Shown here: piece after piece, positions 1 to 64,000 of the stretch
How the letters are laid out: every line of letters begins with the position of its first letter
How positions within the stretch are numbered: the first letter of the stretch is position 1
Source: Eubacteriales bacterium
GTDB taxonomy: Bacteria > Bacillota > Clostridia > Oscillospirales > CAG-272
Direction: 5' to 3'
Length of the DNA stretch: 64,000 bases
NCBI GenBank assembly: GCA_045653805.1
Contig: JAZOMF010000094.1
Coordinates: 7,438 to 71,437 of the forward strand
Position numbers and translations under genes: made by a program
Notes under the pieces: generated by a model
Databases searched by the model: none
Seen by the model: the letters and a program-made list of their open reading frames with translations, nothing else
Told to the model about the DNA's origin: nothing

Positions 1-1
1 C

Positions 2-388
2 GTATTTCACCGTGTTATAGAGAATTTTATGATACAAGGCGGTGGATTTGAGTCGGACGGTGGCTTTCTTGTGAACAAGCCTGCCGATAGAATCGTGGGA
101 GAATTTGCATATAACGGATATACCAATAATCTTCGTCACTACCGCGGCGTTATTTCTATGGCGAGAGCGCAGAGCAACAATTCGGCTTCGTCTCAGTTTT
201 TCATTGTTCATGAGACAAATATAAAAAGCCTTAGTCTTGACGGAAACTATGCGGCCTTTGGCTTTGTGATCGCAGGTATGGATGTTGTAGATGCTATTGC
301 AACCTGTGACGTGGCGGGAGATGCAAGCGCTCCTAAGCCTATTGAGGACGTTGTTATCGAATCTATTACCTTTGTAAAAATGAAATGA
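2..388 (+). CDS. Cyclophilin-type peptidyl-prolyl cis-trans isomerase, 5' truncated by the window edge
   Basis: Frame open from base 2: VFHRVIENFMIQGG...GVISMARA...SASSQFFIVH...LDGNYAAFGFV, all cyclophilin motifs. Confidence 0.92.
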   Translation, partial: VFHRVIENFMIQGGGFESDGGFLVNKPADRIVGEFAYNGYTNNLRHYRGVISMARAQSNNSASSQFFIVHETNIKSLSLDGNYAAFGFVIAGMDVVDAIATCDVAGDASAPKPIEDVVIESITFVKMK

Positions 389-1284
389 TAAAAAAAACGA
401 TAGACAAAAATGATGTGAAAAGAATTTTTGCGCCACTGCCCGATAGGACTAATAAGGGTCAGATGGGAAGAGTGTTGGTGGTCTGCGGCTCGTATGATGA
501 GAGTGGACTTGCTATGTGCGGTGCGGCGTATTTTGCGGCAAAGGCGGCTTATAGAACCGGCGCGGGAATCGTTGAAATATTCACTCCGAGAGACAATTAT
601 TCTGTCCTTGCACCTTTAGTGCCCGAAGCGATATTTTCTCTTTACGGATGCGATGAAGTTGAGGGAGCGGTCTGCCGGAGACTTACTTTAGCGCTCTCGA
701 GGAGCGATGCCGTTGTGATAGGATGCGGTCTTGGCAAAAGCCCGCTTTCTCTCAAGATGCTTGCCTGTGTGTTGGAGGGAGCGGATTGCCCTTTAGTTGT
801 CGATGCCGATGCGTTGAACATTTTATCGGAAGAGACTTCGCTTTGGGATTGTGTATCAGAGGAGCAGGGAAGAAGAGTCGTGATAACTCCTCATCCGGGG
901 GAGATGTCAAGGTTATGCGGTATGGGTATTCCTGAAATACTTGCAGATACCGTAGGAGTTGCCCGTGATTTTGCCAAAGATAAAAGAGTAATTTGCCTCT
1001 TAAAAGATCACAACACCGTTATAAGTGACGGAGAGAGTGTATATATTAACCAAAGCGGAAACGCCGGTATGGCAAGTGCGGGAATGGGTGATGTGCTTGC
1101 AGGAATTATAGGATCGATAGCTGCGAGAGAGCGCCTGCACGGAAATGGCAACGATTATTTGCTGTGCGCGGCGGTTGGAGCGTATCTTCACGGTGCCGCA
1201 GGAGACGCGGCGGCAGACAAATTGGGGCAATATTCGCTGATGGCGAGTGACCTTTTGGCGGAAATTCCTGCCATTATCGGATGA
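385..1284 (+). CDS. nnrD: ADP-dependent NAD(P)H-hydrate dehydratase (YjeF C-terminal domain only)
   Basis: NKGQMGRVLVVCGS, GCGLG, VVDADAL, ITPHPGEM, AGMGDVLAG, YLHGAAGD motifs. Confidence 0.92.
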   Translation: MIKKTIDKNDVKRIFAPLPDRTNKGQMGRVLVVCGSYDESGLAMCGAAYFAAKAAYRTGAGIVEIFTPRDNYSVLAPLVPEAIFSLYGCDEVEGAVCRRLTLALSRSDAVVIGCGLGKSPLSLKMLACVLEGADCPLVVDADALNILSEETSLWDCVSEEQGRRVVITPHPGEMSRLCGMGIPEILADTVGVARDFAKDKRVICLLKDHNTVISDGESVYINQSGNAGMASAGMGDVLAGIIGSIAARERLHGNGNDYLLCAAVGAYLHGAAGDAAADKLGQYSLMASDLLAEIPAIIG

Positions 1285-1339
1285 TTTTTTGGATAATTAT
1301 CACAAAAATGAAAAAAATAAAATTTTTTTAAAAAAAGTA

Positions 1340-1368
1340 TTGCATTTGAGTAAAAAATGTGGTATTAT
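1340..1368 (+). promoter_or_regulatory. sigma-A promoter of rpsT
   Basis: TTGCAT (1340-1345), 17 bp, TATTAT (1363-1368) with extended TG. Confidence 0.7.
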
Positions 1369-1457
1369 ATATCAGTATGCGGCGGCAAAGCCTGATGTAC
1401 CCTCTCAGACGGAGGGCGCGCCGAGCATTTTTAAAAATTTATACGGAGGTTGAGAAA

Positions 1458-1724
1458 ATGCCGAACATTAAATCCGCAAAGAAGCGTGTAAAAGTTACTC
1501 AGAAGAAGACTCTTCAGAACAAGATGTTCAAGTCTGCTATGAAGACCGAGATCAAGAAGTACTACGCTGCAGTTGCTTCCGGTGATATGGCAAGCGCACA
1601 GGCTGCTTATAAGTCTGCTTCCAAGAAGATCGACGTTGCCGCATCCAAGGGCATTATCCACAAGAACGCCGCTGCTCACAAGAAGAGCCAGTTCACTAAG
1701 GCGCTCAACGGTATGCAGAAGTAA
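1458..1724 (+). CDS. rpsT: 30S ribosomal protein S20
   Basis: MPNIKSAKKRVK...KGIIHKNAAAHKKS; SD GGAGGT upstream of ATG 1458. Confidence 0.98.
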   Translation: MPNIKSAKKRVKVTQKKTLQNKMFKSAMKTEIKKYYAAVASGDMASAQAAYKSASKKIDVAASKGIIHKNAAAHKKSQFTKALNGMQK

Positions 1725-1793
1725 TTCTACAAAAACCACAATCAGCAAAATCAAGGTTGCTATCCTAACCCAATAGTAACTAAAAGCATAAAT

Positions 1794-1828
1794 AGAGGTA
1801 TGTAGGGCGCTCACCCCTGCATACCTCT
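1794..1828 (+). terminator. Intrinsic terminator after rpsT
   Basis: AGAGGTATGTAGGG / CCCTGCATACCTCT stem followed by a T-rich tract. Confidence 0.7.
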
Positions 1829-1890
1829 GTTTATTTTTATGCTGTATTCGGATAGGCTTTTTGAAAAATATGCGATTTCTAAAAAATCAC

Positions 1891-1919
1891 TTGAAAATAG
1901 ATAAAAAATATGATAAAAT
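1891..1919 (+). promoter_or_regulatory. sigma-A promoter of the darA-like gene
   Basis: TTGAAA, 17 bp, TAAAAT with extended TG. Confidence 0.55.
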
Positions 1920-1983
1920 GAATATGTATTTAATATAGAATGTGTTTGAATTTGTATTTGAGCAAATGGAAAGAGGTGTGAAT

Positions 1984-2289
1984 ATGAAGATGATAACTGC
2001 AATCGTAAATTACAAGGATACCAATAAAGTTTGTCAAGCTCTTTCCGAAAAAGGCTTCGAACATACCCGTCTTGCTACTACAGGTGGATTTTTACGCGCA
2101 GGGAATACCACATTGCTTATTGGTGTTGATGATGCAAAACTCGACGAAGCGCTTGAGATAATTCACAACAACTCTAAGAGAAGAAAAGAAACTGTTCCGG
2201 CAGAATTGTCTGTCGGTGGAACCGGCGAGGTAATGGTCGGCGGTGCTATCGTGTTCGTTACCGAAGTCCAGAGATTTGAGAAATATTGA
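1984..2289 (+). CDS. darA: PII-like cyclic-di-AMP receptor (DarA/PstA/YaaQ family)
   Basis: MKMITAIVN...TRLATTGGFLRAGNTTLLIG...VGGAIVFV; SD GAGGTG. Confidence 0.9.
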   Translation: MKMITAIVNYKDTNKVCQALSEKGFEHTRLATTGGFLRAGNTTLLIGVDDAKLDEALEIIHNNSKRRKETVPAELSVGGTGEVMVGGAIVFVTEVQRFEKY

Positions 2290-2301
2290 TTAAATAGTAT
2301 A

Positions 2302-2336
2302 ACAAAACGTCCGCCGATTTCGGCGGACGTTTTGTG
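2302..2336. terminator. Bidirectional terminator between convergent darA and prfB
   Basis: ACAAAACGTCCGCCGA / TCGGCGGACGTTTTGT inverted repeat with A/T tracts on both sides. Confidence 0.85.
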
Positions 2337-2347
2337 TTTTTATTGAA

Positions 2348-3457
2348 TTATTTGTTAGCATTCATTTTGAGGTAAGCATTAACAAAGCCGTCGATGTTAC
2401 CGTCCATAACAGACTGGATGTTACCGTCCTCATATCCTGTTCTGGTGTCCTTAGCAAGGGTATAGGGCATAAATACGTAGGAACGGATCTGCGCCCCCCA
2501 CTCAATGTTGGTCTTGTTACCCTGAATTTCTTCAATGGTGTCAAGGCGCTCGCGGAGCTTGATCTCCATCAGCTTTGCCTTCAGCATTTTCATAGCAGTC
2601 TCCTTATTCTGGAGCTGGCTTCTCTCGGTCTGACAACCTACAACGATACCTGTGGGCTTATGAACGATACGGATCGCAGAGTCGGTCTTGTTAATGTGCT
2701 GACCACCCGCACCCGAGGAACGGTGAGCGGTGATTTCAAGGTCTTCGTCGCGAAGAATTACGGTGTCAACGTTCTCAAATTCGGGCATTACCTCGATAGA
2801 GGAGAAGGAGGTCTGGCGTCTGCCTGCCGAGTCAAAGGGAGATACGCGGACAAGACGATGAACGCCGTTTTCGCTCTTGAGGTAGCCGTATGCATTAACA
2901 CCCTCGACGGTAATGGTTGCGGACTTAATTCCAGCCGCATCGCCGTCCAGCCAGTCAACCAGCTTTACCTTAAAGCCTGACTTTTCTGCGTATCTGGTGA
3001 TCATTCTGTAAAGCATCTGCGCCCAGTCCTGAGCCTCTGTTCCGCCTGCACCGGGATGGAAGGAAACGATGGCGTTGTTCTTATCGTATTCCTCGCAAAG
3101 AAGAACCGCGATTCTTTCCTTTTCTGCGGTAGCTTCTATCTCTGCAAGCTCGCTTTGAACCTCGTCAACAAAGCTGTCGTCGTTTTCCTCGATTGCCATT
3201 TCCGCAAGAGCGATAGCGTCCTCAAGGCGAGAACAAAGCTTGTCGTAGTCGTCGATGGTGTCCTGAGATTGCTTTATTTCCTGAGTTATTTTGTTTGCCT
3301 GGTCGGGATTGCTCCAAAAATTTGGGTCAAGGGTCTGCGCGCTAAGCTCAGATACCTTGGCTTTAAGGTCAACGATGCGGAGCGCGTTGCCAAGCTCCTT
3401 TACGTCGCCTCTCATATCTATAAGCTTTCTTTTTGCTTCTTCAAGTGCAATAATCAT
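2348..3457 (-). CDS. prfB: Peptide chain release factor 2, continuous ORF
   Basis: GAGGTEAQDW, GVHRLVRVSPFDS (SPF anticodon mimic), GGQHINKTDS; SD GAGG before ATG 3457. Confidence 0.97.
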   Translation of the reverse strand: MIIALEEAKRKLIDMRGDVKELGNALRIVDLKAKVSELSAQTLDPNFWSNPDQANKITQEIKQSQDTIDDYDKLCSRLEDAIALAEMAIEENDDSFVDEVQSELAEIEATAEKERIAVLLCEEYDKNNAIVSFHPGAGGTEAQDWAQMLYRMITRYAEKSGFKVKLVDWLDGDAAGIKSATITVEGVNAYGYLKSENGVHRLVRVSPFDSAGRRQTSFSSIEVMPEFENVDTVILRDEDLEITAHRSSGAGGQHINKTDSAIRIVHKPTGIVVGCQTERSQLQNKETAMKMLKAKLMEIKLRERLDTIEEIQGNKTNIEWGAQIRSYVFMPYTLAKDTRTGYEDGNIQSVMDGNIDGFVNAYLKMNANK

Positions 3458-3600
3458 TAGTTTTATCCTCGTAAACATATTTCTTCAGCATAATTATACC
3501 ACAAGTTTTAGCATTTTGCAAGACCTTTTTTCGTCTTTTGAATACTTTTTACGAAAAGGCGAAAAATATTTTTGGATAGCGAAAATATGGCGCGTTTCTA

Positions 3601-3629
3601 TTGACTTTTTTATAATAAAGTTATATAAT
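3601..3629 (+). promoter_or_regulatory. sigma-A promoter of the DUF1858 gene cluster
   Basis: TTGACT, 17 bp, TATAAT. Confidence 0.7.
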
Positions 3630-3669
3630 AGTATATGTAAAAATATGTCTTTAAGGAGGTCAAACAAGA

Positions 3670-3870
3670 ATGAAGGTAACTAAGGAATCCATCATTGGCG
3701 ATATTCTCGATTACGATAGAGGAACTGCAGAGTTTTTCTTTGAGATCGGTATGCACTGCCTCGGTTGTCCCGCTTCTCGCGGAGAGTCTATCGAAGAGGC
3801 TTGCGCGGTACACGGAACCGATGCGGACGAGCTTGTGGAGAAGATCAACGCGTATCTTTCCGATAAGTAA
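3670..3870 (+). CDS. DUF1858 domain (hybrid-cluster-associated) small protein
   Basis: FFEIGMHCLGCPASRGESIEEACAVHG signature; SD AGGAGG. Confidence 0.9.
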   Translation: MKVTKESIIGDILDYDRGTAEFFFEIGMHCLGCPASRGESIEEACAVHGTDADELVEKINAYLSDK

Positions 3871-3876
3871 GTCGAT

Positions 3877-3910
3877 ATATGCGAAGTCTTCCTCAGAAGA
3901 CTTCGCATAT
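3877..3910 (+). terminator. Hairpin after the DUF1858 gene
   Basis: Perfect 15-bp stem ATATGCGAAGTCTTC / GAAGACTTCGCATAT with 4-nt loop; no strong U-tract on +. Confidence 0.55.
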
Positions 3911-3938
3911 ACGAAAAAAACAAATTTTAGGAATAATT

Positions 3939-4628
3939 ATGGTACTCGATATAAGATTACGCACGGCGGCTGATATGGTGCCAAGGGGTGCGCGACTTGC
4001 CGACATCGGCAGTGACCATGCCTATTTGCCTATCGCTCTGTGCCTGGAAAATAAAATAGAATGTGCGCTGGCGTCGGACATCAACGAAGGGCCTGTCCGG
4101 GCGGCGGTTGCAAATATACATAAAAACGGCTTAGGTGACCGCATTGTGGCGGTACGAGCCGACGGACTTGACAAAACGAGAGACTTCGCCCCAAACTGCA
4201 TAACCGTGCTGGGTATGGGCGGCGAGCTTATCGTTTCCATTCTCGATAAGGCGGATTGGGTAAGGAAGGAAGGCATCACCCTGGTGCTTCAACCTATGAC
4301 TCACCCCGAAATTCTTGCCAAATATCTTGCCGAAGAGGGCTTTGACGTCATCGGCGAGAAGATCGTGCGCGACGGCACGAGAGACGATCGCATCTATCGC
4401 ATCATCTGCGGGAAATTTGACGGAAAAAGACGAGCATTGACCGAGGCTGAGGCACTTGTGGGTAAGATCAATCTTGCAAGCGGTGACGATGTGGCGAGAG
4501 CGTATATCGAAAGAATAATTCGCGTTTTCTCGGTGAGAATCGCAGGCAAGAGCGGCGTAGGAGCGGATGCATCTTTTGAAGAGAGCATTGTGAACGAATT
4601 GAAGTCCTACCTTGAAAGGAATTTTTGA
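3939..4628 (+). CDS. trmK: tRNA (adenine(22)-N1)-methyltransferase
   Basis: RLADIGSDHAYLPI, DINEGP, GMGGELI, LVLQPM motifs; precedes the Nif3 gene as is usual in Bacillota. Confidence 0.93.
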   Translation: MVLDIRLRTAADMVPRGARLADIGSDHAYLPIALCLENKIECALASDINEGPVRAAVANIHKNGLGDRIVAVRADGLDKTRDFAPNCITVLGMGGELIVSILDKADWVRKEGITLVLQPMTHPEILAKYLAEEGFDVIGEKIVRDGTRDDRIYRIICGKFDGKRRALTEAEALVGKINLASGDDVARAYIERIIRVFSVRIAGKSGVGADASFEESIVNELKSYLERNF

Positions 4629-4630
4629 TT

Positions 4631-5410
4631 ATGACAGTAATTGAACTTTACAATAAACTTGGCGAGATAATACCCGCGTCACTCTCCTGTCCTTGGGATA
4701 AGGACGGACTTGAAAGCTGTCCAGAGCCGCAGAAGGAGGTCAAAAAGATACTTATAACCCTTGACATAACGAACGCGGCTATCGATCGAGCGATCGAGGG
4801 CAACTTTGACGTGATCGTGTCTCATCATCCCGTCTTTTTCGGCGGACTTGGTGTAATGAACGCGTTGACCTTCGACGGAGCAAAGGCGGTAAGACTTGCA
4901 AGGAACAATATCGCGGCGATGTCATTCCATACCAGACTTGACGCGCGCGAGGACGGGGTTAATGACACGCTTGCCCGTCTTTGCGGTCTGAAAAATATCG
5001 AGATCATCGGTGATGATAAGGTTGCGCGCGTGGGCGAGCTTGATGAGGAGATAGCTCTCTCGGATTTTGCGAAAAAGGTTAAATCCGTACTCTCCTATGG
5101 AAGCGGTGAGCGTGAGGCAACTCTCACGGTCTGCAACGTAAACGGCAAGGTCAAAAGAGTTGCGCTTGTCGGCGGATCGGGTGGGGACATGATGAATCTC
5201 GCCAAGGAAGCGGGAGCCGACACCTATCTCACGGGTGATGCCAAGCACCACGAGTATCTCGGCGCGTACGATTTCGGAATAAACCTTATCTGCGCAGGAC
5301 ATTTCTTTACCGAGCATCCCGTATGCGAATATCTCGATAAGACGCTCGGCGAGATATGTCCCGACACACAGCGCGAGATATATTTTTCAAACCAGATGAT
5401 AACAATTTAA
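4631..5410 (+). CDS. Nif3-like dinuclear metal centre protein (YqfO/YbgI family)
   Basis: WDKDGL, TLDIT, IVSHHPVFF, HTRLD, LTGDAKHH, AGHFFTE motifs. Confidence 0.93.
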   Translation: MTVIELYNKLGEIIPASLSCPWDKDGLESCPEPQKEVKKILITLDITNAAIDRAIEGNFDVIVSHHPVFFGGLGVMNALTFDGAKAVRLARNNIAAMSFHTRLDAREDGVNDTLARLCGLKNIEIIGDDKVARVGELDEEIALSDFAKKVKSVLSYGSGEREATLTVCNVNGKVKRVALVGGSGGDMMNLAKEAGADTYLTGDAKHHEYLGAYDFGINLICAGHFFTEHPVCEYLDKTLGEICPDTQREIYFSNQMITI

Positions 5411-5430
5411 AGATTTATTGGAGAATAGAT

Positions 5431-6117
5431 ATGACTTACGTAGTGGCAAATTTACACGGAAATTATACGAAATTCAAGCAGCTTTTAAAGACTATCTCGT
5501 TCAAGGATACTGACATTATGTACGTCCTCGGAGACATCGTTGACTACGGCGATGAGAGCATGGAGCTTATCGGAGACCTCAGCATTAGATACAATATTTA
5601 TCCTATCGTAGGTGAGCACGATTACATAGCACTCAAGATGCTTTCGGGTTTTGAGGGGATGCTTAAATCGGGCGAGACTCCCGATAAAAAGTTCATCACC
5701 AAGATGACGGAGTGGGTTCAAGACGGCGGACAAAGCACTCTTGACAGTTTCCGAACTCTTGACGCTGAAATGAAGGAAGGCGTTATTGATTACCTCACCG
5801 ACATGACCATTTACGAGGAGACCGAGGTGAAGGGCAAGAAGTATCTTCTTGTTCACGCGGGAATTGCGGGATATAAGAGCGGAATGGAGCTTGAGGATCT
5901 TAAGCCCAATGCGTTCTTTACCGAGCCTCTTGATTTTACAAAGAGATATTTTGATGACGTAACCGTTATCGTAGGTCACAATCCCACAACCGAGGAAAAC
6001 GGCGGCGACGGCAAGATATTCTACGGCAACGGAAGTATCGCCATCGACTGCGGCGAGGCGAGAGGCGGCACTATCGGTTGCCTCCGTCTTGACGATGGAA
6101 AAGAATTTTACGTTTGA
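5431..6117 (+). CDS. Calcineurin-like metallophosphoesterase (PrpA/ApaH-like) with altered active-site motifs
   Basis: LHG, GDIVDYG, GEHD, LVHAGI, VGHNPT, IDCG motifs of the PPP-type fold. Confidence 0.8.
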   Translation: MTYVVANLHGNYTKFKQLLKTISFKDTDIMYVLGDIVDYGDESMELIGDLSIRYNIYPIVGEHDYIALKMLSGFEGMLKSGETPDKKFITKMTEWVQDGGQSTLDSFRTLDAEMKEGVIDYLTDMTIYEETEVKGKKYLLVHAGIAGYKSGMELEDLKPNAFFTEPLDFTKRYFDDVTVIVGHNPTTEENGGDGKIFYGNGSIAIDCGEARGGTIGCLRLDDGKEFYV

Positions 6118-6129
6118 TAGGTAAAAGCT

Positions 6130-7521
6130 GTGAATATAAAGAAAAACGATATAATCGAGCTTGATATAACCGACCTCAATAATTTAGGTTGCGGCGTGGG
6201 AAAGACCGATGACGGCGTGGTTGTGTTCGTTAAGGGTGCGGTCACGGGTGACCGAGTCGCGGCGAAGATAATCAAGGTGTCCTCAAGCTTTCTTGTGGGC
6301 AGGCTCGAAAAGATACTTGCAAGCTCGCCCAACCGTATGGACGGAAATGGGTTGAGAACAACCGATTGCAAAGCGCCCCAATCCTGCGGCGGTTGCATTT
6401 ATAGAAATATCAAGTATGAGCACGAGCTTATTTTGAAGCGTGACTACGTTAAAAACGCATTCCGCAAGGCGGGACTTCCCAATGTGGTGGTGCTTGATAC
6501 GGCGCACACCGACCGTGTGACGGGCTACCGAAATAAGGGTCAGTACCCCGTGAGAGAGGTGCAGGGCAGAGTGAGAGCGGGATTTTTCGCTGCTAAAACT
6601 CACGATCTTATCCCTTGCGAGAGCTGCTTGCTTCAACCAGATATTTTTGGTGAAATAGTGACCTTTGTCACTGATTTTGCCGAGAAAAATAAGATAAGAG
6701 CATACGACGAGGAAAGCGGACGCGGCATTTTGCGCCACATATATCTCCGAATTGCCGAAAAAACGGGTCAGATCATGGTTTGCCTCGTTATAAATGCGGA
6801 TAAAATGCCCGCAAGTGAGAAGTTTGCCGCCGAAGTGGTCGAAAAATTCCCCTCGGTGACCTCGGTTATGCTCAACGTAAACAAAAAGAATACAAACGTT
6901 ATCCTCGGTGAGAAATTCATCTGCATCGGGGGCAACGATTACATAATCGACGAGCTTTGCGGCTTGAATTTCAAAATTTCGGCAGGCTCGTTCTATCAGG
7001 TCAACCGCGACGGCGCGGAGATGCTCTACGGTCTTGCCAAGGAGAGAGCTGCGCTGACAGGCAAGGAAACTGTTGCCGACCTTTATTGCGGTGCAGGTAC
7101 TATCGGGCTTTCCATGGCTAATGACGCGGAGAGAATCGTGGGCGTTGAGATAGTTGACGAGGCGGTTGAGTGCGCTAAGGAAAATGCAAAGCTCAACGGC
7201 ATAGAAAACGCGTATTTCTTTTGCGGCGATGCGTCCGATACAAGAGGACTTTTGGCAACGGCGAAGGATACTCTTGGCGATTTCTGCCCAGACGTGGTAA
7301 TTATCGACCCGCCCAGAAAGGGAACTACCGAGGAGCTTATAAATTATCTTGATTCTCTTGGCGTCAGAAGAATAGTTTACGTCTCCTGTGGCCCCGACAC
7401 GCTGGCGCGCGATTGCGCTTGGTTTGCCGCAAGGGGATATTCTATCGGCGAGGTTACGCCGGTTGATTTATTCCCCGGCACTGGGCACGTGGAAAGTGTC
7501 GTATGTCTGACGAGAAAATAA
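6130..7521 (+). CDS. rlmD: 23S rRNA (uracil(1939)-C5)-methyltransferase
   Basis: TRAM domain, CGGC Fe-S motif, SFYQVN, DLYCGAGTIGL, DPPRKG, YVSC, DLFPGTGHVE. Confidence 0.96.
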   Translation: MNIKKNDIIELDITDLNNLGCGVGKTDDGVVVFVKGAVTGDRVAAKIIKVSSSFLVGRLEKILASSPNRMDGNGLRTTDCKAPQSCGGCIYRNIKYEHELILKRDYVKNAFRKAGLPNVVVLDTAHTDRVTGYRNKGQYPVREVQGRVRAGFFAAKTHDLIPCESCLLQPDIFGEIVTFVTDFAEKNKIRAYDEESGRGILRHIYLRIAEKTGQIMVCLVINADKMPASEKFAAEVVEKFPSVTSVMLNVNKKNTNVILGEKFICIGGNDYIIDELCGLNFKISAGSFYQVNRDGAEMLYGLAKERAALTGKETVADLYCGAGTIGLSMANDAERIVGVEIVDEAVECAKENAKLNGIENAYFFCGDASDTRGLLATAKDTLGDFCPDVVIIDPPRKGTTEELINYLDSLGVRRIVYVSCGPDTLARDCAWFAARGYSIGEVTPVDLFPGTGHVESVVCLTRK

Positions 7522-7967
7522 TGGAGAGCATTTTATGAATGATATAGAACTCATCTATGAAAAAGTGAAAGACAGTCACAATTTGTGTCTGACGAACACC
7601 TCTGCCTTAAATGAAGGCTTTGTTTGGGATGTCCCTATTATTTACGGTGAATCTCAACAAGGAAGATTTTGGTTGTATGCAGACGAAGATGTGCCCAATC
7701 CGCACGGAATCGGGTTTGTTTTTTCTGTAGAATATAAAGGATATGAGGAACAGACAGAAGAGGGATTGGAAAGCGTGGCTAAGTGTCATACACATTGGCA
7801 TCCGCAGACCATAGAACAAGCCGTTGAAGATATAAACAATTTTATGACAGGGCGGCGTATTTTCAAAAAGTGAGACTTTTTGGAGTTTCCACCCCCATTT
7901 TTAGCCCATTTTGAGACCTTTTGGAGTCTTGACCCATGTTGAAAGCGTGGTTTGCCGTACAAAATAA
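7486..7967 (+). mobile_element. Relic islet bounded by a diverged duplication of the rlmD 3' end
   Basis: rlmD ends HVESVVCLTRK* (7486-7521); 7935-7967 encodes HVESVVCRTK* with no ORF of its own. Confidence 0.65.
7535..7873 (+). CDS. Hypothetical protein (islet cargo)
   Basis: 112-aa ORF with SD GGAG; no family recognised. Confidence 0.65.
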   Translation: MNDIELIYEKVKDSHNLCLTNTSALNEGFVWDVPIIYGESQQGRFWLYADEDVPNPHGIGFVFSVEYKGYEEQTEEGLESVAKCHTHWHPQTIEQAVEDINNFMTGRRIFKK

Positions 7968-7985
7968 ATTATCTATTGTAAAGAG

Positions 7986-8663
7986 GTGGAGTCAACTATG
8001 AAGCTTTTGCTAAACGGACTTACAAAGTTAATATTCGGCATTGTTCTCATAGGACTTTTGCTGTTTTTGCCCGCGTGGACCTTTAATTATTTGGGCGCGT
8101 GGCTGTTTATGGGAGTGCTTTTGGTCCCTGTTATGATAATGGGCGTGGTTTTATTCATCAAGGCTCCCGATCTGCTTGAAAAAAGACTTCAAAATAAAGA
8201 AAAAGAGATAACTCAAAAGGGCGTGATCGCGCTTTCGGGGCTTATGTTCATTGGTGGATTCGTTCTCTCGGCTCTCGATTTTAGGTTTGGTTGGTCGTAT
8301 GTTCCTATGTGGCTGACTATAACGGCGGCAGTGATTTTTCTCGCGGGATACGGTATGTTTGCCGAGGTTATGCGTGAAAACGCTTATCTTTCAAGAACTG
8401 TTGAGGTTCAGGAGGGTCAAAAGGTTGTCAGTACGGGGCTTTACGGTGTGGTTCGTCACCCCATGTATCTTGCCACCCTTCTTATGTTTCTGCCGATGCC
8501 TTTGATTTTGCAATCGTTTTGGGGGCTTATCCCCTTTGCCATCTATCCCGTGGTAATCGTTATCCGAATAATCAACGAGTAAAGGGTGCTTGCAGAGGGA
8601 CTTGAGGGCTACTCCGAATATAAAACACGAGTAAAATACAGATTAATTCCATTTATTTGGTAA
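7986..8663 (+). pseudogene. Isoprenylcysteine carboxyl methyltransferase (ICMT)-family membrane protein with an in-frame TAA at 8580-8582
   Basis: GLYGVVRHPMY motif; after IINE* the frame continues RVLAEGLEGYSEYKTRVKYRLIPFIW* to 8663, the usual family C-terminus. Confidence 0.8.
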
Positions 8664-8672
8664 GGATCTTTT

Positions 8673-9581
8673 ATGAAAAAACAATCTCTAATTAAAACTC
8701 TGCTTATAGACCTATTTTTTGCCGTAGTGGCGGGAATGGTAGTCGGAATTGCATACTATTTCTTTCAGAACAGTAACGGATTCGCTCCCGGAGGAGTTGG
8801 AGGTCTCGCTACAATTACATATCACTACATCACAGCATATCTTGGGGAAGAGCATATCATTATTTGGTCTATTCTTATGGTGGCTTACAATTTGCCAATA
8901 TTTATTTTGGTCAGCATATTGATCAATAAAAAGCTTGGCGCGTTTTTGAGCATCTATCTTATTGTTCAATCCTTCCTCCCCAAGCTGCTTGATGCGTTTT
9001 GCCCCATAAAGCCCTATTGCTTAGAGGTATATGGTGATGATTTTAACGTAATATTCGCATGTATCGCTACGGGCGTTATTTCGGGATTCGGATTTTCGCT
9101 TATGCTCCGTCATTTTGGAGCAAGCGGCGGCACCTATGGTATTTCCGCTCTTATCAAGCGAGCAAAGCCTGACCTTAACGTTGCGGTGGTTTCATTCATA
9201 ATGGATGCCAGCGTTGTGGCTATTGCCTTTTTTGTGTATGGAATGAAGATCACTCCCGTTATGTGTACTCTTATTAACCTGTTTATCGCCAATGTGGTAG
9301 TAGACCGTGGACTTGGAGGCATCAAGGATGGATACAAGTTTGAGATAGTTACCACTCACCCCGAGGAAATATCGCAGGAGCTTATGGCAAAGCTTAAGCA
9401 CGGCGTGACTTCCATGAGGGTACAGGGAATGTATACCGACAGCGAAAAATATATGCTGGTCTGCATTATCAATAAGCGACAGATCGGTGAAATGATGAAA
9501 ATAATTAAAAAATACCCCGATACCTTTGCAAGCTTCGAGAAGGTAAACGAGGTGTTCGGTAATTTCAAAAGAAAGGTTTAA
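8673..9581 (+). CDS. YitT family membrane protein (with DUF2179 C-terminal domain)
   Basis: FAPGGVGGLA, GASGGTYGIS, HGVTSMRVQGMYT, LVCIINKRQI. Confidence 0.9.
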   Translation: MKKQSLIKTLLIDLFFAVVAGMVVGIAYYFFQNSNGFAPGGVGGLATITYHYITAYLGEEHIIIWSILMVAYNLPIFILVSILINKKLGAFLSIYLIVQSFLPKLLDAFCPIKPYCLEVYGDDFNVIFACIATGVISGFGFSLMLRHFGASGGTYGISALIKRAKPDLNVAVVSFIMDASVVAIAFFVYGMKITPVMCTLINLFIANVVVDRGLGGIKDGYKFEIVTTHPEEISQELMAKLKHGVTSMRVQGMYTDSEKYMLVCIINKRQIGEMMKIIKKYPDTFASFEKVNEVFGNFKRKV

Positions 9582-9708
9582 TAAATAAGCCTTTTAAGAA
9601 AGACTTATAAAGTCGCTTGCGGCGTTGAGGTCGAACTTTACAGAATTATAGAAAATCTAATGAACTTCACTAAATCTAAGTTTAATTATTTTTTTAGGGA
9701 GAAAAATC

Positions 9709-11646
9709 ATGGAATTTTTGCAAAATATTTTGAGGCTTTTACAGTTTGAGGTGGAGGAGCCTACCCTTTACGGTTGGTACCATATTATGTGTCTGGGTCT
9801 TACCGTTTTGGCAACCGTTCTTCTTTGTGTATTCCACAAAAAGGACAAGCCCGAGAGAGTACGCCTTGTGGTTCTTTTTACTACACTTTTTGTCATAGCA
9901 TTTGAGATATATAAACAGATCGTATTCAGCTTTTCCGTTACGGATAGCGGTATCGATTTTTATTATCACTGGTATGCCTTCCCCTTCCAGTTCTGCTCAA
10001 CCCCTATGTATATAGGTCTTCTTGCGGGACTTACCAAAAAAGGAAAGCTTCACGATGCCTGCTCTGCGTATCTTGCTACATATGCGATTTTTGCGGGAAC
10101 CTGCGTCATGTTATATCCCGGTGACGTATTTATGGAAATGTTGGGTATCAACATCCAGACCATGATATGCCACGGCTCTATGATTGCTATTGGTATCTAT
10201 CTGCTCTACACTCAGCATGTAAAACTTCAGTTCAAGACCATTTTTAAGGCTATGGCGGTGTTTGCCTCCTGCTTGGGAATTGCGATGGTGATGAACGAGG
10301 TGGCGCACTTCGTGGGAATTACAGAAGATCATACATTCAATATGTTCTTTGTAAGCCCATATTTCAATAGCACTCTTCCCGTATATTCGCTGGTACAGCC
10401 TCATGTTCCGTTTGTTGTCGGACTGGCGCTTTATATTGGCGTGTTTAGTTTGTTTGCCTTTGCTATATTGTCGGCTGCCATTGGAATCAAGTCGCTTTAT
10501 GCAAAGCGTGAGCAGATCATAGCATTTTTCAATAAAGCTTGGAATGGAATTAAGATAGTAATTTCCGGCAAAAAATATCTTAGTTTGAAAATCGCAAGTG
10601 GAGTTATGGCATCCTTTATACTGTTTATGGCGGCAGTGAATATCGTTCCTCCTCCCAAAAACGTGGAGGTAAATCCTTTCGTTGTTGAGGAAGATGAGCT
10701 TCCTATGATCGCGGCGCACAGAGGCGGCGGTGATTGCAACCCCGAAAACACAATGCTTGCTTTCAGAGAAGCCGTAAAGACCTATAACGTAGACGTAATT
10801 GAGAGTGACCTCTACCTTACCAAGGACGGATATCTTGTTTATAATCATAATGCTTATATTGACGAGACCTGCAATATAAATGGTGATGTGACCCTTGAAG
10901 AGGTTATTGAGCTTTGCGAAGACGAGGAAAACCGCCACTACATTGAGGATATGACTCTGGAAGAGCTTCAGAGATACAATTTTGGATATTATTTTACCGA
11001 TGAAAATGGCGAATATATTTACCGTGACGTGACCGATCTTGCGTCTCACGGTTTGCAGATAGCTACTGTTGATAAGCTTTTTGCAGAGTTTTATCAGAGC
11101 CATCCCGACCTGCTCTTCATTGTTGAAATAAAGGATAGCGGAGAAAGGGGAGCCCAAGCCTGCGCGATCCTGTACGAGGTTCTGGAGAATTATCCCGAGT
11201 ATAAGGATAGAGTAGTTGTGGGAACATTCCATGATGAGGTAGAAAACGAGCTGTGCGAGAAATATCCCGACCTGCTTCGCGGTGCACCCATGGGAACTGC
11301 GGCTAAGTTCATACTTACACAGTATCTTGGAATTAATATTTTTGACGATGGAAGCTTTGCTTGCTTGCAGATACCTATGTCATATGATATAGGTATAGAC
11401 CTGCCCTTGGATGAAAGCACACTTGTTAATCGCGCCCATAGAAGAAATATTGCGATTCAATACTGGACTATAAATGAAGAAGAGGATATGCGCAGACTTA
11501 TAGAGCTTGGTGTTGACTGTATTATGACCGACAATCCCGAGCTTTTATCAGAGATAATCGAGGAGTACAGACAAAAAGCGAAAGAAGCCGAAACGAGCGA
11601 TGGATCCTCGGAGGATAACGAGGCTCAGGATAAGGCGGCTTGCTAA
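9709..11646 (+). CDS. Fusion of a YwaF/TMEM164-like multi-TM domain and a glycerophosphodiester phosphodiesterase (GDPD) domain
   Basis: N-terminal GWYHIM, FPFQFCSTPMY, HGSM; C-terminal AHRGG, PENTMLAF, ESDLYLTKDG, VEIK, YWTIN, IMTDNP. Confidence 0.85.
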   Translation: MEFLQNILRLLQFEVEEPTLYGWYHIMCLGLTVLATVLLCVFHKKDKPERVRLVVLFTTLFVIAFEIYKQIVFSFSVTDSGIDFYYHWYAFPFQFCSTPMYIGLLAGLTKKGKLHDACSAYLATYAIFAGTCVMLYPGDVFMEMLGINIQTMICHGSMIAIGIYLLYTQHVKLQFKTIFKAMAVFASCLGIAMVMNEVAHFVGITEDHTFNMFFVSPYFNSTLPVYSLVQPHVPFVVGLALYIGVFSLFAFAILSAAIGIKSLYAKREQIIAFFNKAWNGIKIVISGKKYLSLKIASGVMASFILFMAAVNIVPPPKNVEVNPFVVEEDELPMIAAHRGGGDCNPENTMLAFREAVKTYNVDVIESDLYLTKDGYLVYNHNAYIDETCNINGDVTLEEVIELCEDEENRHYIEDMTLEELQRYNFGYYFTDENGEYIYRDVTDLASHGLQIATVDKLFAEFYQSHPDLLFIVEIKDSGERGAQACAILYEVLENYPEYKDRVVVGTFHDEVENELCEKYPDLLRGAPMGTAAKFILTQYLGINIFDDGSFACLQIPMSYDIGIDLPLDESTLVNRAHRRNIAIQYWTINEEEDMRRLIELGVDCIMTDNPELLSEIIEEYRQKAKEAETSDGSSEDNEAQDKAAC

Positions 11647-11676
11647 ACGATAATTGCTTTTATAATGAGGGCAAAT

Positions 11677-12531
11677 ATGATGAACAACGAAAAATATTGC
11701 GATCTCCACCTGCATTCATATTACTCCGACGGAACCTGTTCGCCGACGGAAGTGGTCAGTAAAGCAAAATCCATTGGAATATCTCCTATTGCGCTTACCG
11801 ATCATAATACGGTAAAGGGACTTGATGAGCTCCTTGCTGAAGCAGAAAAGCAAGGTATAGAAGCTATAGCGGGAATTGAATTTTCGGTGGATTATAGGGG
11901 CAAAGAGCTCCATTTGCTCGCCTATGGTATCAGCAAAAAATATTTTGCCGAGATCGAAGAAAAGATGGATGAATATCTCAAAATTCGAGAGCGCAGCAAC
12001 CGTGAGATGGTGGAGGCTCTCTGCTCTGCGGGATATTTGATAGATTATGATGAAATATACAAAAAAAGCGGCAACGGATATGTAAATCGCGCTCACATTG
12101 GTGCAGAATTGGTTGAAAAAGGGTATTGCTCGTCTATCAGAGAAGCATTTGCAACCCTGCTTGGTAAGGATAGCCCATATTTCAGACCAAGAGTATTTCC
12201 CAATGTGTTTGATATAATTGACTATATCGGTAAAATAGGTGCGGTGTCAATTCTGGCACATCCGTTTTTGCAGTTTAACGAGGGCGAATTAAGAGAATTT
12301 TTGCGTGAGTCAAAAAAACACGGTCTGGACGGAATGGAAACGGTGTATACCGAGTTTTCGGATGAACAGACAGCTTGCCTCAAGGCCGTGGCAAAGGAAT
12401 TTGACCTAATTGAGGGTGGTGGCAGTGACTTCCACGGCTCTACCAAGCCAGACGTGGCTTTGGGCGTGGGATTTGGAAATTTGCGAGTGCCCACAAGCAT
12501 TGCGGATAAAATAAAGGAAAAAATGAGATAA
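11677..12531 (+). CDS. PHP domain metal-dependent phosphoesterase (TrpH/YciV type)
   Basis: DLHLHSYYSDG, ALTDHNT, GIEFS, LHLLAY, LAHP, GGSDFHG. Confidence 0.92.
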   Translation: MMNNEKYCDLHLHSYYSDGTCSPTEVVSKAKSIGISPIALTDHNTVKGLDELLAEAEKQGIEAIAGIEFSVDYRGKELHLLAYGISKKYFAEIEEKMDEYLKIRERSNREMVEALCSAGYLIDYDEIYKKSGNGYVNRAHIGAELVEKGYCSSIREAFATLLGKDSPYFRPRVFPNVFDIIDYIGKIGAVSILAHPFLQFNEGELREFLRESKKHGLDGMETVYTEFSDEQTACLKAVAKEFDLIEGGGSDFHGSTKPDVALGVGFGNLRVPTSIADKIKEKMR

Positions 12532-12627
12532 TAATTAATGTAAAGTTTACTTGATATTGAGTTGTATTTGTTTTATAATTTAAATGTTTCCAAAACCAAA
12601 CTGAAATCAACTAAAAGAGGTAACACC

Positions 12628-13590
12628 ATGTATCGTATAGGCATAGACCTCGGCGGAACTAATATCGCCGCGGCAATAGTTAACAATGAATTCAAGATAG
12701 TTAAGAAAATGAGTATTCCCACCGGCAGAGAGCGTGAGGCGGCTCTTATTATGGACGATATGGCGGCGCTTTGCAAAAAGGTTTGTGCCGAGGCAGGAGT
12801 TGATTTATCTGAGATTGAGGCTATCGGTATTGCATCTCCCGGAGTTGCCAATCACACCGACGGAACCGTTGAGTATTCCTGCAATCTCCCTTTTCGCAAG
12901 TTCCCTATTTGCGATGAGCTTGGAAAAAGACTTGGAATGACTAATATTCACGTTGAAAATGATGCTAATGCGGCGGCATGGGGCGAGGCTGTTGCGGGCG
13001 CTGCAAAGGGAACTAAAAGCTCCGTTATGATTACCCTTGGAACCGGTGTTGGCGGAGGTGTTATCATTGGCGGCAAGGTGTTCTCAGGCTCCAACTATGC
13101 AGGCGCCGAGCTGGGTCACGTCGTTATCGAGGTGGGCGGCAGACAGTGCGGATGCGGTAGGCGTGGTTGCTGGGAGGCATACAGCTCCGCGACAGGTCTT
13201 ATTAATATGACTCGCGAGAAGATTGAAGAGTGCGAAAAGAGCGGTAGAAAGACAATTATGACCGATATGGTTGCAAATGATGGTAAGGTTAGCGGAAGAA
13301 CCGCGTTTAACGGCTACCGTGCAGGCGACGAGGCAGCAAAAGAGGTTGTTGATACCTATATCAAGTATCTTGGAAGCGGTCTTGCAAGCATGATAAATAT
13401 TTTTCAACCCGAGGTACTTTCTATCGGTGGTGGAATTTCGGGCGAGGGACAGTTCTTGGTTGACCTCATTATGCCCATCATAAATATGGAAAGATACGGC
13501 GGTGAGTTCATCGACAAAAAGACCGAGATACGTATCGCCCAGCTTGGCAACGATGCAGGTATCGTTGGCGCGGCTTTCCTTGGAATTTGA
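12628..13590 (+). CDS. ROK family sugar kinase (glucokinase-like)
   Basis: IGIDLGGT, ENDANAAA, TLGTGVGGG, ELGH...CGCGRRGCWE, LGNDAGIVGAA. Confidence 0.93.
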   Translation: MYRIGIDLGGTNIAAAIVNNEFKIVKKMSIPTGREREAALIMDDMAALCKKVCAEAGVDLSEIEAIGIASPGVANHTDGTVEYSCNLPFRKFPICDELGKRLGMTNIHVENDANAAAWGEAVAGAAKGTKSSVMITLGTGVGGGVIIGGKVFSGSNYAGAELGHVVIEVGGRQCGCGRRGCWEAYSSATGLINMTREKIEECEKSGRKTIMTDMVANDGKVSGRTAFNGYRAGDEAAKEVVDTYIKYLGSGLASMINIFQPEVLSIGGGISGEGQFLVDLIMPIINMERYGGEFIDKKTEIRIAQLGNDAGIVGAAFLGI

Positions 13591-13603
13591 ATTTGACAAA
13601 ACG

Positions 13604-13636
13604 ATAACCGACCGCTTTTGCGGTCGGTTATTTTTG
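13604..13636. terminator. Terminator between the ROK gene and the convergent DtxR-family gene
   Basis: ATAACCGACCGC / GCGGTCGGTTAT stem followed by TTTTT. Confidence 0.85.
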
Positions 13637-13638
13637 TT

Positions 13639-14007
13639 TTATTGGTCTGTATTTAAATAATTTTTTATCGCCTCAAAGCTCTGCTCACTGATGTGATGCT
13701 CGATCTTGCATGCATCATCGGCGGCGGTCGTTTCGTCTACACCAAGACGGGTGAAAAGCTCGGTAAGTAGAGTGTGTCGCTCGTACATTCGGTTAGCTAC
13801 GTCAAGTCCGCTCTCGGTGAGAGTGATAAATCCGTGCTTGTCTACCTCGATGTATCCGGCATTTTTAAGAATTCCCATAGCTCTGCTGACGGAAGGCTTG
13901 CTATATCCCATATGCTCGCAAACGTCGATAGCTCTTACCGCTCCGGTCTTTTTATATAAAACGTGTATCGTTTCAAGATACATCTCGCCTGATTCCTGAA
14001 TATGCAT
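13639..14007 (-). CDS. DtxR/MntR family metal-dependent transcriptional regulator (short form)
   Basis: EMYLETI, SKPSVSRAM, YERHTLL, DACKIEH. Confidence 0.92.
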   Translation of the reverse strand: MHIQESGEMYLETIHVLYKKTGAVRAIDVCEHMGYSKPSVSRAMGILKNAGYIEVDKHGFITLTESGLDVANRMYERHTLLTELFTRLGVDETTAADDACKIEHHISEQSFEAIKNYLNTDQ

Positions 14008-14114
14008 AGCGCACCTCCTTGACTGATTTTACAGAAACAGTATATCATACATTTTAGATAAATGCAAGTGCTTTTTTGTTTTTAGTACGATTTGACTGCA
14101 AGAAAGAAGGATCA

Positions 14115-14143
14115 TTGACAAAAAACTCAATTTGTGATACAAT
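14115..14143 (+). promoter_or_regulatory. sigma-A promoter of the second YitT gene
   Basis: TTGACA, 17 bp, TACAAT with extended TG. Confidence 0.75.
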
Positions 14144-14169
14144 AGAGCGAATAAAATAAGGAGAGAGAA

Positions 14170-14796
14170 ATGAAGCGCAATGTTAAAGCCCTGCTTCCGC
14201 AGATAAAGGTGAAAAATTGCATATTTTTGATTCTCGGAGGCGCAATTCTCGCTTTCGGGCTTTTTAACGTTCATTCTTTCTCGGGGGTGACCGAAGGCGG
14301 CACGCTGGGATTGACTCTCCTTTTTGACCATTGGTTTGGGCTTTCTCCTGCATTTACCTCCATAATTCTAAATGCGATCTGCTATTTCATCGGATGGCGC
14401 ACCCTTGGTAAGAATTTTATAGCATACAGTGCAGTCTGTTGCCTCTCGTTTTCGTTGTTTTATTGGATGTTTGAGAGCATTGGACCCGTTTTTCCTCAGA
14501 TTGCCGATTTTCGCTTGGTTGCCGCTATCGCGGGAGCGATTTTCGTGGGTGTGGGAGTCGGACTTTGTGTTAGATTCGGCGGTGCGCCCTGCGGAGATGA
14601 CGCCCTTGCGATGAGCATTTCAAAAAAGACAAAATTGAATATCAGATGGGCGTATCTTATATCCGATGTTACCGTTCTTGCTCTTTCACTGACCTATATT
14701 CCACTGACGGAAATTTTGTATTCGCTCTTAACGGTTGTGCTTTCGGGTCAGATAATCGGATTTATCGAGGGAGTAGGGGAGAAAACAAAAAAATAA
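14170..14796 (+). CDS. YitT family membrane protein (no C-terminal soluble domain)
   Basis: VTEGGTLGL, GGAPCGDDALA; hydrophobic throughout. Confidence 0.88.
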   Translation: MKRNVKALLPQIKVKNCIFLILGGAILAFGLFNVHSFSGVTEGGTLGLTLLFDHWFGLSPAFTSIILNAICYFIGWRTLGKNFIAYSAVCCLSFSLFYWMFESIGPVFPQIADFRLVAAIAGAIFVGVGVGLCVRFGGAPCGDDALAMSISKKTKLNIRWAYLISDVTVLALSLTYIPLTEILYSLLTVVLSGQIIGFIEGVGEKTKK

Positions 14797-14829
14797 CTGC
14801 TTACAAAAGCAGTTATTTTTTTGTTGGGG

Positions 14830-15855
14830 TTATAAATTATCAAAATTTATCTTTTCGGATGAACCCTTGTAGCTTCCGTCATCATCGTTGTTTTCTTTGG
14901 ACTTTTTATATAGCTTGACTATAAGGAAAATTGCGAAAACTATCAATCCAATCGAGACAATAACGATGAAAATATCAGACGCGCTGATAGCCTTGGGGAA
15001 TACGTCCTCGATATCCTCAACCACAACAACTACGGGGATCCCTGTATTTGCGGTGAACTCCTCAAGAGTTCCGTTTACTGTGGATTCCGAAATGTTGATG
15101 GCGGTCTTATTGGTGAGGTGGGACGTGTATTCTCTGCCTTCAGCTGTGTTTTCGCATAGGTTGTTATAGTTGGAATCAAGGTTGAGGTTGGAGATATGTT
15201 TCTCCATCTTGTTCATTACCGAAGCGATTCCGGTGTGAAGAGAAAACTTGTATGTGTCGCTGTTGATGGCTGAGGTTTGTATGGCTCTGCCAAATTGGGT
15301 CTGTTCGTTGCCGAACATATCCTTTATGTCCTCATCAATGTGGTCGCCGGGCCATGCTATAAATGCGTAGTCGTAATATTGGTCGTCCTCCACGAGGAAA
15401 ACTATCAGCAGATTGTCCTCATAATCTGCAGTGTCGCCAAACTCTTCCGCATATTGCTGGTCTGCATATGTCTGGAAGGTGATCTCGTCATAGTAAGACA
15501 TTCCGCCGCGGGCAACGTTAGAAAATGCTGTGCCAACGGTTGAAAATAGCATCATTACTGCAAAAAGAATAATGATTATGGGCAGGAAAAACATACCCAT
15601 AAATCCACCGAGACAACCGCCTCCGTAGCCGTAATATCCTCGTCTGTAATACGGACGGTGGAACCATCCGCCGCGGAAATAAGGACCTCTGGGTCCGTGA
15701 GGGCCGTGATGATGGGGTCCGTGATGAGGACCGCCGAATCCGCCGTGACCTCCTCCAAAACCGCCTCTGCTACCGCCGCCGAAGCTTCCGCCTCCGCCAC
15801 CAAATCCACCTCTGGATCCTCCGCCTCCGCGGGAACCTCCTCCGGGTCCTGGCAT
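14830..15855 (-). CDS. Membrane protein with a Gly/Arg/His-rich low-complexity N-terminus, two TM segments and an extracytoplasmic domain
   Basis: 341-aa ORF with SD AAGGAGG; TM at about aa 82-108 and about 295-315. Confidence 0.8.
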   Translation of the reverse strand: MPGPGGGSRGGGGSRGGFGGGGGSFGGGSRGGFGGGHGGFGGPHHGPHHHGPHGPRGPYFRGGWFHRPYYRRGYYGYGGGCLGGFMGMFFLPIIIILFAVMMLFSTVGTAFSNVARGGMSYYDEITFQTYADQQYAEEFGDTADYEDNLLIVFLVEDDQYYDYAFIAWPGDHIDEDIKDMFGNEQTQFGRAIQTSAINSDTYKFSLHTGIASVMNKMEKHISNLNLDSNYNNLCENTAEGREYTSHLTNKTAINISESTVNGTLEEFTANTGIPVVVVVEDIEDVFPKAISASDIFIVIVSIGLIVFAIFLIVKLYKKSKENNDDDGSYKGSSEKINFDNL

Positions 15856-16007
15856 AATTGTGTCCTCCTTTAAGTGCGATAAACGCGTTAAGCTATTTTA
15901 ATACATTTTATCATATTTTGCCACTATTTTCAAGGGGGTTCAAGACTATTCACGAAAAATTCAGAAAAAAGTGACCGATTATGTGAATGATTTTTGCCTT
16001 TTTCCTA

Positions 16008-16036
16008 TTGACAACCGACCGCTATCGTGTTATAAT
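16008..16036 (+). promoter_or_regulatory. Consensus sigma-A promoter of the tRNA-Ser transcript
   Basis: TTGACA, 17 bp, TATAAT with extended TG. Confidence 0.85.
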
Positions 16037-16197
16037 AAGCGAGTGATCAAAAATTAAATACTCGTGAGGACTCTTTTGCAAACAAACATCGAAGCGGGGA
16101 CGTTTGCGAGCGGCGCTGAAAGGCGACTATGCGACGGCGTAAGGGGCACGAGTCTTGAAAACCGTTGTAAATAAAAAACAATTAAATATTTTTACTC

Positions 16198-16286
16198 GGA
16201 GGCATATCGAAGCGGTCATAACGAGGCGGTCTTGAAAACCGTTTGGGGGAAACCCCACGGGGGTTCGAATCCCTCTGCCTCCGCCA
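16198..16286 (+). tRNA. tRNA-Ser (anticodon UGA), CCA encoded
   Basis: Acceptor GGAGGCA/TGCCTCC, anticodon arm GCGGT-CTTGAAA-ACCGT, long variable arm, GGTTCGAATCC T-arm, G73-CCA. Confidence 0.97.
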
Positions 16287-16289
16287 TTT

Positions 16290-16322
16290 AACCGCAATTC
16301 TCTATATTGAATTGCGGTTTTA
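16290..16322 (+). terminator. Terminator after tRNA-Ser
   Basis: AACCGCAATTC / GAATTGCGGTT stem followed by T tract. Confidence 0.8.
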
Positions 16323-16495
16323 CTTTTATAGCTTATACTATAATGCATACGTAGATGCATATAACATTGGATAAAAATGCATAAGAAAAGGGTGACGAGA
16401 AAGTAGACAATTCGTTATCTCTCTGCACACTAACGTAACCTTTTCCGCTGCAGTTGCAGAATAATATTTCTCGACAACAAAAACCCACAAAATTC

Positions 16496-16524
16496 AAGGC
16501 TACCGCCTCGGCGGTAGCCTTTTT
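16496..16524. terminator. Terminator of the desaturase-family gene
   Basis: AAGGCTACCGC / GCGGTAGCCTT stem. Confidence 0.7.
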
Positions 16525-16537
16525 ATACTCGGTTCCG

Positions 16538-18043
16538 TTATTGTATGGAGGTTGTGGCAGTGGATGGGGTGGGGAGAGAGGCGAGTGCCTTGTGTTCAAG
16601 CGCTTCTACAGTTCTGATGGCGTATTTTCCGCAGCCTGCGGCAATAGGCAGTCCTCCGGGGCATTGTTGCCATTGGGTTGCCAAAATAACGTTGCTCAGT
16701 CCGTCCACCTTGTTTTTCTTGCGGAGAGGCAGAGTCTTTTTGGGCAGAATAAAACTCATATAAGAGCCTATTTCCGAGTCTGTAAAGCGCCTATAAGTGG
16801 CAGGTGTCCACACGTCAAGGAGTTTTATGCCCCCTTTGAGGGAGGGGATTGCGGATTCAATTATCTTTTCAGCCGCAAGACCGAAATCTTTTTTCCTTTT
16901 GTTATATGCCGCACGATTTATCTCTCTTGATCTTATGAAATCCATGCCGGTATCTTCGTCGCAAAAGGTCATGACTTGCAAAACCGTCTCGCCTGAAGGG
17001 GCGTAGCTTTCCTCGTGGGAAAACTCACGGAGGATGAGTCTGTTTGCTCCTATCTCATGCTGATATTCGTCGGGAACATTTAAGATAAGGTCTCCGCGAA
17101 AGTCCAGATCCTCTTTTTTGCAAGCAAAGGCGCATTGTACCCCCGAAAAGCGCTTAAATCTTGAGTCGGAGTACATTTTTTGTATCTGTCGGGGAAGAGG
17201 GAGATGCAAAAGGTGCTTAAATGCTACCGCAGGGTCTGTGGTGAGGATAAAATAGTCTGCAAAAATCCGGCGTCCGTCTGAAAGTGTCACTGAGCTTGCA
17301 TTTCCGTTTTGATGATTTATTTGAGACACTTTACAGTTCAAAAGCAACTTCCCACCAAGAGAGGAAAATCGCTCTGCCATTCTGTTTGCCATGCCGCGGG
17401 AGCCGTATTGGGGAATTCCGCCGTTTTCGCCGCAGAAATGTGCAAAAACAAATATAAGTGCCAAAGCGCCAAAACCCTCTCCCCAAAATGATGATATAAA
17501 TTCTCGAAGAAGCGGATGCGTGAAGCGGTCTGAAAGCTCCTTAGCGCTAAATGAGTAATACTTTCTTAAAGAGGGGATTTTCAAAAGCCCCTTAAATCCG
17601 TCCAAGCCCTCATCATGCCGCTCTCCACCAATTCCGCATATTCTTTGAAGTAGCTTTACCGCATTAATAAGGGATATTATCTCATTTTTATCGGCAGGGG
17701 AGATAGATTCCATTTTATGCTTTACTTTCTCGATGTCGCGATAGAGTGATATTTCTTCGCCGTCTTTGCGGCAGGTGTAGAGAGTATCGCCTTGAAAAAC
17801 CTCAATACCGTCACCCAAAGCTCCCAACTCTACCCAGTTTTGGTAGGCAGGTGTGGAGGGGTTTGTGCCTGTCAGCCAATGTATGCAGTTGTCGATCTCG
17901 TAATCTCCTCTTTTCCAGCCCGTGAGATTGCCTCCGGGAGTAGAGTGTCGCTCGCATATGATTGCCTCGTGTCCGCTCATCAGTGCGTGTATTCCTGCTG
18001 AAAGTCCTGAGACACCGCCGCCTATAATTAAAATTTTTGCCAT
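16538..18043 (-). CDS. FAD-dependent oxidoreductase, phytoene desaturase/COG1233 family
   Basis: IIGGGVSGLSA Rossmann motif, GGNLTGW, IDNCIHW, TPATYRR, PGGLPIAA. Confidence 0.88.
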   Translation of the reverse strand: MAKILIIGGGVSGLSAGIHALMSGHEAIICERHSTPGGNLTGWKRGDYEIDNCIHWLTGTNPSTPAYQNWVELGALGDGIEVFQGDTLYTCRKDGEEISLYRDIEKVKHKMESISPADKNEIISLINAVKLLQRICGIGGERHDEGLDGFKGLLKIPSLRKYYSFSAKELSDRFTHPLLREFISSFWGEGFGALALIFVFAHFCGENGGIPQYGSRGMANRMAERFSSLGGKLLLNCKVSQINHQNGNASSVTLSDGRRIFADYFILTTDPAVAFKHLLHLPLPRQIQKMYSDSRFKRFSGVQCAFACKKEDLDFRGDLILNVPDEYQHEIGANRLILREFSHEESYAPSGETVLQVMTFCDEDTGMDFIRSREINRAAYNKRKKDFGLAAEKIIESAIPSLKGGIKLLDVWTPATYRRFTDSEIGSYMSFILPKKTLPLRKKNKVDGLSNVILATQWQQCPGGLPIAAGCGKYAIRTVEALEHKALASLPTPSTATTSIQ

Positions 18044-18199
18044 GGTTATATTCCTTTTTCGTTTTTTTGTAGGTCCTATTATTATTCCCGATATAGGTGA
18101 GATTTTGCGCGAAACCGAAAAAAATTGATTTTTAGTTAGCTATTGCAAAAGGTGGGTATTTATGCTATACTGAATATATAAAGTCAAGGAGATCAAAAA

Positions 18200-18955
18200 A
18201 TGGAGCATAAGGAATATAAAAAAATCGTTAAAGAGTCTCAAATAGCATATATTTTTGTCCATGGAATAGTTGGAACTCCCAATCATTTTGATTTTTTGAT
18301 GGAATATATGCCCGAAAACGTGTCCGTATGGAAACTTGTGCTTGACGGTCACGGTGGCAAGGTGGAGGATTTTTCCCACACTTCAATGAAAAAGTGGAGA
18401 GCGCAGGTGAAATCTGCCATAGACGAGCTTGCCGAGACTCATAGCCAAATCTATGTGGTTGCCCATTCTATGGGAACGCTTTTGACTATGGAGCAGGCGA
18501 TAGTAAATGAAAAAATAGTGAAAATGTTTTGGTTGCAATCTCCTATGTACGCGTTTGTTCAGTCAAGAATGTTCAAAAATATTGCAAAGATATATTGGGG
18601 TAATATCAGTGAGGATGATATTAACGCTATGTCGGCATACAAATGCTACGGAATAGGTCCTTCACGAAATTTGTTTAAATATATCGGCTGGGCGCCAAGG
18701 TTTTTAGAGTTGTTATCTCAAATGAAGCGTGCGCGCAGGGATATATGTCTTTTGAAAACTCCGTGTATTGCTATGCAAGCCGATAATGACGACGTGGTGT
18801 CCGCTCGTTCCGCAAAGGTTTTGAGCAAAAATCCATGTATTACGGTTCATCATCTTAAAAAATCCGGACATTTTTATTACGAAGCTGAGGAAGCCGCCTT
18901 TATGAAGTCGGAATTTAAGCGCTTTGTTGAAGACAGTGTGAAAAAAGAGGTGTAA
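18200..18955 (+). CDS. Alpha/beta hydrolase (carboxylesterase-like)
   Basis: FVHGIVG, LDGHG, AHSMG nucleophile elbow, DDVV, SGH. Confidence 0.88.
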   Translation: MEHKEYKKIVKESQIAYIFVHGIVGTPNHFDFLMEYMPENVSVWKLVLDGHGGKVEDFSHTSMKKWRAQVKSAIDELAETHSQIYVVAHSMGTLLTMEQAIVNEKIVKMFWLQSPMYAFVQSRMFKNIAKIYWGNISEDDINAMSAYKCYGIGPSRNLFKYIGWAPRFLELLSQMKRARRDICLLKTPCIAMQADNDDVVSARSAKVLSKNPCITVHHLKKSGHFYYEAEEAAFMKSEFKRFVEDSVKKEV

Positions 18956-18959
18956 ATAG

Positions 18960-19130
18960 ATGGATGAAAAGAAAAAGAGCCTTTTTATCGAGCAGAAAAA
19001 GACCTTGGATGTCTTTCTTGCAAGAGGGGCTATATCGAAAGCGCAATACGATAAAAGCTATGGCGACCTCATAAAGCTTATGGGAATGGAAGAGGTAGCC
19101 GCAGTCCTTGAAAGAGAGGAAAAAGCATGA
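18960..19130 (+). CDS. Small 56-aa protein missing from the ORF track
   Basis: MDEKKKSLFIEQKKTLDVFLARGAISKAQYDKSYGDLIKLMGMEEVAAVLEREEKA*; SD GAGGTG; stop overlaps the next ATG (ATGA). Confidence 0.75.
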   Translation: MDEKKKSLFIEQKKTLDVFLARGAISKAQYDKSYGDLIKLMGMEEVAAVLEREEKA

Positions 19131-19657
19131 ATTTCAGAGAAATAGCATTGGCAAGACAGTCTTGCCGCAAATATAATAAAACGAGAGAGGTGGAGTCGGA
19201 AAAGCTTTCTGCAATTCTTGAAACCGGCAGACTTTCTCCCTCTGCCTGCAACGGTCAGCCCTATCATATCACTGTTTGCCGTGGCGAGAGCGCATCGCAG
19301 GTGGCACGGGCAGTCATGGGCATGGGAATGAACAAGTTTGCCGCAGATGCACCTATATTGCTGGTTATCTCCGAAGAGGATTACGTTGCCAGCGCGGCAC
19401 TGGGCGCAAAGGTCAAGGGCAACGATTACCGCTCTATGGACATCGGAATACTTGTGGCGTACATTACCGCAGAGGCGACGGCGCAGGGGCTTTCTACCTG
19501 CATTCTAGGTTGGCTCGACGATAAGAAGATACGCGAAATATGCGGTCTTTCAAAGCCCGTAAGATTGGTTATCACTCTCGGATATGCCATAGATGACGAT
19601 AAGCTCCGTGAGAAAAAGCGCAAGAGTCTTGATGAGCTTGTAAGCGAGAAAGTGTGA
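19127..19657 (+). CDS. Nitroreductase family protein
   Basis: RQSCRKY, SPSACNGQP, GLSTCILG, ITLGY, RKSLDELV. Confidence 0.93.
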   Translation: MNFREIALARQSCRKYNKTREVESEKLSAILETGRLSPSACNGQPYHITVCRGESASQVARAVMGMGMNKFAADAPILLVISEEDYVASAALGAKVKGNDYRSMDIGILVAYITAEATAQGLSTCILGWLDDKKIREICGLSKPVRLVITLGYAIDDDKLREKKRKSLDELVSEKV

Positions 19658-19661
19658 CCGA

Positions 19662-19967
19662 ATGACAAAGGTTAGAATAACCGTTATGTGCCGCGCGGAG
19701 CATGCCGCTCTTATCGAAAAATATGAAAACCCCTTGGAAAATCCTTGTGAAATGACCGTTGGCGACGTTTTCGTGTCGGTGAATGCGGAAAAGCCCGAGG
19801 GAATGTGTTCGGTGGCGTGGGACTGTATGTACGAGTTTGTCAAAACTCTCGCCGAGGGTGGAGGAAACTTTTTCGATGGCTGGATGAAAGACCCTTACTC
19901 TGCAATGGTAAGCTGTAACGATGGATTTCGCCCCGTGACTTATTATATCGAAGCGATAGATGAATAA
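19662..19967 (+). CDS. TIGR04076 family protein
   Basis: KVRITV, ENPCEM, KPEGMC..AW, SCNDGFRPV signature. Confidence 0.88.
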   Translation: MTKVRITVMCRAEHAALIEKYENPLENPCEMTVGDVFVSVNAEKPEGMCSVAWDCMYEFVKTLAEGGGNFFDGWMKDPYSAMVSCNDGFRPVTYYIEAIDE

Positions 19968-20022
19968 GCAAAAGAAGGAGCATAAAGCGGACTTCTCATA
20001 AGGATGTTTGGATATTCTTCTT

Positions 20023-20049
20023 GTAGGGGTCGACGTCCTCGGCGACCCG
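20023..20049 (+). repeat. GTAG-family REP copy 1
   Basis: GTAGGGGTCGACGTCCTCGGCGACCCG: GTAG foot plus GGGTCG/CGACCC hairpin. Confidence 0.92.
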
Positions 20050-20280
20050 TTAAGGAAAATTTGATCCGCAGAAGACAAATAGATAACCCCGACAGATTTT
20101 TAAATTCTGTCGGGGATCATTTTATTCTGTTAGATAAATTGTATTTATCCAACTGTATTCAATTTGAAGATACCACCTTGAAAAACAATATCATTTCCTT
20201 GAGCATCTTTGTAAAACGATACATTTTCCGTTAACTCAAAGCCTAAACTCTTTAATAAGGATAGGCAAAGCCCATACCTC

Positions 20281-20796
20281 TTATTCTTCTGCATATAATT
20301 CATCGAAGTACCAGCGGACAGGGTTTTCGTAAATGTATTTCGCGATCTCCTCGTAATCCTTTCGTCCTCTGATAACGTGATCGTAAAATCCTCGTTGCCA
20401 TATATTCTCGCCGTATTCTTTATTGCAAAATCTTTTGAACGTCGATACAAAATGCGACACGAATGACGTTTGCTTTGTAGGGGTCGACGTCCTCGGCGAC
20501 CCGTCCTCATGAACAAACAATATAAGATGGATATGGTTTGGCATAATAACGTATTGATCTACGGTTAAATTTTCATAAAATTCATTCATTTGTTTTATGT
20601 ATTTATCCGCAACCATTCCGCGTGGCAACAATTCCACGTTCTGCGGGTCGCCGAGGACGTCGACCCCTACGATTCGAGATAAAATCTGTCGCCTTTTGTC
20701 CGTGCAAATCGTTATAAAATATGCACCTGTTGTGTTGTAATCAAATGCCTGTAACCTGGTAGGTTTTCTTTTCGGCACTTCATTTTCTTTATCCAT
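20281..20796 (-). CDS. REP-associated tyrosine transposase (RAYT, HUH/Y1 family)
   Basis: RKPTRLQAFDY..GAYFITICT, MPNHIH (HUH), FKRF, WQRGFYDHVIR, YIYENP. Confidence 0.92.
   Translation of the reverse strand: MDKENEVPKRKPTRLQAFDYNTTGAYFITICTDKRRQILSRIVGVDVLGDPQNVELLPRGMVADKYIKQMNEFYENLTVDQYVIMPNHIHLILFVHEDGSPRTSTPTKQTSFVSHFVSTFKRFCNKEYGENIWQRGFYDHVIRGRKDYEEIAKYIYENPVRWYFDELYAEE
20477..20503 (+). repeat. GTAG-family REP copy 2, inside the RAYT CDS
   Basis: Identical 27-mer; read as (D)GSPRTSTPT on the coding strand. Confidence 0.92.
20644..20670 (-). repeat. GTAG-family REP copy 3, inside the RAYT CDS
   Basis: Identical 27-mer on the minus strand; read as VGVDVLGDP. Confidence 0.92.
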
Positions 20797-20866
20797 TTTC
20801 ATCACCCATTTCATTATAACACAAATCGGCAGAGAAAACAATATCTCTGCCGAAATTTGGTTGTGG

Positions 20867-20893
20867 CGGGTCGCCGAGGACGTCGACCCCTAC
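20867..20893 (-). repeat. GTAG-family REP copy 4
   Basis: Identical 27-mer on the minus strand. Confidence 0.92.
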
Positions 20894-20944
20894 GGTGTAA
20901 TCATCCTTATGTAAATTTGCGCCAATACTCCTTCTTTTAGTTTG

Positions 20945-21673
20945 TCATAGATTGATATTGACCTTTTCAACCATTTTCCTCTTGTCTTTATAGTCTGGCA
21001 CGAAGGGGGAAAGCTCGGCATAATAGCTTTTAGAGTGATCCGGATGAATAAAATGTGTAAATTCGTGATATACCACGTATTCGATGCAATCCACGGGGGC
21101 GTGAACGAGAGCGTAATTGAAGGTCAATATCCTTTTGGTTGAATTACAGCTGCCCCAACGGCTCTTCATGTGCCTGAATTTTATTTCGGGCATATCGGGT
21201 ACATATTTTGTAAAGCATGGATGTGCGTCGGTGCAAATGCTCTCTATCATTTCTCGGCATAGCTCGTCAAGGTGCTTTTGCAAAAGTCTTTTCTTCAAGT
21301 CGATGTCCTCGGTATCCTTGACGGTAAGAACAAGATTACCTCCTACCATTTCCACTCGGTTTTTGCTTCCTTTTTGGATAGAGAGCGGAATAGGATCGCC
21401 AAATATTATGATATTGTTGACGTCATCGAGCCCGACAAGAATTTTTTGTGCAGATGACGACAAATCTTCGTATTTTTGCAGAGCAGAGAGGATAAAATCA
21501 GATTTTTCCATAAGTATTCTGTCTATATCCCCTTGTGATACTTTCATCGGCGCCGAGACGTGAACTGTAAGATCGCGTTTTATTCGAATGTTGACATTTT
21601 TGACTTTTTTTCGTTGCAGGTCATATTTTACCGCCCTGCCTGATAAAATGATAGATTTTGTCATTTTGATCAT
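20945..21673 (-). CDS. M48/SprT-like (YgjP type) zinc metallopeptidase
   Basis: RKKVKNVNIRI, MKSRWGSC, YVVYHEFTHFIHPDHS; exact start uncertain (21664-21676). Confidence 0.9.
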   Translation of the reverse strand: MIKMTKSIILSGRAVKYDLQRKKVKNVNIRIKRDLTVHVSAPMKVSQGDIDRILMEKSDFILSALQKYEDLSSSAQKILVGLDDVNNIIIFGDPIPLSIQKGSKNRVEMVGGNLVLTVKDTEDIDLKKRLLQKHLDELCREMIESICTDAHPCFTKYVPDMPEIKFRHMKSRWGSCNSTKRILTFNYALVHAPVDCIEYVVYHEFTHFIHPDHSKSYYAELSPFVPDYKDKRKMVEKVNINL

Positions 21674-21679
21674 CAAGCT

Positions 21680-23440
21680 TTATTTACTTGTTTCCGCAAT
21701 AAATTCGTCGATCTTGTCTGCGATTATTTGGAGGCTCTTTCTCCAGAATTCGGGCTCGGTGAGATCGATTCCTGCGATATGTGCAACGTTTTCTACGCTC
21801 TCAACAGTGGTTGCCTTGAGAAGTGCGCGGTATTTAGGCAGGAATGCCTCTCCCTCCTCTAAATACTTCGCGTAGAGACCGCGGGAGAAGAGTCCGCCAA
21901 ATGCATAGGGGAAGTTGTAGTAGCTGAGTCCTGCGCTGAAATAATGGCTCTTGCAGCACCACATATAGGGGTGGAGCGTGCTTTCGTCAAGTCCTTCGCC
22001 GTAGGCTTCCTTCTGGGCGTTGGTCATTATTTCTTCAAGGTCCTTTGCAAAGAGGAAAGTGTTCTTGCGGCGTCTTATTACCTCGTCCTCAAAGAGAAAG
22101 CGAGAGTAGATGTCCACGATGATCTGTGTGCAATCCTGAAGCTGGCTTTCGATAAGCTGTATCTTTTCCTCCCCCTCGGATTTTGCGATGGCGTCGTTTA
22201 CGATAATAAGCTCGTTGAAGTTGGATGCGGTCTCCGCTACGGGCATGGTGTAGCCTGTGTTGAGAGGACGGTGATCTTGAATCATCATTCCGTGATAAGC
22301 GTGCCCCAGCTCGTGAGCGAGAGTAACCACCGAGCCGAAGCTACCCGAGAAGTTGGTGAGCACGCGGCTCTGCTTGAGGAAGGGAAGATTGGAGCAGAAT
22401 GCGCCGCCAACCTTGCCCGCTCTGGGATAGAAGTCGATCCAATCGTTCTTGAACGCTTCATCAACCATTTCTGCCATATCGGGAGCAAAGCTTCCAAAGT
22501 GCTCTACGAGATAAGCGTGAGCTTCCTCGGCAGTAAAGGTCTTGCCGCCCGCCTTGCCCATGGGAGTATAAAGCTCATACCAAGGAAGACCGTTCTTAAA
22601 TCCCAGAAGCTCTGCCTTGTGGCGGAGATACTGACGGAATTTGGGCATGTATTCACGCATCGCCTCAAGCATAGCATCAAGGGTTTCTTTCTTCATTCTG
22701 GAATGCTCGAGAGTCATAGCAAGTGGATTCTCGTATCCGCGAAGCTCTGCCTCGGTGTTGACCTGCGCCTTAATGCTGTTAAGAGCAAATGCGATGGGGT
22801 CTTTGATCTTTCTGTAACAGGCAAGCTCTGCCTCAAATGCAGATTTTCTTGCCTCGGGGTCGTCGCTCTCTGCCATGCCACGGATTGCCGAGAGAGTGGT
22901 CTTTTCGCCCTTGTAGTCAACCTCAACGGTTGCGGTAAGGTAGGAGAAGAGGTCACCCCAGGCGCGGCCGCCCGAAAGGTTAAGGCGTGCGAAAACGTCC
23001 TCCGCCTCGTCGCTCAAGTTGTGGGAAACAGACGCCTTTACTTCGCTGAAATAGAATTTATACTGCGCAAGAATCTCGTCGGAGGAGAGAACCTCGTCAA
23101 GATTTTCGATCTTGCCGACGTACTTTTCAAACATTACGTTTTCCTTGGCGGTGCTCGCCATAAGGGATTGTATCTTGGTCATGATACCCGAAACCTCTTG
23201 GTCGGTGCTGTTTGCCGAGCGACGGAGGCTGCAGTATCCTGCAATCTTGCGCACGAGAACTGTAGTGGTTTCCTTGAGATCAATTATCTCGCGGAGAGAC
23301 TTTGCCGGATCGTCATAATTCAGCGCGGCGACAAGGCTCTTGTAGATAGCAACGTTTTTCTCAAGCGCGGCGATATCCTCGGCAAGTGCAGGATCGTCGA
23401 TTCCCTTATAAAATATTTCAAGTGACCATTCGTTGTACAT
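21680..23440 (-). CDS. M3 family oligoendopeptidase F
   Basis: GKVGGAFC, LAHELGHAYH, VAETAS, YYNFPYAFG. Confidence 0.94.
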   Translation of the reverse strand: MYNEWSLEIFYKGIDDPALAEDIAALEKNVAIYKSLVAALNYDDPAKSLREIIDLKETTTVLVRKIAGYCSLRRSANSTDQEVSGIMTKIQSLMASTAKENVMFEKYVGKIENLDEVLSSDEILAQYKFYFSEVKASVSHNLSDEAEDVFARLNLSGGRAWGDLFSYLTATVEVDYKGEKTTLSAIRGMAESDDPEARKSAFEAELACYRKIKDPIAFALNSIKAQVNTEAELRGYENPLAMTLEHSRMKKETLDAMLEAMREYMPKFRQYLRHKAELLGFKNGLPWYELYTPMGKAGGKTFTAEEAHAYLVEHFGSFAPDMAEMVDEAFKNDWIDFYPRAGKVGGAFCSNLPFLKQSRVLTNFSGSFGSVVTLAHELGHAYHGMMIQDHRPLNTGYTMPVAETASNFNELIIVNDAIAKSEGEEKIQLIESQLQDCTQIIVDIYSRFLFEDEVIRRRKNTFLFAKDLEEIMTNAQKEAYGEGLDESTLHPYMWCCKSHYFSAGLSYYNFPYAFGGLFSRGLYAKYLEEGEAFLPKYRALLKATTVESVENVAHIAGIDLTEPEFWRKSLQIIADKIDEFIAETSK

Positions 23441-23509
23441 TTTGGATTCTCCTTGATATGTAAAATTAACATAATACTATTATAAGGATATTTGGGCGCT
23501 TTGTCAAGC

Positions 23510-23550
23510 AAAAATTAATGCCTCGGACTCAGTCCGAGGCATTAATTTTT
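23510..23550. terminator. Terminator after the P-type ATPase
   Basis: AAAAATTAATGCCTCGGAC / GTCCGAGGCATTAATTTTT perfect inverted repeat. Confidence 0.85.
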
Positions 23551-23555
23551 GTTTA

Positions 23556-26240
23556 TTATTTGTCGTGCTTCTTGTCAACCGCTCTGTGGATGATCTTAAC
23601 GATCTCAACGATGGGAATGATAAGAATTGCAAGACCGAATGCGATACCGTATTCTCTGAGGTCGAGCTGTGCAAGCTCAAATGCGTTTGCCAGGAAGGGG
23701 ATCTCAATAACAACGGTGGTGAGGATGAGGGAAAGTGCTGCTGCACCCCAGAGCCACCAGTTCTGCTTCTTCATGGTGAAGATAGAGCCGTGGAGACTTC
23801 TCATGTTGAACGCGTGGCAGATCTCGCAGAGGGAAAGAGTAAGGAATGCCATGCTGGTTCCAAGTGCCTCGGCGGAGTAAAGGCCCGCTTCGATAGCTTC
23901 GTGATGGAACACATCTGCCAGCCAGAATCTACCGATGAGGTAGGAAGCCATAGTGATGATAGTTACGAGAACGCCCTGATATGCAACTGCAAAGCCAAGA
24001 CCGCCTGCGAAGATTCCTTCCTTGCTGTCACGAGGCTTGCGCTTCATGATGCTGGATTCGGGAGCCTCCATACCGAGAGCAAGTGCAGGGAAGCAGTCGG
24101 TGATGAGGTTGATCCAAAGGAGGTGTACGGGAGCAAAGATGGTAAATCCAAAGAGAGTTGCAAAGAAGATGGTAAGAACCTCGGAGAGGTTGGATGCCAG
24201 CAGGAACTGAATAGCCTTACGGATGTTATCGTAAATTCTACGTCCTTCGCCAACTGCCGCAACGATGGTTGCGAAGTTATCGTCTGCAAGGATCATATCT
24301 GCAACGTTCTTGGTAACGTCGGTACCGGTGATACCCATACCAACGCCGATGTCTGCATTCTTTATGGAGGGAGCGTCGTTAACGCCGTCACCGGTCATTG
24401 CGGTAACCATGCCCTTCTTTCTCCAAGCGTTGACGATTCTGGTCTTGTGCTCGGGCTGAACGCGAGCATAAACGCTGTACTTTTCAACTGCGGTTTCAAA
24501 CTCCTCGTCGGAGATGTCGTTGAGCTCAGCGCCTGTGATTGCCTGAGAAGCGTTGGAGATAATTCCAAGCTCGCTTGCGATTGCCACTGCGGTGTCCTTG
24601 TGGTCACCGGTGATCATAATTGCGCGGATACCTGCGCTACGGCACTCTTCGATTGCCGCTTTAACCTCGGGACGAACAGGGTCGATCATGCCAACCAGAC
24701 CAACGAAGCAAAGGTCGCACTCAACGGTCTCGGGCTCGTAATCAGCAGGAAGAGCGGTGAGATCCTTCTTTGCTGCTGCAAGAACTCTGAGAGCCTTGTC
24801 TGCCATAGCTTTGTTTGCTACGAGGATGTTAGCCTTGATTTCTTCGGTCATATCAACGATCTGACCGCCAACGAGAGCCTTGGTGCACTTCTTAAGAAGC
24901 TCGTCGGGAGCACCCTTGGTGAACTGAACGAGTGTACCGTCCTCGGTCTTGTGGATGGTGGACATCATCTTTCTGCCGGAATCGAAGGGAACCTCGCCAA
25001 CTCTCTCAAACTTAACCTTTTCGGTGTTCTTGGAAAGACCAAGATTTTCAGCGTAGTTGACGAGAGCTGCCTCGGTAGGCTCACCGACTGCGGTGCCTGC
25101 CTCGGTGTCAAACTCTGCGTCGGAGCAGAGGGACATAGCGTTTGCAAGAAGAGCCTCGTCGTCGCCGTAGTGGTCAACAACGGTCATCTTGTTCTGGGTA
25201 AGAGTACCGGTCTTGTCGGAGCAGATGATCTGTGTGCATCCGTGAGTCTCAACTGCGGTAAGCTTACGAATGATCGCGTTACGCTTTGACATATTGGTAA
25301 CGCCGATAGAAAGAACGATAGTAACAACGGTTGCAAGTCCCTCGGGGATAGCCGCAACTGCAAGAGAGATAGCTATCATGAAGGAATTGAGGATAGGCTC
25401 AAAGCCGATACCGTCACGAATAAGCTGAACGCCGAAAATAACTACGCAGATACCGATAACGAGGTAGGTAAGGATCTTGGAAAGACCTGCGAGCTTGATC
25501 TGAAGGGGAGTCTTTCCCTCTTCTGCCTGTGCGAGCGCATCTGCGATCTTACCCATTTCGGTATCCATACCGGTAGCAACAACTACTGCCTTGCCACGTC
25601 CGTAAACTACTACGGAGCCCATAAATACCATGTTCTTGCGGTCACCGAGAGCAACGTCGCCGTTCTCTCCTGCGGTGAGAGTCTCTTCCTTCTTGTCAAC
25701 GGGAACAGATTCACCTGTAAGTGCCGCTTCCTCGATCTTCATAGAAGCGCACTCAATGATACGAGCGTCTGCAGGAACTGCATCACCTGCTTCAAGAACG
25801 ATAATGTCACCAACTACCAAGTCTTCACTGGGAATGCTGATGAGCTTGCCGTCACGAATGACCTTACTCTGTGCCTTGGACATTTCCTGGAGTGCTTCAA
25901 TAGCCTTTTCAGCCTTGCTCTCCTGGAAAACGCCGAGAATTGCGTTAATAAGAACTACCGCAAGGATGATAACAACGTCAGCAGGGAACTCAAAGCCGTG
26001 CTGCAAGCCGTTGTAAATTTCAACGCCTGCGGAAACACCCGCTGCCACCAAAAGGATGATGGTCATAGGCTCTGCTAATTGCTTAAAGAAACGAACTACG
26101 AGGGATTCTTTCTTTCCCTCGGCGAGCTTGTTTTTGCCGTTTGTCTCGAGTCTGGCAGCGGCTTCAGCGGCGGTAAGACCGTCGGCTGTGGAGCCAACCT
26201 CTTCGATAACCTCGGCGGAGGATCTGAGATACTCTTTCAT
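23556..26240 (-). CDS. P2-type cation-transporting (Ca2+/Mn2+-like) P-type ATPase
   Basis: TGES, IPEGL, DKTGTLT, KGAPD, MITGD, TGDGVND, QFLLASN, WINLITD. Confidence 0.96.
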   Translation of the reverse strand: MKEYLRSSAEVIEEVGSTADGLTAAEAAARLETNGKNKLAEGKKESLVVRFFKQLAEPMTIILLVAAGVSAGVEIYNGLQHGFEFPADVVIILAVVLINAILGVFQESKAEKAIEALQEMSKAQSKVIRDGKLISIPSEDLVVGDIIVLEAGDAVPADARIIECASMKIEEAALTGESVPVDKKEETLTAGENGDVALGDRKNMVFMGSVVVYGRGKAVVVATGMDTEMGKIADALAQAEEGKTPLQIKLAGLSKILTYLVIGICVVIFGVQLIRDGIGFEPILNSFMIAISLAVAAIPEGLATVVTIVLSIGVTNMSKRNAIIRKLTAVETHGCTQIICSDKTGTLTQNKMTVVDHYGDDEALLANAMSLCSDAEFDTEAGTAVGEPTEAALVNYAENLGLSKNTEKVKFERVGEVPFDSGRKMMSTIHKTEDGTLVQFTKGAPDELLKKCTKALVGGQIVDMTEEIKANILVANKAMADKALRVLAAAKKDLTALPADYEPETVECDLCFVGLVGMIDPVRPEVKAAIEECRSAGIRAIMITGDHKDTAVAIASELGIISNASQAITGAELNDISDEEFETAVEKYSVYARVQPEHKTRIVNAWRKKGMVTAMTGDGVNDAPSIKNADIGVGMGITGTDVTKNVADMILADDNFATIVAAVGEGRRIYDNIRKAIQFLLASNLSEVLTIFFATLFGFTIFAPVHLLWINLITDCFPALALGMEAPESSIMKRKPRDSKEGIFAGGLGFAVAYQGVLVTIITMASYLIGRFWLADVFHHEAIEAGLYSAEALGTSMAFLTLSLCEICHAFNMRSLHGSIFTMKKQNWWLWGAAALSLILTTVVIEIPFLANAFELAQLDLREYGIAFGLAILIIPIVEIVKIIHRAVDKKHDK

Positions 26241-26294
26241 GTTTGTCGAAAACTCCTTTTTGATTTTTTGTTTTCGCGGAGGTCTTTTTCGTGA

Positions 26295-26327
26295 AAAAAA
26301 GACCTATCCGCCCATGCAGATAAGTCT
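26295..26327 (-). terminator. Riboswitch terminator overlapping the aptamer 3' end
   Basis: Minus strand GACTTATCTGC-ATGG-GCGGATAGGTC-TTTTTTT. Confidence 0.75.
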
Positions 26328-26408
26328 CATCATTTCAAATAAAGCCACGGCAAAAAATTGCCCGTGATGTTGACTTTATCACGCTTTCGCGCTGATTACT
26401 CCCTTATA
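26320..26408 (-). promoter_or_regulatory. yybP-ykoY (Mn2+-sensing) riboswitch aptamer
   Basis: Minus strand TAAGGGAGTA...GTCAACAT...TGGC...TGAGACTTA, the conserved blocks of this class; upstream of a P-type ATPase, a known target type. Confidence 0.85.
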
Positions 26409-26580
26409 CCAGAATATTTTATCAAATAAATGCGCGTTTGTCAATAGATATTGAAGAAAATTTTACTCGTTTCAAGGAGATTTTTGCCAAAAATCAAGCA
26501 AATTATTTGTGCAAAATCCGGAAAAAGAGAATTTTTTGCATCTAAATCGTAAATAAACTGTTAATAAGAGGGTGTTTCGC

Positions 26581-26609
26581 TTGACATTAGCGTGGGGGCA
26601 TGGTATTAT
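26581..26609 (+). promoter_or_regulatory. sigma-A promoter of the leader peptide / CorC-type gene
   Basis: TTGACA, 17 bp, TATTAT with extended TG. Confidence 0.8.
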
Positions 26610-26644
26610 AAACGAAATAATTTCGAAAGGAAAGGTATTTTACG

Positions 26645-26722
26645 ATGGATGACGGCGATAGTACGGACACTACCTGTATGTGTAATGTAACTGTTGTGCG
26701 TGGTTTTCATTATATCTCATAA
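26645..26722 (+). CDS. Putative 25-aa leader peptide MDDGDSTDTTCMCNVTVVRGFHYIS
   Basis: SD AAAGGT 8 nt upstream; lies between the promoter and a terminator-like hairpin. Confidence 0.55.
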   Translation: MDDGDSTDTTCMCNVTVVRGFHYIS

Positions 26723-26730
26723 ATCGTGCG

Positions 26731-26789
26731 GCATAGCTTTACGCTTTCTCTGAAATGATAGGAGAGGGGGGTATTGACTATGCTTTTTT
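26731..26789 (+). terminator. Attenuator-like terminator upstream of the CorC-type gene
   Basis: GCATAG (26731-36) ... CTATGC (26778-83) closing a long irregular hairpin, then TTTTTT. Confidence 0.55.
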
Positions 26790-26852
26790 GCGTTTTTGAA
26801 ATTTTTGAAAAATCATTGAATATTATTGTAAAAAGAAAACGGAGACATTACA

Positions 26853-28331
26853 ATGGAAAATTACATAGTGCCTATATTATTACAGGTTGTTCTTATTGCG
26901 TTAAACGCTATATTTGCAAGCGCCGAAGCGGCATTTTTGTCAATTAATTCGGCAAGAATTGAAAAAATTATTGAAGAAGGCGACAGAAAGACCAAAAAGA
27001 GTGCGAGAAGACTTCAGAAGCTTACGAAGGATTCCTCCAAATTCTTGTCTACTATTCAGGTTGCCATCACATTGGCAGGATTTTTGGGTTCTGCATTTGC
27101 GGCTGAAAGCTTCGCAACTCCCTTGACAGAGTGGTTTAATAGCTTACCCTTTATGGCAAACAGCGGTTACGAGGTTGTTGAGGGTGTATTTGTTGTTATT
27201 ATTACGGTTGCGCTCTCCTTCTTTAGCATTGTCTTTGGCGAGCTTGTTCCCAAGAAGATCGCTATGAAGAACGCTGAAAAGCTTTCGCTCGGTATTTCCG
27301 GCTTTATCAGATTTATGTCGGTTATCTTTGCTCCTGTGGTTTGGATTCTTACTATAACCACTAACGCTATTCTTCGTATGTTTGGCATCAACCCCAACGA
27401 GGAAGAGGAGGCAGCAAGCGAGGAAGAGATCCGTATCATGCTGGATACCTCCAGCGAGGCGGGTGCTATCGACAGTATGGAAAACGAGATGATACAGAAT
27501 ATCTTCGAGTTCGACGACATTCTCATTTCTGAAGTATGTACTCACCGCCGCGACGTGGATATGCTCTACCGTGAGGATACTCTCGACGAGTGGAGAGAGA
27601 AGATCGTTACCTCAAGACACGGACTTTACCCCATCTGCGGAGAGGGTCCCGACGATATCGTTGGCGTGCTGAATATTAGGAAGTTCTTCAGATCCGATTG
27701 CAAGACCGTTGAGGATGCAATCGCCAAGGCAAGCGAAAAGCCCTACTTCGTGCCAGAAAACATGAAGGCGGACGTTCTCTTTACCAACATGAAGGAAACG
27801 AGAAACTATTTCGCTATCGTTGTAGACGAGTACGGCGGAACAAGTGGTGTTATCACCATTCACGATCTGCTTGAATTGCTGGTTGGCGATATGGGAGATA
27901 AGGAGGACGTTGTGGTTGAGGAGATCGTATGCCTCAGCGAGGAGGATTCTCAGTGGAAGATCCTCGGCTCTGCATCTCTTGAAAAGGTTGCAGAAGCACT
28001 TGACGTTACCTTTGAGACCGAGGATTGCGACACCTTTGGCGGATATATTCTCGGACTTCTCGGTGAGATCCCCGATGATGGAGCTACACTTGATCTTGAG
28101 ACCAATGACCTTACCATTAAGGTTGAGTCGGTTTCCGAGCACCGCATAGAATCTACTCTTGTAACCGTTAAGCCCAGACCCGCAGACGAGGATGACGAGG
28201 ACTACGATGAAGATGAGGACGAAGACGGCGAAAAGAAGAAGAAACGCAAGTCCAAGGATAATGATGAGGATGAAACCAAGTCTGAATCCGAGGAAAAAAC
28301 AAATTCTGCTGAGTCTGTTGCAGAAGAATAA
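26853..28331 (+). CDS. HlyC/CorC (CNNM-like) family protein: DUF21 TM domain, CBS pair, CorC domain, charged tail
   Basis: FASAEAAFLS, STIQVAITL, FGELVPKKIA, VVDEYGGTSGVITIHDLLE, TFGGYI. Confidence 0.93.
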   Translation: MENYIVPILLQVVLIALNAIFASAEAAFLSINSARIEKIIEEGDRKTKKSARRLQKLTKDSSKFLSTIQVAITLAGFLGSAFAAESFATPLTEWFNSLPFMANSGYEVVEGVFVVIITVALSFFSIVFGELVPKKIAMKNAEKLSLGISGFIRFMSVIFAPVVWILTITTNAILRMFGINPNEEEEAASEEEIRIMLDTSSEAGAIDSMENEMIQNIFEFDDILISEVCTHRRDVDMLYREDTLDEWREKIVTSRHGLYPICGEGPDDIVGVLNIRKFFRSDCKTVEDAIAKASEKPYFVPENMKADVLFTNMKETRNYFAIVVDEYGGTSGVITIHDLLELLVGDMGDKEDVVVEEIVCLSEEDSQWKILGSASLEKVAEALDVTFETEDCDTFGGYILGLLGEIPDDGATLDLETNDLTIKVESVSEHRIESTLVTVKPRPADEDDEDYDEDEDEDGEKKKKRKSKDNDEDETKSESEEKTNSAESVAEE

Positions 28332-28348
28332 TAAAAAACTTAGAAAAA

Positions 28349-28382
28349 ACGGCGGTGCAGATTGCATCGCCGTAAATTTTTT
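28349..28382 (+). terminator. Terminator after the CorC-type gene
   Basis: ACGGCGGTGCA / TGCATCGCCGT stem then AAATTTTTT. Confidence 0.7.
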
Positions 28383-28388
28383 GCCCAA

Positions 28389-28471
28389 TTTTGAAAGTTT
28401 TTTGAAAGGTGGGGAGGGTGCAGGGAGGGGCGGAAAACAATTTTTCAAAAATGTTTTCCGCCCCTCCCTGC
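28389..28471 (+). repeat. Dispersed hairpin element, copy A
   Basis: TTTTGAAAGTTTTTTG box plus 20-bp perfect stem around CAATTTTTCAAAAATG; homologous to 40812-40887 (minus). Confidence 0.8.
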
Positions 28472-28483
28472 GTTTATCCAATA

Positions 28484-29557
28484 TTAATCAAAATATCCAA
28501 GTCTGTAAAGAAGCTCTGCGATAAGGACTGCGCCGCCTGCCGCGCCGCGGAGAGTGTTGTGGGAAAGACCTACGAACTTGTAGTCGTAGATCGTGTCCTC
28601 ACGAAGACGACCTGCGGTTACGCCCATGCCGCCGTAGATATCACGGTCGAGCTTTGCCTGAGGACGGTTGTCTTCCTCAAAGTAGGTAATGAACTGCTCG
28701 GGAGCGTGGGGAAGTCCGAGCTCCTGGGGAAGTCCCTTGAAGTTCTTCCAGTCCTCAAGGATCTGCTCCTTAGTGGGCTTGTTCTCAAACTTTACGAATA
28801 CAGCCGCGGTGTGACCGTCGGTAACGGGTACGCGGATGCACTGGGTGGTGATAACGGTATCATTCGCCTTAACGATCTCGCCGCCCTCAACCTTGCCCCA
28901 CACGCGAAGGGGCTCCTGCTCGCTCTTTTCTTCCTCGCCGCCGATGTAGGGGATGATGTTGTCGATCATCTCGGGCCACTCGTTGAAGGTCTTGCCTGCA
29001 CCGGAGATAGCCTGGTATGTAGTAGCAACAACCTCCTTGATTCCGTACTTGCGGAGGGGGGTCAGCTCGGGAACGTATGCCTGAATAGAGCAGTTGGGCT
29101 TAACTGCGATAAATCCGCGCTTGGTGCCGAGTCTTGCTCTCTGAGATGCGATAACCTCAAGGTGCTCGGGGTTGATCTCCGGAATTACCATGGGAACGTC
29201 GGGAGTCCAGCGGTGGGCGGAGTTGTTGGATACAACGGGGATCTCAGCCTTGGCGTAAGCATACTCGAGAGCCTTGATATCGTCCTTCTTCATGTTAACT
29301 GCGCAGAAAACGAACTGGCATTCCTTCATTTCGTCGATGTTTTCAGCATCAACTACTACCATATCCGCATACTTTTCGGGCATGGGAGTCTGAAGCTTCC
29401 AACGTCCGCCAAGTGCCTCAGAATATTTCTTGCCTGCGCTGTTCTTGGAAGCAGCAAGCTTTACAACCTCAAAATAGGGGTGGTTTTCAAGCAGAGAAAG
29501 GAATCTCTGACCTACCATGCCTGTGGCGCCAACGACGCCGACCTTCATCTTTTCCAT
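28484..29557 (-). CDS. asd: Aspartate-semialdehyde dehydrogenase
   Basis: VGVVGATGMVGQ, KPNCSIQ, YQAISGAG, QCIRVPV, SHNTLRGAAG. Confidence 0.97.
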   Translation of the reverse strand: MEKMKVGVVGATGMVGQRFLSLLENHPYFEVVKLAASKNSAGKKYSEALGGRWKLQTPMPEKYADMVVVDAENIDEMKECQFVFCAVNMKKDDIKALEYAYAKAEIPVVSNNSAHRWTPDVPMVIPEINPEHLEVIASQRARLGTKRGFIAVKPNCSIQAYVPELTPLRKYGIKEVVATTYQAISGAGKTFNEWPEMIDNIIPYIGGEEEKSEQEPLRVWGKVEGGEIVKANDTVITTQCIRVPVTDGHTAAVFVKFENKPTKEQILEDWKNFKGLPQELGLPHAPEQFITYFEEDNRPQAKLDRDIYGGMGVTAGRLREDTIYDYKFVGLSHNTLRGAAGGAVLIAELLYRLGYFD

Positions 29558-29811
29558 AATAAATACCTCTCATAAAAGTTTGCAAAACCGCTTCGGCGAT
29601 TTAGTGAACTAAAATATTAGAATAATTATATCACACTTTTTTGTTCATTTCAAGTGATTTTAAGTTGTTATTTCGACAGTTTGAAAAAACAAACTCAATA
29701 TATAATTGTATATTTTATATAAATATGCTATAATTAATAAAAACGTGACACAAATCACATTAAAATGCATCTTATAGTATAAGCGACAATAAAATTCAAC
29801 GGAGAAGAAAA

Positions 29812-30411
29812 ATGAGCGAAAAAAACAAAAATAATACTAAGGCTCTTCTGACAGATGAAGAGATCATTGCTCTTTACTGGGAAAGAAACGAGCAAGCCAT
29901 AAAGGAGACCGATATAAAGTACGGAAGATATTTGTATACGATCTCATATAATATTTTGCGCGATGATATGGATAGCGAGGAGTGCCTCAACGATACATAT
30001 CTTGGTACGTGGAATTCTATCCCGCCGAAAAGACCTAATGCTTTTCAGGTGTTTTTGTCAAAGATCACGAGAAATTTCGCGCTGCAGAAATTCAGAATGC
30101 AGAATGCGGCCAAGCGTATTCCGTCGGAGCTTGTGATGTCTTTGAATGAGCTTGACGAGTGTATTGGCGATGGTAACACTGTGGAAGAGGAATATATGAT
30201 AAGGACGATTGGCATCGTGTTGAATAAGTTCCTGCGCAAGCTTTCAAACAGAGATTCTTTTATTTTCGTTTGTCGCTATTATTACTCGGATTCGGTTGCA
30301 AGCATTGCCAAAATGCTTGGCACAAGTGATAACACTATATATCGAAGACTTAAGGATATGCGAAGCAATCTGAAAACTGCGCTTGAAAAGGAAGGGTGCT
30401 ATTATGAGTAA
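29812..30411 (+). CDS. ECF-family RNA polymerase sigma factor
   Basis: DEEIIALYWERNEQAI, DSEECLNDTYLGTW, FLSKITRN, region 4 RYYYSDSVASIA. Confidence 0.92.
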   Translation: MSEKNKNNTKALLTDEEIIALYWERNEQAIKETDIKYGRYLYTISYNILRDDMDSEECLNDTYLGTWNSIPPKRPNAFQVFLSKITRNFALQKFRMQNAAKRIPSELVMSLNELDECIGDGNTVEEEYMIRTIGIVLNKFLRKLSNRDSFIFVCRYYYSDSVASIAKMLGTSDNTIYRRLKDMRSNLKTALEKEGCYYE

Positions 30412-32110
30412 AAGGGATGACTTTAAGATAGATATTATGTCGAGCATAGATGACGACATAATCGAAAAACATACCAAAAAGAGATTTATGCTGATGAATG
30501 GCAAGAACTCGGGCGGTGGCAAAAAAACTCTCGTTGCGATCATAGCGTTTGCGGCTTGCTTTGCTCTGTTTGCATCGGTGCTGGTAATGCTGTTGCCAAT
30601 AATTCCCTCGGGTCAGATTCCCGTGTATCAAGGAATGACGGTGTCGAATGAGGCTCCTGCTGTAACGGTTCAAACGTATCACCCCCCGATTTCCGTGCTC
30701 TCTATGACCTCAAAAAAACCTCCCGAACCGGACAAACCGGGCAAACCTACTCCGCCTTCGCCCGATAATATTCCCGTTGTTGAGGGTAGCGACCGTGCGC
30801 TTTACTACGCAAGGTCGATGGAGGACATATATATAACCGTCCACATAACAAACCCCGATCAGTTTGAGATACTTTCATTTACGCTTAATGGAGTAAAATA
30901 TCAGTCCTATATGTTTGAGCCCGGCTCGGATTCCGAGACCCTGATCCTCAAGGTCAACGTAGGTGATGCCGAGGACTTTGCCGAATATACTATCGACGCT
31001 ATAAAATACGTCGACGGTACCGAGATAAAGGACGTTATTATGAACGGTGAGAAAACGGTCAAGGTGGCGATCTATCCCGAGGAACAGCCGACCGCGGAGA
31101 TCAGCGACATTGTTTGCAATCCCTTTGACGCGTCGCTTACCGTAAATGTTACTGACCCGCTTTCGCTTATTAAGGATAGTGAGGGTTCCGTTAGCGCTCT
31201 GTTATACGATGGCGAGGAAATAATAAGAAAGCAATCGCTGAGCGTAGGAGAGGCAACGCATCTTGTGTATGACGATCTTGATATGGGAAAGAGCTACGTT
31301 TTGCGGATCGTGGCGTATTACGATGCGATCGACGGCGAAGGATTTTCTGCTCATATTCTTCAAGAGATCACCGTTGAAACGAAGAAATTCGTGGATATTG
31401 TCAACGTTCGTTGGTCGTATGGTGACCTGTTATTTGAGGTTGCTGTTTTGGACGAATACGGAGTAAGTGTGGAAAAAACAGAGCTTATTTTGGACGGCGG
31501 TATAGTTATATCTGTTGGTGATGGTCTGATTCACGAGCTTAGGGGTCTGAACTGCGGAGTTGAGAAGATCATTGTTTCATATTCCTACGACGCGGAAGGC
31601 GATAGAGTGGATGCGGTTTTTGAAACGGAGCAAGCAATAGAGTTTGATAATTCTACTGGCCGTATTCTCGACAGAGTTCTGTCAAACGGCGAGGTGAAAA
31701 AGGAGCATTATGGGGGCAGTGTTCAAATTTGGAATGAAACCACAGGGAATTACGAGTATCATTACGGCGTAGACTATGCTCCCCTTGACGATGACGACAG
31801 GGTGTATGCCGCTGCCGCAGGCATAGTTACAGATGTTTACGAGGATGAAAAATACGGAACGACTGTCGTTGTTGCTCTCTTTTACAGTTCGTATTATCAG
31901 TCGATCTACTATCAGTGCCTTTCTGAGGTCACGGTAGAGAAGGGCGACGTCGTATTTAGCGGTGACGCTATTGCCAAAGTTGGCATAAGCGCACAAATGG
32001 AATGGAAGGATGGCCCCCACGTCCACGTCGCCATGAAAGTAACGAATGAGGATTTCTATTTGGATCCCGAGGATTTTATGTATCCCGAGGGTTATAAGCG
32101 ATATAAATAA
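30404..32110 (+). CDS. Single-pass membrane protein (anti-sigma-like N-terminus) with extracellular domains and a C-terminal M23 peptidase
   Basis: Overlaps the sigma gene; TM at about aa 42-65; HYGVD and PHVH zinc motifs, VYAAAAGIV. Confidence 0.8.
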   Translation: MSKRDDFKIDIMSSIDDDIIEKHTKKRFMLMNGKNSGGGKKTLVAIIAFAACFALFASVLVMLLPIIPSGQIPVYQGMTVSNEAPAVTVQTYHPPISVLSMTSKKPPEPDKPGKPTPPSPDNIPVVEGSDRALYYARSMEDIYITVHITNPDQFEILSFTLNGVKYQSYMFEPGSDSETLILKVNVGDAEDFAEYTIDAIKYVDGTEIKDVIMNGEKTVKVAIYPEEQPTAEISDIVCNPFDASLTVNVTDPLSLIKDSEGSVSALLYDGEEIIRKQSLSVGEATHLVYDDLDMGKSYVLRIVAYYDAIDGEGFSAHILQEITVETKKFVDIVNVRWSYGDLLFEVAVLDEYGVSVEKTELILDGGIVISVGDGLIHELRGLNCGVEKIIVSYSYDAEGDRVDAVFETEQAIEFDNSTGRILDRVLSNGEVKKEHYGGSVQIWNETTGNYEYHYGVDYAPLDDDDRVYAAAAGIVTDVYEDEKYGTTVVVALFYSSYYQSIYYQCLSEVTVEKGDVVFSGDAIAKVGISAQMEWKDGPHVHVAMKVTNEDFYLDPEDFMYPEGYKRYK

Positions 32111-32328
32111 TTGTCTGTCCGAAATGGGAGAGCTTCTTGAAGCCTCTCACTAAATAAAAAGGCGTCTCGCACTTTGATTGCGCGGCGCTTTTTTGCGGTC
32201 GATTTGATTAAGCACTCGCAGATTTGTTTTCAGTTCTAAAAACGGAAAATAAAAGTTATTAGACCTCGGCAATTGTCGCAATAAACAGGCAAAAATACCA
32301 AAAACGGAAAAATATTTCCAAAAACCTA

Positions 32329-32357
32329 TTGACAAATCGTATTTTGAGGTGTATAAT
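32329..32357 (+). promoter_or_regulatory. Consensus sigma-A promoter of recA
   Basis: TTGACA, 17 bp, TATAAT. Confidence 0.85.
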
Positions 32358-32424
32358 AAGTCTGTAAATGCCAAAAACGGTATAATTGATGATTTTTTAG
32401 ATTTTATTTTAGGAGGAGTCAGAC

Positions 32425-33537
32425 ATGGCAGCAACTAAAAAAGCGGCACCCAAGGTGACTGAGATACAGGATAAGGAAGATAAGAAAAGAGCATTAAATA
32501 CAGCTATGGCGCAGATCGAGCGCGAGTTTGGCGCAGGCGCTATAATGAAGCTTGGCGAAAACACTCATATGGAGGTTCAGGCGGTATCCACAGGCTCGCT
32601 TTCTCTTGACTTGGCACTTGGTATCGGTGGCGTTCCGAGAGGTCGTATTATTGAGATCTTTGGTCCTGAGTCCTCGGGTAAGACTACCGTTGCACTTCAT
32701 ATAATTGCAGAGGTTCAGAAGGCAGGCGGTGAGGCTGCGTTTATCGACGCGGAGCATGCACTTGATCCCGTTTACGCAAAGGCGGTTGGCGTTGATATTG
32801 CTAATTTGCTTGTTTCCCAGCCCGATTGCGGTGAGGATGCACTTTCTATTACCGAGTCCCTTGTTCGCTCCGGCGCTATCGACGTAGTTGTTGTGGACTC
32901 TGTTGCGGCTCTCGTTCCCAAGACCGAGATCGACGGCGATATGGGTCAGTCCAGCGTGGGTGTTCAGGCTCGTCTTATGTCCCAGGCTATGAGAAAGCTG
33001 GCGGCTGTTATTTCCAAGAGTAACTGTATAGTAATTTTTATCAACCAGCTTCGTGAGAAGGTTGGTGTTATTTACGGTAACCCCGAAACCACTACCGGTG
33101 GTCGTGCGCTTAAGTTCTACGCGTCGGTTAGAATCGACAGCAGAAAGACCGAGCAGCTCAAAAAAGGAACCGATATTTTCGGTAATAGAGTTAAGTGTAA
33201 GATAGTTAAGAATAAGGTTGCTCCTCCTTTCCGTGTTGCAGAGTTTGATATTTTGTATGGTAAGGGAATTTCTCGTATGGGCGAGATCCTTGACTTCGCT
33301 ATTATGATGGATATTATCAAGAAGAGTGGTTCTTGGTTCTCCTATGATGGCAATCGTTTGGCACAGGGTAAGGACAATGTTAAGAGACTTCTTGAGGACA
33401 ATCCCGAGTTTGCCGCAGAGATCGAGGCAAAGGTAAGAGAGCTGAGCATGGGCGGCTCTATCCTCAACGAGGAGGATTTTGAGCTTGAGGATGACGATGA
33501 CGATTTCGACATCCGTACCGTAGAGAGCGATGAGTAA
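32425..33537 (+). CDS. recA: Recombinase RecA
   Basis: [50 protein letters not shown]. Confidence 0.99.
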
Positions 33538-34255
33538 TAAGGTCGGCTTTGGCAGAGACATAAACGAGTTTTTGCGCGAAATTGGGCAGGATATGCCGTG
33601 TGACAGGGAAGAAAACACCCTCGTCACATTTCGCTCAAGAATTACATCAATATCTCCATCAGGAAGCGAAAAGGTGACCGTTAGGGTGACGGTAGCAAAC
33701 CCTTCGGGAAATGAAAAGGTTGAATTTTCTATTATGAAGGTACATTCGGAGCGACTTGAGCTTTCGATTGGCGAAATAGACGAGGAGATGCTCCCCGAGC
33801 TTGAATATTACGCCGAGGTAGCGCGCGCGTATAGCTCGGCTTGCTCCTCCTTCGCTTTTTCACCGTCGCCCTTGAAGGCGCTTTTGAAAAAGCTCGTGCA
33901 AAAAGGTTTTGAACGCGACGTAGCAACCGACGCGATCGAGGTTTTGGATAATAGCGGTGCTATCAACGAGCATGAGATGGCTACTCGCAGAGCGCAACTG
34001 CTCAGCGAAAAGCCTTGGGGCAGAAGCAGGATTTTGATGAAACTCCGTGAGGATGGCTTTGATGATGGTGCTATCTTTTGTGCTATGAGTGCGCTGGATG
34101 AGGTGGATTTTGCCTCAAATTGCGCCGAACTTATCCGCAAAAGGTTTGGAACAATTCCCAAAGAGCGTCAAGAGCTGGACAAAATGTATGCGTCATTATC
34201 TCGGATGGGATTTTCCTCGTCGGATATAAGGGCGGCTATGTCCCTTATGAAATAA
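33530..34255 (+). CDS. recX: Regulatory protein RecX
   Basis: Overlaps the recA stop; three-helix repeat pattern, [17 protein letters not shown]. Confidence 0.8.
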
Positions 34256-34261
34256 TAATTG

Positions 34262-34297
34262 ATAAAAGGTCTATCTCGTGTGAGGTAGACCTTTTAT
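34262..34297 (+). terminator. Terminator after recX
   Basis: ATAAAAGGTCTATCTC / GAGGTAGACCTTTTAT. Confidence 0.8.
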
Positions 34298-34461
34298 GGT
34301 GTATAGGGGGGAACATTTAATTACATGCCGCATTTATTGTCGATATTTCGATTAATTTAAAAAATAACACACTAACTTTAATAATACGTTAATATATTGA
34401 TGCTAAAATTGGTTATCATTATTTGAAATTTTATTTACCGTTAAACGGTTTGGGAGTAAAA

Positions 34462-35484
34462 ATGGAATTCGTTAGAAAGCTACCTCTTCCCATTGAAATC
34501 AGAGAAAAGCACCCTTTGAGCACTGAGTGGACGGCAAAGAAAAAGGAATTTGACGCATCTGTTGCACAGGTGTTTGATGGCAGCTCGGATAAGAAGCTAC
34601 TCATCATCGGTCCTTGTTCTTCCGACAACGAGGATTCGGTTATGGATTACGTAACCCGCCTTGCCAAGGTCAGTGAAAAGGTTTCGGATAAAATAATTAT
34701 AATCCCCAGAGTTTATACCAACAAGCCAAGAACTACCGGCGACGGGTACAAGGGCATGCTCCACCAGCCCGCCCGGGGGAAGAGCTGGGGTATGTTGGCG
34801 GGTATCGTTGCAATTGGTCAGCTTCATAAGAGAGTTATTGAGGAGACCGGAATGTTCACCGCAGACGAGATGCTTTATCCCGAAAACTACCAGTACCTTT
34901 ATGATCTGCTCTCCTACGTTGCAGTTGGAGCAAGATCGGTAGAGAATCAGCAGCATCGCTTGGTTGCCAGTGGAATTGACGTCCCTGTTGGCATGAAGAA
35001 TCCTACCGGTGGAGATATTTCTATAATGATGAACTCTATAACCGCGGCTCAGCATGCTCACACCTTTCTCTTTAGGGGTTGGGAAGTAAAGTCCACTGGT
35101 AACCCCTTGTCTCACGCTATTCTTCGCGGATACGTCAACAAGCACGGCGAGTCTCTGCCTAACTATCACTACGAGGATATCGAGCATCTTTGCCGAGAAT
35201 ATGCAAAGAGAGACCTGCAGAATCCCGCACTAATAGTAGACTGTAACCATGCAAACTCCGGCAAGAAATATAAGGAGCAGGTGAGAATTGCAAAGGAGGT
35301 GCTTCACTCCTGTAATTTTAATTCAGATATTTCTAATCTCTTCAAGGGATTTATGATCGAGAGCTACATCGAAGAAGGATGCCAGAAGATCGGAGAGGGT
35401 GTTTACGGAAAGTCTATAACCGACCCCTGCCTTGGCTGGGAGGATACCGAGCGATTTATCTACTATATGGCAGAAAAGCTTTAA
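34462..35484 (+). CDS. 3-deoxy-7-phosphoheptulonate (DAHP) synthase, class I-alpha
   Basis: IIGPCS, KPRTTGDGYKG, VGARS, VGMKNPT, HAILRG, DCNHANS, KSITDPCLGW. Confidence 0.95.
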   Translation: MEFVRKLPLPIEIREKHPLSTEWTAKKKEFDASVAQVFDGSSDKKLLIIGPCSSDNEDSVMDYVTRLAKVSEKVSDKIIIIPRVYTNKPRTTGDGYKGMLHQPARGKSWGMLAGIVAIGQLHKRVIEETGMFTADEMLYPENYQYLYDLLSYVAVGARSVENQQHRLVASGIDVPVGMKNPTGGDISIMMNSITAAQHAHTFLFRGWEVKSTGNPLSHAILRGYVNKHGESLPNYHYEDIEHLCREYAKRDLQNPALIVDCNHANSGKKYKEQVRIAKEVLHSCNFNSDISNLFKGFMIESYIEEGCQKIGEGVYGKSITDPCLGWEDTERFIYYMAEKL

Positions 35485-35534
35485 TTTTATATAAAAACAC
35501 GCCGACGAGTCCGTCGGCGTGTTTTTATATAAAA
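35485..35534. terminator. Bidirectional terminator, 23-bp perfect inverted repeat
   Basis: TTTTATATAAAAACACGCCGACG / CGTCGGCGTGTTTTTATATAAAA. Confidence 0.85.
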
Positions 35535-35567
35535 ATCTGCGATTCCGAAGAGCCGCAGATTTAACTA

Positions 35568-35804
35568 TTATTCTTCAAATTCAATGCGAACCTCTTCAAC
35601 GTTTGCGAGGGTATCAAAACCGTCGTCGTAATCGTGGTTAGGCTTTTTAATTTTGGAATCTCTTATTTTTTTAATGATAACTACTGCCGCAATAATAGCA
35701 GCTTCGACCACTGCTACGGTAACCGCGGTAATAGCAATAACCTTGCCGTAGTTGGGTTTTTCGCGAATGATGATCGGCTCAACGTCTTTAATGAAATCAG
35801 ACAT
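35568..35804 (-). CDS. Small single-TM hypothetical protein
   Basis: 78 aa, SD AAGGAGG, one hydrophobic helix, acidic C-terminus. Confidence 0.7.
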   Translation of the reverse strand: MSDFIKDVEPIIIREKPNYGKVIAITAVTVAVVEAAIIAAVVIIKKIRDSKIKKPNHDYDDGFDTLANVEEVRIEFEE

Positions 35805-36019
35805 AGTATTTCCTCCTTATATGTATATGCGAAGTTTTTATCTAAATATATTATAGCATTGGTTTTTTTGTCTGTCAAGATTGTTTTTTGTATGACGGTG
35901 GGGTAATTTGCAATTTTTAGGTTTTGGAAGAAAATTTATGAATTTTTTATAAAATCTATTTTCAAAATCGCAAAAATCTGCTATACTATTAGATAGTATA
36001 TTTAGGGAGGGGGATTAGT

Positions 36020-36826
36020 GTGACAGCAAATGAGATTCGCAATAAATTAAAGTCGTGCGGTATTGAGAATTATGTTCTTGAAACCGAAATACTTATTGAA
36101 GAACTTTGCGACGACTTCTCCGAGGAGACAGACTATTCGTCCGAGGTGCTTGCAGTTGCGGTTGAAAAGCGTTGCGCGCGTTACCCCTTGCAGTATATCA
36201 TTGGCAAATGGTGGCTTGCAAGATGCGAGTTTTTCGTAGATGAAAGCACTCTTGTTCCTAGACCCGACACCGAAACAATAGTAGAGCTGGCGGTAAAGCA
36301 CCTGCCGGAAAACGCCCATTTTGCAGACCTTTGCACGGGTAGCGGATGTATTGCAATATCTATTCTTGACCTGCGCCCCGACACGGTAGCAGATGCATAT
36401 GAGCTTTACCCCAAGACCCTTGAAATGGCGAAGAAGAACGCCGCGCACAACAAGGTGGAGAGGAGATTTACTCCTTTCTTGGGAGACGTTTTGCAAAAGG
36501 AGACCTTGGGCGAGAGAAAATATTCCGCAATAATCTCAAACCCTCCGTATATTCGCACTGAAGTGATAGAAACCCTTGAAATTGAAGCTAAGACCGAGCC
36601 CCGCGCGGCGCTTGACGGCGGAGATGACGGACTTATATTCTATCGCGAAATAGTAAATAACTATGCCGAAAATCTTGAATACGGAGGTTTTTTCCTCTTC
36701 GAAATAGGCTTTGACCAAGCAGACGACCTTAGACGAATTGCCGACCTTGGAGGATTTGACTGCAAGATATTCAAGGACTTCGGCGGATGCGACAGAGCGG
36801 CTTTGCTTTGCAAAAAAGAGAATTGA
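36020..36826 (+). CDS. prmC: Release factor glutamine methyltransferase
   Basis: YPLQYIIG, LVPRPDTE, DLCTGSGCIA, SNPPYI, ALDGGDDGL, FEIG. Confidence 0.96.
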   Translation: MTANEIRNKLKSCGIENYVLETEILIEELCDDFSEETDYSSEVLAVAVEKRCARYPLQYIIGKWWLARCEFFVDESTLVPRPDTETIVELAVKHLPENAHFADLCTGSGCIAISILDLRPDTVADAYELYPKTLEMAKKNAAHNKVERRFTPFLGDVLQKETLGERKYSAIISNPPYIRTEVIETLEIEAKTEPRAALDGGDDGLIFYREIVNNYAENLEYGGFFLFEIGFDQADDLRRIADLGGFDCKIFKDFGGCDRAALLCKKEN

Positions 36827-36866
36827 CCTGCATATATTGGTAAAAAACACAAACGGAGAAAAATAG

Positions 36867-37901
36867 ATGAACATAGCAGTTTTGGCGGGCGGGTATTCCC
36901 CCGAAAGAGACGTATCCCTAACTTCCGGCTCACTTATTGCCAACGCCCTCATTGGTGAAGGACATAGCGTGTGCTTAGCAGACGTTTACCTTGGCATCAA
37001 GGACGAGGATCTTAATGAAAAGACACCCTTTAACCGTGAGCTGAAGCCAGTCTATAAGGTTGAGCACAACGTTCCCGACCTTGCAGCTCTCAAAGAGCAG
37101 AGCGGCAACGGTGAGGCGCTCATCGGCCGCGGAATAATCGAGCTTTGCCGCGCGGCAGATGTTGTTTTCTTGGCGCTCCACGGCGCTATGGGCGAAAACG
37201 GTCAGCTTCAGGCAACTCTTGATAACTACGGCATCAAATATACTGGCTCAGGCTACGTCGGCAGCCTTTTAGCGATGGATAAGGATATTTCCAAGAAGAT
37301 GTTCGTGGGCGCGGGCGTGAGAACTCCAAAGTGGCTCTATTTTAAGGCGCAGGATGGCGATATTGCTCTCATTGAGGAGAAGATCGGATATCCTTGTGTT
37401 GTTAAGCCATGTTCATGCGGCTCCAGTGTTGGAATTTCCATTGTTGACGACAGAGCGGGACTTGAAATTGCCCTTGCAGAGGCAGAGAAATACGAGGATA
37501 GCATTCTCGTTGAGAAAAAGATAGATGGAAGAGAGCTTACCGTGGGTATCCTTGACGGCGAGGTACTTCCTGCTATTGAGATAATCCCCACCGAGGGCTT
37601 CTACGATTATAAAAACAAGTATCAGGCGGGAAAGACCATTGAGATCTGCCCCGCGCCTATCTCGGATGAGATAAAATCTGCCCTTGAAGAGCAGACTCGC
37701 AAAGCATTTGAGGCGCTTCGTCTCTCGGGATATTCGAGATTTGACTACATAGTAGACGTAAATGGCGACCCTTGGTGTCTTGAAGCAAACACACTCCCCG
37801 GAATGACCCCCACAAGTCTCCTGCCCCAGATGGCTCAGGCTACGGGTATGACATACGGTGCTCTTTGCTCAAAGATAGTTGAATTAGCATTGAAAAAGTA
37901 A
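36867..37901 (+). CDS. ddl: D-alanine--D-alanine ligase
   Basis: GGYSPERDVS, LHGAMGENG, GSSVGI, FYDYKNKY, EANTLPGMT. Confidence 0.96.
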   Translation: MNIAVLAGGYSPERDVSLTSGSLIANALIGEGHSVCLADVYLGIKDEDLNEKTPFNRELKPVYKVEHNVPDLAALKEQSGNGEALIGRGIIELCRAADVVFLALHGAMGENGQLQATLDNYGIKYTGSGYVGSLLAMDKDISKKMFVGAGVRTPKWLYFKAQDGDIALIEEKIGYPCVVKPCSCGSSVGISIVDDRAGLEIALAEAEKYEDSILVEKKIDGRELTVGILDGEVLPAIEIIPTEGFYDYKNKYQAGKTIEICPAPISDEIKSALEEQTRKAFEALRLSGYSRFDYIVDVNGDPWCLEANTLPGMTPTSLLPQMAQATGMTYGALCSKIVELALKK

Positions 37902-37952
37902 AATTACGCGGTTTAGTCGGTTGAATTTTTGTGTTTGAATGCATAAAAGTCA

Positions 37953-37981
37953 TTGACAAAGACCGCGTTTTATTATATAAT
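37953..37981 (+). promoter_or_regulatory. Consensus sigma-A promoter of the glycoside hydrolase
   Basis: TTGACA, 17 bp, TATAAT. Confidence 0.8.
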
Positions 37982-38054
37982 TAATTGAATGGCAAATTTC
38001 GGAAAAACTTTGCCCTTAAAGGAAAAACAACCCCGAGAAAAGGAGTTTGAAATT

Positions 38055-40796
38055 ATGGATTTTAAGAACATCGACAAAAAATACCGTCCTGTGCCATTTT
38101 GGTCGTGGAACGAAAAGCTGAATGTTCCCGAGTCTCTCCGCCAGACCGCACTTATGGACGAGGTTGGTATCGGTGGCTACTTCATGCACGCTCGCGGCGG
38201 TCTTCAAACCGAGTATATGGGTGAGGAGTGGTTCGAAAACATCGGCGCTTGTATCGAGGAGTGCAACAAGAGAGGTATGCACGCTTGGGCATACGATGAA
38301 AACGGTTGGCCATCCGGCTTTGGTGGCGGCAAGGTCAATGGCAAGGGTGAGAAGTACTGGCAGAAGTATCTCCGCGTTATGCCTGCAGACGGTGACAAGA
38401 GCAATATCGAGCCTCATCGCATTATCTGCACCACCGGAGAATATACCTTCTATTACGATGTTAACCCTTTCTACGTTGATACTCTCGACGCAGAGGTTAT
38501 ACTTGACTTTATCAACGAAATATACGAGCCATATTATGAGAAGTACGGCTCCACCTTCGACGGATTTTTCACCGACGAGCCCCAGATCTCCAGAAACGGT
38601 ATTCCATGGAGCCTGACCTTTATTGACAAGTATCGCGAAAAGTACGGCGAGGATATTTGCGCTGTTCTTCCTTCGCTTTTCTTTGAGGTTGGAGATTTCC
38701 GGACCGTAAGAATCAAGTTCTGGAAGATGGTTACCGATCTTTTCTCGGCAAACTTTATGAAGCAGATATTCGATTGGTGTAATGCTCACAATCTTAAGTT
38801 CACCGGTCACTTGGTGCTTGAGGAGACCCTTATGGTTCAGCTTATCACCAACGGTGCTTGCATGCCTCACTATGAGTATCTTACTATTCCGGGTATGGAC
38901 TGGCTCGGCAGAAACATCTTCCCCTGCCTCACTCACCATCAGGTAGGCTCTGCCGCGGCGCAGGTCGGCAGACGTCAGGTGCTTTCCGAGACCTTTGCGC
39001 TCTGCGGACACAACGTAGGTCACGACGAGCTTAAGAGAAACTACGAATGGATGATGGTGCGCGGTATCAACCTTATGTGCCAGCACCTTGAGGGATATTC
39101 CAACAGAGGTATTCGTAAGAGAGACTATCCTCCGGCAATGTACATCCAGCAGCCTTGGTGGGCAGACTACAAGGTGTTCAACGATGCTATGAGCCGCGTT
39201 GGTATGCTACTTGCAGAGGGTGAGATCAAGTTCGACACCCTGCTTATGCACAATATGACATCCGCTTGGGTTACCTACAACAACGGAAATAACACTCTTC
39301 CCGACGGCAAGGATATCACATACTATAACACCTCTCTTATCAACGCTACCCCCGCTCTTGAGGCGAAGCACATTCCTTTCCACTTGGGCGACGAGACCCT
39401 TATGGAGAGACACGGACGCGTTGAGGGCAATAAGCTTATTATCGGTGAGCAGACCTATACCACCGTTGTTCTCCCCGAGTATATCTGCTTTATGGAGAAC
39501 ACCCAGAAGCTTCTTGACGAGTTCCGCGCTAACGGCGGTAAGATCGTAACCGACGTCTCCACTCTTGAAGCTAACCCAATTATCGACAATGAGAAGATCA
39601 CCTTCACTTGGCGTGACTTTGGTGACTTCAAGATGTACTATTTTGTAAACTCCAACAATAGCACCGAGCAGGCGACCATCACCAAGGGTAGCTATGCTAT
39701 CGACATCGCAACCGGTGAAAAGGTTGAATTCTGTGGCGAATATACTTTCCCAGCATACGGAAGCCTTGTTGTTATCGACGACGGCACTCCCGCAAGAGCA
39801 AAGAAGGCAGAGAAGAACCTCACCGCACTTGACATCAGCGGCAAGTGGGCAGTTGAAAACGCAACATTTAACTCCGTAACTCTTGACAAGTGCGACTACT
39901 GGTTCGACGGCGAGCTTCAGGAGGAGAACGGATACGTGCTTAACGTCGTGCCCAGAACCACCGAGCTTCACCGTCCTGTAAATGTTCGTTGCGCGTTTAA
40001 GGTTGACCTTGAGTATGTTTCCGACAAGCTCTTCGTCGCAGTTGAAACTCCCGAGATCTTTACCGTTAAGGTAAACGGTGTGGAGATCGACAAGACCGAT
40101 TGCGGATTCTTCCGCGATGCCTCCTTCCGTATGCTTGACATCCAGAAGTATGCAAAGGTTGGCAAAAACGTAATCGAGCTTATCTCTCTCATTACTCAGT
40201 CCGAAGAGGTTTATGAGAACATTGAAAAGAGCAAGAAGTTTGAGTCTGAAAAGAACAAGCTTACGTATGATATGGAGATCGAGGCTATGTACCTCGTAGG
40301 CGACTTTGCAGTTAAGGCAGACGGCGTATTTGAGCCTATCGAAAACAACGCATACTTCTTCGACGGTAAGTTTACTGTGGTTAAGCCTGCCGATGAGATA
40401 GAGCTTAAGAACCTTGAGCAGAACGGATATTCTTTCTTTGCAGGCGAGCTTTGTGTTTCCAAGAAGTTTACCTTGGATAGCACCGATTACAAGCTTTCCT
40501 TCGTAAAGAACGGGTTTAATGCTCTGCGTGTAAAGGTTAACGGCAAGTACGTTTGCACCTCTATGTGGGCACCCTACGATGTCGACCTCTCCGAGTATCT
40601 CACCGTTGGCGAGAACACCGTTGAGCTGACTATCGTAAATAACCTCCGTAATCTCCTCGGTCCTCACCACCACATCCGTGGCGAGCTCTTGTCGGTCAGC
40701 CCCTCCTCCTTCTATAAGGAGCGTTGCATCTGGAATAGCTTCCGCACCGACTACTTCACCGAGAAGTATAGCTTCGTTAATACCGGCTTGATTTAA
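38055..40796 (+). CDS. Large glycoside hydrolase, GH106/GH2-like (alpha-L-rhamnosidase-like)
   Basis: YRPVPFWSWN, YFMHARGGL, YDENGWPSG, FFTDEP, SETFAL; no signal peptide; substrate uncertain. Confidence 0.8.
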   Translation: MDFKNIDKKYRPVPFWSWNEKLNVPESLRQTALMDEVGIGGYFMHARGGLQTEYMGEEWFENIGACIEECNKRGMHAWAYDENGWPSGFGGGKVNGKGEKYWQKYLRVMPADGDKSNIEPHRIICTTGEYTFYYDVNPFYVDTLDAEVILDFINEIYEPYYEKYGSTFDGFFTDEPQISRNGIPWSLTFIDKYREKYGEDICAVLPSLFFEVGDFRTVRIKFWKMVTDLFSANFMKQIFDWCNAHNLKFTGHLVLEETLMVQLITNGACMPHYEYLTIPGMDWLGRNIFPCLTHHQVGSAAAQVGRRQVLSETFALCGHNVGHDELKRNYEWMMVRGINLMCQHLEGYSNRGIRKRDYPPAMYIQQPWWADYKVFNDAMSRVGMLLAEGEIKFDTLLMHNMTSAWVTYNNGNNTLPDGKDITYYNTSLINATPALEAKHIPFHLGDETLMERHGRVEGNKLIIGEQTYTTVVLPEYICFMENTQKLLDEFRANGGKIVTDVSTLEANPIIDNEKITFTWRDFGDFKMYYFVNSNNSTEQATITKGSYAIDIATGEKVEFCGEYTFPAYGSLVVIDDGTPARAKKAEKNLTALDISGKWAVENATFNSVTLDKCDYWFDGELQEENGYVLNVVPRTTELHRPVNVRCAFKVDLEYVSDKLFVAVETPEIFTVKVNGVEIDKTDCGFFRDASFRMLDIQKYAKVGKNVIELISLITQSEEVYENIEKSKKFESEKNKLTYDMEIEAMYLVGDFAVKADGVFEPIENNAYFFDGKFTVVKPADEIELKNLEQNGYSFFAGELCVSKKFTLDSTDYKLSFVKNGFNALRVKVNGKYVCTSMWAPYDVDLSEYLTVGENTVELTIVNNLRNLLGPHHHIRGELLSVSPSSFYKERCIWNSFRTDYFTEKYSFVNTGLI

Positions 40797-40811
40797 TTTA
40801 ATAATGTAATA

Positions 40812-40887
40812 TGCGGGGGAAGGAAACCATTTTTGAAAAATTGGTTTCCTTCTCCCGCACCCCCTTCTTTCCAAAAAACTTTCAAAA
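40812..40887 (-). repeat. Dispersed hairpin element, copy B
   Basis: Same two 16-bp boxes as 28389-28471, with a different 18-bp stem. Confidence 0.8.
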
Positions 40888-40912
40888 GGGAAGAGGGGGA
40901 TAGGCAATATTA

Positions 40913-40947
40913 TAGCCCTCACGAGGTAAATTCGCTCGTGAGGGCTA
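40913..40947. terminator. Terminator of the HAD gene
   Basis: TAGCCCTCACGAG / CTCGTGAGGGCTA. Confidence 0.75.
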
Positions 40948-40957
40948 AAATTTTTAG

Positions 40958-41815
40958 TTATTTATTGCTCTTATATTTCGAAAGCTGGTTTTTTTCCTTG
41001 GTGCTGAGCTTTTCAAGCACCGCCATATTTTCGATCATCAATTCCACGATGTTTTCAAGGGCTGAATCGGGAGAATAGTCTGCGGCACAGACGTAGTTGA
41101 TTCGCTCGTCGTCTACAAGGGGCTTAACGGTCTCGCTATTGCCGGGGGCGTAGAGTGCGATGGACTTACCTCCGCGCTCCTTAACCAGCTTCATACAGGG
41201 AATATCGGTCATTCCGTCACCGATATAGATCATATTTCTATATGCTATACGGCGCAGGCTTTCGTCCTGAACTCGGTTGAGGTTGTAATCGTCGGTTACG
41301 TCCAACGTGCCTTTGGATATACGATAGATATACTGTGTTTTGAGAGTGTAGTTGATGGCGAGAGCGGGCCAGATAGCCTCGCCCTGCTCGTTATACATAT
41401 ATCTGCAGGCGTAGATGCGCTTGAAATATTTTGCAATGGGAGTACCCTGAATTATCTCGTACGTGCCTGAGGAAATGATATAATGCTCGATATTGACACC
41501 GAGAGACTCGCCGTAGGCGTTGATTCTGTCAAACCAAGTGAGAACACCATCAAAAAATACTACATTTTTAGCGCAGCTTTTAAGATATTCCTCGGTCAAG
41601 GGAATTCCTCTTTCCTTGCAGGTCTTGATCATTACGAACATATAGGAAAGTATCTTTTCAACCTCGTTGGTTTTGGAAACGTGAGCCGCCTCGCCCCAGA
41701 ATTCATCGGGAGTCATATTGAGCTTTTTTATAAAGTCATATTCCTGCATATCGGTGGTGCAGAGAGTTTTATCAAAATCGTAGAGAATAGCTATTGTAGG
41801 CCTTGACATGGTCAT
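40958..41815 (-). CDS. HAD-superfamily hydrolase
   Basis: YDFDKTL, IISSG, K, YIGDGMTDIPCM. Confidence 0.9.
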   Translation of the reverse strand: MTMSRPTIAILYDFDKTLCTTDMQEYDFIKKLNMTPDEFWGEAAHVSKTNEVEKILSYMFVMIKTCKERGIPLTEEYLKSCAKNVVFFDGVLTWFDRINAYGESLGVNIEHYIISSGTYEIIQGTPIAKYFKRIYACRYMYNEQGEAIWPALAINYTLKTQYIYRISKGTLDVTDDYNLNRVQDESLRRIAYRNMIYIGDGMTDIPCMKLVKERGGKSIALYAPGNSETVKPLVDDERINYVCAADYSPDSALENIVELMIENMAVLEKLSTKEKNQLSKYKSNK

Positions 41816-41958
41816 TAATCCTTTCTTTAAGCTTTACGATTATATTATACCATATAATCTCCCGCGTAGTCAAGAGGGAAACGAGATAAGCAAGGTGTAT
41901 ATTTGAATGAAAATAAAACCACCGCCGCATCCAACGTAGGGTGCAGCGGAGAGAAAAA

Positions 41959-42750
41959 TCAATACAGTTTGTATTTAAGTCTGAGATTATCAGCGATCAT
42001 TGCAATGAATTCCGAATTTGTGGGCTTTCCTCTATTATTTTGAATTGTATAGCCAAAATAACTATTAAGCGTATCCACGTCGCCTCTGTCCCACGCGACC
42101 TCGATTGCGTGGCGGATGGCACGCTCGACGCGGCTTGTGGTTGTTTGATATTTCTTTGCAACCGAGGGGTAGAGCACTTTGGTGACCGAATTTATAACGT
42201 CAGAATCTTTAACGGTCAGGAGAATTGCGGTGCGGAGATACTGGTAGCCCTTGATGTGCGCGGGCACGCCTATCTGGTGGATGATTCTGGTGACCTGCGC
42301 CTCGATGTCGGGGATGTTGTCGGGCTGGTTGCTCTTTTCGGGCTGTACTGCCTCATTTTTTTGCTTGCGGTTTTTCAGCATGCTGTCCACGTATTCGATG
42401 AGATTGGACTGATTAATGGGCTTGATGAGGCAGAGCTCTGCACCCGCCTGAAGAGCCTGAACGAAAATGTTTTGATTGGAGATGGGCGAGGTCATTATAA
42501 TAACAGGCGGCTTATCGTTGCCGTAGGACAGGGCTTTTGCGCTTCTTACCACGCTGAGACCGTCCACCTTGGACATCCAGATGTCGATTATCACCACGTC
42601 GGGGTGAATTCTTCCGATCTTGGCAAGCGCGTCCTCGCCGTTGACTGCTTCTTCTATATATCTGCATCCCACGCGCAAAAAGCAGTCCTTTATAAGTGCG
42701 CGCTGGGACGAATTTTCGTCTGCTATAAGTATTTTTGTTGTGTATTCCAC
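41959..42750 (-). CDS. spo0A: Sporulation master regulator Spo0A
   Basis: Receiver domain plus [40 protein letters not shown]. Confidence 0.98.
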
Positions 42751-42919
42751 TTTCGTGTATCCTCCCTAAAGATATATTTTATTGATTACGGTTATATTTT
42801 ACCATAAATTGGAAATTTTTGCAATACTATTTCCAAAAATTTCCAATGGTGAAAATTACCAAAATTTTCCATTGGATTTTAGGTTTTATAACGAAAAAGT
42901 AGAGAGGCTTGTAAAAACG

Positions 42920-42926
42920 TGTCGAA
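42920..42926. promoter_or_regulatory. 0A box upstream of spo0A
   Basis: TGTCGAA, matching the TGNCGAA consensus; only 7 bp, so a chance match is possible. Confidence 0.5.
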
Positions 42927-42988
42927 TTTATCAAAAATCGGCAAGAATATGAGAAAAAAGGGAGCGAAAGCTCCCTTGGTGATTTAAT

Positions 42989-43723
42989 TTAACATTTTTT
43001 GAGATATTCGATCTCATTTTCGGTCAATTTTCGCCATTTTCCTTCTGCGAGATCAGAGAGCTTCAGCTTGCCGATAGCCACTCTCTGCAAGCGGAGGATT
43101 CGTACTCCGTGAAGCTCGCACATGCGGCGTATCTGGCGGTTTCTGCCCTCAAAAAGCTCAAATTCCGCAACGGTGGTGTTTTCATCGCCGCCTACGGCGC
43201 GCACTCTCACGCGCATTGTGAGTCTGCCGTCAAGGTCAACGGGCTCGCCTAAGGTGGCAAGGCTCTCGGGCTCGAATTTGCCCTTTAGAGTGACGTGATA
43301 TATTTTAGGGATAGAATGCCTTGGCTGTGTCAGCTTGTTGGCAAGAGCACCGTCATGGGTAAGTAGAAGCAGTCCGTCCGAGTCCATATCAAGTCTGCCA
43401 ACGGGATAGAGGCGGACAGGCTTACCGTCCTCCCCCTTAACGTCGCGGCAGAGGTCGGTAACGTTTTTACGCCCCTTTTCGTCGCTTGCGGTGCAAACGA
43501 TACCGCGAGGCTTATTGAGCATAATGCATATTTTTTTGTCGCCGCCTGCCCTGATGACCTTGCCCTTCCAGGTTACCTCGTCTTTTTCGGGGTCTATCTT
43601 CTCGCCAAGCTCGGCTACGTGTCCGTTGACCGATACCTTGCCAAGTCTTATTTCTTCCTCGGCGGCACGGCGCGACATTACGCCGCAATCGGTGAAATAT
43701 TTTGAAATTCTGATTTTTTCCAT
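42989..43723 (-). CDS. rluB: RsuA/RluB-family rRNA pseudouridine synthase
   Basis: S4 domain SRRAAEE, LNKPRG, PVGRLDMDSDGLL, EGRNRQIRRM; neighbourhood typical of rluB. Confidence 0.88.
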   Translation of the reverse strand: MEKIRISKYFTDCGVMSRRAAEEEIRLGKVSVNGHVAELGEKIDPEKDEVTWKGKVIRAGGDKKICIMLNKPRGIVCTASDEKGRKNVTDLCRDVKGEDGKPVRLYPVGRLDMDSDGLLLLTHDGALANKLTQPRHSIPKIYHVTLKGKFEPESLATLGEPVDLDGRLTMRVRVRAVGGDENTTVAEFELFEGRNRQIRRMCELHGVRILRLQRVAIGKLKLSDLAEGKWRKLTENEIEYLKKC

Positions 43724-43754
43724 TTCCTTATCCTTTAAATTGGATTGAGTAGGT

Positions 43755-44969
43755 TTATTTCTTGAATGGGGAAGTTATCCTTTCCCACAGTGAATTCTTG
43801 TTTTTTATCTTGTTGACCGAATAACTTGCCACAAGAGAAGTAGAGGCTATTTCCTTGCCGTCTAGCAGATATACCGCCCGACCCAGCACCGCTCCCTCGC
43901 AAACGGGGGCGTATTCGAATTGACGGGTCTCTATTCGGCACTCGACCTTTGATGCACCTTTGGGCAGAGTTACTCTTATTTCGTTTGTGTTTGTCAGTGT
44001 TACGTAGTCGCTCTTGCCACCCACTACGGGTAAGACCTGCCGCATCTCGTCTTTTGCACAAAGCACTCGGGATTCGTAATTGGAAAAACCGTAGTCCAAA
44101 AGAGAAGTGTGGTCGCGCCAATCGTCGGGAGCGGATAGAGTTACACAAATGAGGGTAAGTCCGTCGCGCTCTGCGGCACTGACCAAGCATCTGCCGCTTT
44201 TCTTGGTGTATCCCGTCTTTATTCCAATGGCCCCATTATAGCTTTTGAGGAGTCTGTTGTGATTGATCAGGAGACGAACTCCCTCGGTGTCATTTAAGGG
44301 GATAGTTTTCTTTTTAGTTGACGCTATTTCTCGAAGCTTTGGATTTTTCATAGCATGTGAGGCTATGATTGCAAGCTCTCGCGCCGTGGTGTAGTGTTGC
44401 TCACTATCAAGCCCGTGCGGATTTTCAAAATGAGTGTTTTCAAGTCCCAGCTCTGCAGCTTTTTCGTTCATAAGAGCCGCAAAGCCCTCTATACTTCCTC
44501 CGATGTGTATTGCCACGGCGGTTGCCGCATCGTTAGCAGACTCCAAAAGCACAGCGTAGAGCAACTGCTCAAGTGTCAGCCGCTCGCCCTCGTAAAGGTA
44601 GATAGAGGAGCCCTCCACTCCCACCGCCTCGCGTGGGATAGTTACCTCTTCGGTAAGGTCGCCTTCTTCAATGGCAACGAGAGCTGTCATTATTTTGGTG
44701 GTGGATGCCATTGGTAATCTTTCGTCGGGATTTTTTGAGCATAGGAGCTCTCCGCTGCTGCCATCCATAAGCACCGCGGATTTCGCCGAAACAGAGGGCA
44801 TTACCGAATCCGACAATACCTGAAAGGCGTGTGCTTGCGCAATGCTTTTTGGGGGTGAGCCCTCTCCATTGATACTGCACGACGTAAATTGCCAGCAATA
44901 CAACAATAAAGCCGTCGAGAGTATCGCGGCTTTAACAAATACACCTTTATACCTTGCAAAAATTGACAT
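43755..44969 (-). CDS. D-alanyl-D-alanine carboxypeptidase (DacB/DacF type)
   Basis: ASTTKIMT, SAN, NPHGLD, KTGYT. Confidence 0.94.
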   Translation of the reverse strand: MSIFARYKGVFVKAAILSTALLLYCWQFTSCSINGEGSPPKSIAQAHAFQVLSDSVMPSVSAKSAVLMDGSSGELLCSKNPDERLPMASTTKIMTALVAIEEGDLTEEVTIPREAVGVEGSSIYLYEGERLTLEQLLYAVLLESANDAATAVAIHIGGSIEGFAALMNEKAAELGLENTHFENPHGLDSEQHYTTARELAIIASHAMKNPKLREIASTKKKTIPLNDTEGVRLLINHNRLLKSYNGAIGIKTGYTKKSGRCLVSAAERDGLTLICVTLSAPDDWRDHTSLLDYGFSNYESRVLCAKDEMRQVLPVVGGKSDYVTLTNTNEIRVTLPKGASKVECRIETRQFEYAPVCEGAVLGRAVYLLDGKEIASTSLVASYSVNKIKNKNSLWERITSPFKK

Positions 44970-45040
44970 AACTATTCCTCCGGACAAGTGAGCCTGTTGC
45001 ATTATATTTGTCCGGAGAAATATTTATTCTGATTTTAATA

Positions 45041-45451
45041 TTATTCCTCGTCTTCCTTAACGAAAAGTGCCTTGATCTTGGCGATGATCTCGGGGCTGCG
45101 GTCAATAATATCGGAGATCTGCTCCAAGGGATCGGAGGGGGCTTTAACGCCTATGTTGATGAGCTCAACGTCGCCGTTCTTGCTTACAGCGAGAATACCG
45201 ATAGGCTGAACCGAGATTCCTGTTCCTCCGCCTGCACCGAAGTTCTGGGGCTTATCCTTTGAGCCACCCGTTCTGTCGTTGAAGTCTACTCCGCCGGTTG
45301 CAAATCCTGCCGCAACCTTGGAGATGGGAATAAGAGTAGTGCCCGATGCGGTTTCAACGGGAGTACCCATAACTGTGTCAGCGTCGATCATATTTCTGAT
45401 CTGAGCCAGCGTGCACTGTACTACTTCTTGAAGCTTGTTTTCGGATGCCAT
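45041..45451 (-). CDS. ytfJ: GerW/YtfJ family sporulation protein
   Basis: TVMGTPV, IPISKVAAGFATGG, FGAGGGTGISVQP. Confidence 0.92.
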   Translation of the reverse strand: MASENKLQEVVQCTLAQIRNMIDADTVMGTPVETASGTTLIPISKVAAGFATGGVDFNDRTGGSKDKPQNFGAGGGTGISVQPIGILAVSKNGDVELINIGVKAPSDPLEQISDIIDRSPEIIAKIKALFVKEDEE

Positions 45452-45524
45452 AATTGTAAATTCCTTTCATTATATATAAGGTTTATTGATATATGCATAA
45501 GTTCCGCCTGTGCGGCAATATGGT

Positions 45525-46391
45525 CTAATTTGTTTTAGGTTGACCGGTAGCCGATTTTTGTACGGCTTGGGCAACCTTATCTTCCACGGCGGAGGGCTGG
45601 ATTTTATTCCAACCGACGTATCCGGGGATCGCCGTTTTGATAACGGTCCAGATGAATGAGGCAACACTCATTGAGAATGCCAGCTGAATGTCATATTTTA
45701 TCTCCTCGGAGAGAAAATCGGGATAAACGCAGATGTCAGCGTTTCTTGAAGTGTGAAGATTTGAATGTCTGTCGATAGCGTAGAGCAGAGGCTCGATGGC
45801 GCCTCCAATCAGTGTGGTGAGCAGAGCGGTCTTTGCCGCATCGTCAGTTCCTACCGCGATTCGCACCTTGACTATATGGAAATGGAATCGACCGAAAAAT
45901 GAGGTAAAAAAGGTTTCAAGGATTGTTACGAGCAGGTCTGCAGAGTCGTCGATAGCAGGCCATTTTGCCAACTTTTCTCGGAGCTGTGCTCGCTTTTCCT
46001 TGGGAGTGAGCTTGTTGCCCATAGCCTTTTTCTTGCGCCTTTTTGCGGATTTCTCGGCTCGCTTTTTAGCCTTTTCCTCGGCTTTTTTTCTTGCCTTTTC
46101 AGCCGCTTTGCGGTCGCGCTCGGCAATTTTTTCGGGAGTGTAATCGCTTATCTTGTATTTTTTCTTCTTTTTGGGAAGGAGTGTGTATTTTATGCCAAGG
46201 AAGGATACCCAAAGTCGAAATTCATCCTTGAATTCTATGCCGACCTTGATTCTTACCACAAAAATCAGGATGGGAAGGATAACGATCGCTGCCAAAATTG
46301 CGATGATCGCTGCCACAATGCACCCGACGATTATTGCCGCTATAGCCAAAGCTGTATAAAGGATTATGGTATTAGGCTCCGTATCGTTCAC
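45525..46391 (-). CDS. DUF2953 (YtfI-like) membrane protein
   Basis: N-terminal TM, Lys/Ala-rich linker, GTDDAAKTAL, YPDF; adjacent to ytfJ. Confidence 0.8.
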   Translation of the reverse strand: MNDTEPNTIILYTALAIAAIIVGCIVAAIIAILAAIVILPILIFVVRIKVGIEFKDEFRLWVSFLGIKYTLLPKKKKKYKISDYTPEKIAERDRKAAEKARKKAEEKAKKRAEKSAKRRKKKAMGNKLTPKEKRAQLREKLAKWPAIDDSADLLVTILETFFTSFFGRFHFHIVKVRIAVGTDDAAKTALLTTLIGGAIEPLLYAIDRHSNLHTSRNADICVYPDFLSEEIKYDIQLAFSMSVASFIWTVIKTAIPGYVGWNKIQPSAVEDKVAQAVQKSATGQPKTN

Positions 46392-46423
46392 TCCTTTCCT
46401 TGATATTTGATTTTAAGAAAATG

Positions 46424-47074
46424 TTAATTGTTGTTTTCTATTGTTTCTGTTGCCATAGCCGCCATCCCTGCGGTGAAGCCTACTTCTTCAACGGCAAGTG
46501 CCTCGGGAGTTGCTTCCTGCGTGGGGGTCAGCTCGGTCTCGGGAAGGTCTTCGAGAGAGGAGAGACCGAATACTCGAAGGAATTTTTCGGTGGTGGTGTA
46601 GAGCATAGGTCTGCCGGGGGCATCGAGACGGGAAAGTGACTCGATAAGTCCCTTGTCGATAAGGGATGTCATAGCGTATGAGGAGTCAACTCCGCGAACC
46701 GCGTCCACGTATGCTCTCGTTACGGGCTGATTGTATGCCACTACTGCCAGAGCTTCCATTGTGGAATTGGAGAGATTTCCTCCGCGCTTGATTCCGAGAG
46801 CTTCTCTTATGTAGGGGAGAAACTCTTCTTTTGTAGCAAATTGGCAGGAGTCGGGGTAGGTGAGGAGCAGAACTCCGCGGCTTGATTTTTCACTGTTATA
46901 GTCGCGGCTCATAGCCTCTACCATATTTTTTACGTCCTTGGGGGAGAGTCCAAGCACCTCGGAGAGCTTTGCATATTCAACGGGGTGACCTGCGGCGTAA
47001 AGGATGGCTTCAATTGCGGCAGTTACCTTTTCAAGAGAGATGCTCTCTATCTGATTTGCGTTTTCCTGACTCAT
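46424..47074 (-). CDS. scpB: SMC-Scp complex subunit ScpB
   Basis: EAILYAAG, EALAVVAYNQPVTR, RGVDS, GRPMLYTTT. Confidence 0.97.
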   Translation of the reverse strand: MSQENANQIESISLEKVTAAIEAILYAAGHPVEYAKLSEVLGLSPKDVKNMVEAMSRDYNSEKSSRGVLLLTYPDSCQFATKEEFLPYIREALGIKRGGNLSNSTMEALAVVAYNQPVTRAYVDAVRGVDSSYAMTSLIDKGLIESLSRLDAPGRPMLYTTTEKFLRVFGLSSLEDLPETELTPTQEATPEALAVEEVGFTAGMAAMATETIENNN

Positions 47075-47916
47075 TTGTCTGTCTCCTTTTCGTCGCTTTC
47101 TTCGTCAAAATTCATTTTTATGGGCTCTGCCGCCTTGTCCTCTTCGGAGGAATAAAGCTCGTTTCCGTTGGCATCCTTTTCCACGTCATCGGGGTTGTCG
47201 TTGATTATAAACGTGGCGTCGTCGCCCAGCAGAGTGCCCTCTGCATCGTAAATGAGTATCTTTCTTATCTTGATAAGCTCCAGCACGCCCAGGAATATTG
47301 CTATCATATCGGGCAGGGAAACGCTGTCGTCAAGCAGCTCCTTGAGGCTGGTGGCCTTCTTTTTTGACATCTTGTTAAGTATTCCCGTGATCTTTACTTC
47401 AACGGGAACGATGGGCGAGCTGATCATAGGTGTAAATACCGATCGCTCGACCTTGGGGCGGCTTTCGTTGTAGGTTACGATACGGCGCACGGCAAGACAA
47501 AGCGATTCAACGTCCTGGTCCAGCACGAAGGTCTTATCTACACTGATCTCATCGGTGGCCTTTTCAAGTCTGCCGCTGTATACTGGGTAAAGCAGAGCCA
47601 TCTTTTTTGCCGCTTCCTTTGCCTGCTGGAATTTTAAGAGGGCGTCGGCAAGGGCTGCTCTGGGGTCTTCCTCCTCAGCCTCGGGCTTGGGAAGAAGAAG
47701 CTTGGATTTTATGAGCATAAGCTCGCTTGCCATAACGATAAATTCGCTTGCAAGCTCCATGTCAAGGCTCTGCGCCTCCTCGATATATTGAATGTACTGC
47801 TCGCAGATAACGTTGATCTGAATATTGTCGATAGACATCTTGTTCTTTTGTATCAGCGAGAGTAACAGGTCCAGAGGCCCTTCGAAAGTCTCAAGACGGT
47901 AGCTTATTGCGTCCAT
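47071..47916 (-). CDS. scpA: Segregation and condensation protein ScpA
   Basis: FEGPLDLLLSLI, LASEFIVMASELMLIKS, FLGVLEL; SD AGGAGG before ATG 47916. Confidence 0.96.
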   Translation of the reverse strand: MDAISYRLETFEGPLDLLLSLIQKNKMSIDNIQINVICEQYIQYIEEAQSLDMELASEFIVMASELMLIKSKLLLPKPEAEEEDPRAALADALLKFQQAKEAAKKMALLYPVYSGRLEKATDEISVDKTFVLDQDVESLCLAVRRIVTYNESRPKVERSVFTPMISSPIVPVEVKITGILNKMSKKKATSLKELLDDSVSLPDMIAIFLGVLELIKIRKILIYDAEGTLLGDDATFIINDNPDDVEKDANGNELYSSEEDKAAEPIKMNFDEESDEKETDK

Positions 47917-47936
47917 AAGGACCTCCTTTCCAAAAG

Positions 47937-48695
47937 TCAGATAAGATTGATGATAAGGACGTGGGCAAACTGCAAAGCTCGGAGAACTCCGTTGACTATT
48001 CCAGCGTATGCATGCTCTGCCAAGAAGCTGAATGGGGAGAAGTTGAAAAGTCTCGAGCATATCATAAGCAGGATCAGCACGCCGAACATAATAAAACGCT
48101 CGTATTTCATTATTCCGAAATACCATCTGGGCGGCAGGAACGTGAAGAAAAAGCGCGAGCCGTCAAAGGGTGGGAGCGGAATAAGGTTGAAAAATGCGTA
48201 GATGAAATTTATAAGACCGAAATAGGTTACAAAATCCTCAAGAACCGAGCGCAGTGCCCAGTAATAAGCAAATTCAGTAATATTAGGAGCGTAAGCGGGA
48301 ATTATAATTTCCGTGAAATAAAGAAATGTCCCTGCCGCAATAGCGCCAATGGCACCGAAAAGCATATTGGAAAGCGGTCCCGCGATAGCGGTCAGAGCCA
48401 TACCCCATTTGGGATTTTTGAAGTTTCTCGCATTGATCGGTACGGGCTTTGCCCAGCCAAATCCGAAAACAAGCATCATAAGAGTACCAAAGGGATCGAG
48501 ATGCTTGGCGGGATTGAGGGTCACTCTACCCAGATTGTACGCAGTACGGTCGCCCATCATATAAGCCACTAATCCGTGAGCAGCCTCGTGAGCGGAAAGG
48601 GCAAAAAGCACTACGGGGAACATAAGGAGAAGCTGGATTATAAGGTTTCTCCAATCGCCCGTTGCAAAGCCCTCGGTAATAATGGAAATAAGCAT
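47937..48695 (-). CDS. Site-2 protease (M50) family membrane metalloprotease
   Basis: HEAAH, TLNPAKHLDPFG, AGPLSN, FNLIPLPPFDG. Confidence 0.94.
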   Translation of the reverse strand: MLISIITEGFATGDWRNLIIQLLLMFPVVLFALSAHEAAHGLVAYMMGDRTAYNLGRVTLNPAKHLDPFGTLMMLVFGFGWAKPVPINARNFKNPKWGMALTAIAGPLSNMLFGAIGAIAAGTFLYFTEIIIPAYAPNITEFAYYWALRSVLEDFVTYFGLINFIYAFFNLIPLPPFDGSRFFFTFLPPRWYFGIMKYERFIMFGVLILLMICSRLFNFSPFSFLAEHAYAGIVNGVLRALQFAHVLIINLI

Positions 48696-48713
48696 TTTTG
48701 CCTCCGTAAAAAA

Positions 48714-49322
48714 TTACAGCTTAATATCGGAGAGGTCAGCGATGGCGCACCAAAGCTCCTGCTTTCCTTCGCCCTTAAGCGAGGAAAAGGGGATTATGGG
48801 AGTGCCCTCGGCGATAATGGGGTCGCCGCTTATCTTTTCGATGCAAGCGGCTCTGTCGGTTTTGTTAAGCTTGTCGATTTTGGTGATAACTATGATGTAG
48901 GGGATGCCTGCACTGTTCATATAGTTTATCATCATCGTGTCGTCCTTGGTGATACAAGCGCGGCTGTCGATAAGCTGAACTACGCCTCGAACAAGGTCGA
49001 TGTTCTTGTTTTTGGTGAAGTAGCCGTCGGTCAGAGAAGACCACTGCTGCTTGTTATCGTGATTTCTTGCCGCAAAGCCGTATCCGGGAAGGTCAACGAG
49101 GAAAAGCTTTTTGTCTACCTCATAGAAATTGACGGTTATAGTCTTACCGGGAGTTGCAGACACTCTTGCCAAGCTCTTTCTTCCGAGAAGAGTGTTGATA
49201 AGTGAGCTCTTGCCCACGTTGGAGCGACCCGAGAGAGCCACCTGGGGAATAGGGTCGGTGGGGAACTGGCTTGCAAAGCCGGCGGTCATTTTAAGATTTA
49301 CGTTTTGTGTATTAAGTGCCAT
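48714..49322 (-). CDS. engB: Ribosome biogenesis GTPase YihA/YsxC
   Basis: GRSNVGKSSLIN, PGKT, DLPGYG, TKIDK. Confidence 0.96.
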   Translation of the reverse strand: MALNTQNVNLKMTAGFASQFPTDPIPQVALSGRSNVGKSSLINTLLGRKSLARVSATPGKTITVNFYEVDKKLFLVDLPGYGFAARNHDNKQQWSSLTDGYFTKNKNIDLVRGVVQLIDSRACITKDDTMMINYMNSAGIPYIIVITKIDKLNKTDRAACIEKISGDPIIAEGTPIIPFSSLKGEGKQELWCAIADLSDIKL

Positions 49323-49359
49323 AATTATGCCTTTCGATGTTACCTAAAGCAAGATAAGC

Positions 49360-51801
49360 TTACTTTTCACATTTTGCCCGTCTTGCGGCGGGAGATTTTC
49401 TGCTTGTTTGAGGAATGGACACCTCGCTCCCCACGTCAGCTTTATAGTAGACCTTCTTTTCGAAGGAGCTTTCGCGTGCAAGAGCGTTTGTAAGTACCTC
49501 GTGAGCGCGACTGCAGGGGATAAAGATCACGTTTTCGCGAACCACGGGGTCAACCTCATTAAGGTCTTTGAGATTGTCGGCGGGGATGATGATGGTGCGA
49601 ACACCTGCACTATATGCCGCCATAGTCTTTTCACGGAGTCCGCCGATGGGGAGAACATTGCCGCGAATGGTGATCTCACCTGTCATGGAAACATCGCGGC
49701 GAACGGGAATGCCCGACAATGCACTGATAATAGCAGTGAGAGTAGTTATACCTGCAGAGGGGCCGTCCTTGGGAACTGCGCCCTCGGGGAAGTGGATATG
49801 TATATCCTTCTTGGTGTAAAAATCGGGGCTGATACCGTATTCGGTTGCAACCTGACGTGAGTAGGTAATGGCCGCGTGAGCGGATTCCTTCATTACGTCG
49901 CCAAGGGATCCGGTAAGCTCAAGCTTGCCGGTGCCATCCATAACGGCGCACTCAACCTTAAGCAGGTCGCCGCCTGACTGGGTGTATGCCATTCCGTTGA
50001 CAACTCCAACCTCGTCGTGTTGAGAGATGGTTTCGGGAATGATCTTCTTGGGGCCGAGTAGTAACTTGAGATCCTCGGGTTTTACGGTGATCTTTGCCTC
50101 TCCCGCCTCTATAATGCGCTTTGCCGCCTTACGGCAGATAGCCGCAAGCTCTCGTTCAAGGTTACGCACGCCCGACTCGCGGGTGTAGCAATCGATAACG
50201 TCGGAAAGCGCCGCGTCGGTGATACGAAGCATTTTCTTGGTAAGACCGTGACGGGTAAGCTGCTTGGGAATAAGGTGATTTTTCGCAATACCGATCTTCT
50301 GGCTCTTGGTGTAAGTGTGAAGCTCGATTATCTCCATACGGTCGATAAGGGGGCGGGGAACGGTGTCAAGAGTATTTGCAGTAGCGATAAATACGCAATC
50401 GGAAAGGTCGAAGGGAAGTTCAACGAAGTGATCTCTGAAGAACTTGTTCTGCTCGGGGTCGAGAACTTCAAGCATAGCGCTTGCAGGGTCGCCTCTGCCA
50501 TCGTTTGCCATCTTGTCGATCTCGTCGAAGAGTATCAAGGGGTTTTTAACGCCGGCTTGAGTTACTGCCGCGATGATTCGACCGGGCATAGCACCGATGT
50601 AGGTCTTTCTGTGACCGCGTATGTCTGCTTCATCGCGCACACCTCCGAGAGAAACGCGAACATACTCTCGCTTCATAGCACGAGCAAGGGAGGCGGCAAT
50701 AGAAGTCTTACCTACGCCGGGAGGGCCGTAGAGGCAGATAATCTGCCCTTTAAGATCGGGGTTGAGCTGTTTAACTGCGAGGTATTCAAGAAGACGTTCC
50801 TTAACGTCTTCAAGCCCCTCGTGGTCGGCGTCAAGTATCTTTTTAGCCGCCTTTACGTCGGTTCTGTCCTTGGTAGACTTGTTCCACGGTATATCAAGGC
50901 ACACGTCAAGGTAATTGGAAATAACGGTCGCCTCGGCACTTCCAAAGGGTGAGCGAGCAAGGCGGTCGTTCTCCTTGAGAAGCTTCTTTCTAACCTCCTC
51001 GGAAAGCTCTGCCTTCATTATTCTTTCATAATATTCCTCTGTGTCGGAGATTCCATCGCCAAGCTCCTCTTGGATGGATTTCATTTCCTCACGGAGATAA
51101 TACTCTCTCTGACCCTTGTTGATTCTCTCGCGGGTCTTTTTGTGGAGCTCGTTTTCAAGTTTAAGAAGTTCTATCTCTTCTTCGGCTATATCAAGCACCA
51201 GCTCGATTCTGCGATAGGGCTCGAAAACACCGAGAACGTCCAGCTTGTCCTCGTACTTTACGAAGAGATTGGACGTGATAACGTCAGCCAAGAGAGCGGG
51301 ATTTTTAATTGACTTGAAGGTAGGAATTATGTTCTCTGCGGGGGGAGGGAGCAGCTTTGCCATTTGTGTAGCCGCCTGAGTGAGGCGACGGACGTATGCC
51401 TGATCCTTTACGCCGGGAGTGTCGGGCAGGGATACAGTCTTGCAGATAACATCTGCGGTATTGTATTTTCCGGTTTTGCGGTAGGAGGAGACGATAGCTC
51501 TTGACATACCCTCTGCGATACAACGGATAGTCTTTTCACCTGCGTTTACAAGCTGCTTAATTTTGATAACCGTGCCCACCTCAAAGAGCTGAGGCTCGGT
51601 GTTGCCGTTCTCGTCATCAGGCTTGACAGGAACAGCCACTGCGTATTTTGAGCCCTCAAATGCCTCTCTGAGCGCGTCACAGGAGCCAAGGTCGTTGTCC
51701 CCAACCTCGAGATTGATTATCTCGCCGGGAAACGCGACCGTGGAGCTGAGCGCCACCAGGGGAAGCGAGAGCTTTTCGGCTTTAACTGTATATTCTGACA
51801 T
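49360..51801 (-). CDS. lon: ATP-dependent Lon protease
   Basis: GPPGVGKTS, FDEIDK, PKDGPSAG, IGGLREK; SD GGAG favours ATG 51801 over TTG 51816. Confidence 0.97.
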   Translation of the reverse strand: MSEYTVKAEKLSLPLVALSSTVAFPGEIINLEVGDNDLGSCDALREAFEGSKYAVAVPVKPDDENGNTEPQLFEVGTVIKIKQLVNAGEKTIRCIAEGMSRAIVSSYRKTGKYNTADVICKTVSLPDTPGVKDQAYVRRLTQAATQMAKLLPPPAENIIPTFKSIKNPALLADVITSNLFVKYEDKLDVLGVFEPYRRIELVLDIAEEEIELLKLENELHKKTRERINKGQREYYLREEMKSIQEELGDGISDTEEYYERIMKAELSEEVRKKLLKENDRLARSPFGSAEATVISNYLDVCLDIPWNKSTKDRTDVKAAKKILDADHEGLEDVKERLLEYLAVKQLNPDLKGQIICLYGPPGVGKTSIAASLARAMKREYVRVSLGGVRDEADIRGHRKTYIGAMPGRIIAAVTQAGVKNPLILFDEIDKMANDGRGDPASAMLEVLDPEQNKFFRDHFVELPFDLSDCVFIATANTLDTVPRPLIDRMEIIELHTYTKSQKIGIAKNHLIPKQLTRHGLTKKMLRITDAALSDVIDCYTRESGVRNLERELAAICRKAAKRIIEAGEAKITVKPEDLKLLLGPKKIIPETISQHDEVGVVNGMAYTQSGGDLLKVECAVMDGTGKLELTGSLGDVMKESAHAAITYSRQVATEYGISPDFYTKKDIHIHFPEGAVPKDGPSAGITTLTAIISALSGIPVRRDVSMTGEITIRGNVLPIGGLREKTMAAYSAGVRTIIIPADNLKDLNEVDPVVRENVIFIPCSRAHEVLTNALARESSFEKKVYYKADVGSEVSIPQTSRKSPAARRAKCEK

Positions 51802-51977
51802 TAAGTAATTCTCCAATCTATGTGTTTGTGCGTATATAATAGGTGCCTTTCGGCGGAATTTTACAGTATAATTATACTATTATATCATTATACCACATAG
51901 GCAACGAAATTTCCACCCCTTTTTAATAATTTTTACAATTTGTACAATATAATATATATCGTATAGCGGAAAACAAT

Positions 51978-52003
51978 AAAAAAACGGGGAAGATCCCCGT
52001 TTT
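51978..52003 (-). terminator. Strong minus-strand terminator upstream of lon
   Basis: Minus strand AAAACGGGGA-TCT-TCCCCG followed by T7. Confidence 0.75.
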
Positions 52004-52139
52004 CTGTCAAATAAAAGGTATAAAAAAAGCACAACAGGCGGTTTTAAGTGCGCTCGGATATCATTAGATTGATATTTCGCTAAAAACCAGCAAGCTGTGC
52101 AGGGATAAGTGACCGACGCGGATCGGTGTCTTATCGGGA
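51978..52139 (-). ncRNA. Candidate stand-alone structured small RNA
   Basis: Own promoter, two hairpin domains, U7 tract and a second terminator; no SD-led ORF. Confidence 0.45.
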
Positions 52140-52144
52140 ATTCT

Positions 52145-52173
52145 ATTATACACCTCTGCCGTGAATTTGTAAA
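52145..52173 (-). promoter_or_regulatory. sigma-A promoter of the candidate sRNA
   Basis: Minus strand TTTACA, 17 bp, TATAAT. Confidence 0.65.
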
Positions 52174-52373
52174 TATCCATTTTGCACGATTTTTCGTCAA
52201 ATTTTTTGTGCAAAAAACGGAGTGGTAGATTTTAACTCGATTTGTCGTAGTGGTTTTTGTTGCTTTTGCATAACTTGAAGTGTCGTAGTGAATTTATAAG
52301 ATTTTAAATTTCCTTATGCCACAAGGGAAAATGCAATTTTGAAAGAAAATTTGAGATTTTTTCTGAAAAACTA

Positions 52374-52402
52374 TTGACAAAACGTTTTGTGTGTGGTATA
52401 AT
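52374..52402 (+). promoter_or_regulatory. Consensus sigma-A promoter of infC-rpmI-rplT
   Basis: TTGACA, 17 bp, TATAAT with extended TG. Confidence 0.85.
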
Positions 52403-52416
52403 AATCGCCGTAAACA

Positions 52417-52541
52417 AAGAGAAGTTCCGCTTCCACCTCATCGCAAGGCGCATGTTGGTCAATATGCATTCCCTATAATTAATGGGAAAAGTCCGTACAA
52501 ATACGGATGTGCGCGCGGGACTTTAGGTTCTGCGTTTTTTT
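52417..52541 (+). promoter_or_regulatory. L20 leader (ribosomal protein autoregulation)
   Basis: AGAAGTTCCGCTTCCACCTC...GCGGG blocks and terminal hairpin plus T tract directly upstream of infC, as in the Bacillota L20 leader. Confidence 0.75.
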
Positions 52542-52601
52542 ATGCAAACATTCCACAAGTTTGTGGAATGTAAGTATTCTATTCATTGGAGGTGTGTACC
52601 C

Positions 52602-53138
52602 ATAGCAGCAAATAATTCAAAGGAGACTCTCACAAATGAGGATATAAACTTCCCTCAGGTAAGAGTTATCGGATCCGATGGCGAACAGCTTGGCATTATG
52701 AGCTCTGACCAGGCTCTTAAAATGGCATACGACAAGGGGCTCGACCTCTGTCTTATGACTGCGCAGGCAAATCCCCCCGTGTGTAAGATTATGGACTTCG
52801 GAAAGTTCCGTTTTGAGCGTGAAAAGCGCGAGAAGGAAGCAAAGAAGAAGCAGCAGGTAGTTGAGCTTAAGGAAATTCAGCTCTCTCCCAGGATCGATAC
52901 TCACGATTTTGAGACCAAGGCTAAGCATGCGCGCAAGTTCCTTGAGTCCGGAAATAAGGTTCGCGTGGTTATGAGATTGCGCGGACGTGAAATGAGCCAT
53001 ATGGCTATTGGACGTGAGATTATCGACAAGTTCGCTGATATCTGCTCCGAGGTTGGAACAGTTGATAAAAAGCCCGCTGTTGACGGACGTATCATGAGCA
53101 TGGTAATCAATCCCGTTAACACCAAGTCGGGTAAATAA
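52602..53138 (+). CDS. infC: Translation initiation factor IF-3 (ATA start)
   Basis: NEDINFPQVRVIG, PPVCKIMDFGK, KVRVVMRLRGRE; SD GGAGGTG 7 nt before ATA. Confidence 0.96.
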   Translation: MAANNSKETLTNEDINFPQVRVIGSDGEQLGIMSSDQALKMAYDKGLDLCLMTAQANPPVCKIMDFGKFRFEREKREKEAKKKQQVVELKEIQLSPRIDTHDFETKAKHARKFLESGNKVRVVMRLRGREMSHMAIGREIIDKFADICSEVGTVDKKPAVDGRIMSMVINPVNTKSGK

Positions 53139-53174
53139 TAATTAGAAAATTTTTAGTATAAGGAGAATATAAAA

Positions 53175-53369
53175 ATGGGAAAAGTCAAGACACATAAGGC
53201 TTCTGCCAAGAGATTTTCGGTTACCGGTACAGGCAAGGTTAAGATGAACCACTGCCACCACCGCCACAATTTGGGTCTTAAGACTCAGAAGAGAAAGAGA
53301 CACCTCCGTTCCGGCGCAATCATGAGCGAGGCTATGGCGCCCAACATCAGAGTGCTCATCCAGAAGTAA
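53175..53369 (+). CDS. rpmI: 50S ribosomal protein L35
   Basis: KVKTHKASAKRF..TGTGKV, KRKRHLR. Confidence 0.97.
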   Translation: MGKVKTHKASAKRFSVTGTGKVKMNHCHHRHNLGLKTQKRKRHLRSGAIMSEAMAPNIRVLIQK

Positions 53370-53403
53370 TTTGAAAAAGTAATCGAGAAAGGAATAAAGA
53401 AAA

Positions 53404-53757
53404 ATGGCAAGAGTTAAGGGCGCTATGATGACGCGCAAGAGAAGAAAGAAGATATTGAAGGCAGCGAAGGGCTATTGGGGCGCAAAGTCCAAGCACTTTA
53501 AGATGGCTAAGCAGGCCGTACTTAAGAGCGGAAACTACGCTTTCGCCGGCCGTAAGATGAAGAAGAGAGACATGAGAAGACTCTGGATCACCAGAATCAG
53601 CGCTCAGGCAAAGGTTTGCGGTATGAACTACTCCACCTTTATGAACGGTCTCAAGAAGGCAAACATCACTCTCAACAGAAAGATGCTTGCTGAGCTCGCA
53701 GTTAACGATAAGGCAGCTTTCGCAGCTCTCGCAGAGCAGGCTAAGGCAGCTCTTTAA
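53404..53757 (+). CDS. rplT: 50S ribosomal protein L20
   Basis: [31 protein letters not shown]. Confidence 0.98.
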
Positions 53758-53770
53758 TTAAACTGAATAC

Positions 53771-53801
53771 AAAACCCGGTAATGGATATTACTGGGTTTT
53801 T
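53771..53801 (+). terminator. Terminator after rplT
   Basis: AAAACCCGGTAAT / ATTACTGGGTTTT. Confidence 0.8.
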
Positions 53802-53921
53802 GTCATAGTTAGGGAATTTTTAATTTTGCTGAAAGTGGCTGTTTTTAGCTGAATTTTAGCATAAAAACATCCAATTTTGGATAATTTTGGTGATAAAATC
53901 TTGGAAGGAGGCAGACTTGAT

Positions 53922-54776
53922 ATGTTTATAAGCAGAGAGGTCATTACGTCACCGCAGAACAAATACGTCAGCCTCGCCCGAGGTTTGAGCAATAAAAAGA
54001 ACAGAGAAAAAGAGCAAAAATTCCGTTTTGACGGCATCAAATTGATGTGCGAAGCGCTGAAAAAAGGCGTTTGCATCAGCTTTATTTTGGCGTCGGATAA
54101 GGAGTGGAGCTCTGTGCTTGAAAAGGCAGAAAAGCTTTACGGCATAAAGGAAAATGATATAAATTGTCCCGTTATTTCGGTTGAAACCTCACTTTTTGAA
54201 AAATTGAGCGAGGAAATGGCTCCCGAGGGAGTTATTTGCGTTGCTGAATACGAAAAGGAACTTCATTCCGATGTTAGCGCGGACGAGCGTTTTTCTTGTG
54301 AAGCACACGAAAAAATACTTATTCTCGAGTCGGTAAGAGACCCTCAAAACGTGGGCGCTATAGTCCGTGTTGCGGCAGCGTTTGGAGTTGACCGCATCGT
54401 TATGAGCAAGGATTGTGCCGACATCTACAATTCAAAGACAATACGCGCCTCTATGGGCACTGTATTTTCCAAGCGCATTGATAGGGTATCTGATATGCCT
54501 TGTGTCGTAAAGGATATTCAAGGTTCAGTCAGAAGAGTTTTTGCTGCGGCACTTGAGAGAGATTCTGAAAAGCTGGGCGAACTTCAGCTTCGGACTGGCG
54601 ATTGTGTTATCATTGGAAATGAGGGACACGGACTTAGCCGTGAGGTCATTGAGGCTTGTGACGGAACCGTGTTTATCCCTATGGCGGATGGCGTAGAGTC
54701 GTTGAATGCGGCTACTGCGGCGGCAGTATTGGTTTGGGAATTCTTTAGGCCGACACATAACGGAGGTGCCGTATGA
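53922..54776 (+). CDS. TrmH/SpoU family RNA methyltransferase
   Basis: ITSPQN, LESVRDPQNVGAIVR, IGNEGHG, IPMADGVESLNAA. Confidence 0.93.
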   Translation: MFISREVITSPQNKYVSLARGLSNKKNREKEQKFRFDGIKLMCEALKKGVCISFILASDKEWSSVLEKAEKLYGIKENDINCPVISVETSLFEKLSEEMAPEGVICVAEYEKELHSDVSADERFSCEAHEKILILESVRDPQNVGAIVRVAAAFGVDRIVMSKDCADIYNSKTIRASMGTVFSKRIDRVSDMPCVVKDIQGSVRRVFAAALERDSEKLGELQLRTGDCVIIGNEGHGLSREVIEACDGTVFIPMADGVESLNAATAAAVLVWEFFRPTHNGGAV

Positions 54777-56122
54777 ACAGTACTTTAAAGTGGATTTGGC
54801 TTGCGGAAAAGTGCGGTGCGGGTAGCACCGAGTTGATTCGCCTTATAGAAAAGCTGGGAAATATTGATAATATTTTCGATGCAGATTATGATGGCTATTC
54901 GGAAACAGGCATCAGTGAGCGACTTTGTGAGGATCTTTGTGATAAGGATCTTGAAAAGTCTATGAAGATACTTTCATATTGCCAGAGCTCAGGAGTTTTT
55001 GTGCTGACCTACGATAGTGAGAAATATCCCGTTAGTCTTCGCTCTTTGAAGGATCCTCCTGCGGTGCTTTACGGTATCGGAGAGCTTCCTGATCTGAATA
55101 ATCAACTCTGTATCTCTATAGTAGGCACTCGCACGATGAGTGAATACGGCATGAGAGCGGCGTATAAAATAGCATATGAGGTAGCATCTACCGGTGCGGT
55201 GATTGTCAGTGGAATGGCGCTGGGAATAGACGGAATTGCATCCTGCGCGGCAATAGCGGCGGGCGGCAAAACGGTAGCGGTGATGGGATGCGGAATCGAC
55301 CGCATATATCCCCCAACACATAAAAAGATTTGGGAGGCAATAAGAAGACACGGTGCCATCATTACCGAGTATGCGCCTACTACCCCACCTTTCGGTTCTA
55401 ATTTTCCTAAGAGAAACCGTATAATCAGCGGTCTCGGACAAGGGACAGTGGTTATTGATGCCGATTTAGACAGCGGAGCGATGATAACCGCAAAACGTGC
55501 TATATTGCAAGGACGTGATATTTATGCCGTTCCTGCCAATATAGATTCTCAAAATTCCTCGGGAACCAACAGTCTTATCCGCGACGGAGCACAAGCGGTA
55601 CTCTGCGGCAACGATATAATCCGCAATTATATGTACCTATACCGTGATCGATTGAACACGGTGGCACTTATGAAGGCGGAGAAGAAATCCGATATCGATA
55701 TCGATTTCGTAAGCCGTATGGGTGTAGCAATGAAAACGACTTCGGGCGGACTGAAAAAGAACGTTACGGATAATCCTCCCGCGGAGAAAAAGCCTGCCGC
55801 AAAGCCCAAGGCTGTCAAAAACGAGGATGAGACCAAAGCACCCGTTACGTCGGTAAAGAATGCTCCTTCTGCCGCCAACACGGTTGAGGTCAATCCCTCA
55901 CCTACGCCCGAGAAACGCGGAGACGACTCTGCCGCCGCTCTTGCTAAATTGAGCGAAAAGCAGAGAAAGATATTCGACGAAATGCCCCTCGACAGAGCGG
56001 TAACGGTTGACTATCTCACCAAAACCGGCTTTGCCCTTGGTGAGGTCATTTCAGCGCTTACGGTTTTAGAGATCAAAGGACTTGTGTCCTCTCTGCCGGG
56101 TGCGCTTTACATAAGAAAGTAA
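54773..56122 (+). CDS. dprA: DNA-processing protein DprA
   Basis: SIVGTR, VSGMALGID, AVMGCG, FPKRNRIISG, SGAMITA; C-terminal winged helix. Confidence 0.96.
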   Translation: MNSTLKWIWLAEKCGAGSTELIRLIEKLGNIDNIFDADYDGYSETGISERLCEDLCDKDLEKSMKILSYCQSSGVFVLTYDSEKYPVSLRSLKDPPAVLYGIGELPDLNNQLCISIVGTRTMSEYGMRAAYKIAYEVASTGAVIVSGMALGIDGIASCAAIAAGGKTVAVMGCGIDRIYPPTHKKIWEAIRRHGAIITEYAPTTPPFGSNFPKRNRIISGLGQGTVVIDADLDSGAMITAKRAILQGRDIYAVPANIDSQNSSGTNSLIRDGAQAVLCGNDIIRNYMYLYRDRLNTVALMKAEKKSDIDIDFVSRMGVAMKTTSGGLKKNVTDNPPAEKKPAAKPKAVKNEDETKAPVTSVKNAPSAANTVEVNPSPTPEKRGDDSAAALAKLSEKQRKIFDEMPLDRAVTVDYLTKTGFALGEVISALTVLEIKGLVSSLPGALYIRK

Positions 56123-56157
56123 TTCAGTAATCGTATTGAAAGGATATATATACTTTA

Positions 56158-58485
56158 ATGGCAAATTTAGTAATCATGGAGTCACCCTCCAAGGCAAACA
56201 CAGTAAAGAGCTATCTTGGCTCAAATTATAAGGTGATCGCATCGGTAGGACACATTCGTGACCTGCCCAAGTCCACTCTCGGCGTTGACATTGAGAATGG
56301 TTTTGCGGCGCATTACATCAACATCCGCGGCAAGGGTGACGTTATCAAGGAGATCAAGAAGGAAGCAAAGAATGCAAATAAGATATTCCTCGCAACCGAC
56401 CCTGACCGCGAAGGCGAAGCTATATCTTGGCATCTTGCCACCGCTCTCGGTATTCCGCTTGAAAAGACCCAGAGAGTTGAGTTCCACGAAATTACCAAGA
56501 ACGTAGTTAAGGCGGCTATCAAAAAGCCCAGAAATATCGACATGAGCTTGGTTGATGCTCAGCAGGCAAGAAGAATTCTTGACCGTATCGTGGGCTATAA
56601 GATCTCCCCCCTGCTTTGGAAGAACGTCAAGAGCGGTCTGAGTGCGGGAAGAGTGCAGTCTGTTGCTACCAGAATCATCGTTGAGAGAGAAGAAGAAATC
56701 AAGAACTTCGTTCCAGTTGAGTATTGGACTATCGAAGTCGCTCTTTCTTCCGGTGAGAACAAGAACTTTACGGTTCGTTTCTTTGGCGACGAGAACGGCA
56801 AGATCGAGCTTGCTTGCGAGAAGGATGCCATGGCGGTTGTTGAGGCGGTGAGTGGCAAGCCCTTTACCGTAAAGGCGGTTAAGAGATCTATCCGTCACAA
56901 GGCCCCCCAGCCTCCTTTTACCACCTCCACTCTTCAGCAGGAGGGTTATAAGAAGCTTGGCTTCCAGTCCCAGAGAACCATGAGAACCGCGCAGGAGCTT
57001 TACGAAGGTATCAACCTCGGAAGCGAGAACGGCGGCGTACAGGGTCTTATTACCTACATGCGTACCGACTCTCTCCGTATCTCCGCAGAGGCGCAGGATG
57101 CGGCAAGAGCTTATATTGCAGACAAGTTCGGTGATAAGTACAACACCGCAGAGCCCAGAGTATTCAGATCCAAGTCGGGTATTCAGGACGCGCACGAGGC
57201 GATCCGTCCCTCTAACGTCAACCTTGAGCCCAAGAAGATAAAGTCTTACCTTACAAACGACCAGTATAAGCTCTATAAGCTTATCTGGGATAGATTCTTG
57301 GCAAGTCAGATGGAATCTGCAGAGCTTGCTACTCTCAATGTAGACGTTGAGTCTGCAGGATACATCTTCCGCACCGGCGGATATACCGTTACCTTCCAGG
57401 GTTATATGGCGGTATATGAGGAGAGCGTTGACGAGAGCGCTAATGACGTTGAAGAGCAGAAGAACGCAAAGATCCCCGAGCTTTGCGAGGGTGAGAAACT
57501 GGATAGCGATCATATCGACCCCACCAAGCACTTTACCGAGCCTCCCCCCAGATTCAACGAAGGTTCTCTTGTTAAGTTCCTTGAGGAAAAGGGAATCGGT
57601 CGCCCCAGTACTTTTGAGTCTACAATTACTACAATCACTTCGAGAAACTATGTAAAGCGAGAGGGCAAGAACAAGGTTCTCGTTCCTACTCCTCTCGGAG
57701 AAATTACTACCAAGCTTATGTGCGAGAACTTTGATAGCATCGTAGACTACGAGTTCACTGCTGAAATGGAAAATAAGCTTGACGCCATTGAAAAGAGCGA
57801 GCAGAGTCTTAACGGAGTTCTGGAGGAATTCTGGGCTGACTTCTCCAAGCAGCTTGAGGTTGCACAGGAGAAGCTTGCGGAGGCTAATATTGAGCTTCCC
57901 GTTGAGGAGACCGACATCGAGTGTGAAAAGTGCGGTAGCCGTATGGTAGTTAAGAACGGACGCTTCGGTAAGTTTGCCGCGTGCCCTAACTACCCCAGAT
58001 GCCGTAATACCAAGCCTTTGACCGCTACCAAGCCCGAGGATGAGGTTGATGTCGAGGAGACACCGGCAGAGGAAAAGAAGGAGAACGAGAAGAAACTTAT
58101 CGTTGCAGACTTTAAGTGCGAGAAGTGTGGAGCAGATATGGTGCTTCGTACAGGTCGTTTTGGAAGCTTCTATGCTTGTGTAAACTACCCCGCTTGTAAG
58201 AACACCAAGCAGAAGACTAAAGAGATTGGCGTTCCTTGTCCCGAGTGCGGCGCAAAGATAGTAACCAGATATAGCAGAAGCAAGACCGCCTTCTACGGTT
58301 GTGAGAGATACCCCGAGTGCAAATTCTCCTCTTGGGATATGCCCATGGAGAAGAAGTGCCCTGATTGCGGTAAGAACCTCTTCCACAAGAAGGGTAAGCC
58401 TCAGCTTATCTGCCACGATGAAAAATGCGGATATTCCGAGCCCTACGTCGCTCCCGAAAAGAACGATGAGGCAGAGGAAAACTGA
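56158..58485 (+). CDS. topA: Type IA DNA topoisomerase I
   Basis: ESPSKA, ATDPDREGEAI, SAGRVQS, ITYMRTDS, GIGRPST, C-terminal zinc ribbons. Confidence 0.98.
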   Translation: MANLVIMESPSKANTVKSYLGSNYKVIASVGHIRDLPKSTLGVDIENGFAAHYINIRGKGDVIKEIKKEAKNANKIFLATDPDREGEAISWHLATALGIPLEKTQRVEFHEITKNVVKAAIKKPRNIDMSLVDAQQARRILDRIVGYKISPLLWKNVKSGLSAGRVQSVATRIIVEREEEIKNFVPVEYWTIEVALSSGENKNFTVRFFGDENGKIELACEKDAMAVVEAVSGKPFTVKAVKRSIRHKAPQPPFTTSTLQQEGYKKLGFQSQRTMRTAQELYEGINLGSENGGVQGLITYMRTDSLRISAEAQDAARAYIADKFGDKYNTAEPRVFRSKSGIQDAHEAIRPSNVNLEPKKIKSYLTNDQYKLYKLIWDRFLASQMESAELATLNVDVESAGYIFRTGGYTVTFQGYMAVYEESVDESANDVEEQKNAKIPELCEGEKLDSDHIDPTKHFTEPPPRFNEGSLVKFLEEKGIGRPSTFESTITTITSRNYVKREGKNKVLVPTPLGEITTKLMCENFDSIVDYEFTAEMENKLDAIEKSEQSLNGVLEEFWADFSKQLEVAQEKLAEANIELPVEETDIECEKCGSRMVVKNGRFGKFAACPNYPRCRNTKPLTATKPEDEVDVEETPAEEKKENEKKLIVADFKCEKCGADMVLRTGRFGSFYACVNYPACKNTKQKTKEIGVPCPECGAKIVTRYSRSKTAFYGCERYPECKFSSWDMPMEKKCPDCGKNLFHKKGKPQLICHDEKCGYSEPYVAPEKNDEAEEN

Positions 58486-58491
58486 TAAAAT

Positions 58492-59880
58492 ATGGAAAAC
58501 GTTAAAGTAATAAACGTCTTGGGTGCAGGTCTGGCAGGCTGTGAGGCCGCTTGGCAGATAGCAAAGCGAGGCTTGCACGTAAGACTTTTTGAAATGAAGC
58601 CCAAGAAATACACCCCTGCACACCATAGCGAGGGCTTTGCGGAGCTTGTCTGCTCCAACTCTCTTCGTAGTGACAGAGTGACCAACGGTGTTGGACTTCT
58701 CAAGGAGGAACTTTACCGTCTTGACTCTCTCATTATGGAGGCGGCATATGCAACTCGCGTTCCCGCAGGCTCGGCTCTTGCGGTTGACAGAGATCTTTTC
58801 TCGGCTTATATAACAGAAAAAATAAAGAATCATCCTAATATCGAGATAATCGAGGAAGAGGTGTGCTCTGTTGAGGAGGGTATCATCACCGTTATTGCAA
58901 CCGGTCCTCTTACCAGCTCCCCTATGGCGGAATATATCGAGAAGAAGCTTGGCCTTGCAGGGCTGCACTTCTTTGATGCCGCCGCTCCCATCGTGGATGC
59001 AAGCTCGCTTAATATGGACGTGGTATACGCCGCGTCGAGATATGACAAGGGAGATGCTGACTATCTCAACTGTCCCATGACACGCGAGCAGTATGATGCC
59101 TTTTATACCGAGCTTATCACCGCTCGTGAGGCGGAGCTTAAGGACTTCGACCGCGAGATGCAAAAGGAATTAAAGGTGTTTGAGGGATGTATGCCCGTTG
59201 AGGTCATGGCAAAGAGAGGATATGACACTCTGCGCTACGGACCTCTCAAGCCCGTAGGTCTTGTGGATAAGAGAACAGGCAAAGAGTCCTTTGCCGTTGT
59301 TCAGCTCCGTAAGGAGAATGCAGAAGGAACTATGTATAATCTCGTGGGCTTCCAGACCCACCTGACCTTCCCCGAGCAGAAGAGAGTTTTCTCAATGATC
59401 CCCGGACTTGAAAACGCCGACTTCTTGCGCTACGGTATTATGCACCGCAACACTTATATTGATTCTCCCAAGTATCTTGATGCGGATTACTCGCTCCGAA
59501 CTAACCCCAATATCTATTTTGCGGGACAGATGACCGGAGTTGAGGGATATATCGAGTCGGCAGGCTCGGGATTCGTTGCAGGTATCAACGCTGCTATGAA
59601 GGCACTTGGCGAGGAAAAGGTAATATTCCCCCAGACCACAATGCTGGGCGCGATGGCGCAGTATATCAGCACGGGAAGCCTTAGCGGCAATTTCGTTCCC
59701 ATGAACGCAAATTTCGGCATCGTTGAGCCTCTTGGATATAGAGTTAAGGGCGGTAAGGTCGCAAAGTATGAGGTGATTGCCAAGAGAGCTCTTGAGGTGA
59801 TTCCCGAGTTTGGAGCGCGACTTGGCGCAGAAAATTACAAAAAGAGAGCGGAGGAGTGCGAAAATGCGGATAATAGTTGA
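58492..59880 (+). CDS. trmFO: tRNA (uracil-5)-methyltransferase TrmFO
   Basis: [40 protein letters not shown]. Confidence 0.97.
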
Positions 59881-60913
59881 CGTAATGAGCGGAGATAAAG
59901 CTCCTCTTGAGATGCTTTTGGGCGTTGCGCAGGCATCTGAACAGAGCTTTGCAAATGGCGTTGATTTTACCATCGTAGGTGACGAGAGCATTATCAAAAG
60001 CCTTGCCGCAGAACATAAAATTGACATTTCAAAATATGATATAAAGCATACCGACATAGTTCTTACTATGGAGGACGAGCCCCAGATGATCATGAAGGAG
60101 AAGAAAAACTCTTCCATGGGCCTGGGACTTCAGCTCCTGGCAGCCGGCGAGGGCGATGCATTCGTCAGCGCAGGCAACACAGGTGCGCTCTTCAGCGGCT
60201 CGTCGCTGATAGTTAAGAGACTTCCCGGTATTCAGAGAGCGGGAATTGGTGCGATAATCCCCTTGACCAATCCTATGATCCTTCTTGATTCGGGAGCAAG
60301 CGTGCGCCCCAACGAGGATTATATGGTGGGCTTTGCGGTAATGGGTAGCGCTTATATGAGGGCGATCTACGGAGTTGACAGTCCCAAAGTGGGTCTTCTC
60401 AACAACGGCACCGAGGAGCACAAGGGCACCGAGCTTCAGCAGGCGGCATACGTTAAGCTGAAGGAAAGCAAGCTTATCAACTTTATTGGCAACGTAGAGG
60501 GCAACTCTATGGTGCTTGGCGGTTGTGACGTAGCTGTAGCCGACGGGTTTACGGGCAACGTGGTGCTCAAGAGTATCGAGGGCATGGGTAAGCTTTTGTC
60601 CGGCGAACTCAAGGCTATGTTCAAGGGCGGATTTGGCGGCATCCTCGCTTATCTGCTGGTTAAGAAAAAGCTTAAGAATTTCAAAAAGAGATTTGATGCA
60701 AAGGAGCACGGCGGAGCACCCATACTCGGTCTGAAGAAGACTGTAATCAAGGCACACGGCTCGTCCGATGCCAAGGCGTTTTCGAATGCTATCCGTCAGG
60801 CGATTAACTGCTACAATAGCGGTGTCGTTGACATCATCGCTGCAGAGGCGACAAAAATGGCAGAGGAAAGAGCTGCCGCGCAAAAGCTTGCCGAGGAAAC
60901 GGCGGCTGAATAA
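59864..60913 (+). CDS. plsX: Phosphate acyltransferase PlsX
   Basis: [45 protein letters not shown]. Confidence 0.96.
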
Positions 60914-60942
60914 TCATAAAAGGATTTTTGGGAGGAGATAAT

Positions 60943-61680
60943 ATGACTGTCAAAGGTCAAAGCGGAAGACAGGCACTTGAAGCGGCGATTGGCTATCAAT
61001 TCAAGGACGGAGGTCTGCTTACCAGAGCCCTTACTCATTCTTCATATTCAAATGAGTCGGGACTTAAAAATCATCATATGTATTGCAACGAGAGGCTGGA
61101 ATTTTTGGGAGACAGTGTGCTTTCACTCATTACCAGTAACTATCTCTATGCCAAATTCTCGGATTGCCCCGAGGGTGAGCTTACGAGAATGAGAGCTGAG
61201 GTGGTTTGCGAGAGAGCACTTTCAGACTATGCCAACACCATAGGTCTTGGCAAATATCTTCTTCTTGGAATCGGTGAGGAAAAAAACAACGGAAGACAGC
61301 GCAAGAGCATCTTGGCAGATGCTTTCGAGGCGCTTTTGGCGGCAATCTATCTCGATGCAGGCGAGTACGGTATGGCTACCGTTGAAAAATTCCTGCTCCC
61401 ATTTATTGTGAATGAGATTGAGAGCATTGGTAATAGCAAGGGCTTTTCGGGTGACCCCAAGAGCCTGCTCCAGCAGTTTGTTCAGCAGGCGGAGGGAGAT
61501 TTCCTTGAATACGTTGTTGTGGGTCAAAGCGGCCCCGACCACATGAAGTCCTTTAAGGTTGAAGCGAGACTTAACTCCAACGTTATCGGTCGCGGACAGG
61601 GAAGAAGCAAGAGAGAGGCAGAGCAGAATGCCGCAAGAGAGGCGCTGGAGCTTTTCAGCGTTATTCCTCACGAGGAATAA
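60943..61680 (+). CDS. rnc: Ribonuclease III
   Basis: ALTHSS, NERLEFLGDSVL, ADAFEALL, dsRBD SKREAEQNAA. Confidence 0.98.
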   Translation: MTVKGQSGRQALEAAIGYQFKDGGLLTRALTHSSYSNESGLKNHHMYCNERLEFLGDSVLSLITSNYLYAKFSDCPEGELTRMRAEVVCERALSDYANTIGLGKYLLLGIGEEKNNGRQRKSILADAFEALLAAIYLDAGEYGMATVEKFLLPFIVNEIESIGNSKGFSGDPKSLLQQFVQQAEGDFLEYVVVGQSGPDHMKSFKVEARLNSNVIGRGQGRSKREAEQNAAREALELFSVIPHEE

Positions 61681-61692
61681 TACCGTTTGAAA

Positions 61693-62745
61693 ATGAGCAA
61701 GATCAAACATAGAAACATTCCTATATTCATCCCTCACCTCGGTTGCCCCAACATGTGCGTTTTTTGTAATCAACGCTCAATTTCGGGAAAGCAGAGCTTT
61801 TGTCGCGAAAATGTGGTGAGGGAGATTGAGGAAGCACTTGTAACCATCCCACAGGATTGCGAGGTTGAGATAGCATATTTCGGCGGCTCTTTTACTGGAA
61901 TCGACCGTGAGCTGATGATATATCTGCTTGACGTTGCCAAATCTTACGTTGATAATCCGCGAGAGGAATGCGCGAAGGTTTTGGGAATCCGAATGTCCAC
62001 ACGCCCCGATTATATAAACGGAGAGATAATGGAGATCCTCTCCCGCTATCCCGTAAAAACCGTGGAGTTGGGACTCCAAAGCATGGATGACGGTGTTTTG
62101 CAGCTTTCAAAACGCGGACACGATGCGCTTCAAGCCGAAAATGCTTGTAAAATGATAAAAAACGCAGGATATGAGCTTATAGGTCAGATGATGATAGGTC
62201 TGCCGGGCTCAAGTCTTGAAAAAGAGCTTGCAACGGCGCTCAAGATATGTGAAATGGGTGCTGACGGAGCAAGAATTTATCCCACGGTCACATTTTTTGA
62301 AACCGAGCTTGCCAAAATGGCGGAGAGAGGCAAATACGAAATGCTTGATACCGAGGACGCTATCATTCGCTCCAAGGAGGTCTTGAAAATATTCAAGAGC
62401 CGGGGAGTGGAGTGTATCCGAATAGGTCTTTGCGCCAGTGATAATCTGGGTGACCTTCAAAAAGTGATGGGTGGAGCAAATCATCCCGCCCTCGGCGAGC
62501 TTGTGCTTGGTGAGGAGAGGTATGACCTTATCCGCGAGGTGATGCTTGAAAAAAGCAAAAAGGACAGCCTTTCGGGCAAGACCGTAATTTTGACCGTGCC
62601 GCAGGGAGAGACCTCAATATCGGTAGGTCAAAAGGGCAAAAACAAAAAGCGAATTATTGAAGAATTTGATCTGAAAGATCTAAAAATAAAAGAAAATTCA
62701 CATAAAACGGACAGTGTTTTCTGTGAGATAAAGACGGAGGTATAA
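61693..62745 (+). CDS. Elp3/YhcC-like radical SAM protein
   Basis: IFIPHLGCPNMCVFC (CxxxCxxC), YFGGSFT, STRPD, ELGLQS; usual rnc-smc neighbourhood. Confidence 0.9.
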   Translation: MSKIKHRNIPIFIPHLGCPNMCVFCNQRSISGKQSFCRENVVREIEEALVTIPQDCEVEIAYFGGSFTGIDRELMIYLLDVAKSYVDNPREECAKVLGIRMSTRPDYINGEIMEILSRYPVKTVELGLQSMDDGVLQLSKRGHDALQAENACKMIKNAGYELIGQMMIGLPGSSLEKELATALKICEMGADGARIYPTVTFFETELAKMAERGKYEMLDTEDAIIRSKEVLKIFKSRGVECIRIGLCASDNLGDLQKVMGGANHPALGELVLGEERYDLIREVMLEKSKKDSLSGKTVILTVPQGETSISVGQKGKNKKRIIEEFDLKDLKIKENSHKTDSVFCEIKTEV

Positions 62746-62747
62746 AA

Positions 62748-64000
62748 TTGTATCTTAAGTCAATAGAATTACAGGGCTTTAAGTCCTTCCCAGATAAAAC
62801 GAAGCTGGTCTTTGATGCGTCGGGAGAGGAGACGGGAACAGGCGTTACCGTTATCGTAGGCCCTAACGGAAGTGGAAAATCAAATATTGCCGACGCTATG
62901 CGCTGGGTTTTGGGTGAAATTTCCTCCAAAACTCTTCGAGGTACCAAGATGGAGGATGTTATCTTCGGCGGTGCGGATAGCCGCAAGCCCATGGGATACG
63001 CCGAGGTGTCTGTCACCTTTGACAATACCGTTGGTCCTACACGCTTGGAATGTCCTTACGACGAGGTAACCGTAACTCGCCGTTATTTCCGTGCGGGCGA
63101 GAGCGAATATTACATAAATCGCCGCGCAGTAAGACTTCGCGACATCTACGAGCTTTTCCTCAATACCGGTATCGGACGTGACGGTTATTCCATAATCGGT
63201 CAGGGTAGAATTGCCGATATGGTGTCGAGAAAGAGCGAGGATAGACGTGACATCTTTGAGGATGCGTCGGGAATTGCAAAATTCAGACACAAGAAGAGCG
63301 AGGCGGAGCGAAAGCTGAAGCAGACCGAGGAGAATATGGTTCGTATCAATGACATATTTACCGAGGTGGCGTCCCAGGTAGGCCCTCTTGAAAAGGAGAG
63401 CGAAAAGGCAAAGAGAGCGATAGAGCTGCTTGAGGTCAAGAAAAAGGTTGATGTAAGCCTCTGGCTTTTTGACACCGAAAAGTACCGCGCCGACATCTCT
63501 GCCGCAGAGGAAGCTCTCCGTCGCTCAGAATTCGACCTCAAAAACGCCGAGGACTCTATGCAGTCGCTGGACGCCAGAAATGCAAAGCTTTATGAGGCGA
63601 GCCAAAACGGAAAGATTGCACAGTCCCAGATACTTAATCTTATCAAGGAGCAGACAAGCGAGATATTCAAGCTTGACAGTGAGTTTAGAGTTAACGAGAC
63701 CAATATCCGCCACACCGACGAGATGATCGAGAGCGCAAAGCAGACCTTGGGCAGTGCAGAGAGAAGCCTTGCTGAGGAGAAGATCAAGGAAAAGGCGCAG
63801 GGCGATAAGATCGAGGCTCTTGAAAAAACTCTTGGCGAGACAAATAATCGTCTTGAAGAGATCGAGGACTCTATCTTTGATGAAAAGTGCAAGATAGATC
63901 AACTGAATAAGGACATCGACACTGCATTTGCTGACATTAAGGCGGCAGAGGAAGCGGCAGTTGACATCAAGGTTCGTATCTCGGTTCTTGAAAACTCCAG
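62748..64000 (+). CDS. smc: Chromosome segregation protein SMC, 3' truncated by the window edge (absent from the ORF track)
   Basis: TTG start after SD GGAGGT; YLKSIELQGFKSF, VGPNGSGKSNI, WVLGE, IIGQG, then coiled coil. Confidence 0.97.
   Translation, partial: MYLKSIELQGFKSFPDKTKLVFDASGEETGTGVTVIVGPNGSGKSNIADAMRWVLGEISSKTLRGTKMEDVIFGGADSRKPMGYAEVSVTFDNTVGPTRLECPYDEVTVTRRYFRAGESEYYINRRAVRLRDIYELFLNTGIGRDGYSIIGQGRIADMVSRKSEDRRDIFEDASGIAKFRHKKSEAERKLKQTEENMVRINDIFTEVASQVGPLEKESEKAKRAIELLEVKKKVDVSLWLFDTEKYRADISAAEEALRRSEFDLKNAEDSMQSLDARNAKLYEASQNGKIAQSQILNLIKEQTSEIFKLDSEFRVNETNIRHTDEMIESAKQTLGSAERSLAEEKIKEKAQGDKIEALEKTLGETNNRLEEIEDSIFDEKCKIDQLNKDIDTAFADIKAAEEAAVDIKVRISVLENS

Follow-up and report, generated by a model that had tools for sequence, protein, structure and literature searches.

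RAYT genes are generally regarded as domesticated, immobile and single-copy, and only REPs and REPINs as mobile. How, or whether, RAYTs move DNA in vivo is a question in the field. The locus described here, in a window of 64,000 nucleotides from a Eubacteriales bacterium (contig JAZOMF010000094.1), raises that question anew. It contains a RAYT gene between two inverted REPs, which are themselves enclosed by further inverted sequences. An initial annotation took the whole to be a discrete, possibly autonomous element, each arm of which is composed of two boxes and a REP. What are these arms, and does the RAYT gene travel with them?

The unit occupies the gap between two convergent stop codons, at 19967 and 20945. 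The left neighbour (19662–19967, plus strand) is an open reading frame of 101 residues, a putative TIGR04076-like host gene. The right neighbour (20945–21676, minus strand) encodes a YgjP-like (M48-type) metallopeptidase (Pfam PF01863, E = 8e-45). The pattern AAAAGAAGGAG-N16-CATAAGGATG, composed of box1 and box2, has two exact inverted matches in the window, at 19970–20006 (plus) and 20902–20938 (minus), with 0 expected in 100 shuffles. A full-pattern search found no match in the rest of the 1.76-Mb genome; relaxed matches proved to be unrelated A/G-rich coding or Shine-Dalgarno regions and were rejected. An exact GTAG REP, GTAGGGGTCGACGTCCTCGGCGACCC, adjoins each arm at 20023 (plus) and 20868 (minus), 16 nt and 8 nt inside box2, respectively. 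No direct target duplication is present at the cassette boundaries, in the window or in the contigs of the empty allele described below. The arms and their spacings, the fit between the two stop codons and the lack of a target duplication had been noted in the initial annotation. Two more exact REP copies, which it had not included at this point, lie within the RAYT open reading frame at 20477 (plus) and 20645 (minus). An Rfam scan of 19600–21300 at a permissive threshold returned only two chance-level sRNA matches, far under gathering scores, so the arms correspond to no known RNA family.

As read from the sequence, the unit appears to be ordered as a terminator-like hairpin, an extended −10 promoter, the RAYT gene, a linker, a remnant of a second gene and a terminator. 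The RAYT gene (20281–20796, minus strand) encodes 171 residues from MDKENE. The product, a Y1 HUH protein, carries HIH at residues 88–90 and a YIYENP tyrosine motif. It matches Pfam Y1_Tnp (E = 8e-6, above the curated cut-off). Among solved structures, the best match is E. coli TnpAREP (4ER8, E = 6.5e-7), with which the HUH and tyrosine motif regions align. The two intragenic REPs are both in frame. Copy 1 (20477–20502, plus strand) encodes GSPRTSTPT just past the HUH motif, a segment that constitutes a 10-residue insertion relative to E. coli TnpAREP. Copy 2 (20645–20670, minus strand) encodes VGVDVLGDP ahead of the HUH motif.

The RAYT gene is predicted to have its own internal extended −10 promoter, TGTTATAAT (20813–20821, minus strand). 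Directly upstream lies a 10-bp hairpin (20826–20853), which was flagged on both strands by the terminator scan and may serve as an inward-facing terminator-like insulator. RAYT or cargo genes in C79, C84, L002, L005, L087, L089, L121, and L143 are preceded by this hairpin-plus-promoter module as well. Little of the stretch is represented in RNA runs, which consist of undirected contigs. In gut metagenomes, the word depth of the 20826–20853 module is 1300–6200 versus ~5 for the flanks, indicating that the module is very widespread. Comparison of linkers points to the segment at 20145–20280 (minus strand) as what is left of the post-RAYT linker and of a truncated second (cargo) gene. The linker, GGGTATGGGCTTTGCC..., comes after the RAYT stop codon here and in C84, L002, and L087, in which an intact cargo open reading frame then follows. 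The cassette's own terminator hairpin, CCCCGACAGA-loop-TCTGTCGGGG (20087–20115), is predicted to end the RAYT or cargo transcript on the minus strand. Across the genus, no other part of the arm is as widely conserved as this module; a simple terminator scan did not flag the hairpin.

The nature of box1 is revealed by the empty site. A site joining the TIGR04076 gene to the M48 gene, which the initial annotation had proposed to look for, is present in four metagenome runs. Contigs of X1, X2, and X5 (one study) and X6 (another study) link window position 19983 to 20974 through a join of 51 nt, TTTGCTCCTTCTTTTGCTTTTATTATAGATCAATGTTGATTTTTGCAAGAT. The depth at the join equals that of the flanks, which are 98–99% identical to the window. 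In this allele, box1 pairs with box1′ across a loop of 3–7 nt. The intact hairpin, AAAAGAAGGAGCATTTTGCTCCTTCTTTT, is formed by AAAAGAAGGAGCA-TTT-TGCTCCTTCTTTT, with a 13-bp stem (−17.1 kcal/mol) and a following T tract, GCTTTTATTA. Its stable stem, the A tract before and the T tract after it, the convergent genes, and its presence without the insert are the features expected of a putative bidirectional terminator. The sister species G015 also has an uninterrupted AAAGAAGGAGC-GTAATTAAT-GCTCCTTCTTT directly after the TIGR04076 stop codon, and a terminator hairpin follows the TIGR04076 orthologues in six related genomes. The corresponding sites in G001 and G046 contain other repeats or an extra gene and were not accepted as clean empty sites.

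Box1 (19970–19980) and box1′ (20928–20938, with a T tract behind it) together make up the stem of this putative host bidirectional terminator, one half each. They are retained in the empty allele and in G015, and lie ~950 bp apart in the window owing to the insert. The cassette sits in the loop of the intrinsic terminator common to the convergent TIGR04076 and YgjP/M48 genes. The insert extends over ~19984–20927, ~945 bp, with bounds that are approximate and not to the nucleotide. A discrete element with ends beyond the REPs, as first proposed, is borne out, except that box1 belongs to the host. Runs X3 and X7 contain the occupied allele; the cassette is carried by some strains of the species and missing from others. 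The empty and occupied alleles also differ over the last ~30 nt of the M48 gene, and the polymorphism may therefore be old, or may have spread by homologous recombination of the whole haplotype. REP-to-REP contig joints within the RAYT region had short sides and unequal depths and were attributed to repeat-induced assembly links from other organisms, not to recombination.

Each end of the cassette is sequentially composed of an end-specific stretch, a 12–13-nt core TTCTCATAAGGA(T) that is box2, an 8–16-nt spacer, and a GTAG REP hairpin. The end-specific stretch reads TTAGGCTSG at promoter-side ends and AAAGCGGAC at terminator-side ends. In the window, the terminator-side end (19984–20006, plus strand) consists of AAAGCGGAC and the box2 core TTCTCATAAGGAT(G), and the left subterminal REP hairpin lies at 20023–20048 (plus strand). 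The promoter-side end (20903–20927, minus strand) consists of TATTGGCGCAAA and a box2 variant, TTTACATAAGGAT, the family consensus being TTAGGCTSG-TTCTCATAAGGAT, and the right subterminal REP hairpin lies at 20868–20893 (minus strand). Both hairpins are exact copies of one REP variant, C. The terminator-side end type also occurs in C79, a second cassette of the same genome, and in G041, G043, G053, G001, G008, G010, G048, and G044. At least 12 related genomes share the core TTCTCATAAGGA, which is conserved on ~27 ends in all. TTA precedes or opens most promoter-side ends, and terminator-side ends finish with TTT, the cut points being approximate.

These comparisons bear on the initial interpretation of box1, box2, and the REP as one composite arm, acting as a protein-binding site or as an inward alternative-sigma promoter pair for sense and antisense RAYT transcripts. 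The boxes and the 16-nt spacing are indeed identical on both sides, but only in this copy; among related copies the distance from the outer stem to CATAAGG is 12–16 nt, which argues against a fixed binding geometry and against a promoter pair. Box2 is found again at further RAYT loci and in further genomes, whereas box1 does not travel: unrelated locus-specific stems stand in for it in every other cassette, and it persists as an uninterrupted hairpin in the empty allele and in G015. The promoter pair was also abandoned because a consensus promoter scan found no sigma-70-like site in either arm, and the conserved internal promoter, as predicted, would already explain RAYT expression. A composite arm of this kind is very improbable.

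The cassette is one of a family of 0.95–1.4 kb in Oscillospiraceae-type gut bacteria. The cargo is RAYT alone, RAYT with a second gene, or other genes alone, and the passengers include an HTH membrane protein, a nucleotidyltransferase, lipoproteins, and a YcxB-like protein. L002 and L087 represent the full form, with RAYT and cargo between both ends. Cassettes without RAYT retain the RAYT promoter and the post-RAYT linker, and four genomes of 96–97% completeness (G041, G043, G048, and G053) contain cassettes and no RAYT homologue. Among broader RAYT loci, box2 is present at 7 of 74. The related cassettes occupy the loops of unrelated, locus-specific terminators, with varied cargo. Locus-specific outer inverted repeats of 11–18 nt, containing a run of A and a run of T, bracket ten of the 11 cassettes scored (mismatched left/right pairs, used as control, reach 1 on average and 4 at most). 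The G015 cassette, which is 84% identical, lies on a different contig from the TIGR04076 site and is bracketed by another inverted pair, AAAAAAGCGCCG/CGGAGCTTTTT.

C79 shares its ends, REP variant, promoter, and terminator with the cassette of the window (C94), and differs in cargo. It splits AAAAGAAAAAAGAGGG/CCCTCTTTTTTCTTTTT right behind a tRNA-Val gene. The orthologous site in G049 is an intact hairpin, AAAAGAAAAGAGAGGG-TTCAT-CCCTCTCTTTTCTTTT, and equivalent intact tRNA-Val hairpins are present in G009, G041, G042, and G045, making five related species with G049. Orthologous empty loci were reached via the neighbouring DegV and TIGR04076 genes, an approach taken because the exact stems are species-specific; a pattern search of 39 genomes of the genus found no unoccupied copy of the C79 or the G043/G008 outer hairpins. 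Of the metagenome runs, X1, X2, and X4 contain the C79 cargo and X3 does not. No long metagenome contig spans the C79 site, and the sole skip joint, with just 21 nt on one side, was discarded.

Could the outer inverted repeat be the element's own helix, travelling with it, so that the "empty" hairpins are excision footprints or solo forms? The cassettes of G043 and G008 reside at non-homologous loci with no detectable flank homology, yet 12 of 14 outer-stem bases are in common; both sides read AAAAAAGAACC(A/G)C(G/A), with the differences compensated. In addition, C94 and C79 both have outer stems composed of purines alone. However, G015 keeps the C94 stem and G049 keeps the C79 stem after the same tRNA-Val, in neither case with a trace of a cassette. 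C94 and C79 are closely related cassettes in one genome and nevertheless differ in their outer stems, and free copies of the G043/G008-type hairpin number zero in the 39 genomes. We regard a travelling helix as highly unlikely. Target duplication of the IS630/IS5 type (TA/TTA) was rejected, as the right flank is TTT rather than TA and the outer sequences are inverted. A DDE-type MITE or insertion sequence was likewise rejected, since what lies beyond the ends is an inverted and not a direct repeat in 10 of 11 cassettes.

A genome-wide count of REPs, another proposal of the initial annotation, distinguishes three variants. All six copies of variant C lie in the two cassettes C94 and C79, including those inside the C94 RAYT gene. 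It does not show the genome-wide dispersal of the cognate REPs of REPtrons. Variants A and B have ~35 copies each and differ from C at 2 and 5 positions, respectively; variant B matches the REP inside a further RAYT gene, a paralogue on contig C18. The end REPs of C94 are identical to the REP pair encoded inside its RAYT gene. In the genus set, which has four cassettes with a RAYT gene, end and intragenic REP coincide in three (L001, L002, and L009), and they also do so at the promoter end of L087. The right end of L002, L063, and the H-type ends lack any REP.

The locus as a whole is probably best explained as a REPtron-type cassette, inserted in the loop of a host terminator and moved by its RAYT protein through single-stranded DNA. 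We infer that RAYT moves these cassettes, and C94 is plausibly autonomous. The RAYT protein, as a Y1 HUH single-stranded DNA nuclease and ligase, would recognize the conserved ends together with their subterminal GTAG REP hairpins, and would carry the unit, in single-stranded form, into the loop that a terminator hairpin exposes. Insertion of single-stranded DNA into a hairpin loop would leave no target duplication and would permit seamless loss. Cassettes without RAYT would be non-autonomous or fossil derivatives, and the inward-facing end hairpins may replace the terminator function broken by insertion.

Alternatively, the unit is discrete but RAYT is a passenger or former resident. The cassettes would then spread between strains by homologous recombination of the flanks, with cargo exchanged through recombination between the conserved promoter and terminator modules, or else would be moved by an unlinked enzyme acting on the TTCTCATAAGGA ends. 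Cassettes without RAYT in four nearly complete genomes are in line with this alternative, as are otherwise similar cassettes that differ in cargo genes. Box2 is more constant than the REPs, some ends are REP-less, and box2 occurs at only ~10% of broader RAYT loci. The adjacent host sequence differs between the alleles, as haplotype replacement predicts. These RAYT-less genomes, scarce box2 loci, REP-less ends, and differing M48 3′ ends count against a RAYT-driven reading, as do the presence of only two copies in the genome, the lack of dispersal of variant C, and the similar G043 and G008 outer stems at non-homologous loci. Homologous recombination, however, is unable to place cassettes in unrelated terminator loops at non-homologous loci. 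RAYT is the only recurrent cargo, its promoter and linker persist in copies that lack it, and the end REPs match its own intragenic REP. The lack of a direct repeat at the ends also argues against a transposase of the DDE type. A passenger role for RAYT is unlikely, though a reading to be taken seriously.

Movement by RAYT invites comparison with known systems. A REPtron consists of a RAYT/TnpAREP gene with its cognate GTAG REPs on either side in inverted orientation (Ton-Hoang et al. 2012, PMC3333891; Quentin et al. 2018, PMC6006769). The cassette resembles it in its Y1 HUH protein, nearest to the solved TnpAREP, the inverted GTAG REPs on both sides, one gene per REP variant, and the lack of target duplication. 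REPtrons are stable and do not move as a unit, whereas this whole cassette is present or absent among strains, its relatives occupy unrelated sites, and the G015 orthologue lies elsewhere. Cognate REPs of REPtrons typically number tens to hundreds, in contrast to the six cassette-bound copies of variant C. The extra conserved ends outside the REPs, the passenger genes of the family, and the specific location in terminator loops are further differences.

TIRtrons or TIRYTs are RAYT-like genes whose terminal inverted repeats exceed a plain REP in length or have no relation to it, and RAYT flanks in Pseudomonas have been described as composite arms of a degenerate GTAG unit and another stem-loop (Di Nocera et al. 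2013, PMC3733652). A GGGGWSAS motif is described for the TIRtron repeats, which the core TTCTCATAAGGA does not match; the core is shorter, at 12–13 nt, and is accompanied by REPs, and the two ends of the cassette carry distinct end-specific stretches, unlike those of TIRtrons. A location in terminator loops, empty sites, and cargo-bearing derivatives are not described for TIRtrons in the passages of PMC3733652 consulted.

The cassette shares with the IS200/IS605 family a Y1 HUH enzyme, subterminal hairpins, the lack of terminal duplication and, probably, seamless loss; non-autonomous derivatives are known in that family and would have a parallel in the RAYT-less cassettes. In IS200, a terminator-like hairpin at the left end blocks read-through into the transposase gene; the hairpin ahead of the RAYT gene is predicted to be its counterpart. 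The hairpins of IS200/IS605 lie on one strand and the termini are not inverted, whereas the REPs and box2 of the cassette are inverted, so the classical peel-and-paste geometry is not directly applicable. The 9-nt tips of the cassette differ between the two ends. Moreover, the protein is of the RAYT class and not the IS class, the copy number is very low, and the fixed tetra- or pentanucleotide 3′ of which IS200/IS605 elements insert has at most a possible counterpart, TTA on the promoter side. Group II introns insert after intrinsic terminators, and IS1397 and ISKpn1 into REP loops. As in those elements, the site is set by a DNA or RNA hairpin at gene ends, a neutral location; unlike the cassette, they use a reverse transcriptase or a DDE transposase and have other end structures.

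For a class of genes held to be immobile, it is unusual that a RAYT cassette is carried by some strains and missing from others. The locus represents a natural RAYT unit with sharply defined ends, whose matching empty site survives in conspecific strains and a sister species, with sibling cassettes in other terminator loops and some derivatives that carry passenger genes. It offers concrete biochemical substrates, namely the two end types, their REPs, and the hairpin-loop target, and provides a basis for a simple genetic assay of RAYT-dependent excision and insertion. An insert in a terminator loop that supplies hairpins of its own, which may take over termination, bears on why REP-like repeats build up at gene 3′ ends. 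It is conceivable, though on balance doubtful, that these are REPtrons which still transpose whole, as ~1-kb expression cassettes of Oscillospiraceae-type gut bacteria with their own promoter and replacement terminators, inserted by RAYT as single-stranded DNA specifically into terminator loops and accompanied by non-autonomous, passenger-carrying derivatives. Such whole-unit transposition would supply the missing link from IS200/IS605 transposons to domesticated RAYTs, and accessory genes could be shuttled singly by a route that had not been described before.

The interval bounded by the arms takes up the whole gap between the stop codons of two convergent genes, a TIGR04076-type gene on the left (19662–19967) and a YgjP-like/M48 metallopeptidase gene on the right (20945–21676; Pfam PF01863). 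It carries a RAYT gene on the minus strand (20281–20796), which encodes a 171-residue Y1 HUH protein with a Pfam Y1_Tnp match; among solved structures, its closest relative is E. coli TnpAREP (4ER8). Reading of 19700–21200 together with pattern searches confirmed the inverted arms described in the initial annotation. AAAAGAAGGAG-N16-CATAAGGATG is present at 19970–20006 (+) and 20902–20938 (−), and each inner box (box2) is followed inward by the exact GTAG REP GTAGGGGTCGACGTCCTCGGCGACCC, after 16 nt on the left and 8 nt on the right. The 1.76-Mb genome contains no further match to the box pattern, and none is expected by chance. On the RAYT sense strand, the cassette tips (5'-TTAGGC ... GCTTT-3') do not complement each other, and no direct duplication is found at the ends; the junctions are placed approximately.

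The two boxes differ in origin. The interpretation given in the initial annotation is borne out in part: the inner box is a true conserved end of a cassette family, as that annotation held for the arms as a whole. The outer boxes (box1 and box1') are the separated halves of a host bidirectional terminator, as revealed by three independent lines of evidence: an empty allele, the sister species, and a second cassette. The empty sites joining the TIGR04076 and M48 genes, proposed earlier as a check, do exist: in public gut metagenomes, contigs of four runs (X1, X2, and X5, which belong to a single study, and X6, which belongs to a second one) connect window positions 19983 and 20974 through 51 other letters, which were read by aligning shorter stretches. 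The depth of these contigs equals that of the flanks, and their aligned sides are long and 98–99% identical to the window. The empty allele reads ...TAA-AT-AAAAGAAGGAGCA-TTT-TGCTCCTTCTTTT-GCTTTTATTA..., in which box1 and box1' pair over a tiny loop into a hairpin of 13 bp (−17.1 kcal/mol for both strands), which has a T tract and is wedged between the two stop codons. The remainder of the 51 letters is a diverged form of the final M48 codons. Runs X3 and X7 contain the occupied allele. The sister species (G015; 87% identity in the TIGR04076 protein) has an intact AAAGAAGGAGC-GTAATTAAT-GCTCCTTCTTT directly 3' of the stop codon, and its own RAYT cassette (84% protein identity) is located on a separate contig within a different inverted pair. 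The second cassette of the window's genome, on contig C79, shares its ends, REP variant, promoter hairpin, and terminator with the window copy and differs in its cargo gene. It separates AAAAGAAAAAAGAGGG and CCCTCTTTTTTCTTTTT directly 3' of a tRNA-Val gene. The orthologous tRNA-Val/DegV site of G049 contains the intact hairpin AAAAGAAAAGAGAGGG-TTCAT-CCCTCTCTTTTCTTTT, and equivalent long hairpins are present in G009, G041, G042, and G045.

Of 11 cassettes drawn from ten genomes, 10 lie between locus-specific inverted repeats of 11–18 nt, flanked externally by an A run at one side and a T run at the other; when left and right repeats of different cassettes were paired, the match averaged 1 nt and never exceeded 4. 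The family thus follows a rule: its members insert into the loops of bidirectional terminators. The TIGR04076/M48 gap itself is a recurrent landing place. In other species, it holds different long palindromic repeats, GGGGGAAAGGGGCTG...CAGCCCCTTTCCCCC, in G001 (L037 1800–2140), and GCCTTCTCCAGCGGAGAAGG... palindromic repeats plus an extra reductase-like gene in G046 (L032 1800–2090).

The conserved end core is TTCTCATAAGGA(T/A), a mini-palindrome TTCT-CATAA-GGAA of which CATAAGGATG is the 3' portion. A search of relatives for the inner box located the core on about 27 ends in at least 12 related genomes, in three recurrent end types. On the promoter side, TTAGGCTSG, the core, a spacer, and a REP make up the end, and a 10-bp hairpin and TGTTATAAT come next. 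On the terminator side, the end is made up of AAAGCGGAC, the core, GTTTGATTTCTCCTT, and a REP, and a CCCCGACAGA...TCTGTCGGGG terminator comes next. The third type lacks a REP; here the core caps a strong hairpin that faces inward and is accompanied by a T run (about −20 kcal/mol), with covariation in the stem of this hairpin (GCCCAAC/GTTGGGC versus GCGAGAC/GTCTCGC). Copies differ in how far CATAAGG lies from the outer stem (12 to 16 nt); therefore, the equal 16-nt spacing of the window copy is not a conserved geometry. The promoter scan detected no promoter-like site in either arm, and the arms match no Rfam family. The suggested fixed geometry and inward promoter pair are not supported. Beside REP-less ends, on the inside, four loci (L055, G043:C30; L058, G053:C23; L059, G008:C130; L021, G041:C11) contain an array of short, dissimilar stem-loops spaced by (A/T)GTGATATT, such as ...GAGTGATATTCCGACTCCGTCGGAGTGATATTGTCGCTGACGCGACAGTGATATT..., upstream of the cargo gene. 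In the closest RAYT locus outside the genus set (L083 2470–2500, Oscillospiraceae MAG SIG616; 82% RAYT identity), TTCTCATAA is fused directly to TGATATGGGTGATGA, which looks like a deletion from box2 to the −10 box that took out the REP together with the hairpin and most of the promoter.

Aligned cassettes are sequentially composed of an end, REP(s), a hairpin, an extended −10 promoter, RAYT, a linker (GGGTATGGGCTTTGCC...GTAATACAAAGGCGAAAC.GGCGATAAA, conserved 3' of RAYT), a variable second gene, a terminator, a REP, and an end. The complete form is found in G015 (L002) and an Oscillospiraceae MAG (L087). The window copy retains RAYT and only a remnant of the second gene. Copies that have lost RAYT still have the promoter and linker, and their cargo differs: it encodes an HTH membrane protein, a YcxB-like protein, a nucleotidyltransferase, lipoproteins, or unknown proteins. 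According to the record titles of 80 related RAYT loci, the family belongs to uncultured Oscillospiraceae, Acutalibacteraceae, and 'Clostridia' of ruminant and other guts. In gut metagenomes, the hairpin-plus-TGTTATAAT promoter module (20813–20853) has a word depth of 1300–6200 versus about 5 for the flanking genes, and is therefore extremely common community-wide, beyond the window's species.

Two exact in-frame REP copies flank the HUH motif in the window RAYT, at 20477–20502 (+) and 20645–20670 (−). RAYT genes of the clade likewise hold a perfect in-frame inverted pair of their own REP around this motif (C18:5864–6496 and C84:58726–59220 in the window's genome; L002–L020; L083–L162). An exact inverted repeat of 18–31 nt occurs in 17 of 19 genus/order homologues, and one of at least 18 nt in 32 of 80 broader homologues, most others having shorter GTAGGG-containing pairs. 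The pair varies among paralogues and is complementary within each gene. Compared with E. coli TnpAREP, the segment 3' of HUH is an insertion of 10 residues. In some ORFs, the REP-encoded segment N-terminal of HUH is tandemly expanded with the frame intact (two copies in C18:6225–6337 and in L020, G011:C27; four 87-nt units in L010, G018:C24), suggesting that intragenic REPs behave as active repeats. The parts of the RAYT literature searched make no mention of the intragenic pair. Two other REP variants, A and B (GTAGGGGACGACGTCCTCGGCGTCCC and GTAGGGGACGGCGCCCTCGACGTCCC), total about 72 copies in the window's genome, mostly REPIN-like doublets (REP, 58-nt spacer, REP) joined to more CTAC-tagged hairpins (e.g., C28:7510–7619, C8:17557–17666, C62:34111–34220). 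Many lie at contig ends and therefore break the assembly. The REP inside the C18 RAYT gene is identical to variant B; no RAYT with variant A turned up in the assembly.

RAYT is likely the motor of the cassettes, because the window cassette's REP (variant C) occurs only at the four cassette ends and two sites inside the window RAYT gene, the end REP equals the intragenic REP in L001, L002, and L009 and at the promoter end of L087, and RAYT is the sole recurrent cargo. The REP itself varies among these RAYT genes. The enzyme would act as in the REP cleavage and rejoining shown for E. coli TnpAREP (PMC3333891, PMC8266576); the target would be the single-stranded loop of the folded terminator, and cassette loss would be seamless, as with IS200/IS605-type enzymes. 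Against RAYT as motor, four genomes that are 96–97% complete (G041, G043, G048, and G053) hold cassettes without RAYT, box2 is found at just 7 of 74 broader RAYT loci, some ends have no REP, and the REPs are inverted, whereas IS200/IS605 hairpins lie on one strand. Related cassettes at non-homologous loci of G043 and G008 also share 12 of 14 outer-stem bases, which is treated as chance or target preference since, for each of the two cassettes in the window's genome, the orthologous hairpin is found intact in other genomes. The host sequence adjoining the cassette differs between empty and occupied alleles, which counts against RAYT as motor and is compatible with an old polymorphism spread via homologous recombination.

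The unit behaves as a REPtron, and to a large extent it is one, given its RAYT-class protein and inverted GTAG REPs. Two usual REPtron properties do not hold for it. Its cognate REP is not dispersed, and instead of being a stable fixture, the unit as a whole is present in some strains and absent from others. TIRtrons and composite REP-plus-stem-loop repeats at Pseudomonas RAYT genes (PMC3733652) place inverted sequences outside or instead of REPs; therefore, composite arms as such are not new. The parts of the RAYT literature searched yielded no description of a location in terminator loops, of corresponding empty sites, of two separate conserved types of end, or of derivatives carrying passengers, an absence that is no proof of novelty. 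On the boldest reading, judged somewhat less likely than not, these cassettes would be REPtrons whose whole units still transpose, with terminator loops as their targets and single genes as the freight they shuttle.

Follow-up and report, generated by a model that had tools for sequence, protein, structure and literature searches.

A RAYT gene of a gut Clostridia genome carries in-frame copies of its own kind of REP hairpin on both sides of its HUH motif

Four identical REPs within and around a RAYT gene

The DNA analysed here is a stretch of 64,000 nucleotides from an Eubacteriales bacterium (assembly GCA_045653805.1, contig JAZOMF010000094.1, positions 7,438 to 71,437 of the forward strand), hereafter the window, to which all coordinates refer. 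It contains a small minus-strand gene encoding a REP-processing enzyme (RAYT) and four exact copies of the 27-mer GTAGGGGTCGACGTCCTCGGCGACCCG, whereas no match is expected in 100 dinucleotide-preserving shuffles. On the sense (minus) strand of the gene, the copies are arranged in the order forward, forward, reverse, reverse, with the GTAG heads outward. Contigs (C), loci (L) and genomes (G) are designated by numbers: C79 and C84 are other contigs of the same assembly, and L035 is the locus of a relative whose protein is 94% identical. The features are as follows.

20867..20893 (-): upstream flanking REP (REP1 in gene orientation, GTAG head outward), an exact 27-mer between the 3' end of the YgjP-like gene and the inferred RAYT promoter; the equivalent position in L035 holds a diverged REP variant, and metatranscriptome contigs carry other REP types at this junction (loose ends at 20864).
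20813..20852 (-): conserved upstream module, read directly from the sequence, consisting of a 9-bp-stem hairpin (CGGCAGAGA...TCTCTGCCG, 20827-20852) followed by an extended -10 (TGTGTTATAAT; TATAAT at 20813-20818); the same module precedes the paralogue RAYT-3 on C84, the RAYT-less cassette on C79 and L035, and its promoter function is inferred.
20281..20796 (-): RAYT-1 coding sequence, 171 aa plus stop, with the HUH codons at 20527-20535 and the catalytic Tyr154 codon at 20335-20337.
20644..20670 (-): internal arm 1, a GTAG hairpin on the coding strand, read as VGVDVLGDP (residues 43-51), predicted to form the tip of an inserted beta-hairpin.
20504..20643 (-): 140-nt cassette between the arms, encoding ...VDQYVIMPNHIHLILFV, that is, helix alpha1 and the two strands that carry the HUH motif in the structural model.
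20477..20503 (+): internal arm 2, a GTAG hairpin on the template strand, read on the minus strand as GSPRTSTPT (residues 99-107), in a predicted disordered loop just before helix 112-128.
20087..20115 (-): terminator-like hairpin downstream of the RAYT (CCCCGACAGA...TCTGTCGGGG); a similar hairpin closes the C79 cassette, and its function is inferred.
20023..20049 (+): downstream flanking REP (REP4), an exact 27-mer that is apparently polymorphic, as one contig in a public sequencing run (X1) replaces 20009-20088 with AAGAA.

The minus-strand open reading frame 20281..20841 starts at a TTG at 20841, but the most likely start is the ATG at 20796, preceded by a GGGTGA-like ribosome-binding site. 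The product scores 26.1 bits against Pfam PF01797 (cut-off 23) and 73 bits against the NCBIfam equivalog NF047646, REP_Tyr_transpos (cut-off 80). E. coli TnpA_REP (PDB 4ER8) is the best solved relative by sequence (E 6.5e-7) and by fold: a Foldseek search with the AlphaFold (AF2) model (pLDDT 82.3, pTM 0.77) returned 4er8_A as the top hit (E 1.7e-7, TM 0.57/0.59). The HUH motif is PNHIHLI; H88, H90 and Y154 are invariant in 111 aligned sequences, and Y154, the single tyrosine of the YxxxNP helix, aligns with Y115 of 4ER8 through the YIYxNP register (residue roles from PMC3479197). Each repeat is a GTAG-headed imperfect hairpin made of a 6-bp stem, a purine-purine mismatch, 2 more base pairs and a 4-nt loop, at about -13 kcal/mol.

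A first-pass annotation, made from the sequence alone, had described two perfect 27-nt REPs translated in opposite orientation on either side of the HUH motif, as part of four identical copies. This observation is confirmed, with one change of emphasis: the identity of all four copies is a peculiarity of this genome, as in relatives the flanking copies are usually absent or of another type.

Three paralogues carry three palindromes at the same two codon positions

The window lies in a 1.76-Mb, 99-contig assembly (45.7% GC, 91.6% complete). Its closest named relatives are uncultured Eubacteriales and Oscillospiraceae from animal guts, and the public runs that hold the sequence are bovine and other gut metagenomes. 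The genome holds 152 GTAG hairpins, against 30 in the reversed control, and 78 type-1 REPs in compensatory variants: variant A (GTAGGGGTCGACGTCCTCGGCGACCCG) has only 6 copies (4 here and 2 on C79), variant B (the same with the T..A stem pair changed to A..T) about 34, variant C (the same with G..C) 3, and variant D (GTAGGGGACGGCGCCCTCGACGTCCCG) about 35. Eleven doublets (heads inward, tails outward, 85-nt spacing) share a conserved spacer and flanks, and often combine a D arm with a B arm. Many contigs end in a REP.

The genome encodes three RAYT paralogues at 48-50% identity, and all three carry an inverted pair at the same two positions. RAYT-1 (contig C94, this window) encodes VGVDVLGDP / GSPRTSTPT (variant A). 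RAYT-2 (contig C18) encodes VGDGALDVP / GTSRAPSPT (variant D, with about 35 dispersed copies), and its forward copy is duplicated in frame. RAYT-3 (C84) encodes VGADSISAR / RADMESAPT from GTAGGGGCGGATTCCATATCCGCCCG, which has no other copy in the genome. The extra in-frame REP of RAYT-2, together with about 33 nt 5' of it, aligns with the spacer-plus-REP of the dispersed doublet, which indicates exchange between internal and dispersed copies.

The internal pair is conserved in most relatives

We next asked whether the internal pair is shared by related genes. A word-indexed search found 4,494 homologues. Among the best 120, the two peptides covary exactly as reverse-complementary DNA predicts: VGDDVLGVP with GTPRTSSPT, VGGDVLDAP with GASRTSPPT, and VGADVLGGP with GPPRTSAPT. 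A minority have discordant pairs, and several have in-frame tandem duplications at either site. In 80 loci from different species (41-94% protein identity), 76 have GTAGG-headed arms on both sides of the HUH; 66 have at least 20 nt with at most 3 mismatches, 27 are perfect over at least 24 nt, and 48 of the 76 keep the arms within one mismatch. GTA is a valine codon in phase 0 in all 76, and at least 12 unrelated palindromes occupy the sites. Some relatives have decayed or single arms (L060, L086, L094, L135), so the pair is not strictly required.

A variant-tolerant GTAG-hairpin finder, used in place of an exact-match census that under-counted diverged variants such as the upstream REP of L035, detected the internal pair in 72 of 80 loci, but an upstream forward hairpin in only 7 of 74, a downstream reverse one in 7 of 68 and both in 1; as the finder still misses imperfect hairpins, the flank counts are lower bounds. 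The four-copy arrangement of this window is therefore the exception. In L035 the upstream REP is of a diverged type and the downstream one is absent. A protein-level reverse-complement test on 150 representatives showed strict VG.../...PT pairs in about 40 of 146 representatives of 50%-identity clusters; this is a lower bound, because the test returns the first compatible pair, and the weaker offsets, which gave false positives (5 of 146 shuffles), were not counted. A phylum-wide sample collected with NF047646 mostly returned a longer family (250-350 aa open frames) that our HUH/Tyr motif filter did not pick up, and provided only contrast cases for the inverted-repeat test (L115, L116, L135), so that the layout is described here for gut Clostridia. 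Canonical RAYTs showed no HUH-bracketing repeat above the null.

Conservation of the hairpin at the DNA level

To determine what is conserved, we compared codons for identical residues within the close RAYT-1 clade. They differ at a rate of 0.052 in the 18 REP codons against 0.411 elsewhere, and of 0.032 against 0.329 in the strict subset, i.e., synonymous divergence is 8-10-fold lower in the REP codons. On 46 distinct type-1 arms, GTAG is invariant, 90.1% of cells pair, and five of nine pairs change on both sides; pair 8-23 uses all four Watson-Crick types (UA 15, AU 13, GC 11 and CG 7) with none unpaired. Double-change cells number 53, against 12.5 +/- 2.6 in shuffles (0 of 500) and at most 11 when partners are slid. 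Column pair 11-20 is a purine-purine mismatch conserved in 39 of 46 arms, which recalls the bulge that E. coli TnpA_REP needs for binding (PMC3479197). Where the two arms of one gene differ, 26 differences are compensatory doubles that keep each arm's own stem. G.T wobbles lie on the GTAG strand in both arms (9 and 8), whereas A.C on that strand is nearly absent (1 and 0); for arm 2 the better-paired strand is therefore the template DNA strand and not the mRNA, although this rests on about four independent REP types.

By contrast, the peptides lie in inserted loops. The AlphaFold model places residues 43-51 at the tip of a beta-hairpin (strands 40-43 and 53-56, pLDDT about 64) and residues 99-107 in the least confident loop (96-111, below 50 at 104-107), between the HUH strand and helix 112-128. 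E. coli TnpA_REP has a 10-residue gap at the second peptide, and a canonical Bacillota RAYT has gaps at both segments. In the alignment with 4ER8, helix 112-128 corresponds to alphaC, which enters the minor groove of the REP (PMC3479197); the second loop therefore abuts the helix predicted to bind DNA.

Internal repeats match dispersed repeats and can exist alone

In genomes carrying type-1 RAYTs, REP copy number ranges from 2 (G017 and G014; in G017 just the internal pair) to 66 (G007). G007 has three RAYT-spaced pairs, and the variants in them match its three dispersed variants, although the third pair mixes two of them. All five genomes with at least 8 type-3 REPs have a RAYT-spaced type-3 pair, and two of them (G009 and G336) were not chosen for that type. 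G332 and G329 (type 3) and G321 and G323 (type 2) hold only the internal pair of the given type. A 2x2 comparison of REP type against RAYT type is consistent with cognate matching but is confounded by multiple paralogues per genome, and does not constitute a formal test. Two observations do not fit this matching in the present, 91.6%-complete assembly: no RAYT carries the abundant variant B, which differs from RAYT-1's variant A by one compensatory base pair, and two REP families (about 25 and 17 copies) have no cognate RAYT.

No inverted or deleted cassette was found

To test whether the REP-bracketed segment inverts or is lost, we examined loci, proteins and reads. All 80 loci align contiguously over residues 1-171 with none inverted, including 17 in which a first motif pattern had not detected the HUH, and about 270 homologous proteins all keep the HUH in place. 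No joints appeared in three raw-read runs and one contig run compared with 19900-21000, nor in three metatranscriptomes and one run labelled metagenomic RNA-Seq compared with 19950-21000, and one 490-nt contig spans both arms in the reference order; however, the organism is scarce in the raw-read runs and the power is low. Inversion would keep the reading frame downstream of the cassette, but the inverted cassette has a stop two codons after arm 1, so that it truncates the protein and offers no alternative cassette.

In a naked transcript, the 27-bp arm-arm duplex would dominate the ensemble (probability 0.99, MFE -90.7 kcal/mol, against about -13 for each local hairpin). Metatranscriptome contigs show that the gene, or a close relative, is transcribed from the 5' UTR through the cassette; no contig extends beyond arm 2, but at a depth too low to interpret. 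A terminator or attenuator reading of the arms was rejected because no T-run follows either hairpin.

Interpretation

Taken together, these data favour, with moderate confidence, the view that the two inner repeats are conserved, functional copies of the RAYT's own substrate, one on each DNA strand, each written in frame into one of two permissive surface loops that flank the HUH strands. In this view, selection acts on the nucleotide hairpin and the encoded peptides are tolerated passengers. Because Y1/HUH enzymes bind single-stranded GTAG hairpins, the enzyme would most likely bind these sites in cis when its gene is single-stranded during replication or transcription. This arrangement would keep enzyme and recognition site as one inseparable, co-evolving unit, which persists even when no dispersed REP exists, and from which dispersed REP or doublet families can arise or with which they can exchange sequence. 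Feedback on the gene's own expression would be a likely by-product or second role. The conservation of position and phase, the hairpin covariation, the synonymous-site constraint, the loop location and the type-matching with dispersed REPs are shown by our analysis, whereas binding and cleavage of the single-stranded REP, donor or seed activity and autoregulation are inferred, all support being comparative. The similarity of the two arms could also come from gene conversion between inverted repeats rather than from shared recognition.

The interpretation offered by the first-pass annotation is thus only partly supported. The inner repeats are genuine GTAG-type REPs translated inside a RAYT, they lie in predicted surface loops that are insertions relative to canonical RAYTs, and the peptides track the cognate REP sequence across homologues and paralogues, a point on which that annotation had staked its reading. 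Its suggestion of ongoing homogenisation is consistent with the concerted evolution of the two arms, but that of a recent insertion fails, as the two positions and the phase are conserved in 72-76 of 80 species with many different palindromes. Its proposal of inversion, excision or swapping of the active-site cassette has no support, and its proposal that pairing of the two inner REPs in the mRNA limits expression remains possible.

Two other explanations remain possible, although we consider each unlikely. In the first, the arms pair in the transcript into a duplex enclosing the HUH-coding region, or form two stable hairpins, and either would limit translation or trigger RNase III cleavage, keeping a dangerous nuclease scarce. 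The dominance of the long-range duplex, the near-identity of the arms in 48 of 76 loci and the distribution of the metatranscriptome contigs, at very low depth, agree with this reading, which is physically plausible, may operate and is not exclusive of the favoured one. However, arm-arm pairing does not require each arm to be a GTAG-headed palindrome, yet all are; when the arms differ, the changes are compensatory within each arm and break arm-arm complementarity; and for arm 2 the wobble pairs fit the template strand. In the second, REPs insert preferentially beside the gene that makes the enzyme, only in-frame insertions in two permissive loops survive, and gene conversion with dispersed REPs keeps functionless copies looking fresh. 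REPs do land in frame in other genes (Di Nocera 2013, PMC3733652), extra in-frame copies occur at both sites, one of which aligns with the dispersed doublet, and the loops are disordered insertions in the model. Nevertheless, position and phase are identical across 41-94% identity, perfect pairs persist in genomes with no dispersed copy to convert from, synonymous divergence is markedly reduced, and flanking insertions, which should be less constrained, are far rarer than the internal pair. Finally, a self-directed DNA switch is very unlikely: although perfect 27-bp inverted repeats lie 140 bp apart and the mixed arms of one G007 paralogue could reflect exchange between paralogues, only one orientation was observed, the inverted form would be truncated, and Y1 enzymes need both ends on one strand whereas the two GTAG heads are on opposite strands.

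A further, tentative possibility is that the internal pair is the heart of the system, a RAYT of this clade being a self-addressed nuclease gene whose substrate is physically inseparable from its catalytic segment. The in-frame pair would be the long-lived master copy from which dispersed REP and doublet families are repeatedly born, latent in genomes that have only the two internal copies and bursting to dozens of copies in others. Because site and enzyme are one locus, hairpin and protein specificity would co-evolve. If so, REP families may originate inside RAYT genes rather than beside them, and RAYT groups reported as lacking flanking REPINs may carry their repeats internally.

REPs are defined as extragenic, and the accepted REPtron picture, a RAYT gene bordered by its repeats, leaves the question of how repeats and enzyme stay matched over long times. 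In the large clade described here, the enzyme's own kind of hairpin is written twice into its reading frame around the catalytic motif, with clear nucleotide-level constraint. This provides a natural, sequence-readable record of enzyme-substrate co-evolution, with dozens of hairpin types at fixed codons that are amenable to direct tests with oligonucleotides and recoded genes, and it may explain why some RAYT groups seemed to lack associated repeats. The practical consequences are modest: these repeats break metagenome assemblies, and the REP-coded peptides inflate apparent protein diversity.

Comparison with known REP and Y1 systems

Full-text searches, which did not reach subscription-only papers, and reading of the core papers (PMC2817692, PMC3333891, PMC3479197, PMC3733652, PMC5581495, PMC6006769, PMC8266576) found no mention of REPs inside a RAYT coding sequence. 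The closest system is the E. coli REPtron, TnpA_REP with its REP/BIME sequences (Nunvar 2010, PMC2817692; Ton-Hoang 2011, PMC3333891; Messing 2012, PMC3479197; Corneloup 2021, PMC8266576). Both have a Y1/HUH fold (predicted for RAYT-1), an HUH motif and a catalytic Tyr, the substrate-like repeats have a 5' GTAG, an imperfect stem with a conserved mismatch and a short loop, and each enzyme paralogue goes with its own repeat type. However, REPtrons are described as coding sequences bordered by palindromes (Corneloup 2021), whereas here the palindromes lie inside the coding sequence, in frame and on opposite strands, bracketing the HUH; flanking copies are present in this window but are the exception in relatives, and E. 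coli TnpA_REP lacks both inserted loops.

In the REPIN-RAYT systems of Pseudomonas (Bertels & Rainey 2011, PMC3116915; Bertels 2017, PMC5581495), as here, inverted REP doublets with a conserved spacer are dispersed through the genome (11 doublets at 85 nt in this one), and the RAYT genes are vertically persistent and are not themselves duplicated as IS-like copies. The internal pair could fold as a long hairpin, as a REPIN does, but REPINs are extragenic and flank the RAYT, whereas the internal pair is a single-copy segment inside the gene with heads outward and a 140-nt coding spacer, different from that of the dispersed doublets. Bertels 2017 scored only extragenic flanking 16-mers, and we infer that an internal pair would have been missed in the groups reported as weakly REP-associated.

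The IS200/IS605 insertion sequences (IS608, ISDra2) encode related Y1 transposases that recognise, on single-stranded DNA, subterminal imperfect hairpins with a 4-nt guide 5' of the hairpin foot (PMC3479197). The IS hairpins are at the element ends, both on the same strand and outside tnpA; here they are inside the gene on opposite strands, and the gene itself shows no sign of transposing. Lastly, Rickettsia RPEs and intragenic GTAG/CGTC REPs (Di Nocera 2013, PMC3733652) are also short palindromic repeats translated in frame within permissive parts of proteins. Those insertions are scattered over unrelated host genes and sites, whereas here the host gene is the cognate enzyme itself, and the two sites and the phase are fixed across a large clade.

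A REPtron-like cassette without a RAYT and the upstream module

Outside the window, the only other two copies of the exact variant-A REP, the variant carried by RAYT-1, are found on contig C79 of the same assembly (C79:38794-39717), where they flank, with their heads outward, a cassette of roughly 900 bp. This cassette has the same upstream hairpin-plus-TGTGTTATAAT module as the RAYT-1 locus, and a similar terminator hairpin. However, it carries no RAYT, but only other palindromes and a 162-aa ORF with no Pfam match, and it looks like a REPtron shell whose cargo was replaced. The C-terminus of this ORF resembles the N-terminus of the product of the gene located downstream of RAYT-3 on contig C84 (locus L032:2127-2591), which has a DUF4304 domain (E 2.5e-10): IEYSKSYLK in the C79 ORF against IEYAKSYLK in the RAYT-3 neighbour.

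The upstream module itself (window 20813-20852), a conserved hairpin (CGGCAGAGA...TCTCTGCCG) followed by an extended -10, precedes several RAYT paralogues; it is also present upstream of RAYT-3 on C84, on C79 and in L035, a locus from a related species. Its summed depth in RNA and DNA contig sets is very high (44–540, against 3–7 for the gene), showing that the module is itself a widespread repeat. In addition, contigs continue from it into REPs of other types. On the downstream side of RAYT-1, one contig in the gut metagenome run X1 replaces the 80 nt at window 20009-20088, which include the downstream flanking REP, with AAGAA, a possible empty-site allele.

Variant architectures and dispersed repeats

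At locus L096, a degenerate second RAYT fragment (residues 25-44 and 74-89; L096:4289-4484, minus strand) lies about 1 kb downstream of the intact gene, on the opposite strand. In L135, from a genome of the same order, a RAYT-3-like gene has REPs upstream and immediately after the stop codon, both in the same orientation; it has an internal arm 2 (ERADNKSAPT) but no arm 1, giving an intermediate architecture between the classical and internal layouts.

At the level of the whole assembly, two further GTAG-hairpin families have no cognate RAYT in this assembly: GTAGGGGAGGGGCTTGCTCCTC (about 25 copies) and GTAGGGCGGGGGYTTRCTCCCG (about 17 copies). However, in other genomes the same palindromes sit inside RAYT genes (loci L062 and L110; L066, L074 and L084). 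Many contigs of the assembly also end within a REP. Finally, the dispersed REP doublets, present at 11 sites of the assembly (e.g., C8:17556-17667, C48:23892-24003 and C62:34110-34221), form an element of about 160 nt with a conserved 58-nt spacer and conserved outer flanks. The two arms of these doublets are often different variants, D on one side and B on the other, rather like the y/z REP pairs of E. coli BIMEs.

Follow-up and report, generated by a model that had tools for sequence, protein, structure and literature searches.

The leader peptide MgtL, which belongs to mgtA of Salmonella / E. coli, has an Asp/Glu/Pro-rich start (MEPDPT) and aborts more readily at low Mg2+, the ribosome itself being the sensor (10.1101/2021.02.02.429294). 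The same work describes the N-terminus of E. coli ybeX/corC (MSDDNSHSSDT), on which peptidyl-tRNA accumulates in an Asp-dependent way and footprints are lost after codon 11, as well as other N-terminal DE/P-rich sequences for which abortion is enhanced at low Mg2+; its authors propose that high Mg2+ relieves the abortion on YbeX, raising CorC (10.1101/2021.02.02.429294). The N-terminal sequence of YbeX/CorC is also discussed in a second report, where one further finds YoaL, upstream of mgpA/yoaE (Salmonella / E. coli): removal of its start codon lowers the translation of MgpA (PMC12421838).

Our full-text searches of the literature for leader-peptide attenuators of CNNM genes in Firmicutes found none, and returned MgtL, the intrinsic ribosome destabilisation of YbeX/CorC and YoaL. 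This agrees with the first-pass annotation of the locus presented here, which had known of no earlier description of such a leader. In pyrBI of E. coli, formation of the hairpin is physically obstructed when a translating ribosome has come as far as the terminator or entered it. The present analysis bears on Mg2+ sensing in Gram-positive anaerobes devoid of an M-box and on the switching of Mg2+ efflux via CNNM/CorB/CorC in bacteria at large; the CNNM/CorC family is conserved from bacteria to humans.

We analysed a window of 64,000 nucleotides (by "window" we mean the whole stretch of DNA under study), in which the following features are found at and ahead of a CNNM gene:

26581 to 26609, + strand: sigma-70-type promoter, TTGACA-17-(TG)TATTAT, with 11/12 consensus matches and an extended -10 TG
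26626 to 26635, + strand: Shine-Dalgarno site of the leader ORF, AAAGGAAAGG, 9 nt 5' of the ATG
26645 to 26722, + strand: leader ORF MDDGDSTDTTCMCNVTVVRGFHYIS, 25 codons followed by TAA (26720-26722)
26723 to 26730, + strand: spacer of 8 nt between the stop codon and the terminator stem
26731 to 26789, + strand: intrinsic terminator, a long bulged hairpin (26731-26783) followed by T6 (26784-26789)
26750 to 26762, + strand: apical loop motif of the terminator, CTGAAATGATAGG, invariant
26841 to 26845, + strand: Shine-Dalgarno site of the CNNM gene, GGAGA
26853 to 28331, + strand: CNNM/CorB-type transporter gene, 492 aa, with a DUF21/CNNM transmembrane domain, a pair of CBS domains and a CorC_HlyC domain

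The promoter, the Shine-Dalgarno site, the Asp-rich upstream ORF (uORF) with its stop at 26722, the hairpin 8 nt further on, the T6 run and the gene had all been placed there by the first-pass annotation, and we recovered every one of them at its position. The leader ORF is absent from the existing annotation. Its peptide has Asp at positions 2, 3, 5 and 8 and Cys at two others, C11 and C13, while the arms of the terminator are GCATAGC (5') and GACTATGC (3'). The -35 and -10 boxes are recognisable in most orthologous loci, the AAAGGAAGGTA block at the leader Shine-Dalgarno site is invariant or nearly so among 21 orthologues, and the orthologues have a GGAG 7-8 nt 5' of the CNNM ATG.

The product of the downstream gene matches three Pfam families, all above cut-off (CNNM, 4.7e-48; CBS, 7e-11; CorC_HlyC, 1.7e-15), and among solved structures it is nearest to 7m1t/7m1u ("Hemolysin, contains CBS domains") and 4hg0 (CorC). 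In NCBIfam it reaches no equivalog cut-off: the best match is the polyamine exporter PaeA, with 195 of 500 bits, and CorC scores 107 of 379 bits, which is also below cut-off. We regard the CNNM protein as a probable Mg2+ exporter.

The way in which these elements might work together is the following. RNA polymerase would start from the strong promoter and ribosomes would translate the leader ORF with its 25 codons. If left naked, the leader RNA would fold into the hairpin which, together with the U-tract, would stop transcription ahead of the CNNM gene. With its A site on the stop codon, a ribosome would cover the spacer and the lowermost pairs of the terminator stem (the ORFs of more distant relatives run directly into that stem); were the hairpin kept open in this way while RNA polymerase is on the U-tract, read-through would result. 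Whether this ribosome arrives would depend on the first ten codons (MDDGDSTDTT), which encode Asp and small residues. Asp-rich starts of this type cause intrinsic ribosome destabilisation, in which translation aborts and short peptidyl-tRNAs are shed if Mg2+ (and probably other polycations as well) gives the ribosomes too little stability. At low free Mg2+, abortion would thus lead to termination and no exporter would be made, and at high Mg2+ the peptide would be finished, the terminator masked and the CNNM exporter produced. In short, the leader, which is conserved in gut Clostridia, probably restricts production of the exporter to conditions in which ribosomes complete a peptide that is hard to translate. 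Taken as a whole, i.e. as a ribosome-operated transcription attenuator in which the acidic start is aborted at low Mg2+ and the CNNM exporter is ON at high Mg2+, we give this reading about an even chance of being right. The abortion on the peptide, the nature of the signal (Mg2+ or polycations) and the export of Mg2+ by the CNNM protein are the parts of it that we infer.

The first-pass annotation had named a lack of conservation of the uORF as a refutation of its proposal. The leader ORF was found in 25 of the 25 close orthologous loci, and every indel among these ORFs is a multiple of 3 (3 nt). Over the 13 flanking codons (the first 8 and the last 5) we counted 10 synonymous and 0 non-synonymous variants (p ~3e-8). 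The eight N-terminal residues are invariant, with synonymous changes only; the C-terminus, VV[RH]xFHYIS, is conserved, FHYIS being invariant, and the central part of the peptide varies among orthologues. Judged by this coding-type pattern of substitution, the leader ORF is a real coding element and its peptide is under purifying selection. Of 24 leader peptides, 18 have a Cys within residues 2-18, where about 34% would be expected to have one (p ~4e-5, for peptides which are not phylogenetically independent). Searches with the peptide and five of its relatives, carried down to E<10, gave no family match in NCBIfam, and in Pfam only chance matches far below cut-off; no hydrophobic segment was found in the leader peptide. 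The public runs covering the locus are low-depth metagenomic contigs (depth 2-7), and the lone possible-RNA run among them contributes one contig of 236 nt, within the CDS. Searching with only the leader, and with that of a relative, gave no usable RNA data for this uncultured lineage.

The synonymous sites of the uORF are nearly frozen: same-codon use is 0.91 in the uORF versus 0.57 in the CNNM gene. RNAalifold proposes a helix inside the uORF, made of AUGGA/UUCAU and of GCGAUAGU/ACUGUUGU. All its pairs are invariant, i.e. there is no covariation, one orthologue breaks it and its z is -0.7; it is at best a tentative candidate for the cause of the frozen sites.

The hairpin of the window has a stability of -20.3 kcal/mol (z = -3.4, none of 200 shuffles being equally stable), and all orthologues have a hairpin of -16 to -25 kcal/mol followed by a U-run. 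In 21 of the 21 distinct orthologous leaders the ORF, the spacer, the hairpin and the U-run are kept together, and the distance from stop to stem stays at 5-9 nt throughout while the sequence of the spacer is free to vary. When the hairpin is placed on the alignment, 90% of the cells are paired, versus 40-56% when it is slid, and 6 pairs are changed on both sides, the covariation being in the middle of the hairpin. This comparison indicates that the terminator is maintained through compensatory changes. The apical loop CTGAAATGATAGG is identical in 16 of the 21 leaders, with a variable stem flanking it; the 5 leaders from which it is missing are those with a short terminator.

We looked for an antiterminator by MFE and partition-function folding, with the complete leader as well as with a version lacking the 3' arm, and found none. 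The alignment consensus fold likewise contains no alternative partner for the 5' arm of the terminator. In the partition function this arm pairs downstream with P of at least 0.96 and upstream with P=0.000, and the latter value rules out an antiterminator helix of the trp/his type. With no alternative partner for the 5' arm, termination can be blocked only by a ribosome which has come to the end of the uORF. Toeprints place the front of a terminating ribosome about 10 nt beyond the stop codon.

The occurrence of this leader is far beyond chance. Under a filter for acidic starts (an intergenic short ORF led by a Shine-Dalgarno site, whose residues 2-9 include four or more Asp/Glu and are free of Lys/Arg), the leader ORF is unique in the 1.76-Mb genome. 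A search upstream of CNNM genes for acidic uORFs close to terminators had been advised at the outset, and it bears the idea out beyond the orthologues with their spacer of 5-9 nt: class-wide, 14 of 60 CNNM leaders carry a uORF led by a Shine-Dalgarno site and having at least 3 Asp/Glu in residues 2-9, versus 0 of 60 for the reverse complements and 7 of 635 for other upstream regions of the genome (Fisher p = 2e-11). In 10 of these 14 acidic leaders a terminator overlaps the uORF or comes soon after it. Additional acidic uORFs stand ahead of CNNM genes in genomes of the same order, and the starts of the uORFs across Clostridia (MDDSPLPE, MEDSDVPE, MDSDSSVDC and MDDEPGETEKC, among others) are rich in Asp/Glu/Pro and look dissimilar. 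Past the acidic start, the leader peptides of the other families are wholly different, and many of these uORFs continue across the terminator to stop at no fixed place. The distant leaders retain the start of the peptide and not the nucleotide sequence.

Known RNA families were searched on the + strand of the leader, and Rfam gave no match in the whole window when the gathering score was applied, nor in 26240-26900 when hits were admitted up to E<10. The M-box (RF00380), in particular, has no match in 26240-26900 even at E<10, which bears out the earlier remark that no M-box was visible; it was found neither in the whole genome nor in 24 of 25 relatives. We rejected the reading of the leader as a known riboswitch on these two grounds, the negative Rfam search and the genome-wide absence of the M-box. 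The divergent neighbour of the locus encodes a metal ATPase and has a Mn2+-riboswitch-like leader ahead of it. The match to this motif was not recovered by an Rfam E-value search of eight orthologous loci, in which the search space is larger; a motif search did recover it in orthologous loci.

The attenuator reading, put forward in the first-pass annotation, has fared well as regards its architecture and its logic, through the coding selection on the uORF, the covariation of the hairpin, the spacing of 5-9 nt, the absence of an antiterminator and the recurrence of such leaders; and the published abortion on the N-terminus of YbeX/CorC makes the idea of intrinsic ribosome destabilisation concrete. 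It does not explain why FHYIS is invariant, why Cys recurs and why synonymous sites are nearly frozen; all three features go beyond the needs of a simple model and count against it. The substrate is another point against a model based on Mg2+, as the best match of the CNNM protein is PaeA, far under the cut-off. The demonstrations of intrinsic ribosome destabilisation come from E. coli and, to our knowledge, not from Clostridia. Moreover, masking requires the ribosome to be at most about 60 nt behind RNA polymerase, and in B. subtilis, the one Firmicute studied in detail, transcription often outruns translation.

The same architecture could serve another signal, a transition metal (Co2+, Zn2+, Mn2+) or polyamines, which the CNNM protein would export; the responder would then be the nascent Asp/Cys-rich chain, or the ribosome bearing that chain. 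This would suit the excess of Cys past the acidic block and the C11 and C13 of the window peptide, as well as PaeA as the best NCBIfam match, albeit below cut-off, the naming of CorC after Mg2+/Co2+ efflux and the presence next door of a metal ATPase with its Mn2+-riboswitch-like leader. However, 6 of the 24 leader peptides are without Cys in residues 2-18, and what the peptides have in common is Asp/Glu/Pro with small residues, a composition known to destabilise ribosomes; we know of no precedent for the binding of a metal by a nascent chain within the tunnel, and we consider this alternative unlikely, if worth keeping in mind. Somewhat less probable still is a generic translation-coupled leader, reporting the overall translation capacity or fixing a low expression, in which acidity has no sensing role. 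The geometry alone ties read-through to the arrival of a ribosome at the stop codon, so that slower initiation or elongation of any cause would mean less read-through; but such a leader does not call for eight N-terminal residues which change only synonymously, nor for an Asp/Glu/Pro-rich start common to families which look independent (the 14 of 60 versus 7 of 635 given above).

Three further explanations appear to us far less credible. The ORF could encode a free-standing small protein, for instance one that binds metal or that acts as the transporter's partner or regulator, with an ordinary leaky intergenic terminator as the hairpin. The conservation reaching the C-terminus, for which a pure N-terminal abortion sensor has no need, speaks in favour of this, but the variable middle of the peptide, the complete divergence of the other families' peptides beyond the acidic start, the many related ORFs which pass through the terminator to arbitrary ends, the lack of a hydrophobic segment and of a known family, and the conserved distance from stop to stem make it very improbable. 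It is about as hard to believe, perhaps slightly more so, that the element consists of RNA only (a riboswitch or a structured leader bound by a protein) and that the ORF is incidental: the synonymous sites, far better conserved than in the CNNM gene, and the invariant apical loop of the terminator would fit, but the flanking codons vary synonymously only and all indels are in frame, the Shine-Dalgarno site and the ATG are conserved, Rfam has no match, the consensus fold 5' of the terminator amounts to one invariant and non-significant helix, and distant leaders keep the start of the peptide rather than the nucleotides. Finally, a classical amino-acid attenuator sensing the charging of tRNA-Asp (or Thr/Cys) through the Asp codons has hardly any chance of being correct. 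Four of the first eight codons are indeed Asp codons and several Thr and Cys codons are present, but the gene downstream is that of a cation transporter and there is no antiterminator for a stalled ribosome to favour; this last fact implies that starvation would switch off the gene, a response without regulatory sense.

A more elaborate hypothesis, which we hold to be quite improbable, is that of a metal-sensing arrest peptide made of two modules and acting at termination, a member of an ancient, Clostridia-wide family of cation-sensing leaders. The Asp cluster and the Cys would form a ligand field on the nascent chain, sensing a divalent cation in the tunnel, and VV(R/H)xFHYIS-stop, written in rare codons, would hold the ribosome at the stop codon. 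A ribosome held on the foot of the terminator might in this manner give RNA polymerase the time to escape.

To come back to the attenuator operated by abortion at low Mg2+, the locus and its differently spelled relatives suggest that the ribosome is the sensor. If this is true, the principle of MgtL and of intrinsic ribosome destabilisation reaches past enterobacteria, with the opposite sign and for an exporter, and provides a compact, portable and protein-free sensor of cation status.

We can now compare the locus with the systems described above and with other attenuators. The attenuators of trp/his use an antiterminator 2:3 helix and runs of regulatory codons, and no such helix is present here. 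The M-box (ykoK) is also a device of the 5' leader with an intrinsic terminator, found ahead of Mg2+-transport genes in Firmicutes; it differs in being an RNA aptamer without ORF, which turns importers OFF at high Mg2+. With pyrBI the locus shares a leader ORF followed by an intrinsic terminator, but the signal of pyrBI is the UTP-dependent pausing of the polymerase and not the sequence of the leader peptide. YoaL is, like our leader ORF, a small uORF ahead of a gene with a CorC domain (TerC-CBS-CorC), which is induced by high Mg2+; unlike it, YoaL extends over the start of mgpA, apparently affects translation and does without a terminator.

The likeness to YbeX/CorC is one of composition, which is near-identical (Asp with Ser/Thr/Gly in the first 11 residues), of protein superfamily and of proposed logic, more Mg2+ giving less abortion and hence more efflux protein. 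The E. coli sequence is however the N-terminus of CorC itself and acts on translation only, whereas here a separate ORF of 25 codons would be read out by the termination of transcription. As in MgtL, a short leader ORF of a Mg2+-transport gene (presumed to be one in our case, given the CNNM protein) carries an acidic stretch right after Met1, but MgtL has no sequence similarity to the window peptide. MgtL works by way of mutually exclusive stem-loops and Rho-dependent termination, and the importer that it controls is switched ON when Mg2+ is low, whereas the gene considered here is of the exporter type, is predicted to be ON at high Mg2+ and has an intrinsic terminator without alternative structure. 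We class the locus as a variant of the principle of MgtL and of intrinsic ribosome destabilisation, with its logic reversed.

The first-pass description of the leader of the CNNM gene, from promoter, Shine-Dalgarno block, uORF and stop to hairpin, T6 and gene, proved accurate to the base when we re-read the coordinates:

26581-26609, + strand: promoter TTGACA-17-TATTAT with an upstream TG, near-perfect (11 of 12 consensus matches)
26626-26635, + strand: Shine-Dalgarno block AAAGGAAAGG
26645-26722, + strand: uORF of 25 codons, ATG at 26645 and TAA at 26720-26722, peptide MDDGDSTDTTCMCNVTVVRGFHYIS
8 nt between the uORF stop and the hairpin, + strand: spacer
26731-26783, + strand: long bulged hairpin, 5' arm GCATAGC, 3' arm GACTATGC
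26784-26789, + strand: T6, then GCGTTTTT
about 50 nt past T6, + strand: GGAG and ATG (26853) of the 492-aa CNNM protein

This uORF is the sole intergenic Shine-Dalgarno-led short ORF of the window's genome with at least four Asp or Glu in residues 2-9. The hairpin has a folding energy of -20.3 kcal/mol (z = -3.4), a stability which is equalled in 0 of 200 shuffles. No Rfam family matches the + strand, neither at the gathering score nor at E < 10; this agrees with the earlier remark that no M-box is visible and rules out an M-box identity for the leader.

Searching the CNNM protein against 61 related genomes gave 30 loci. The uORF, on whose conservation the first-pass reading had been made to depend, lies at the same place in each of the 25 loci that have a CNNM protein of at least 70% identity, with an almost invariant Shine-Dalgarno block and the consensus peptide MDDGDSTDT.C.C...VV[RH]xFHYIS. 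The pattern of selection can be read directly from these orthologues. There are three differences in length, each an insertion of exactly one codon (alignment columns 10, 13 and 17), and the 10 different nucleotide variants seen in codons 2-8 and in the last five codons are all synonymous (GAT/GAC, GGC/GGG/GGT, ACG/ACA, GAC/GAT, CAT/CAC, TAT/TAC, ATC/ATT/ATA, TCA/TCG). As synonymous changes make up 17.6% of the single-base changes in these codons, 10 out of 10 corresponds to p ~3e-8. Position 20 of the window peptide is unconstrained, being G, V, T, D, A or Q. Judged by this comparison, selection acts on the small ORF as a coding element. An exact match to the nucleotide motif of its first nine codons was found in 27 species-representative genomes, all of them MAGs of uncultured Clostridia, Oscillospiraceae or 'Eubacteriales'; where a record title names a source, it is the gut or faeces of goat, sheep or roe deer. 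In one orthologue (L023, genome G031), the uORF has lost 1 nt near codon 20, so that its shifted end reads into the terminator (MDDGDSTDTTCVLCSFVTVIHNFIIYHKMLAYPTCIF), either as a natural variant, like the uORFs of other families which run into their terminator, or through an error of MAG assembly.

All 21 distinct orthologous leaders carry a hairpin of -16 to -25 kcal/mol with a U-run immediately 3' of it. The stem is conserved at its foot (GCATAGCC/GGTCTATGC); in its middle the sequence varies yet pairing is kept: when the 16 long-type hairpins are aligned, standard pairs fill 90% of the cells, against 40-56% with the 3' partners slid, six pairs have changed on both sides, and the covariation score is matched by 2 of 500 shuffles. 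The apical loop (26750-26762, CUGAAAUGAUAGG / CTGAAATGATAGG) is identical in 16 of the 21 distinct leaders, over a stem which varies, and is missing from the five short-terminator leaders; no partner sequence or function was found for this motif.

The spacer between stop and stem measures 5-9 nt across orthologues, and its sequence is not conserved. A ribosome with the stop codon in its A site protects about 10 nt beyond the stop (toeprint at about +16 from the P-site codon). Taken together, these two lengths mean that the ribosome at the stop occupies the bottom pairs of the terminator. An intrinsic terminator works only when these pairs close, and a ribosome at the uORF stop is predicted to block them. 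A trp-type antiterminator was excluded: when the complete leader is folded with a partition function, all seven 5'-arm bases find their partners downstream (P >= 0.96) and none upstream (P = 0.000), and the leader folded without its 3' arm has no stable alternative structure. Since the 5' arm pairs downstream only, the leader RNA alone has a single outcome, termination; read-through would come solely from a ribosome which keeps pace with RNA polymerase to the end of the leader ORF. On this comparative evidence, we are largely confident that we are dealing with a genuine leader-peptide attenuator. Attenuation and its dependence on the ribosome are the part of the first-pass interpretation which the orthologues support well.

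Other families of the window's order have, upstream of their CNNM genes, uORFs which start in the same manner yet are otherwise very different: MDTDEGDST..., MDEPPLSTNHPPPEC..., GTG-MDPLPRSCPE... (four genomes), MESDSNGVPE..., whose stop is in the terminator loop, and MDGGSCDPDAN..., which runs through a terminator. Within the genus, the leaders of 52%-identical orthologues start with MDADGC(S/C)F... and stop 5-7 nt before the terminator in three cases and inside the hairpin in the fourth. We then carried out the search for acidic uORFs near terminators which the first-pass annotation had suggested, reading 60 CNNM upstream regions in a sample of 150 Clostridia genomes evenly spread over the class. 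Our rule (a Shine-Dalgarno-led uORF with three or more acidic residues (Asp/Glu) at positions 2-9 and neither Lys nor Arg at positions 2-6) holds for 14 of the 60, compared with 0 of 60 reverse complements and 7 of 635 other upstream intergenic regions of the window's genome (Fisher p = 2e-11 for the enrichment before CNNM genes). In 10 of these 14 a stable hairpin and T-run overlap the uORF or closely follow it, the stop often being inside the hairpin. Two of the 14 (L084 and L100) look like false positives, and three more acidic leaders failing the rule were seen by eye (L086, MDDSPSPRS; L089, MEDSSVSDIEPPS; L090, MKDSADSDSESP). If the count is confined to the 16 nearest orthologues at class level, which are 45-51% identical and belong to different families, 8 satisfy the rule and 11 show such a uORF by eye. 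Examples from the class are MDSDSSVDCRVCC, MDDESHCCCC, MEDSDVPERS, MEDSTDGDNPR, MDDSPLPE(P/R)C, MEDTADSDSESESPNERC, MDDSSGPEPGPERQCC, MDDEPGETEKC and MDDYPTDV. The terminator spelling CATAGCC...TATGC-TTTTTGCG is common to the window and several of the class-wide leaders, which suggests that the whole leader descended together with this CNNM subfamily.

Among CNNM genes of other Clostridia without a uORF, many are seen to encode a transporter whose own N-terminus is rich in Asp, Pro and Gly, reminiscent of E. coli YbeX/CorC (loci L060, L062, L067, L068, L076, L095, L097, L117, L118, L120, L123, L135 and L137; for example MSDDGSIP, MNDDGIP, MTDPDPT, MQSDDPDPD, MDDPGG, MDDGGG, MDGGS, MDPDS, MEDGNP). 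One and the same short frame, MDEDAPF(S/Q)..., occurs in three unrelated intergenic regions of the window's genome (contigs C29, ~13375; C77, ~14060; C92, ~260) and is probably no gene but a dispersed repeat element.

The divergent neighbour has a leader of its own:

23556-26240, - strand: P-type ATPase of the SERCA/PMR1 (Ca2+/Mn2+) kind, divergent from the CNNM gene
26294-26416, - strand: ATPase leader, with terminator 26328-26299 and promoter 26444-26416

The ATPase-CNNM pair is syntenic in 20 of the 30 loci. The ATPase leader scores below threshold against the Mn2+ riboswitch yybP-ykoY (21 bits, the cut-off being 45; E = 1e-3 when 661 nt were searched), and its core GGGAGTA...GTCAACAT and terminator are conserved in 12 orthologous loci with compensatory stem changes. 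From its sequence, it looks like a divergent variant of the Mn2+ riboswitch missed by Rfam.

As to the signal, the invariant N-terminus MDDGDSTDTT has Asp and small residues directly after Met1. DE/P-rich N-termini abort translation by intrinsic ribosome destabilisation, which is strengthened by low Mg2+ and by loss of bL31 and promoted by small residues nearby (Chadani et al., 10.1101/2021.02.02.429294). The N-terminus MSDDNSHSSDT of E. coli YbeX/CorC causes an Asp-dependent accumulation of peptidyl-tRNA, with footprints dropping after codon 11, and the proposal of these authors is that rising Mg2+ relieves this abortion and raises CorC (10.1101/2021.02.02.429294). In the window, low Mg2+ (or polycation) would lead to abortion and termination, and high Mg2+ to completion of the uORF, read-through and synthesis of the exporter. 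The predicted direction suits an exporter and mirrors that of MgtL, the leader peptide of the enterobacterial importer gene mgtA. By analogy, destabilisation depending on Mg2+ or a polycation is a plausible signal; the full mechanism as stated seems to us about evenly poised between right and wrong.

The 492-aa protein has CNNM (DUF21), CBS and CorC_HlyC domains, and among solved structures its nearest relatives are 7m1t/7m1u, deposited under the title 'Hemolysin, contains CBS domains', together with entries for CorC (4hg0, for example). It reaches none of the NCBIfam equivalog cut-offs, the top partial match being the polyamine exporter PaeA. We infer that its substrate is most likely Mg2+, polyamines or another divalent cation being possible. 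Its last ~45 residues (28190-28331, DEDDEDYDEDEDEDGEKKKKRKSKDNDEDETKSE...) are of low complexity, with Asp/Glu runs and a Lys/Arg cluster, and lie outside the Pfam domains in a tail which is weakly conserved among orthologues. The M-box is absent from the window's genome and from 24 of the 25 relatives searched. No corA was found in the window's genome, and its only MgtE-type importer gene is one mgtE (C7, 3560-5130), whose leader of ~60 nt has no M-box, uORF or terminator; the protein starts with a Glu-rich extension of ~90 residues (MADFEKDQLPREPIESENGENNEIVEN...).

Several features fall outside the simple model. When identical amino acids are compared pairwise, the codon agrees in 91% of cases for the uORF and in 57% for the CNNM gene taken from the same genomes, and the fixed codons include many which the window's genome uses rarely (AGT 0.11, ACG 0.14, ACT 0.18, TGT 0.27, CGT 0.16 and, as last sense codon, TCA 0.07). 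The sole candidate helix behind these frozen sites has neither covariation nor unusual stability. One possible reason, by analogy with the trp leader, is a hairpin which pauses the polymerase until the first ribosome releases it; selection for slow decoding is another. The C-terminal FHYIS-stop, invariant save for synonymous changes, could prolong the stay of the ribosome at the stop codon. Of 24 leader peptides, 18 have a Cys after the acidic block, against ~34% expected (p ~4e-5, the peptides not being independent). Together with the invariant apical loop, these features leave room for a leader which may sense a cation other than Mg2+. They may also be compatible with a more elaborate mechanism, in which a two-module peptide would combine perception of the cation by Asp/Cys in the tunnel with a C-terminal hold at the stop codon.

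The first-pass annotation knew of no such leader in Clostridia, and our full-text literature search, covering some 8.4 million papers and preprints, likewise turned up no account of CNNM/CorB/CorC genes being attenuated by a leader peptide in Firmicutes. The nearest published items are the YbeX proposal (10.1101/2021.02.02.429294) and an uncharacterised YoaL-mgpA pair in Salmonella (PMC12421838). We propose that the leader resembles MgtL and the YbeX/CorC N-terminus in using an acidic nascent chain as a sensor of ribosome stability; compared with the latter, the window peptide is more acidic, and the protein downstream belongs to the same superfamily. Membership of the MgtL family was rejected, as no homology between the peptides was found, the terminator is intrinsic here whereas MgtL relies on alternative stem-loops and Rho, and the predicted regulatory sign is reversed. 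With pyrBI attenuation, the leader would share a ribosome standing on the terminator and preventing the hairpin.

Follow-up and report, generated by a model that had tools for sequence, protein, structure and literature searches.

To our knowledge, intrastrand triplex repeats of the BoxC/PIT kind have been known for 25 years without a function. In E. coli, the repeat called BoxC, PIT (potential intrastrand triplex), or TM_ECO has the form CCCTCNCCC N3-6 GGGNGAGGG N3 GGGNGAGGG (Holder et al. 2015, PMC4666352; Hoyne et al. 2000 is the earlier source, as cited there), and it is present in 23 copies in strain MG1655, all of them intergenic and without strand bias, with a copy number that varies between strains (PMC4666352). 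As single-stranded DNA, TM_ECO forms a stable triplex in vitro according to CD and NMR, and it was not detected folded in vivo by DMS; BoxC has neither promoter nor terminator activity and is associated with local genomic variability (PMC4666352). The purine motif is not formed in RNA, while intrastrand triplexes of the pyrimidine type can form there (PMC4666352). The E. coli copies of BoxC hardly differ from one another and so offer no covariation to read, and this is one of the reasons why it is hard to judge whether the triplex matters in cells.

Here we describe a repeat of uncultured gut Clostridia that bears on this question. What is known about it is the design, which is that of the intrastrand triplex motifs BoxC/PIT/TM_ECO (PMC4666352), whereas the sequence family, which is not described there, and a copy-specific mirror relation between flank and stem are new; the first-pass annotation had left it to be seen whether the element would match an already described family, and it does so in layout but not in sequence. 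The TM_ECO consensus itself has 0 matches in the genome studied here, either as the full pattern or as the half pattern.

The element was first noticed as two copies, A and B, in the window, that is, the whole stretch of 64,000 nucleotides that was analysed. The two exact 16-mers reported as common to both copies are indeed each found exactly twice in the window and on opposite strands, at 28389/40872 and 28438/40828, against a chance expectation of 0.12-0.20, and likewise only twice in the whole genome (1.76 Mb in 99 contigs). Also as reported, the stem of copy A consists of 20 perfect pairs (28420-28439 with 28452-28471), and that of copy B of 17-18 bp (40812-40828 with 40843-40859), with one G-T on the plus strand that corresponds to A.C on the other strand; DNA folding of both regions gives z values of -5.3 to -8.0 relative to dinucleotide shuffles. 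The motif TTTTGAAA is present in both boxes in opposite orientations, and convergent gene pairs flank both copies: a CNNM/CorC-like gene (26853-28331, plus strand) and asd (28484-29557, minus strand) around copy A, and genes of 935 aa (37989-40796, plus strand) and 285 aa (40958-41815, minus strand) around copy B. Each copy had been placed immediately downstream of a separate intrinsic terminator. A terminator does adjoin each of them, but the element lies between the stop codon of the abutting gene and the terminator of that same gene, and both copies are inside the 3' UTR of the abutting gene, namely asd for copy A and the 935-aa gene for copy B. The order from the abutting gene is the stop codon, 12-15 nt, the hairpin, the box, and then the terminator, with its T run in the sense of the gene. 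The extent first given to the element is real, but the element is longer, with copy B adding a C-rich arm at 40888-40899 that pairs with the purine spacer. The features of both copies are as follows:

28349 to 28373, no strand assigned: canonical bidirectional terminator at copy A, common to the CNNM-like gene and asd, with 11 pairs, an A run before, a T run after, and the tail AAATTTTTTG.
28389 to 28409, plus strand: box of copy A, the tandem TTTTGAAAG / TTTTTTGAAAGG; an image of the hairpin apex and the putative distal, AT-rich part of the mirror (third-strand) tract.
28405 to 28418, plus strand: purine mirror tract of copy A, AAAGGTGGGGAGGG, the reverse of 28423-28436 at 13/14 positions, the exception being a T opposite a C-G pair.
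28419 to 28422, plus strand: linker TGCA of copy A, the centre of the mirror symmetry; 28420-28422 also belong to the hairpin foot.
28420 to 28471, plus strand: hairpin of copy A, with the purine-rich 5' arm at 28420-28439, the apex at 28440-28451 (ATTTTTCAAAAA), and the pyrimidine-rich 3' arm at 28452-28471; 12 nt separate its end from the stop codon of asd on the other strand.
40812 to 40859, minus strand: hairpin of copy B, with the 5' arm at 40859-40843, the apex at 40842-40829, and the 3' arm at 40828-40812; it starts 15 nt past the stop codon of the 935-aa gene.
40860 to 40872, minus strand: purine mirror tract of copy B, GGAAAGAAGGGGG, the reverse of the hairpin 5' arm at 9/11 positions.
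40872 to 40887, minus strand: box of copy B, TTTTGAAAGTTTTTTG.
40888 to 40899, minus strand: outer C-rich arm of copy B, CCCCCTCTTCCC, which forms a second hairpin with the purine mirror tract, the box being the loop (fold of 40808-40903, both strands).
40914 to 40946, plus strand: neighbouring hairpin of copy B, AGCCCTCACGAG-(9 nt)-CTCGTGAGGGCT followed by AAAATTTTT, with a T run on the plus strand only.

The last of these hairpins is likely the terminator of the transcript that runs through copy B; it was not flagged by our terminator scan because its 9-nt loop is above the limit of 8 nt used there. The mirror tract of copy B agrees better with the complement of its 3' arm than with its 5' arm, which suggests that the 5' arm of this copy has recently undergone a G>A change; in the G045 orthologue (G numbers denote genomes) the match is 11/11. 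Apart from these two copies, the window holds a RAYT gene at about 19970-20938 together with its own GTAG REPs, a different REP (GTAGGGGTCGACGTCCTCGGCGACCC).

The two copies belong to a real, multi-copy, genus-centred family of non-coding intergenic repeats in uncultured gut Clostridia, with relatives elsewhere in the order. Relaxed patterns, nhmmer, and a covariance model built from 23 copies (A1, R1) give about 25-30 loci in the genome that carries the window (G000), and hundreds of copies exist in its relatives, so that the first-pass annotation was right in expecting a dispersed family with conserved boxes and covarying stems, and its own caveat that only these two copies might exist falls away. 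Double changes occur in 13 of the 15 consensus stem pairs. Matches were found in 21/24 sampled congener species, with 0 to 91 two-strand matches in each (0 to about 45 copies), the genomes compared being incomplete MAGs. At the level of the order, 10/301 genomes, in 8/153 genera, give a match at E <= 1e-5, and at least 14 copies are present in a species of another genus whose sister species lacks the element; versions with AT-richer stems and an unchanged box and apex are found in other Clostridia MAGs. A pattern scan of genome contigs gave for the most part chance matches in AT-rich genomes and a few true relatives. No Rfam family reached its gathering score over the element, with only tRNA in the window and otherwise sub-threshold generic hairpins (miRNA precursor), and a literature search on the box and apex strings returned only chance matches, such as the start of the C. 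difficile 16S-23S spacer.

The copies are intergenic and lie in either orientation. On one strand, the order of tracts is (often) a C-rich tract, the box, the purine tract, the linker, the 5' arm, the apex, and the 3' arm. The box is AT-rich, with the consensus TTTTGAAAG-TTTTTGRAAG; the linker between the mirror tract and the 5' arm has 1-5 nt in most copies (G, TGC, or TGCA); and the apex, also AT-rich, has the consensus AAAAC-T6-C-A6-GTTTT and is flanked by a purine-rich 5' arm and a pyrimidine-rich 3' arm. The TTTTGAAA motif occurs three times per element, twice as a direct repeat and once inverted at the apex.

The central finding is that the box and the purine spacer of a copy are together the reverse, and not the reverse complement, of the 5' arm and apex of that same copy, with the hairpin foot as the centre of symmetry. 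Examples, written as mirror tract / linker / 5' arm with the number of matching positions, are:

Copy L197: AAAGAGGAGGGG / TGC / GGGGAGGAGAAA, 12/12.
Copy C62:13235 of the same genome as the window: AAAGGGAGGGGC / G / CGGGGAGGGAAA, 12/12.
Copy L221: AAGGAAGGGGG / TGC / GGGGGAAGGAA, 11/11.
Copy L257: TTTTTGAAAAAGAGGGGGGT / C / TGGGGGGAGAAAAAACTTTT, 18/20.
Copy A: AAAGGTGGGGAGGG / TGCA / GGGAGGGGCGGAAA, 13/14.

In local alignments, a flank scores 9.76 in the mirror sense with its own arm and 7.60 when flank and arm come from different copies, whereas the controls have no such effect, either in the direct sense (6.94 versus 6.84) or as the reverse complement (6.36 versus 6.51). Anchored comparisons over 12 nt, with equal shift optimisation for own and other partners, give 10.1 matches with the own partner versus 7.4 with the others. 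Among 18 non-redundant copies, none of 5000 partner permutations reached the observed sum, and the best mirror score of 495 other strong hairpins of the genome averaged 4.95 (5.6 for those with purine-rich arms) versus 8.32 for the family. The relation was replicated in 40 held-out copies from G001 and G012, fetched afterwards, which gave a mean of 9.26 with 0/20000 permutations reaching the observed sum, the permutation test being run at three redundancy thresholds. The copy-specific mirror relation between flank and stem is therefore statistically robust and replicated.

The same relation can be read position by position. When 59 distinct copies are written as triads (third tract. 5' arm - 3' arm), 823 are canonical (394 G.G-C, 240 T.T-A, and 189 A.A-T); the commonest exception is T.C-G, with 58 cases, while a C at a C-interrupted purine arm was seen 11 times. 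Changes in all three tracts together, such as A.A-T to G.G-C, are visible between orthologues: at the asd locus, GAAAGG / GGAAAAC / GTTTTCC (third tract / 5' arm / 3' arm) of the copy in the window becomes GAGAGG / GGAGAAC / GTTCTCC in G001 and G008, and at the leuA-leuC locus G045 has T|G|T...A in place of C|G|C...G. A TTCTT variant likewise affects box and apex together (TTCTT...AAGAA) in three copies of the genome studied here and their orthologues, and in one copy of another genus. The tracking is imperfect: of the pairwise cells with a covaried stem pair, 41% have a matching third tract in both copies, 43% in one copy, and 16% in neither. The element contains all three tracts by which intrastrand triplex motifs (ITxF classes I-IV) are defined, namely a purine tract, a complementary pyrimidine tract, and a mirror tract.

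DNA rearrangement yields direct or inverted repeats, not mirror repeats, and therefore a copy-specific mirror relation calls for a physical constraint. The known constraint by which a base comes to be the same as the one facing it is a triple helix. A purine third strand runs antiparallel to the duplex's purine strand and gives G.G-C and A.A-T, while a pyrimidine third strand runs parallel to the purine strand and gives T.A-T and C+.G-C; in the element, the 5' tract has an antiparallel orientation relative to the 5' arm and a parallel one relative to the 3' arm, in agreement with both rules. We suggest that the single strand would fold into the hairpin, with the 5' tract lying as a third strand in the major groove. 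Along the purine stretches of the 5' arm, this tract would form reverse-Hoogsteen G.G-C and A.A-T triads, and at the apex, where it is the 3' arm that carries the purines, Hoogsteen T.A-T and C+.G-C triads, with the TTCTT variant giving C+.G-C. This fold would make the top strand a purine-motif intrastrand triplex of class I that has an alternate-strand extension, and the complementary strand would have the class III pyrimidine-motif layout. Box and apex vary in step, with TTTTT or TTCTT in both, so that the supposed invariant boxes are better explained by a probable third strand in mirror image, of which they would be the distal part, than by protein sites. Where C-G interrupts the antiparallel motif, the third base is preferably T; the excess of T.C-G fits this preference, which favours the G-rich DNA strand. 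DNA is the more likely carrier, as with BoxC/TM_ECO of E. coli, and it could be single-stranded DNA during replication or transcription or, under supercoiling, H-DNA. In many copies, the upstream C-rich tract pairs with the purine tract, so that the unit reads Y-R|R-Y and a second hairpin mirrors the first; this second hairpin, with its outer C-rich arm, would compete with the triplex.

From the comparisons above, we infer a triplex fold behind the mirror relation, and DNA rather than RNA as its carrier. The best explanation for the whole, and a moderately probable one, is a natural dispersed repeat with a fold-back intrastrand triplex, more likely carried by DNA, that has spread by copy-and-paste. 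It may be a selfish repeat that forms structure and might cause local instability, and it would be tolerated where it stands, after a stop codon and ahead of the terminator or between cistrons. The support for the triplex is one of sequence symmetry, and several points count against it. The linker often has 1 nt, with mirror identity up to the centre, which leaves less room than a fold-back loop requires; between the Watson-Crick tracts stands a self-pairing apex of 20-25 nt, outside the ITxF loop range (1-6 nt); the third tract follows covaried stem pairs incompletely, as given above; the alternate-strand crossing at the junction of A run and T run is sterically demanding; and TM_ECO, as said above, was not found folded in vivo. 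More tentatively, and with a lesser probability that leaves it a possibility rather than an expectation, the element could be a natural intramolecular triplex of 20-30 triads whose third strand switches from the purine to the pyrimidine motif, which competes with the second hairpin in a two-state manner, and which spreads without a partner of the RAYT or DUF559 type. If this were true, the three-way covariation of its variable stems would be the first evolutionary evidence known to us of a selected bacterial intrastrand triplex.

The genomic context tells how the copies have moved and where they are retained. In 17/26 copies of the genome studied here, the hairpin lies 4-21 nt after a stop codon in the mRNA sense (the gene being on the other strand), and in about 7 a same-strand start codon is found 14-31 nt downstream of the hairpin foot. 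Some copies are inside operons, directly upstream of ribosome-binding sites, and the ilv-leu cluster has four copies in four consecutive spacers. At the 3' end of asd, the element is present in 10 species, with five different stems, while in about 18 there is nothing but a canonical terminator. Between leuA and leuC, 9 distant congeners have a tight junction of 0-30 nt (for instance TAA-GGAGG-N-ATG) without element, whereas most of the nearer congeners have one or two elements or derivatives, and one has a 75-nt spacer without element. Orthologues of copy B are found in G045, G016, G015, G001, and G043, and canonical terminators take their place in G012, G042, and G023. Three species share identical versions of some orthologous copies, whereas elsewhere hairpins of 88-92% identity have unrelated flanks, and other REP-like units are inserted into some copies. 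Given the filled and unfilled orthologous sites, the identical orthologues, and the near-identical hairpins with unrelated flanks, we infer that the copies spread by copy-and-paste in the past and were probably then inherited by vertical descent. No sequence record encoding the asd protein of copy A was found, and a metagenome scan gave only relatives of at most 86% identity, with one element among 80 loci, just after asd as well.

Such turnover is also what would be expected of a REP- or MITE-like mobile element, whose boxes (TTTTGAAA) would bind a transposase, a nuclease, or a nucleoid protein and whose hairpin would be the recognised structure, with the mirror relation secondary. The first-pass annotation had favoured a REP-like mobile or protein-bound element of non-GTAG type, and part of this holds: it is a multi-copy family, unevenly distributed over species and even over sister species, absent from some orthologous sites where only a canonical terminator or a tight junction is found, represented by near-identical copies at unrelated loci, and open to insertion of other REP-like units, and each element has three TTTTGAAA motifs. 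Its feet are TGC(A), TGT, CGC, or TTT and never GTAG, as had been said. The linked nuclease or transposase gene that was to be looked for has no counterpart in the data, since neither Y1_Tnp/RAYT nor DUF559 genes track the copy number. Y1_Tnp is absent from the copy-rich G012 (91 matches), G021 (58), G004 (54), and G007 (41), all of them incomplete MAGs; a DUF559 nuclease is absent from G000, G001, G012, G016, G021, and G004; and no R1 match lies within 1.5 kb of any of 20 congener DUF559 genes. There is no GTAG/GTGG head; neither terminal inverted repeats nor target-site duplications are seen between filled and unfilled orthologous sites, which are too diverged for base-exact boundaries; and the GC-skew strand bias that would be expected for ssDNA transposition is absent (13/26). 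A protein site leaves unexplained why a variable purine tract mirrors its own stem, and the boxes are better read as a putative third strand, so that we consider a REP/MITE-like element with protein-binding boxes quite unlikely.

An RNA element is the serious rival, because two thirds of the copies stand right after a stop codon in the mRNA sense. According to it, the very stable 3'-UTR or intercistronic hairpin would block exonucleases or mark processing, stabilising or uncoupling cistrons, possibly with a variant in which the pyrimidine tract behind the hairpin folds back as a Hoogsteen strand (class III, U.A-U / C+.G-C). The hairpins right after stop codons (17/26) could equally indicate such an RNA role; the canonical terminator follows the element, both window copies lie in the 3' UTR of the abutting gene, and four copies fill successive ilv-leu spacers. 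Pyrimidine-motif intrastrand triplexes are possible in RNA (PMC4666352), and the AT-rich copy C8:14371-14413 would give one rich in U.A-U. In contrast, about one third of the copies are opposite to transcription, where the RNA would have the purine-motif layout that RNA does not form (PMC4666352); the G-rich stems would need 4-6 protonated cytosines in a row at neutral pH; and the T found at C interruptions (58 versus 11 C) would place an unfavourable A opposite C-G on the RNA-sense strand. On balance, an RNA stabiliser appears unlikely. Still less can be said for decayed or specialised terminators that evolved in place and came to resemble each other by convergence (G-rich 5' arm, TTTTGAAA-type loop, neighbouring T runs). 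The canonical terminators of congeners at these sites do combine a G-rich 5' arm with a TTTTGAAA-like loop, as in GGGGAAAAGGCCTTTTGAAAGGCCTTTTCCCC-TTATGTTTTTTT, and in one copy (C32:4294) the T run of the box comes directly after a small hairpin, but no U tract follows the element hairpin on either strand (the tails are ACCCTCCCC... and GTTTATCC), which agrees with the initial view that it is not a terminator. Moreover, a separate canonical terminator adjoins both window copies and the asd orthologues, the copies inside operons are directly upstream of ribosome-binding sites, and non-orthologous copies share subfamily markers, all of which makes a terminator origin very unlikely. As to a switch between G-quadruplex and hairpin from the G runs of the purine tracts, four G3+ runs are found in copy A and some others, but this motif occurs in only 25/117 distinct copies and not in copy B, and a quadruplex does not predict a position-by-position mirror identity that includes the A positions; we regard it as extremely unlikely.

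Other candidates were rejected on inspection. The box contains TTGAAA as a possible -35, but no -10 follows at 16-18 nt; a CodY box (AATTTTCWGAAAATT) at the apex, suggested by the four ilv-leu copies, differs by eye in its three central bases in all copies; and the Shine-Dalgarno-like GAAAGAGGTG, taken as the start of a small ORF, opens frames that are not conserved and run antisense into neighbouring genes.

With the fold-back triplex as the preferred reading, the diverged stems of the Clostridial family, in which a third tract follows its own hairpin, offer a comparative handle on selection for a three-stranded fold, and the family yields short testable oligonucleotides. The mirror rule alone explains both "invariant boxes". 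For genome annotation, this is a class of gut Clostridia repeats, seated in 3' UTRs and in the spacers of operons, that could be mistaken for terminators, small RNAs, or REPs.

Compared with the known systems, the element is closest to BoxC/TM_ECO, as both are multi-copy and intergenic without strand bias, both have G-rich purine tracts mirrored about a linker (3 nt in BoxC) together with a complementary C-rich tract on the same strand, and in both the opposite strand has a pyrimidine-motif layout. Both also differ greatly in copy number between close relatives, with no associated mobile element or function known, and the paired "palindromic" form of some BoxC units is comparable to the Clostridial Y-R|R-Y layout. 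In contrast to BoxC, the G-rich Clostridial strand has its putative third strand first (class I), the BoxC order (class II) being obtained only with the outer C-rich arm; its tracts have 12-22 nt versus 9; the loop between its Watson-Crick tracts is formed by a long AT-rich apex that pairs with itself and has its mirror image in the box, which would lead to the alternate-strand extension; and its stems vary, so that three-way covariation is visible. The hosts are Clostridia here and Proteobacteria or Cyanobacteria for the BoxC type, and the sequences are unrelated. The element shares with REP/BIME/REPIN units that they are short extragenic palindromes in many copies, found between convergent genes and inside operons, and nestable with other repeats, but unlike REP/RAYT systems, it has no GTAG/GTGG head and a copy number unrelated to Y1_Tnp genes; its loops are conserved and its stems variable, whereas REPs show the reverse and have no mirror tract. 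Alternate-strand triplexes were reportedly designed by Beal and Dervan and by Jayasena and Johnston in the early 1990s. Like H-DNA and these alternate-strand triplexes, the Clostridial element is a purine-rich mirror repeat about a short centre, with a third strand that would switch motif where the purines change strand. It differs from H-DNA in that the duplex partner is on the same strand by way of an inverted repeat, and no supercoiling would be needed once the strand is single, and it differs from a single H-DNA tract or a designed oligonucleotide in being a natural dispersed family.

The intergenic hairpin element also occurs in the ilv-leu gene cluster of its own genome (G000), and related units were found in the same genome and in a metagenome contig, as follows:

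G000, contig C62, 10241-17024 (locus L189): four elements, one in each of four successive spacers within the ilvC-coaX-ECF-ilvD-leuA-leuC-leuB-ilvE cluster
Locus L140, 2344-2410: a related box-plus-hairpin unit on a metagenome contig whose asd is 72% identical
G000, contig C55, 7395-7920 (locus L184, 895-1420): example of a second, longer repeat family
G000, contig C8, 14371-14413: an AT-rich relative of the element

Three of the four ilv-leu cluster elements lie in gene sense directly upstream of ribosome-binding sites, and the remaining one is reversed. The metagenome unit, the only one found among 80 metagenome loci, belongs to a GC-richer organism and again sits just 3' of asd, past the asd terminator. 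Within the window, the apex 16-mer shared by copies A and B has just one further near match (54191-54206, minus strand, two mismatches), which was rejected as another copy and is taken as a chance match because both the box and the hairpin are absent there.

We also observed that the longer repeat family of this genome, which reads ...TAAATTGATGTTTAGCGG...TGTTGAAAGTTTTTACG-TCGCTTTTTTCAAAAAGCGA-CCGCCCATCCAACGCGCGGAGCGTTGGTCGCCGCGCGCACGCGGCGAAA... and has no match in Rfam, shares a module with the element, namely the same box and the TTTTTTCAAAAA-apex hairpin, followed in the longer family by two GC-rich hairpins. Besides the C55 example, it occupies at least 20 further places, many of them about 100 nt from contig ends, and the spacer separating two putative genes, hpf and a pepD-like one (both named by eye), is filled by two of its units in inverted arrangement.

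In the case of the AT-rich relative on C8, the pyrimidine 5' arm TTCCTTTTTTCTCTTTTT is mirrored by the 5' flank TTTTTCTCTTTTTTC and has AAAAAGAGAAAAAAGGAA as its pairing partner, with a mirror score of 15, the highest among hairpins not assigned to the element family. Its layout is of class IV and rich in U.A-U, and might form in RNA.

Other repeats have entered the elements in congener genomes: a REP-like GC-rich hairpin unit sits between the hairpin and the mirror tract 3' of asd in G012 (L029), and another is inserted in the purine tract of the element in the leuA-leuC spacer of G043 (L200), and therefore the elements are themselves targets of other repeats. The genus's DUF559 nuclease genes, at L259 of G006 and at other congener loci, are flanked by a hairpin pair, ...CCTCCCCTGTGTAAGGGGAGG... 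and ...GCTCCCTTTACACAAGGGAGC..., which is different from the element.

In the congeners G042 (L224) and G023 (L225), canonical terminators lie 3' of the 935-aa gene's orthologue. They resemble the element's hairpin in composition, with the 5' arm rich in G and the loop TTTTGAAA-like, and differ from it in that a T run comes next; this shared composition hints that the element's hairpin and the local terminators may have a common origin.
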